This document shows, piece by piece, positions 1-64,000 of a stretch of DNA of 64,000 nucleotides. The DNA lies in NCBI GenBank assembly GCA_964016885.1, contig CAXHJY010001105.1, forward strand, positions 1-64,000, written 5' to 3'. The stretch comes from Eledone cirrhosa. Its lineage: Eukaryota. Both the position numbers and the translations under genes were made by a program. The notes under the pieces were generated by a model, which saw only the letters and a list, made by a program, of their open reading frames with translations, had not been told where the DNA came from and did no database searches. Numbering within the stretch: position 1 is the stretch's first letter; each line of letters begins with the position of its first letter.

Positions 1-4468
<4,468 letters not shown>

Positions 4469-5077
4469 TGTCAGGTCACCAGTTGGTGCTACTGTTAACA
4501 TGTATCCCAGTACAACCTGTCCCATGATCGGGTAGTTGGCGACTAAACTGGCAACCCCACCAAGGTTTCTTGGTGAGGAGGGTGACTTTGGACATCCTGC
4601 AGGACTAAAAACAAAACCTGACAAAGGGCAAAGGAGCTCGTAAGAGTCAATGGCCATCCAAAATCACCGGGAGAGATGACCCCTTAGCCTTTGTCAAGGC
4701 AGAATTCTAGGAGAAGGAAAACTCTGATATAACACCTGCAACCCTGATGGTATCCAATGTTGTTGACTTGTTCTTCTTTTTGGTAAATATCATCTTGGTT
4801 AAGAGAGTGGGGCTGGCTTTGTGCAGTGCCTTTGCTCACTATAAAAGCTTCACGGCACAGGCATTGCTTTATATCTGGAGATCTCTCTGCACTTGTCGTC
4901 ACATGGTATCATGGGCCCAGCATTATGTGTCAATAATTGTCACAAGTGTAGTGTTTGTACCAGAGTTTTCAAGTCGGTGGCTGGACTAAAAAGTCACACT
5001 CTTTCAGCGCATCGGTGGGGGTTCTCCTACATGGATATAAAGTAGTGGCCGTACTCGAAAACGAGTTGGCAGCCACC
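4469..5077 (+). mobile_element. Probable 5' UTR fragment of an RTE-clade LINE lying between two TA tracts
   Basis: Higher-GC island with no credible ORF. It contains 'ctaggagaaggaaaactctgat', which I recall as resembling RTE 5' UTRs; not searched. Confidence 0.3.
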
Positions 5078-6592
<1,515 letters not shown>

Positions 6593-6594
6593 TC

Positions 6595-6649
6595 TGTTAG
6601 AACACGAAAAGTGTGAAACAACAGAATGTTCACTTTTCGTGTTCTAACA
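6595..6649. other. Perfect 19-bp-stem hairpin (second copy at 57268-57322)
   Basis: TGTTAGAACACGAAAAGTG, 17-nt loop, CACTTTTCGTGTTCTAACA. Confidence 0.9.
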
Positions 6650-8004
6650 TATATGCCTAGCTTCTCTAAAAATTTTTCGGGGATAGCCGTGGTGGTGGTG
6701 ATCGTATGTCATTGGCTAATTTTCAACCAATCAGAGTACCTCTCTCTATATCTCTTCCACTGTTACTTACGCCTGTTTCTCTCTATCTGTTCCGTCTCTA
6801 TATATATCTCTTACTCTTTCGCTTTGCACTCCTCCCCTTCAATACCATCTCTCCCCCTCTCTATATATTTGTTACTCTATCGCTGCACGCTCCTCTCCTT
6901 CAATATATCAATTACACACGCTTTACACTCCTTTATCCCCAGCGCCCCTATATATACACCCCCCCCTCTCCCGCATCTATATTTTAATGTACCGTTGCAC
7001 CGTGAATATATGTGTCTATATATATATATATACATATATATTGTATATACACATTCATGTATGTGTATACACACTCATGTATGTATATACACTGGTTTTA
7101 TGTGTGTATTGTAAATTTGTACTGTTAAAACACGAAACTAACATTCGATTGACACTTTGATTACCTGTACAGGCAATAGTTATTAGAATGCTGTTGAAGT
7201 GTGTATATATTTTTGGGGGGACATCCTGTATATACACACATTATATATAATACAATAAACAGATAAATACACACATATATATATGAGCTTATTTAATTAT
7301 AAATATTGTGAATTTTTAACTCAGTTCAATTATATATATAAATGGCTTCTACAGGACTAGAACTGTTTCATTCGAAAGAAATCATCATAATATTGAGAGG
7401 GGGGACTAGATAAAATATTTCAAATCAAATGTGTATAAGTTATAAGTTAAAATGTATAAATAGAGACGATAGTGGAGGTATATCTGTTTAGTGGAACAGT
7501 AGACGATAGAATTAAATACAGACGAGAATCTCCCTTTAATGAAACAGCAGACGATAGAATTAAGGCAATTTAAATTTTAAGCATTTGCATTTTTGCCTTT
7601 CATCGTTACGGGGTCGATAAAATAAAGTACCAGTAATACACTGTCACTAGACGACTTTCAAATTGAATTGTTGGTTCCATTTCTTTAGTATTTTCAATTG
7701 TAGTTATCTACTTAAAAAGCGTTACACGGTTAGAGACATAATTGGTAAGTTATATCTTCCCTATTAAACCATTGCATTATTTCGCCTACAAAAATGAAAT
7801 GTTCTTTAAAGAAACAGGAATATAACTTTATAAAAAAAAAAGTTGCATCCGCTTCTTTTATCATTGATAATTTTTTCGTTTTAATATTAATTGTTTTTTG
7901 TAGTTGTTTATATTAAAAATCTTACTGTAATATTTACTTAAACGAAGGCAGACATCCAAACTTATAGATTAATCTTGAGCGAAGGACTAGATAAATCTCT
8001 CTCC

Positions 8005-8039
<35 letters not shown>

Positions 8040-8539
8040 AACGAAGAATGATAACATTTCAAGCAAAGAGTTTAATTAGGTAATGACTTACAAATTTGTT
8101 TCAGTATATAGACAAAGCCTGAAGCGCTAATTATAATAATTAGTTAATAATATTACAAAATATATTAATATTATATTAAATATATACTGAAACCAATCAG
8201 TTTAGCAGAAAGTTTCCAGCCAAGAAACACGCATATTTTGCTATCCTCAAACACGTTTACACATGGCATGAAATATAACTAATCCGAGATGGCTAGGTTT
8301 CATCTTCTAACTGGATATACGAAATCCATTATGTCTTGACAACAACATGAGGTAACATTATGTTATTCACAGACACACTTTGTACACTGTTCCATATCAG
8401 AATGTATTTCCTTCGTCACATTCACAAACAGTATTGAAAATATGTTCTTCGGCAAATAAAAATGTTTTGTTCATAATATTTCAACTAGCGATTGCTCTAC
8501 TCCACGCACGACCACCATAAATTAATGACCAGCTCAACA

Positions 8540-8710
8540 CAAGTATTGGTAGAGCGTCAGACACCATGCTTTGCAGTATTGTTATGGTCCTTTGCATTCT
8601 AAGTTCAAATCCTGCCGAGGTTAACTTCGACTTTCATACTTACTAATTCGATAAAATAAAGTACCAGTAATGGACTGCCGTAATGGATTTGTGCCGAAAA
8701 ATAGAAACAC
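8540..8710 (+). mobile_element. Decayed Deu/Nin-type tRNA-SINE
   Basis: B-box-like GTTCAAATCC followed by GCCGAGGTTAAC...GATAAAATAAAGTACCAG, shared with 19670-19861. Confidence 0.6.
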
Positions 8711-9265
8711 TATTAATGTGCAATAAGAGCAAAATATAACGACATTGCTCAATTATTTTATCTAATGTTGTAATAACACAAGGAAATGTTGTTTGTGTAT
8801 TTTTTTTTATATTTGCTCATAGGCTTTTACAATTTCGCTCAGCCAACAACTATTAAAAAGTGAGTTGCTTAAGATAACAATTTAATCACAAATTGTTGCT
8901 ATCTTTTAATACACTCCAACAAGTCATCAAATTATGTACAATAAAAACAAATCTTATTAATTTGCTCAGGGAATATAAAGAAAATGTATATACACTGATA
9001 ATTGCAATTGTATGTAAATATTTTGTTTTTGTATTGTATATTTTATGTTTTCTATTATGTATAATATATTGATTTAATATTGATTGTTTTTTGTAGTTGT
9101 TTATATTAAAAGTCTGAAAATATTTTTATACATCTTACACTAATATTTATAAGATAATTTATAATAACAATTACATAATCTAATTACATTACAACGATAA
9201 TTTATTATTAATATATATCCTGTTTAACTAGAGTTATTACAAGCGTTGCCTTAAAAAAATATTAA

Positions 9266-10222
9266 ACTAGACATGAAAAATGCGCAAGCTCAAAAGTGCC
9301 ACAGAATGTTATAATAAACCTTCAAAAGTGTGGGACTAGAGTTGTTGCTAAAAAATATTGTAATCATTATATATCGTACATTCTGTGGCATCCTTTATAA
9401 AAATAGCTTAAACCAACGAAGCCTTTATTTTTACGCTATTTCACTTAGTTAATTCTTAGAGTGTAACATATAAAAATAAATACATCTATGTTTAATGTAA
9501 TAACAGCTATAAATAATTACGTAATATTATTATCATATACTCATAGTAACAAAATAATTGTGTTGAAACTTAATATGATGCTTATATGAACGATCAAATC
9601 TATAATGATAATTTCTTAAATATACTAATAGTAAACTAATTTAGTTATCTATTGTTACATTTTCATAGAACTATAATATTAACAATCGTATTGCATTATC
9701 AAATTTTTATCACTACAAACTTTCATATTGGAATTACCTTAAGCCACTTATTATTACTTCGCTTTCGTACTTTTACAGCTGTAGATATTGCGCTGTATCT
9801 TATATCTAACATCAATATCTCGTGGTAATTTGCATGAAGTGTAAAATAGGTTTATTAATAACTTTAATATGAAATGTATTATACAGGGCTGCGGAGTCGG
9901 CCAAAAATTGACTGGCTCCAACTCAGGATCCGATACTCCATTATTTCCTAAATTTCAGCTCCGCAGCTCTGTTATTATATTAATTAATTTATTTTATAGT
10001 TGTAAATCATATTTTTATATGTTACACTCTAAGAATTAACTAAGTGAAATAGCGTAAAAATAAAGGCTTCGTTGGTTTAAGCTATTTTTATAAAGGATGC
10101 CACAGAATGTACGATATATAATGATTACAATATTTTTTAGCAACAACTCTAGTCCCACACTTTTGAAGGTTTATTATAACATTCTGTGGCACTTTTGAGC
10201 TTGCGCATTTTTCATGTCTAGT
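9266..10222. repeat. ~213-bp inverted repeat (arms 9266-9478 and 10010-10222)
   Basis: The arms are reverse complements (ACTAGACATGAAAAATGCGC... / ...GCGCATTTTTCATGTCTAGT). Repeated at ~59863-60908. Confidence 0.92.
9884..9971. mobile_element. Tiny hAT-like MITE
   Basis: TIRs CAGGGCTGCGGAG / CTCCGCAGCTCTG with an imperfect 8-bp TSD (gtattata / ttattata). Confidence 0.6.
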
Positions 10223-10229
10223 ATATATA

Positions 10230-10302
<73 letters not shown>

Positions 10303-10345
10303 ATATATTAATATATATGTGTGTGTGTGTATATATTAATATATA

Positions 10346-10422
<77 letters not shown>

Positions 10423-10446
10423 ATATATATATATATATTTGTATGT

Positions 10447-10975
10447 GAGTGTCGTCCTAATAAATTAGGTTGGTCCACCACGGAGTGTAGAAAAGTAGAT
10501 AATGTCCGCTCTGTTTACAATAAAAACGATATGTCCAACTGTAAAGTGAAGAAGGGCCAGGAAAGCTAAACCTTCCCATGTTAGAGACTAAATCCTATCT
10601 CTCTGTCCTGTAATATGTTGAACAAGCAATTCACGTAGTTTGTGGTGAAGTGAAATATTTAATCATGTAGATGATGGAACACCTACCGTGAGACATGCAG
10701 CTAAGTCTATGTTGTCCATAAATTAATAATGTTTACCTTAACGTGAGATAATTCCAACACGAAGTATAATTAAACCAATTAAAGTTATAATTAAGGAACG
10801 CGGTGTCGTTGCTGATGATTCCCTCGGCTGAGTGACACCGGTGTCGCACGTTAAAAGTCCCTCACATAATGTCGTGCATTCAGAAACTGTTTCAATCGTA
10901 TACAATCGATATGTGTGTGTGTTTATTAAAATAACAGATTAAAGTTTAAGCAAAGAATCGCTGCTTTCACCCTTA
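10447..10975. repeat. Dispersed non-coding block with inverted copies at ~25310-25746 and 27361-27413 and a diverged copy at ~30085-30190
   Basis: Reverse-complement matches, e.g. GAGTGTCGTCCTAATAAATTAGG and AAAGAATCGCTGCTTTCACCCTT. Confidence 0.8.
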
Positions 10976-11417
10976 ACGGGATCTTCTGTAACTCTACTCT
11001 TTTATCGAGCCCTCTTCGGATTTTAGTCTTCACATTTATTATTATTACTATATATGTATATATTTAGTTATGTAATAAACAACATAAGATAAATATTTCA
11101 TTTACCAGTGGTTTCTTGAAAGCAGATATTTTATATGTTTTCAGTCGCCAGAATGAATAAAAAACGTGGTGTTATTATTAAATATGGATTTGAAAACAAA
11201 AATATTTAAGAAATATGAAAGTGAGGCTGAGAAACAAACGGACAAAAAGAAGGGTAGAAAAATATATATAAATATATATAAAAAAACAATAAATATCCAG
11301 AACGTAAGCAGACACACTAAACCACTCACATATACTTAAAAGGTACGAAGACGTATACTTTAACACATAAACGTATTAGCGTTTACAGACAGGGACATAA
11401 ATACATACACATACATT

Positions 11418-11451
<34 letters not shown>

Positions 11452-11637
11452 AACACACATACACATACATATATATATATATATATAAACACACATACAC
11501 ATACATTTATATGTGCGTGTGTGTAAAAGGTAAACAAACAGAAATAACAACACAAGACAGTCGATCGACTTTCGTCAAATTGGACCGAGGAAACAATGTT
11601 TCCATTGGTCTTTCCATTTGCTAATACTAAACGATGA

Positions 11638-12205
11638 TCAGCTGTAGAAATGAGATAATAGGACCGGGGTCCCTATCATTCCACTGTAAACTGGTCGTGG
11701 AGGTGCCACAGCAAAAATAAAAAAAAAAGCACCCAGCTCACACTGTAAAGTGGAAATGTAGGTGCCGTGGCAAAAAAGCACCCAGCCCTCACTGCAAAGT
11801 GGTCGTGGAGGTGCCACGGCAAAAAAGCACCCAGTCCACACTGTAAAGTGGTCGTGGAGGTGCCACGGCAAAAAAGCACCCAGCACTCACTGTAGAGTGG
11901 TCGTGGAGGTGCCACGGCAAAAAAGGACCCAGCCCACACTGTAAAGTGGACGTGGAGGTGCCACGGCAAAAAGGCACCCAGCCCACACTGTAAAGTGGAC
12001 GTGGAGGGGCCACAGCAAAAAAGCACCCAGCACACACTGTAAATGAGGTTGGTGTTAGGAAGGGCATCCAGCTGTAGAAATCAAGCCAGAATCAGTTCCC
12101 GTATGAGCAAGACAAGGTCAGCCGACCGGACACTGCCCACAACAGGACAACCCGTCTAACCCATGCTAGCGTGGAAGAACGGATGTAAAACAGTGATGAT
12201 GATGA
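11638..12205 (+). mobile_element. 5'-truncated CORE-type SINE with ~7 tandem copies of an internal 49-bp unit
   Basis: Matches the SINE body at 52452-52783 and has a (GAT)n tail. Confidence 0.85.
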
Positions 12206-12404
12206 TATAGATATCTATATCATCCCCACCATCATATAAACGATGATGATGATATATATATATATAGTTTCTGGCTGGTTTTCTACTGCTGGATGCCCTT
12301 CCTAATGTCAACTACATTTACAGTGTGTACTGGGTGCTTTTTGTTGTGTCACCTACACGACCACTTTAGAGGGGGGGTGTATATTGGATTAAGAGGTGCC
12401 TACT

Positions 12405-12690
12405 GAGTGTATGTTTAAGGGAAGGTTGGTCTTCTGTATTACTGCATAGCACCAAACATCTCGATTCTCTGTCATTGTCTTAAATACATTTAAGTGTTCA
12501 AGGTCAGCTTTTATCACCTCATCCCAGGTTTTTCTGGGTCTACCGACACCGTAGCTTTTTTATACTTTTTTATACAGCTATCGTCCTTCATACACATCAC
12601 GTGGCCATACCAACGTAGTCTCCTCTTGAGTAAACAGCATCTGATCCCTCTTATTCCTAATTTCTCACTTAGTTCATTTATGCTTTGCAG
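12405..12690 (-). mobile_element. RTE LINE 3' fragment
   Basis: Minus strand encodes RRLRWYGHVM-like C-terminal RTE motifs, as at 29335-29778. Confidence 0.65.
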
Positions 12691-13676
12691 TAGGCTTTAC
12701 CTCACATAATACCTCACATAACATTTACATTACTCTATATATACTATTGTATTTTCACAGTAAAGGCTTTACCTCACATAACATTTACATTACTCTATAT
12801 ATACTATTGTATTTTCACAGTAAAGGCTTTACCTCACATAATACCTCACATAACATTTACATTATATATATACTATTGTATTTTCACAGTAAAGGCTTTA
12901 CCTCACATAACATTTACATTACTCTATATATACTATTGTATTGTCACAGTAAAGGCTTTACCTCACATAATATCTCACATAACATTTACATTACTCTATA
13001 TATACTATTGTATTGTCACAGTAAAGGCTTTACCTCACATAATATCTCACATAACATTTACATTACTCTATATATACTATTGTATTGTCACAGTAAAGGC
13101 TTTACCTCACATAATATCTCACATAACATTTACATTACTCTATATATACTATTGTATTGTCACACTAAAGGCTTTACCTCACATAATATCTCACATAACA
13201 TTTACATTACTCTATATATACTATTGTATTGTCACAGTAAAGGCTTTACCTCACATAATATCTCACATAACATTTACATTACTCTATATATACTATTGTA
13301 TTTTCACAGTAAAGGCTTTACCTCACATAATACTTCACATAACATTTACATTACTCTATATATACTATTGTATTTTCACAGTAAAGGCTTTACCTCACAT
13401 AATACTTCACATAACATTTACATTACTCTATATATACCATTGCATTTTCACAGTAAAGGCTTTACCTCACATAATATCTCACATAACATCTCGTATACGA
13501 GAGACGTGTGTTGACGTGTGTGAACAAGCTCGGCTACCGAGTCGGATTTACTTACTCAAAAGTGAGTTTTGATTAATTTTTTTATACTGTAATATACGTT
13601 AACCCCTTGCCTTGGTCGTCAAACTTTGAGTTTATTTATTTTCCAGTTAAAAACTTATTACGGCAAACTAATAGAA

Positions 13677-15435
13677 ATGGATGGAATTTTCACATCTCAT
13701 CCTAACGTGAAAGCCACGCCCCCTAAGAAAGGTGATACAGAGAAGCTAGAAGCACAAGGCTCTAAGTCTTCCCTCCTCACTTCTGCAAAAGAAACATGGA
13801 ACACGGAATTAAAAGAAAAATTTGTAAAAATGGGTGAAAACCCAGAAGGTCACATAAACGCAGACAAAAACAACAACGACAATAACAGCAATAGTCACAA
13901 CACCAACCAAGGAAAAAATAACGATAACACCAAACAAAGCGAACCCACTACTGGTGCCTCCTTTGCACAGGCGGTCCGGAAAATACAAACCTGCAAGCAA
14001 CTGGACATTACAACTCTGAGAGAAAAGATGAAGGAAGCGAAACAGTATGTAACTTTCAAAGAAGGAGGAGACTTCACAATCACCTCCCCACAAGAAATCA
14101 AAAGAGACACGACGCTAAGAACGATATCTTTCAGAACAATTTCCAACATAACAAGGAAACCAGCTCAATTATCCCAAAAAGAGATTGAGCTGGTCCTAAA
14201 AATGTGTGGAGTGATATATCGTTCATACAAAAAGGGCCACTCTATGGGAATATAACGGTTCTAATGAAGGATCAATTGACGGACAGGAAATACTCTGTGG
14301 TGCCAATTGTTTCCAAGCTACATACATTTTCCCCCACATATTTAGGGAAAAGAACGCAGAAAATAAGGGTCTCCAGAATCCGGCCAAATGCATGCATTTC
14401 CTGGGTACTAACAGGATTTTTAGAAGACGAGGACGGAATCCTCTCAGTAGGAGAAGTCACCACAGACGTTTTCGGCGGTTTGAGCGTGGAGGTTCTGGTC
14501 CAAATGAGACCAGAACGAATAGCTAGAATACCACAGAGGGTGTCCCTCGATGGAGAAACATTTATATACATTTCAGCCGAGGGTAGGAGGCCCATATGTT
14601 ACTACTGTTCAAGCAGGGGTCATCTAAGGGCTGCTTGTCCTCAATTGACAAAAAAAAAGGCTCTTTTGCCTACACCCACACACTACCACCACCACCACCA
14701 CCACCACCACCATCTCCACCACCACCACCTCCACCACCACCACCACCACAACAACAACAAAAACAACACGGAAAAATAACACATGACACGGCCCCACCCA
14801 AAACAACTCCCAAAACACACACAAGTACAACAAAACCCCAAAATACACCACTACCCGACAGCACGGACGAGGACCCAGCTGAAACGGCACCTAGTGACGA
14901 AGAGGGGGAACCCTTCCAACCTGTAAAAAGGAAAAAAAGAAAGCACCACTCGAACATAAACGAAACAAACACACAACCACCAACAAAAACAAAACAAACA
15001 GAACAAACAAAATCCGCCCCACCCCAAAACATAACACATACAACAAAACGTAAGCACACACAAGAACAACAAACAAACACAACACAAATAAAACAGTATA
15101 CATACATTAACACAAATAACAAAGAACTAGTAAAAACAATACACAAAGACCCTTCGGTGGAAACTGAAGGGCAATTCTTTGCAAGCGTGGCCAACAAACC
15201 GCATTTAAAAAGGATAAGACTCCCAATGGACACCTATGCAAAACTAAGAGAGAACTTTCCTGAGGACGTGGGGAAAACATGTACTCGACCCTATAACCGC
15301 GTCCTCTTGAAACGTTTCCCCACCCACACCTCACCAAACACCCCCACTCCACCACAGAACAACACCCCACCAAACAACCCCTCCAATACGCCCATGGATA
15401 TTGTACAACCTGCTCCTCAGGAGCCGAACAGGTAG
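13677..15435 (+). pseudogene. Tx1 ORF1 (gag-like, zinc knuckle, poly-Pro), frameshifted
   Basis: Split over ORFs 13626, 14204 and 14596 by indels. Confidence 0.8.
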
Positions 15436-15456
15436 GTCCTTCCTCTTTTAACCAAC

Positions 15457-18350
15457 ATGGCTGATATAAGAGTTGGGTGTCTGAATGTACGCGGCCTGGG
15501 ACTGTCTTGGAAACAAGGCAAACTTTTAAACGATCTCAGGTCGCATAGAATGGATGTAATGGCTATTTGCGAGTCCAGGATCAGCAGCGAGCACCAACTG
15601 GCGCCCCTCTTCGACAACTTTGAGATCTTCGCATCTCTCTGTCAACCGGGGGGTGGGGGTGGAGTTGTCGTTCTGCTGCAAAAACACCTGGGCCTCGCCA
15701 TACAGAAGGTGCACCTGGACCCGGAGGGTCGACTGGTGGTTTTAGACGTCGGCAGTAGTGAAAGTGGAGCCCTTAGACTAATAGCTGTGTACGCCCCTTT
15801 TTGGGCAGCGCGGCCGGAATACTTCCAACGTCTGGAAACTTTTCTGGGAACGTCCCGCTCCTTGCTTTTAGTGGGGGACTGGAATGGTATCCTGGATGCA
15901 CGTTGGGACTATGTAGGGGAATGGCCTTAGACCAGTTCTTTGAGGTGAAGCATGAAGGCTGCGTTGTCAGGAGTAAAATACATGCTCTGGGTAATGAGGG
16001 AGCCAAAGCTGTGAGCTGGGCCCGAGTGACAGAGGCAAAAAGTGGGAACAAGTCCACGATTCGGTCTTTGAAGGACCAGGATGGGCGTGTGATCCTTGAA
16101 CCTGGGCAGATGTGTGCGGCCTTTCAGCGGGATTTTGCACGACTGTTCGAGAGGGGCGGCGCGCCGGGTGAGACTATGGATTTCAATCCATACCTCGACG
16201 GTCTGCCGCGCCTCTCGGACGCGGAGGCGAAGTCCTGCGAAAGGACGATTTCAGCTGCTGAGATAGGGGCGGCGCTGAGCCAATGCGGCAAACGCAAATC
16301 CCCGGGTCTCGATGGTCTACCATACGAGCTATATGTAGCGATGCCGGACTTGTTCTCCGATATCCTCGAAGCGGTCTACTGCAACTGGCAGCAGAACGGG
16401 AGAATTCCCAGTTCTGTGACCAAGGGCGTAGTTATGCTGGTGAGGAAGGATGAGAACAAGGGGGATGACATAAGTAACTTCAGGCCCATAACTCTGCTAA
16501 ATACAGAGTTAAAGATTTTGGCCAAGGTGTTAGCGAAGAGGTTGGCGCTTGTCGTTGGAAACCTGGTGGGAGAAGCGCAGACATGCGCAATCCCGTCCAG
16601 GTCAATTCACGACAATCTCCACCTTATGCGATACATCATAGAGAGGGTAGGGAATGAACCCGGCTTTGGTGGGGCCCTGATCAACTTGGATCAATCTAAA
16701 GCTTTCGATAGGGTTGACCATCGTTACCTGGATGCAGTGCTCACGGCGGCAGGCTTCGGACCCGTTTTCAGGGGTTGGATTGCTGCGATGCACAGCAACA
16801 ACGTCTGCTCAAGGGTCAAGGTGAACGGCCACCTCTCGGAGCCGTTCCAAATCATGCGAGCCATCCGACAGGGATGCCCTCTCTCCTCCCTTCTGTATGT
16901 GCTGGCTCTTGAGCCACTACTGCGGAAGTTGGAGCGGTTGCAGGGCATCCCTTTGGAACCAGGATTGCAGAAAGCGGCGTCGGCCTACGCCGATGACGTG
17001 ACAGTAATGGTGTCGAAAACCTCGCAAATCGGTGAGATCGGCACCTTACTGGAGGAATATGAAAGGTTTACAGGAGCCAAGCTGAACCGGGACAAGTCCG
17101 TCGGTTTGCAACTCGGAACATGGAGAGGCAAACCGATGCCCTCCAACGACGTCGTCGGACGCTGGACGGAAGGCCCGGTGAAGCTGCTTGGGGTCTGGTT
17201 CGGACCAGACCTCCAGGTGGAGAAAAACTGGAACGAGGTAACGGCCAGGGTGTTTGCACTCACCCAGAAGTGGGCCCAGTGCAAACTATCCCTGAAAGGT
17301 CGAGCGGAGGTGGCGAATACTTATATAGCATCCGTCATCTACTACCGCTTGACCGTCATGCCTTGCCCAGTGAAAAGACTCGCCAAAATGGAGTGCGCGC
17401 TGTTCCAATTTCTTTGGAACAAGCGGACCCCTTTGGTGAGGAGATCCATCTGCTGTCAACACCCTTCGAAAGGAGGGCTGGGGATGCCGTGGCTACAGAT
17501 GCGTAAACACGCATTAAGGCTACGGCACCTCCAGGTATTCCTCACCGGTCAACCGGTGTGGGCCCCGTTTCTGAGGCGAGCCTTTCCCAGACTCGTCTCG
17601 CTCACCGAGCTGCAATCCTGGGTCAAGCAAAGACCGAGAAAAGTGGGCGACTGGCACATTGAATGTGCCCAGGTGCTAACGGCCCTCTGGAAAGCAGACC
17701 CGGCAATCAGTGGAGACTCCACGTCGACATTCTATAGAGGGTTGGTACGCAGCAGGTGCGACGATGCTCTCGGAGAAGCTCTAGGCATGGAGGAAGATGA
17801 ACTGGCCAGTCTGTTTGGTAGGACGTTTGGCCCTGGACCGATGGACAACTTCCAAAAGTCCCTGGCTTGGCAGTGCTACCGAGGGGCTCTACCCGTTCAA
17901 GACAAGCTCCACTGGCATGGGAGCCTGGGTAGAGATCCTTTGAATAAGATCTGTCCGAGATGCGTGCATGATGGCGAAACCGTTGCGCACGCATTCGTAC
18001 ACTGCCCAGGCATTGCTGACCTGTGGGGCTATGTGGAACGACTACTGTCGAGGGTGGGACCAATCCGGTTGACCACCGAGTCCATTGTCACGATCAAACC
18101 GCCTCCCCCTTTCAAAAACGAAGGAGAGGCGGTTTTTCTCTGTGTGATAGCCATGGCTAAAGAAGTTGTATGGTGGACGAGGCTGAAAGGGCTGAGGTCA
18201 GACACCTTTCTCTCCGGCCAACAACTGGTCCCCTTTTTCAAATACCATTTTAAAAGAAGGATCAGAATGGAGAGAGGGGTTATATTTTTGTACTCGTTAA
18301 TTATATGTAAACTTCCCCCCTTGTATCTGTCCCTACCTTTTGTGCCCTAG
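15457..18350 (+). pseudogene. Tx1 ORF2 (APE endonuclease + RT), disrupted
   Basis: Relative to copy 2, ~526 bp are deleted at ~15920 (frameshift) and ~240 bp at ~18278 (loses C-terminus and part of 3' UTR). Confidence 0.9.
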
Positions 18351-30763: not shown

Positions 30764-32332
30764 ATGGAGGATGTTAAACACTTGGACATTTCTACCACAT
30801 CTGTTTTTACCAATATAGATACAGTTACACAAACATACAGGGATGAGAAACCTACCAATATAGATACAGTTACACAGACATACAGGGGTGAGAAACCTAC
30901 CAATATAGATACATTTACACAGACATACAGGGGTGAGAAACCTACCAATATAGATACAGTTACACAGACATACAGGGGTGAGAAACCTACTAATATAGAT
31001 ACAGTTACACAGACATACAGGGGTGAGAAACCTACTAATATAGATACAGTTACACAGACATACAGGGGTGAGAAACCTACCAATATAGATACAGTTACAC
31101 AGACATACAGGGGTGAGAAACCTACCAATATAGATACAGTTACACAGACATACAGGGGTGAGAAACCTTTACCTAATGAAACATGTACTGAACAAGGATC
31201 TTTAAACAGAAATATTCCTGAATATTGCTGTGAGATTTGTAAGAAAACTTTCTCTTCAGAAGATGAAGTAGTCAGACATAGAGAGATACATACCAGGGAA
31301 AAACCGTTCCATTGTGACATATGTGGGAAATCTTTTGACTATAAAAGTGTCTTCAGTATTCACAAACGAAGTCATACAGGAGAAAGACCTTGCCGTTGTG
31401 AAACGTGTGGAGAATCTTTTGTTAAAAACAGTGATTTAAAGAGACATAAAAGAACTCACACAGGAGAAAAACCGTACCACTGTGACATATGTGGGAAATC
31501 ATTCTCTGTTAATTCAAATCTTATAACTCACAAACATAGTCACACTGGAGAAAAACTGTGTTGTTGTGAAATATGTAGGAAATCTTTTGTCAAAAAGAGT
31601 GACTTAAATAGACACAAAAGAATACACACTGGAGAACGACCCTATCACTGCGACATGTGTGGGAAATCTTTTACTCAGAAATCTACTCTTGTTAATCACA
31701 TACGAAGTCACACAGGAGAAAAACCCTGTCATTGTGAAATATGTGGGAAATCTTTCTCTGTTAGTGCTGGTCTTATTAATCATATGCGTAGTCACACAGG
31801 AGAAAAACCTTTCCAATGTGAAATGTGTGACAAGTCTTTCAGTAACAAATCTCATCTTGTTTCTCACAAACGTAGCCACACTGGAGAAAAACCTTTCCAA
31901 TGTGAAATGTGTGACAAGTCTTTCAGTAACAAATCTCATCTTGTTTCTCACAAACGTAGCCACACTGGAGAAAAACCTTTCCAATGTGAAATGTGTGACA
32001 AGTCTTTCAGTAACAAATCTCATCTTGTTTCTCACAAACGTAGCCACACTGGAGAAAAACTCTTCTACTGTAAAATATGTGATAAATCTTTTGTCCGTAA
32101 CACTGATTTAACAAAACATGTAGCAACACACACTGGAGATAGACCCTACCATTGTGTAGTGTGTGGTAAAACATTCTCTGATAATGCCAGCCTTCAAGTT
32201 CACAAGCGAACACACACTGGAGAAAGACCCTTCCATTGTGTTATATGTGGAAAATCGTTTGTCACTAACAGTAACTTAAACAGACACAAACAAATTCACA
32301 CTGGAGGGAAACCATTTAACTGTGAAACATGA
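30764..32332 (+). CDS. C2H2 zinc-finger protein, 522 aa, 13 fingers, N-terminal 8 x 15-aa repeat
   Basis: Splice acceptor tcacag at 30737, ATG at 30764. There are 13 CxxC-x12-HxxxH motifs joined by TGEKP-type linkers; fingers 8-10 are identical. Confidence 0.85.
   Translation: MEDVKHLDISTTSVFTNIDTVTQTYRDEKPTNIDTVTQTYRGEKPTNIDTFTQTYRGEKPTNIDTVTQTYRGEKPTNIDTVTQTYRGEKPTNIDTVTQTYRGEKPTNIDTVTQTYRGEKPTNIDTVTQTYRGEKPLPNETCTEQGSLNRNIPEYCCEICKKTFSSEDEVVRHREIHTREKPFHCDICGKSFDYKSVFSIHKRSHTGERPCRCETCGESFVKNSDLKRHKRTHTGEKPYHCDICGKSFSVNSNLITHKHSHTGEKLCCCEICRKSFVKKSDLNRHKRIHTGERPYHCDMCGKSFTQKSTLVNHIRSHTGEKPCHCEICGKSFSVSAGLINHMRSHTGEKPFQCEMCDKSFSNKSHLVSHKRSHTGEKPFQCEMCDKSFSNKSHLVSHKRSHTGEKPFQCEMCDKSFSNKSHLVSHKRSHTGEKLFYCKICDKSFVRNTDLTKHVATHTGDRPYHCVVCGKTFSDNASLQVHKRTHTGERPFHCVICGKSFVTNSNLNRHKQIHTGGKPFNCET
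30809..31168 (+). repeat. 45-bp coding minisatellite x8 (TNIDTVTQTYRGEKP)
   Basis: Seen directly, in frame with the ZNF. Confidence 0.95.
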
Positions 32333-32407
32333 AACACCTTTCTCTTAAAAATCTAAATTTATTCTCCACCAACTACTGAATAGGGAACATTTATCAAGGT
32401 GAAATAT

Positions 32408-32930
32408 ATCATCATCATCATTTTTTGTCCACTTTTCCTTGCTTGCAAGGGTAGGACAGCTCCTATTCAGCACAGCATCTCTCCATTCATCACAGTCCTT
32501 TGTCATCTCTGTGAGCTTCAGTGATCTGAGGTCTGTTCTCACCACCTCCGCCCATGTTTTTTGTGGTCTTCCTCTACTGCGTCTTCCGTCTACTGGGATT
32601 TCTTGGCACTTCTTTACCCAACGGTCATCCTCCATGCGCATCACATGTCCATACCAACGCAGTCTTCTGTCCTGCACACTATAACTTATCCCTCTTAAAC
32701 ACAGTTTCACTCTCAACTCGTCCATGCTTGGTCGTTCACACACATTGATATTGCATGGAGCATACTTGCTTCATTTCTCTCCAGCCGTCGCATATCCTCT
32801 GCAGTTGCTGCCCATGTCTCACTACAATGCAGCATCGCACATCTCACACAGGCATCATATAACTGGCCTTTTGTTCATAGAGAGAAACCCATCTTTGTCA
32901 ACAGAGGCAGCAGCTCCCTAAACTTCTCTT
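32408..32930 (-). mobile_element. RTE LINE 3' fragment with (GAT)n tail
   Basis: RRLRWYGHVMRMEDDRWVKKC...RGRPQKTW. Confidence 0.85.
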
Positions 32931-32934
32931 TAAG

Positions 32935-35691
<2,757 letters not shown>

Positions 35692-35819
35692 TTAACCCTT
35701 TAGCATTCACATTATTCCATATTTACTATTGTATTTTCACACAACATTTACATTACTCTATATATACTATTGTATGCTCACAGTAAAGGCTTTACCTCAA
35801 ATAATATCTCACATAACAT

Positions 35820-38800
35820 CTCGTATACGAGAGACGTGTGTTGACGTGTGTGAACAAGCTCGGCTACCGAGTTGGATTTACTTACTCAAAAGTGAGTTAT
35901 GATTTATTGTTTTTGTACTGTAATATACGTTAACCCCTTGCCTGGGTCGTCAAACTTTGAGTTTATTTATTTTCGCCCCTTTTTGGGGCGAATTTTCCAT
36001 TTAAAAATCTATTACAGCAAACTGATAGAAATGGACGGAATTTTCACATCTCATCCTAACGTGAAAGCCACGCCCTCTAAGAAAGGTGATACAGAGAAGC
36101 TAGAAGCACAAGGCTCTAAGTCTTCCCTCCCCACTTCTGCAAAAGAAACATGGAACACGGAATTAAAAGAAAAATTTGTAAAAATGGGTGAAAACCCAGA
36201 AAGTCATAAACGCAGACAAAAACAACAATGACAATAACAGCACGACCAACAACAGCAATAGTCACAACACCAACCAAGGAAAAAATAACGATAACACCAA
36301 ACAAAGCGAACCCACTACTGGTGCCTCCTTTGCACAGGCGGTCCGAAAAACACAGACCTGCAAGCAACTGGACATTACAACTCTGAGAGAAAAGATGAAG
36401 GAAGCAAAACAGTATGTGACTTTCAAAGAAGGAGGAGACTTCACAATCACCTCCCCACAAGAAATCAAAAGAGACACGACACTAAGAACGATATCTTTCA
36501 GAACAATTTCCAACATAACAAGGAAACCAGCTCAATTATCCCAAAAAGAGATTGAGCTGGTCCTAAAAAATGTGTGGAGTGATATATCGTTCATACAAAA
36601 AGGGCCACTCTATGGGAATATAACGGTGCTAATGAAGGATCAATTGACGGCCAGCAAATACTCTGTGGCGCCAATTGTTTCCAAGCTACACACATTTTTC
36701 CCCACATATTTGGGGAAAAGAACGCAAAAAATTAAGAGTCTCCGGAATCCGGCCAAATGCATGCATTTCCTGGGTACTAACAGGATTTTTAGAAGACGAG
36801 GACGGAATCCTCTCAGTAGGAGAAGTCACCACAGACGTTTTCGGCGGTTTGAGCATGGAGGTTCTGGTCCAAATGAGACCAGAACGAATAGCTAGAATAC
36901 CACAGAGGGTGTCCCTCGATGGAGAAACATTTATATACATTTCAGCCGAAGGTAGGAGGCCCATATATTACTACTGTTCAAGCAGGGGTCATCTAAGGGC
37001 TGCCTGTCCTCAATTGACAAAAAAAAAGGCTCTTTTGCCTACACCCCACACACCACTACCGCCACCACCACCACTACCACCACAACAACAACAAAAATAA
37101 CACAAGACACGGCCCCACCCAAAACAACTCCAAAAACACACACAAACACAACAAAACCCCAAAATACACCACTACCCGACAGCACGGACGAGGACCCAGC
37201 TGAAACGGCACCTAGTGACGAAGAGGGGGAACCCTTCCAACCTGTAAAAAGAAAAAAAAGAAAGCACCACTCGAACATAAACGAAACAAACACACAACCA
37301 CCAACAAAAACAAAACAAAACAAACAGAACAAACAAAATCCACCCCACCCCAAAACAACACATACAACAAAACGCAAGAACAACAAACAAACAACACAAA
37401 TAAAACAGTATACATACATTAACACAAATAACAAAGAACTAGTAAAAACAATACACAAAGACCCTTCGGTGGAAACTGAAGGGCAATTCTTTGCAAGCGC
37501 GGCCAACAAACCGCATTTAAAAATGATAAGACTCCCAATGGAAACCTATGCCAAACTAAGAGAGAACTGTCCTGTGGACGTGGGGGAAACATGTACTCGA
37601 CCCTATAACCGCGTCCTCTTGAAACGTTTCCCCACCCACACCCAAGACACCCACACCTCACCAAACACCCCCACCCCACCATAGAACAACACCCCTCCAA
37701 TACGCCCATGGATATTGTGCAACCTGCTCCTCAGGAGCCGAACAGGTAGGTCTTTCCTCTTTTAACCAACATGGCTGATATAAGAGTTGGGTGTCTGAAT
37801 GTACGCGGCCTGGGACTGTCTTGGAAACAAGGCAAACTTTTAAACGATCTCAGGTCGCATAGAATGTATGTAATGGCTATTTGCGAGTCCAGGATCAGCA
37901 GCGAGCACCACCTGGCGCCCCTCTTCGACGACTTTGAGATCTTCGCATCTCTCTGTCAACTGGGGGGTGTGGGTGGAGTTGTTGTACTGCTGCGAAAACA
38001 CCTGGGCCTCGCCATACAGAAGGTGCACCTGGACCCGGAGGGTCAACTGGTGGTTTTAGACATCAGCAGTAGTGAAAGTGGAGCCCTTAGACTAATTGCT
38101 GTGTACGCCCCTTTTTGGGCAGCGCGGCCGGACTACTTCCAACGTCTGGAAACTTTTCTGGGAACATCCCGCTCCTTGCTTTTAGTGGGGGACTGGAATG
38201 GTATCCTGGATGCACATTGGGACTATGTAGGGGCATGTGCCAATAGAGGGGGGTGTAAAAGCCTCAAAAGGTTAATCGGCCGATTTGACCTGGCCGATAG
38301 ATAGCGACTAGATTTTCCGACTGTACCACTATGGACGTGGACCAATCGCAGCGGAATATCTAGGTCGTACCTAGATAGGGTCCTAGTTAGAGATAAGGAT
38401 AGGGACACATTTAGCTGTCCAAAAATGTTCATGGTTGACTATTCGGATCACAAGTTAGTGACCTGCATAGCCAACCTTGATAGAACCCATAGACAGGGAC
38501 CCGGTTACTGGAAGCTGAACTTATCCTTACCGACAAGCAAAGCTTACAGTAAACGGATTAGCACGTTAGTTAAGCAGAGTTTGACAGGGGCAATTGTCAA
38601 CAACAGGTGGTGGAGCTCTCTTAAGAGAGCAATTAGAATAGAATCCATAGGTTTTAGTCAGGAATTAGCAAGGGATAGGAACAAGATGGAAAGGGAATTA
38701 GTAGATAGAGTAGAAGAGGCGATTAGGAGTGGCAATGTAGCCGGCGTGCTGGCATCAAGAATGGCCTTAGACCAGTTCTTTGATGTGAAGCACGAGGGCT

Positions 38801-41443
38801 GCGTTGTCAGGAGTAAAATACGTGCTCTGGGTAATGAGGGAGCCAAAGCTGTTAGCTGGGCCCGAGTGACAGAGGCAAAAAGTGGGAACAAGTCCACGAT
38901 TTGGTCTTTGAAGGACCAGGATGGGCGTGTGATCCTTGAACCTGGGCAGATGTGTGCGGCCTTTCAGCGGCACTTTGCACGACTGTTCGAGAGGGGCGGC
39001 GCGCCGGGTGAGACTATGGATTTCAATCCATACCTCGACGGTCTGCCGCGCCTCTCGGACACGGAGGCGAAGTCCTACGAAAGGACGATTTCAGCTGCTG
39101 AGATAGGGGCGGCGCTGAGCCAATGCGGCAAACGCAAATCCCCGGGTCTCGATGGTCTACCATACGAGCTATATGTAGCGATGCCGGACTTGTTCTCCGA
39201 TATCCTCGAAGCGGTCTACTGCAACTGGCAGCAGAACGGGAGAATTCCCAGTTCTGTGACCAAGGGCGTAGTTACGCTGGTGAGGAAGGATGAGAACAAG
39301 GGGGATGGCATAAGTAACTTCAGGCCCATAACTCTGCTAAATACATAGTTAAAGATTTTGGCCAAGGTGTTAGCGAAGAGGTTGGCGCTTGTCGTTGGAA
39401 ACCTGGTGGGAGAAGCGCAGACATGCGCAATCCCGTCCAGGTCCATTCACGACAATCTCCACCTTATGCGATACATCATAGAGAGGGTAGGGAATGAACC
39501 CGGCTTTGGTGGGGCCCTGATCAACTTGGATCAATCTAAAGCTTTCGATAGGGTTGACCATCGTTACCTGGATGCGGTGCTCGCGGCGGCAGGCTTCGGA
39601 CCCGTTTTCAGGGGTTGGATTGCTGTGATGCACAGCAGCAACGTCTGCTCAAGGGTCAAGGTGAACGGCCACCTCTCGGAGCCGTTACAAATCATGCGAT
39701 CCATCCGACAGGGATGCCCTCTCTCCTCCCTACTGTATGTGCTGGCTCTTGAGCCACTACTGCGGAAGTTGGAGCGGTTGCAGGGCATCCCTTTGGAACC
39801 GGGATTGCAGAAAGCGGCGTCGGCCTACGCCGATGACGTGACAGTAATGGTGTCGAAAACCTCGCAAATCAGTGAGATCGGCACCTTACTGGAGGAATAT
39901 GAAAGGTTTACAGGAGCCAAGCTGAACTGGGACAAGTCCATCTGTTTGCAACTCGGAACATGGAGAGGCAAACCGATGCCCTCCAACGCCGTCGTCGGAC
40001 GCTGGACGGAGGGCGCGGTGAAGCTGCTTGGGGTCTGGTTCGGACCAGACCTCCAGGTGGAGAAAAACTGGAACGAGGTAACGGCCAGGGTGTTTGCACT
40101 CACCCAGAAGTGGGCCCAGTGCAAACTATCCCTGAAAGGTCGAGCGGAGGTGGCGAATACTTATATAGCATCCGTCATCTACTACCGCTTGACCGTCGTG
40201 CCTTGCCCAGTGAAAAGACTCGCCAAAATGGAGTGCGCGCTGTTCCAATTTCTTTGGAACAAGCGGACCCGTTTGGTGAGGAGATCCATCTGCTGTCAAC
40301 ACCCTTCGAAAGGAGGGCTGGGGATGCCGTGGCTACAGATGCGTAAACACGCATTAAGGCTACGGCACCTCCAGGTATTCCTCACCGGTCAACCGGTGTG
40401 GGCCCCGTTTGTGAGGCGAGCCTTTCCCAGACTCGTCTCGCTCACCGTGCTGCAATCCTGGGTCAAGCAAAGACCGAGAAAAGTGGGCGACTGGCACATT
40501 GAATGTGCCCAGGCGCTCACGGCCCTCTGGAAAGCAGACCCGGCAATCAGTGGAGACTCCACCTCGACATTCTATAGAGGGTTGGTACGCAGCAGGTGCG
40601 ACGATGCTCTCGGAGAAGCTCTAGGCATGGAGGAAGATGAACTGGCCAGTCTGTTCGGTAGGACGTTTGGCCCTAGAACGATGGACAACTTGCAAAAGTC
40701 CCTGGCTTGGCAGTGCTACCGAGGGGCTCTACCCGTTCGAGACAAGCTCCACAGGCATGGAAGCCTGGGTAGGGATCCTTTGAATAAGATCTGTCCGAGA
40801 TGCGTGCATGACGACGAAACCGTTGCGCACGCATTCGTACACTGCCCAGGCATTGCTGACCTGTGGGGCTATGTGGAACGACTACTGTCGAGGGTGGGAC
40901 CAATCCGGTTGACCACCGAGTCCATTGTCACGATCAAACCGCCTCCCCCTTTCAAAAATGAAGGAGAGGCGGTTTTTCTCTGTGTGATAGCCATGGCTAA
41001 AGAAGTTGTATGGTGGACGAGGCTGAAAGGGCTGAGGTCAGACACCTTTCTCTCCGGCCAACAACTGGTCCCCTTTTTCAAATACCATTTTAAAAGAAGG
41101 ATCAGAATGGAGAGAGAGGTGCTCTACCCCAGCAAGTTTTATGAAAGGTGGGTGAAAGTAGGGAGAATGGCCAGAGTGAATGGGTCTTCTCTCTATATCA
41201 GCCTGTAGGTGAAAGAAGAGGAAAAAGAGGAGACGAGGGAAGCACCTACTCTTTGTGCTCCTGAGGAGAAGGGTTGCACATTTTTTCCGGGGTGTGTGCG
41301 ACCCATGTTAATGCCCCCTCCCTATTGAGGACTTCGTTTGTTGTTGTTATTTCATTGTTATATTTTTGTACTCGTTAATTATATGTAAACTTCCCCCCTT
41401 GTATCTGTCCCTACCTTTTGTGCCCTAGTGGCAAATAAAGAAA
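35820..41443 (+). mobile_element. Tx1/L1-clade non-LTR retrotransposon, copy 2 (full length, ~5.6 kb)
   Basis: Same ORF1/ORF2 motifs and the same termini as copy 1. Confidence 0.95.
37771..41208 (+). pseudogene. Tx1 ORF2 with two in-frame stops (TAG at 38302 and 39346)
   Basis: ORFs 37771, 38425 and 39358 share a frame. APE motifs GDWN, YLDRVLV and SDH; RT YADD; C-terminal zinc finger. Confidence 0.9.
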
Positions 41444-42545
41444 CCACTCTATATATACTATTGTATTGTCACAGTAAAGGCTTTACCTCACATAATATCT
41501 CACATAACATTTACATTACTCTATATATACTATTGTATTTTCACAGTAAAGGCTTTACCTCACATAATATCTCACATAACATTTACATTATTCTATATAT
41601 ACTATTGTATTGTCACAGTAAAGGCTTTCTCTTACATAATTATCTCACATAATATTTACATTACTCTATATATGCTATTGTATTTTCACAGTAAAGGCTT
41701 TACCTCACATAATATCTCACATAACATTTACACTACTCTATATATACTATTGTATTTTCACAGTAAAGGCTTTACCTTACATAATATCTCACATAACATT
41801 TACATTACTCTATATATACTATTGTATTTTCACAGTAAAGGCTTTACCTCACATAACATTTACATTACTCTATACTATTGTATTTTCACAGTAAAGGCTT
41901 TACCTTACATAATATCTCACATAATATTTACATTACTCTATATATACTATTGTATTTTCACAGTAAAGGCTTTACCTCACATAATATCTCACATAACATT
42001 TACACTACTCTATATATACTATTGTATTTTCACAGTAAAGGCTTTCTCTTACATAATTATCTCACATAACATTTACATTACTCTATATATACTATTGTAT
42101 TTTCACAGTAAAGGCTTTACCTCACATAATATTTCACATAACATTTACACTACTCTATATATACTATTGTATTTTCACAGTAAAGGCTTTAGCTCACATA
42201 ATATCTCACATAACATTTACATTACTCTATATATACTATTGTATTTTCACAGTGAAGGCTTCACCTCACATAATATCTCACATAACATTTACATTACTCT
42301 ATATATACTATTGTATTTTCACAGTGAAGGTTTCACCTCACATAATATCTCACATAACATTTACATTACTCTATATATACTATTGTATTTTCACAGTGAA
42401 GGTTTCACCTCACATAATATCTCACATAACATTTACATTACCCTATATATACTATTGTATTTTCACAGTAAAGGCTTTCTCTTACATAATTATCTCACAT
42501 AACATTGAATCTATGAGATTTTGATATTATTTAATTTGAGAATAA

Positions 42546-42749
<204 letters not shown>

Positions 42750-42859
42750 TAATTGTAAATTATAAAGTTTTAGTTAAGAAATATTTACATCCTGGACAGA
42801 ACCTCTATCACTGAAATATGTAGAGAATTGTTGAGTATGAAGTACATCCGGTCCAAAAT

Positions 42860-43345
42860 AAATGAGGTTGTGTAGGTGTCACAACAAAAAAATACACACA
42901 GTCCACGCTGTAATGTGGCCGTGTAGGTAACACGGTAAAAACCTCCCAGTCCCACACTGTAAATGTGGTTGGTGTTAGGAAGGGCATCCAGCTGTAGAAA
43001 ACCTGCCAGACAGTCCACGCTGTAATGTGGCCATGTAGGCAACACGGTAAAAACCTCCCAGTCCCACACTGTAAATGTGGTTGGTGTTAGGAAGGGCATC
43101 CAGCTGTAGAAAACCCGCCAGACAGTCCACGCTGTCATGTGGCCGTGTAGGCAACACGGTAAAAACCTCCCAGTCCCACACTGTAAATGTGGTTGGTGTT
43201 AGGAAGGGCATCCAGCCGTAGAAAACCTGCCAGACAGTCCTATACCAGCGAGACACGGTCACCCGACCAACCTTGCCTCAAGTGGGACAATTCCCGTCTA
43301 CACCCATGCTAGCGTGGAGGATAGACAATGATGATGATGATGATG
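42860..43345 (+). mobile_element. SINE 3' part with a ~112-bp unit triplicated
   Basis: GGTGTTAGGAAGGGCATCCAGC occurs three times; (GAT)n tail. Confidence 0.75.
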
Positions 43346-43475
43346 TAAGTCTACAGTAATAATCCACAGCTGATGATGGTAGAACTAATACTACATCTAG
43401 GATGGAGCTGTTACTACTGACACATATATCTTAGACCTCTTCCAGAGAAATACCACCAGTCTGATTGTCATAGGG

Positions 43476-44104
43476 CAGTCGTGGGTAACCTGTGGCCCGT
43501 GAATCTGTCTCAATGGCCCGCCTAACTCACCTAAGTGAAATCTTTCTGATATTTTTTTACCCCAACTTTTTAGTCGTAATTTATCTCTCTATCATTTTTA
43601 CGAGGAAAACAACATGTAGGAATTACCTCCCCTTGTTTTTAATGTGGACACGAATGTAAATTAGTGCTTGCGACCCACCTGATGATGAGCTATATCTCAT
43701 GTGGCCCTCTTCTCGAAATAGGTTGCCCATGCCTGTCGTAAAGTCAATGACAGACATTCTCCAGCCACAGACCAACAGACATGTCAAACTAAGGGTCCCC
43801 TGAGATCCACATGGGCCACATGTGTTGTCTGAGGGCCACATGGGCCACATATGTGTTGTCTGAGGGCCACATGGGTCACATATGTGTTGTCTGAGGGCCA
43901 CATGGGCCACATATGTGTTGTCTGAGGGCCACATGGGTCACATGTGTTGTCTGAGGGTCACATGTGTTGTCTGAGGGCCACACGTTACAACTAATTTTTT
44001 AAAATTTTATATTATGAAGATAAAACATGTTCGCGCTGAAAAAATCATTATGCGGGCCGCAGGTGTGTTGTAAAGGGTCACGGGCTGCTTGTTTGGCATA
44101 CCTG
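43476..44104. mobile_element. Two adjacent hAT-like MITEs (~43476-43734 and ~43776-44104), the second with a ~30-bp internal repeat
   Basis: CAGTCGTGGGTAACC / GGTTGCCCATGCCTG and CAGACATGTCAAAC / GTTTGGCATACCTG termini. Confidence 0.6.
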
Positions 44105-44109
44105 TGCTA

Positions 44110-45016
44110 TGGCCAACAGATCTGCTACAGCCACTGACCAACAGATCTGCTCCAGCCACTGACCAACAGATCTGCTCCAGCCACTGACCAACAGATCTGC
44201 TACAGCCACTGGCCAACAGATCTGCTACAGCCACTGGCCAACAGATCTGCTACAGCCACTGGCCAACAGATCTCCAGCCACTAGCCAACAGATCTGCTCC
44301 AGCCACTGACCAACAGATCTGCTACAGCCACTGACCAACAGATCTGCTCCAGCCACTGACCAACAGATCTGCTCCAGCCACTGACCAACAGATCTGCTCC
44401 AGCCACTGACCAACAGATCTGCTGCAGCCACTGACCAACAGATCTGCTCCAGCCACTGACCAACAGATCTGCTACAGCCACTGACCATCAGATCTGCTCC
44501 AGCCACTGACCAACAGATCTGCTCCAGCCACTGACCAACAGATCTGCTCCAGCCACTGACCAACAGATTTGCTCCAGCCACTGACCAACAGATCTGTTCC
44601 AGCCACTGACCAACAGATCTGCTCCAGCCACTGACCAACAGATCTGCTCCAGCCACTGACCAACAGATCTGCTCCAGCCACTGACCAACAGATCTGCTCC
44701 AGCCACTGACCAACAGATCTGCTCCAGCCACTGACCAACAGATCTGCTCCAGCCACTGACCAACAGATCTGCTCCAGCCACTGACCAACAGATCTGCTCC
44801 AGCCACTGACCAACAGATCTGCTCCAGCCACTGACCAACAGATCTGCTCCAGCCACTGACCAACAGATCTGCTACAGCCACTGACCAACAGATCTGCTAC
44901 AGCCACTGACCAACAGATCTGCTCCAGCCACTGACCAACAGATCTGCTACAGCCACTGACCAACAGATCTGCTACAGCCACTGACCAACAGATCAGCTAC
45001 AGCCACTGACCAACAG
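44110..45016. repeat. 25-bp minisatellite (~36 units)
   Basis: Unit agccactgaccaacagatctgctcc. Confidence 0.95.
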
Positions 45017-45159
45017 TGAAATATGTAGGGAACCATTCAGCATAAAGTAAGTCTATATTTGTCGGGTGTTGGAAATCCTTTTGGAAAGTCTTATAATCCA
45101 CAACTACACACTGGAGAAAGGTTTAGTTTCTATTATTTGTCATTAAAGTTTCTTATGGA

Positions 45160-45710
45160 GACACAACCCACAATCTCATTAAACACGACTGAAGAAAACA
45201 CAGGATTACTGGCTTAAAACCTTGTGACGCTAAACTCCGCCAGTTGCAGACTGCGCATCAACATGAGATATTTTGCTCCACAAAGTTCGATCACCAACAG
45301 CAGAGCTTAAAGAGCAAAGATCAAGTCCAGTCCATAAGTTGACATTATCAAGCCAGAGTTTTGGCTGTCAGCCTCTGCTTCTCTTACCAGCCACCCTTCT
45401 TTCCAGGAATATATAATACCTTTCAATCACCAACAACAGAGTTTAAAGATCAAAGGTCAAGTCCAGTCTATAAGTTGACATTATCAAGCCATAGTTATGG
45501 CTGCCGGCCTCTGCTTCTCTTACCAGCCACTCTTCCTTCCAGGAATAACCTACTCACACCACGAGTTGATCTTTTTATATGACCGTATAGTTTAAGTACT
45601 CTTGACTTGACAATTGATGTAATTGATTTAAGTTTGTTAATGTTGAGCAGTTCACTGATACAGATACAGTCACTGAGCCACTTGCCAGACTTAAGTCTCA
45701 TGATGTGGTT
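45160..45710 (-). mobile_element. RTE-like 3' fragment with a partial internal duplication
   Basis: LKLYGHIKR...FLEGRVAGKRSRGRQP. Confidence 0.6.
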
Positions 45711-46487
45711 GTTAAAACCTTATAGATGTGAAATCTGGGGTAAATTATTCCCATTCAAAGACCATGTTGTTAAACATAAATATATTGGAGGAAGAAAATA
45801 TTGAAATGATTTGTGGAAAATATTCTTTATAAGATTTATTGAAAATCTTATCAGTGAAATATTTCAGAATTATAAAATTAGGATTCTCAGGAAAATGGGT
45901 AAACTTGGCGTATGGAAACTGTTAGAACAGCAAAATACTGTCGAAGGTTCCTTCAAGTCAACTCACATTGAGTCACTGATCTCTGTCCTTCGAGGTAATA
46001 TTTTACTCAACACTGCTTCAATGGTATTTTGCTGTTTTAACAGCTTCCAGACGCTGAGTTTTCCCATTTTCCTGAGAATCCTAATACACTCGCGTCTCAA
46101 AACTCTATTTTCAAGTTAATTTGTTTAATTATAAACTTGTTTTTGTCAAATACATACACACTGGACAAACAGTTTTATCAGTGTGAAATATGTGGGGAAT
46201 CATTGAATGTGAAATATGTCAACAATATTAATCCACACCTGAATACTGAAGATGATGATGATGATGATATAAACATATACAGTTGTCCCCTGGTATTTGC
46301 AGAGGTTATGTTTCTAGAGCTCCTGCGAAGAGTGAATAACTGTGAATATTGGACGTGGTCTATAAAAATGCCTATAAACATCAAAATATAACATAAAATA
46401 AAATAAAAAATAGGGAGAGTCTTATACGAAGGGGCGTCCAATAGGCCAGCAAATACGGTATATTGTTGTTGATAATTTAGTGTTAAT

Positions 46488-46841
46488 CATCATCATCATC
46501 ATCATCATCATCATTTTACGTCCACTTTTCCCTGCTTGCAAGGGTGGGACGGGAACTGATTCTGGCTTGATTTCTACAGTTAGATGCCCTTCCTAACACC
46601 AACCTCATTTACAGTGAGTGCTGGGTGCTTTTTTGCCCTGGCACCTCCACGACCACTTTGCAGTGGAATGATAGGGACCCCACCCCAGTCCCTATCATCT
46701 CATTTCTACAGCTGAGTAAACTGGAGCAACGTGAAATAAAGTGTCTTGCTCAAGGAAACAACACATCACCCGGTCTGAGAATTGAACTCACAACCTTTCG
46801 ATTGCAAGGCCAATGCTCTAACCACTAAGCCATGTGCCTCC
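46488..46841 (-). mobile_element. Full-length CORE-type SINE
   Basis: Same family as 28322-28660. Confidence 0.88.
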
Positions 46842-47149
46842 ATATATATATATATTGCCATGAAAAAAGCAATTAAAAATCCACGCAAGATATTTACAAT
46901 TCCATGAATATTTGGTGGTTTCTAGGAATAATTATTAGTTAAGTTCTGAGGAAAATCCCATGAATAACTAGGACTGAGAATTCCAGGGGTACACTGGATA
47001 TGGTTAGTGTGGAAATACAGAATAAATAAAAAATGAAACAGTTAAGAAACATTGTTGTATTTAAAAAGACTTGTTACTCCTTTTTTAAATTTTTTTTGTA
47101 TGTTTAAATATTCCATGATTGTTATTTGCTCCATCTTCCCACTTTCATC

Positions 47150-47533
47150 CACTGTAAAGTGGTCATGTAGGTGTCACAATAAACAACACCCAGTCCACAC
47201 TGTAAAATGGTCATGTAGGTGTCACAACAAACAACACCCAGTCCACACTGTAAAGTGGTCATGTAGGTGTCACAACAAAAAGTACCCAGTCCACACTGTA
47301 AAGGGGTCATGTAGGTGTCGCAACAAAAGTACCCAGTCCACACTGTAAAATGGTCATGTAGGTGTCACAACAAACAACACCCAGTCCACACTGTAAAGTG
47401 GTCATGTAGGTGTCACAACAAAAAGTACCCAGTCCACACTGTAAAGTGGTCATGTAGGTGTCACAACAAAAGTACCCAGTCCACACTGTAAAGTGGTCAT
47501 GTAGGTGTCACAACAAAAAGTACCCAGTCCACA
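47150..47533 (+). repeat. 48-bp SINE-derived minisatellite (~8 units)
   Basis: Unit cactgtaaagtggtcatgtaggtgtcacaacaaaaagtacccagtcca. Confidence 0.9.
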
Positions 47534-47574
47534 TTTAACAATTTCTTAACTAAAAATACCCTTTGTTAAATATA

Positions 47575-64000: not shown

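Follow-up and report, generated by a model that had tools for sequence, protein, structure and literature searches.

The window, a 64,000-nt stretch of an Eledone cirrhosa contig, contains two copies of a LINE associated with satellite arrays of MITEs, and a LINE-free MITE (Table 1). The reading frames are broken in both LINE copies: the ORF2 of copy 1 carries a 526-bp deletion near 15918 and a 238-bp deletion near 18278, and that of copy 2, which encodes APE, RT and zf-RVT domains, contains two in-frame stops. An earlier note on this DNA had placed both copies inside MITEs; this holds for host 2, which has both TIRs, but host 1 lacks a left TIR. The LINE-free MITE of that note was borne out as a TTAA-flanked element on the minus strand.

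Table 1. Features of the window (positions from its first nucleotide)
Feature	Position	Strand	Details
Host 1 left array, 72-bp (and 60-bp) units	12690-13424	+	without left TIR; abrupt start near 12690
65-nt unit immediately 5' of LINE copy 1	13425-13489	+	read from sequence; distal part (about 13461-13489) a putative LINE-carried satellite head, judging from other loci
Palindrome TCTCGTATACGAGA, 14 bp	13489-13502	.	spans 5' junction of copy 1
LINE copy 1	13490-18367	+	5' UTR; frameshifted ORF1 13593-15435; ORF2 from 15436; terminus AATAAAGAAACC, without poly(A)
Host 1 right array, 14.7 units	18368-19425	+	begins at the ^ACTCTATA insertion point
Host 1 right arm	19426-19567	+	TIR finishing ...TAAAGGG (19563), then TTAA
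C2H2 zinc-finger repeat array	30482-35691	+	host 2 inserted at the array's end; 84-bp repeat resumes after 42636
Host 2 left end	35692-35754	+	TTAA, left TIR CCCTTTAGCATTCACATT (terminal sequence shared with autonomous piggyBac), short diverged first unit
65-nt unit 5' of LINE copy 2	35755-35819	+	read from sequence; distal part (about 35791-35819) putatively LINE-carried, judging from other loci
LINE copy 2	35820-41445	+	full length, 5626 bp; ORF1 frameshifted; ORF2 37750-41208
Host 2 right array, 14.9 units	41446-42506	+
Host 2 right arm	42507-42636	+	TIR to 42632, then TTAA
LINE-free MITE (50855-51421)	50851-51425	-	about six units, TTAA each side

The two copies have the same junctions, as previously noted (...CTCACATAACAT/CTCGTATACGAG ... 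AAATAAAGAAACC/ACTCTATATATAC, with CC in both). Their p-distance is 2.6% (4801 aligned columns) and that of the host right arms 15.4%; the scattered changes described in the earlier note are joined by the two large deletions of copy 1. The first two 3' units of both copies are indeed identical, something seen in few loci (3 of 69, both window copies included). The two LINEs have only 2 derived sites in common, besides 25 and 40 private ones, and rank 87 and 86 of 91 among each other's relatives.

Genome-wide, ACTCTATA directly followed the exact LINE 3' end in 269 of 276 cases, i.e. the insertion point was TTTACATT^ACTCTATA. A reversed-pattern control for the 3' register gave 0 matches, and the fixed register is thus not due to chance. 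The 3' end read AAAGAAAYC/ACT in 101 of 101 rows and the 5' junction CTCACATAACAT/CTCGTA in 90 of 93; exact junction 29-mers numbered 298 and exact LINE-start 21-mers 302, the two patterns not being strictly nested. The family comprises about 300 young copies at one exact spot in the 72-base repeat of an older MITE, and both frames were open in 21 of 92 sampled copies. Truncated copies keep the register as well, in agreement with the site specificity originally proposed for the LINE. Our sample of 10-kb loci consists of best-matching or first-listed matches and is non-random. Its loci are partly dependent on one another, as it includes segmental duplicates, some tandem trains with near-identical copies and spacers, and the adjacent loci L157 and L158. 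A candidate off-target insertion (L055/L132) was an array broken by another insertion, and a candidate second family at the same site (L109/L111) proved to have an LTR-like element upstream.

The LINE is an APE-type non-LTR retrotransposon of the L1 group, with an APE domain, an RT and a C-terminal zinc motif. An intact copy matched PF03372 (E 2.7e-12), PF00078 (E 1.7e-27) and PF13966 (E 2.3e-6), and the best match of ORF2 among solved structures in the PDB was human L1 ORF2p (E 1.7e-53, compared with 3e-23 for R2). Other traits of APE-type LINEs were present: a fixed 3' end, variable 5' truncation and TSDs on five of the eight truncated copies. Its place in the Tx1 clade, to which the earlier note likened it, is putative. 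Members of this clade have an ORF1 with a CCHC zinc knuckle; ORF1 matched PF00098 with E 0.0074 and 16.8 bits, under the cut-off of 20.8. Target-sequence preference, found in many Tx1 members and present here (269/276), is alone not diagnostic of the clade. Among named homologs, one of the cephalopod Argonauta hians came closest, with 68% across the part that includes the RT; the names Tx1L, Keno, Kibi and Koshi did not occur among the homolog matches, cluster entries and atlas entries. A sister family in the same genome is 72.7% identical in amino acids over residues 476-1152 (62-77% by domain) and is followed at its 3' end by (ATT)n in 30 of 30 cases; in the five loci displayed, (ATT)n also precedes the 5' end. 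These flanks point to a target switch, by which the MITE-targeting family was probably derived from an (ATT)n-targeting relative. For Octopus vulgaris, Table 1 of PMC13282606 gives 13 L1-Tx1 families with recent activity; the main text of that paper uses the words 'target' and 'satellite' 0 times. The article texts searched contained no description of the element, and the family may already be catalogued in Repbase or Dfam.

Eight of 101 rows were 5'-truncated copies. Five of these had TSDs of 1-10 nt (A, AC, ACTCTA, ACTCTATAT and ACTCTATATA). Two others, L086 and L147, start inside a unit (positions 65 and about 41), which is better explained by a deletion, or by a long duplication containing a mismatch, than by a TSD of a few nucleotides. 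The remaining copy, L139, is disrupted. Full-length junctions were invariant at -7, where L086 also begins. The loss of 7 nt of target described in the earlier note therefore stands for full-length copies, but the short TSDs on truncated copies show that it is not a general target deletion.

At unit positions 37-65 upstream of the LINE, host alleles shared with neighbouring units were kept in 0 of 16 events (13 loci), whereas control units kept them in 30 of 51 (p=1.7e-5). Over positions 1-36, such alleles were kept in 24 of 34 cases upstream of the LINE and in 56 of 82 controls, and the 3'-adjacent unit retained host alleles as controls did. Because host-private alleles are lost there, we infer that the upstream unit owes its final ~25-29 nt to the LINE, i.e. 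that the upstream 'flank' of full-length copies is partly LINE-inserted sequence. No 3' read-through into the satellite was detected in this host-allele comparison. The palindrome at the 5' junction of copy 1 is the tip of a predicted hairpin that pairs the satellite head with the first ~33 nt of the LINE (z -2.4 to -2.8 for the corresponding region of L178). If each full-length copy brings a piece of the repeat, the LINE can carry the repeat elsewhere. In L072, two 72-bp-type units precede the LINE within an unlike 41-43-bp satellite, and in L070, 17 units plus the LINE occupy a non-MITE site (TTTACGTT^ACTCTATAT). Whole units thus seem to have been carried to foreign sites at least twice, although L070 may instead be a rearrangement. 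The upstream unit is not donor-derived as a whole, since its positions 1-33 were no more alike among related LINEs than otherwise (2.36 vs 2.17 differences).

Alternatively, in a pure target-site deletion as the earlier note understood it, the top strand might be cut at a fixed point 7 nt upstream, without any RNA head, the consensus-like upstream unit then reflecting target choice or later gene conversion between LINE copies. The uniform -7 junctions of full-length copies and the same start in truncated L086 are in line with this explanation. We nevertheless consider it improbable: consensus distal sequence occurs where all displayed neighbours have private alleles (L149, L157, L158 and L179), L134 lies in a one-unit host without an upstream unit, and units are present at foreign sites in L070 and L072. 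Conversion would also be expected to affect the 3' flank, which is unaffected. Even less credible is a target-site duplication of ~65 bp at each full-length insertion, with one unit gained per event. Such a duplication is suggested by L096, in which 51 nt, rare variants included, are identical on both sides, between the left TIR and the terminal unit. However, the 5'- and 3'-adjacent units were identical over their first 33 nt in 22 of 74 loci, a share not above that of unrelated neighbours (23 of 65). Rejected in general, a ~65-bp TSD may apply to some one-unit hosts.

The host MITE is of the piggyBac type, as the earlier note had it. TTAA was present at the right end of 36 of 38 complete empty copies, and one MITE end matched the end of a PF13843-encoding element at 21 of 22 nt, the other end being 68% identical over 154 nt. 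A transposase beside the MITE end in L343 was not the interior of the MITE but a separate piggyBac insertion. The view of the MITE as a young, self-amplifying satellite carrier had to be abandoned: the MITE is an old family, with copies 14% apart in pairwise comparison, and most copies contain a single unit.

Among 58 loci, the LINEs differed pairwise by 1.24% and the host MITE arms by 17.7%, without correlation between the two (rho 0.027, Mantel p=0.40); one LINE pair only 0.03% apart had host arms 14.5% apart. Near-alike LINEs in diverged hosts, uncorrelated with them, indicate independent insertions into diverse hosts, as previously proposed. Host arms less than 5% apart, as would be expected of one LINE-host composite at unrelated TTAA sites, were found in 0 of the 1653 pairs of these loci, which speaks against the suggestion that the LINE rides along with the MITE; the shared flanks seen run past the TIRs. 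From the identical first two 3' units in the window, from the segmental duplicates and tandem copies and from a young autonomous piggyBac with matching ends in the genome, it might be suspected that the LINE inserted only once or a few times and that the resulting MITE-LINE composite was then multiplied, whether by duplication, by conversion or by piggyBac transposition. This explanation is exceedingly improbable and already refuted as a general explanation by the host-arm comparisons, by the variable position of the LINE (1 to 26 units upstream, 1 to 24 downstream), by the register kept in truncated copies and by the low mutual ranks of the window copies.

Among the 63 listed MITE ends that we read, 10 of the 30 distal matches on C1 had multi-unit arrays, as against 0 of the 33 interior ones (p=2e-4); the distal zone of the arrays is the zone occupied by the LINE on C1 and C2. 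The arrays have one common junction in host arms 18% apart, and their internal units are 6% apart (14% in one-unit MITEs). It is possible, if doubtful, that the LINE builds its own habitat: reverse transcription at the same nick might copy satellite-bearing RNA into old one-unit MITEs and other sites, seeding and homogenizing the 72-bp arrays that serve as target and promoter. The shared array junction, the distal arrays and the units at foreign sites are consistent with this idea. Ectopic gene conversion in distal regions accounts for most of these observations equally well, and the LINE-free arrays of L198, L202 and L219, with host-private alleles throughout, speak against habitat building.

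Taken together, the sequence comparisons make it highly probable that a young APE-type LINE of ~300 copies has inserted many times independently at TTTACATT^ACTCTATA inside an old piggyBac-type MITE, likely by TPRT from a sequence-specific nick, and that full-length copies import 25 nt or more of the repeat upstream, probably in the form of an annealing RNA head transcribed together with the LINE. In the mechanism that we propose, a bottom-strand nick made by ORF2p opposite ACATT^ACTCT supplies the 3'-OH used as primer. The transcript would start within an upstream unit. It may be driven by the putative TATA sequence TATATATA at unit positions 5-12 and begin near 36-41, a speculative placement based on two bracketing loci (L149 and L183). 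On the upstream side of the nick, the cDNA of the head would pair with the unit and prime the second strand. Such pairing would produce the invariant junction and the apparent loss of TTACATT, and each new copy would regain the same upstream context. A cDNA that stopped early would lack the head, and the top strand to which it is joined would have been cut a few nucleotides downstream; RNAs starting farther upstream would deliver whole units.

The family is a clean high-copy example of a transposon specialized on another transposon, with many intact copies. These copies and the (ATT)n-flanked sister in one genome make the basis of an APE target switch directly testable. At the sequence level, the host-allele test is evidence that 5' joining led by homology also occurs outside rDNA. 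This is relevant to how LINEs complete their second strand and to the scarcity of truncated copies in some families. If the LINE does seed the satellite that it targets, a retrotransposon would here be creating its own safe harbour, and satellites would have a new way to spread.

The Tx1L/Tx1D system of Xenopus laevis features a 23-bp TSD and internal tandem repeats. According to PMC4494074 and PMC1950540, Tx1L is an APE-type non-LTR element found at a specific sequence within the non-autonomous piggyBac element Tx1D, which supports the analogy drawn in the earlier note; the octopus LINE differs in phylum and target sequence, and its full-length copies show the apparent 7-nt loss and a carried head. 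For R1A of the Drosophila melanogaster type, PMC2718515 describes a precise small target deletion in full-length copies, ascribed to annealing of co-transcribed upstream target, as well as TSDs on truncated copies, upstream target carried off-target and tandem arrays. The 5' joining pattern of the LINE is R1-like (precise deletion in full-length copies, TSDs in truncated ones, upstream target at foreign sites), without any claim of R1-clade membership, and by analogy the LINE, too, is likely to have an RNA head that is transcribed with it and anneals to its target. However, R1 targets 28S rDNA and is co-transcribed with it, whereas the LINE described here targets a dispersed selfish repeat, carries pieces as large as whole units and has an L1-like ORF2. 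In R2, the presence on the RNA of as much as 36 nt of upstream target correlates with uniform 5' junctions, and the 5' end is made by an HDV-like ribozyme (PMC3774820). No such ribozyme was found at the LINE 5' end, where Rfam gave no ribozyme match (one chance sRNA match, E 1.3) and a simplified HDV descriptor without positive control gave 0 matches. According to PMC4494074, target changes occur within the Tx1 clade, and crocodilian Tx1-Mar and Tx1-9_AMi and teleost Kibi/Koshi are Tx1-clade families on DNA transposons or microsatellites (Mariner, Harbinger or (TC)n/(TTC)n). Here, in contrast, an (ATT)n-flanked and a MITE-targeting family occur together in one genome.

The junctions of both LINE copies in the window are as the earlier note read them (see table). 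Across aligned sites the copies are 2.6% apart, and copy 1 has additional deletions of 526 and 238 bp; the two have 2 derived sites in common versus 25 and 40 private ones. The MITE around copy 1 (host 1) lacks its left end. Elsewhere in the window, paired short repeats and motifs suggest that 7042-9655 and 57715-60252 are a duplicated segment, ~50.6 kb apart.

Features of the window, by position
Feature	Position	Details
LINE copy 1	13490-18367	5' flank CTCACATAACAT, 3' flank ACTCTATATATAC
LINE copy 2	35820-41445	5' flank CTCACATAACAT, 3' flank ACTCTATATATAC
Host 2 MITE	35696-42632	TTAA-flanked, complete, within C2H2 zinc-finger repeat array
Empty MITE	50855-51421	minus strand
C2H2 zinc-finger arrays	30482-35691; 42637-42740	array end interrupted by host 2 and its LINE
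Zinc-finger array, part	30482-32332	616-aa open frame with 45-bp repeat
Zinc-finger array, part	33049-35679	84-bp repeat, frameshifted
SINE-like copy	19680-19865	just right of host 1
RT-like C-terminal fragment	21199-21801	followed by 61-bp repeat
61-bp tandem repeat	21855-23439; 50235-50762	opposite strands
LINE-like reading-frame fragment	28942-29778	
LINE-like reading-frame fragment	47546-48250	minus strand; 96-bp tandem repeat inside
Identical short tandem repeats	7042/57715; 9008/59605	
Motif pairs	9184/59781; 9655/60252	

Genome-wide, the site specificity predicted by the earlier note was borne out. A flank-free 26-mer query from the LINE 3' end gave 276 exact matches, 269 of them with ACTCTATA within 6-14 nt downstream. 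Of the seven others, the three that were read all hold the register with one target letter changed. Exact junction 29-mers at the 5' end numbered 298 versus 302 exact LINE-start 21-mers, so the majority of copies are full length. The 101 rows that we read in detail were the two window copies and 99 genomic loci, three of which are segmental copies of locus L073. The 3' end was AAAGAAAYC followed directly by ACT in 101/101, the eight truncated rows included, and 90 of 93 full-length rows started directly after CTCACATAACAT. The genome contains 43,343 copies of the target 23-mer and 10,630 exact copies of the MITE left end.

Independence of the insertions was assessed on 58 loci, after removal of duplicate or truncated loci (L067, L074-76, L139, L141) and of rows without a detectable arm or with a LINE <4 kb. 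LINE ORF2 and 3'UTR differed by a mean of 1.24% between loci versus 17.7% for the host right arms (minimum 6.1%). The earlier note proposed comparing LINE and host-MITE trees; LINE and host distances showed no correlation (Mantel rho 0.027, p 0.40). Within their arrays, LINEs had 1-26 units to their left and 1-24 to their right. However, segmental duplicates of LINE loci are present, and LINEs arranged in tandem (one train of six, one of five) include near-identical members; some copies are therefore not separate events. The trains (full-length LINEs at G000:C1:4218000-4262999 and G000:C10:40721000-40753999) occupy one array each, with 65, 137, 281, 713 or 1433 nt of satellite between LINEs; some neighbours are near-identical, others differ by 0.3-0.8%. 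Loci L066, L073-76 and L140 have a common outer left flank across contigs, L066/L067 a common right flank and L073-76/L139 a different one. This mosaic sharing suggests ectopic exchange in distal regions.

The basic MITE is ~220 bp long with a single copy of the unit segment; complete empty MITEs end in TTAA in 36 of 38 cases and differ by a mean of 14%. At its ends the MITE matches a piggyBac element with a PF13843 transposase gene and with copies up to 100% identical across 2.5 kb, so composite movement of MITE and LINE, as the earlier note envisaged, is possible in principle. It was not seen among the 58 loci, where none of 1653 pairs had arms <5% apart. This young autonomous piggyBac (loci L321-L329, e.g. 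G000:C1:205014261-205018313) has a 561-aa open frame.

We asked of full-length copies, L067 and L072 excluded, whether the unit adjacent to the LINE retains alleles common to its two upstream neighbours. At unit positions 1-36 it did so as often as control units (24/34 vs 56/82), whereas at positions 37-65 it retained none (0/16 events at 13 loci vs 30/51; p=1.7e-5). The same test revealed no allele loss in the unit 3'-adjacent to the LINE. The switch point is bracketed by loci L149 (positions 28-41) and L183 (36-41). A 5' unit duplicated from the downstream unit was rejected as a general rule (identical in 22/74 vs 23/65). Together, these sequence comparisons indicate that the distal 25-29 nt of the upstream unit arrive with the LINE, and that 5' joining is mostly to the host's upstream unit. 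The carried piece would be RNA, and TATATATA at unit positions 5-12 might, speculatively, place transcription start near the switch point. Fold prediction gives a hairpin of this head and the LINE start (z -2.4 to -2.8). Five of the eight truncated rows have short duplications starting at the nick (A, AC, ACTCTA, ACTCTATAT and ACTCTATATA). Of the other three, one is disrupted and two end within a unit, at position 65 in one case and at about 41 in the other.

Longer pieces also travelled. At L070, 17 units reached a site that is not a MITE; at L145, a single consensus unit lies ahead of a diverged host; and at L072 (G000:C20:6281617-6291616), two units of the 72-bp type entered a different satellite, of 41-43 bp. 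This second satellite consists of MITE left end and unit start, includes the LINE target and has internal inversions. A non-autonomous, LTR-like element lies directly 5' of a 65-nt unit and LINE at two loci on C1, L145 (near 10.99 Mb) and L148 (near 11.03 Mb). At L148, satellite is followed by 150 bp from the LINE's 5' end, ~620 bp of the LTR-like element, a unit and a full LINE, an order that may reflect either 5' transduction with a template switch or recombination.

Among MITE matches on C1, multi-unit arrays made up 10/30 distal and 0/33 interior matches; LINE matches on C1 and C2 are likewise distal. Between loci, internal units of LINE-bearing arrays (an ascertained set) differ by 6%, first and terminal units by 11% and one-unit MITEs by 14%, which requires exchange between loci. 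The LINE is demonstrably one vector of this exchange; ectopic conversion is the alternative. A SINE-like element in an array (L091/L130 spacer), related to the copy beside host 1, has the LINE's register and a CATTACTCTATATATACT duplication.

An intact genomic LINE copy encodes a 616-aa ORF1 (measured from stop to stop) with a weak match to a zinc knuckle, and an ORF2 of 1152 aa with APE, RT and zf-RVT domains. Among named homologs, one from Argonauta hians is closest, so the genome is probably that of a cephalopod. The LINE is a likely member of the Tx1 clade. A sister family is 72.7% identical in amino acids over residues 476-1152, and its identity is higher in RT (77%) than in the endonuclease (62%). 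Its 3' end, AATAAA(T)GAAA, has (ATT)n close behind in 30/30 loci; (ATT)n also precedes the 5' end where displayed, and copies are dispersed across chromosome interiors. In the loci L350-L361 this abundant family has open ORF2 frames of 1195-1204 aa and frequent tandem pairs with (ATT)n between. Because the sister family is abundant and microsatellite targeting is known among Tx1 families (PMC4494074), we infer a target switch from (ATT)n to the MITE unit.

In target choice the LINE resembles Xenopus Tx1L in Tx1D, an analogy of the earlier note that holds (PMC4494074, PMC1950540, PMC6719617). No mollusc description of such an element was found in the main-text literature searched. The same 5'-junction pattern is reported for melanogaster-type R1 (PMC2718515), and the head is alike in effect to the upstream 28S sequence retained by some R2 RNAs (PMC3774820). 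The single ingredients have precedents; new are the way they combine, the satellite head that the LINE carries and its delivery of units.
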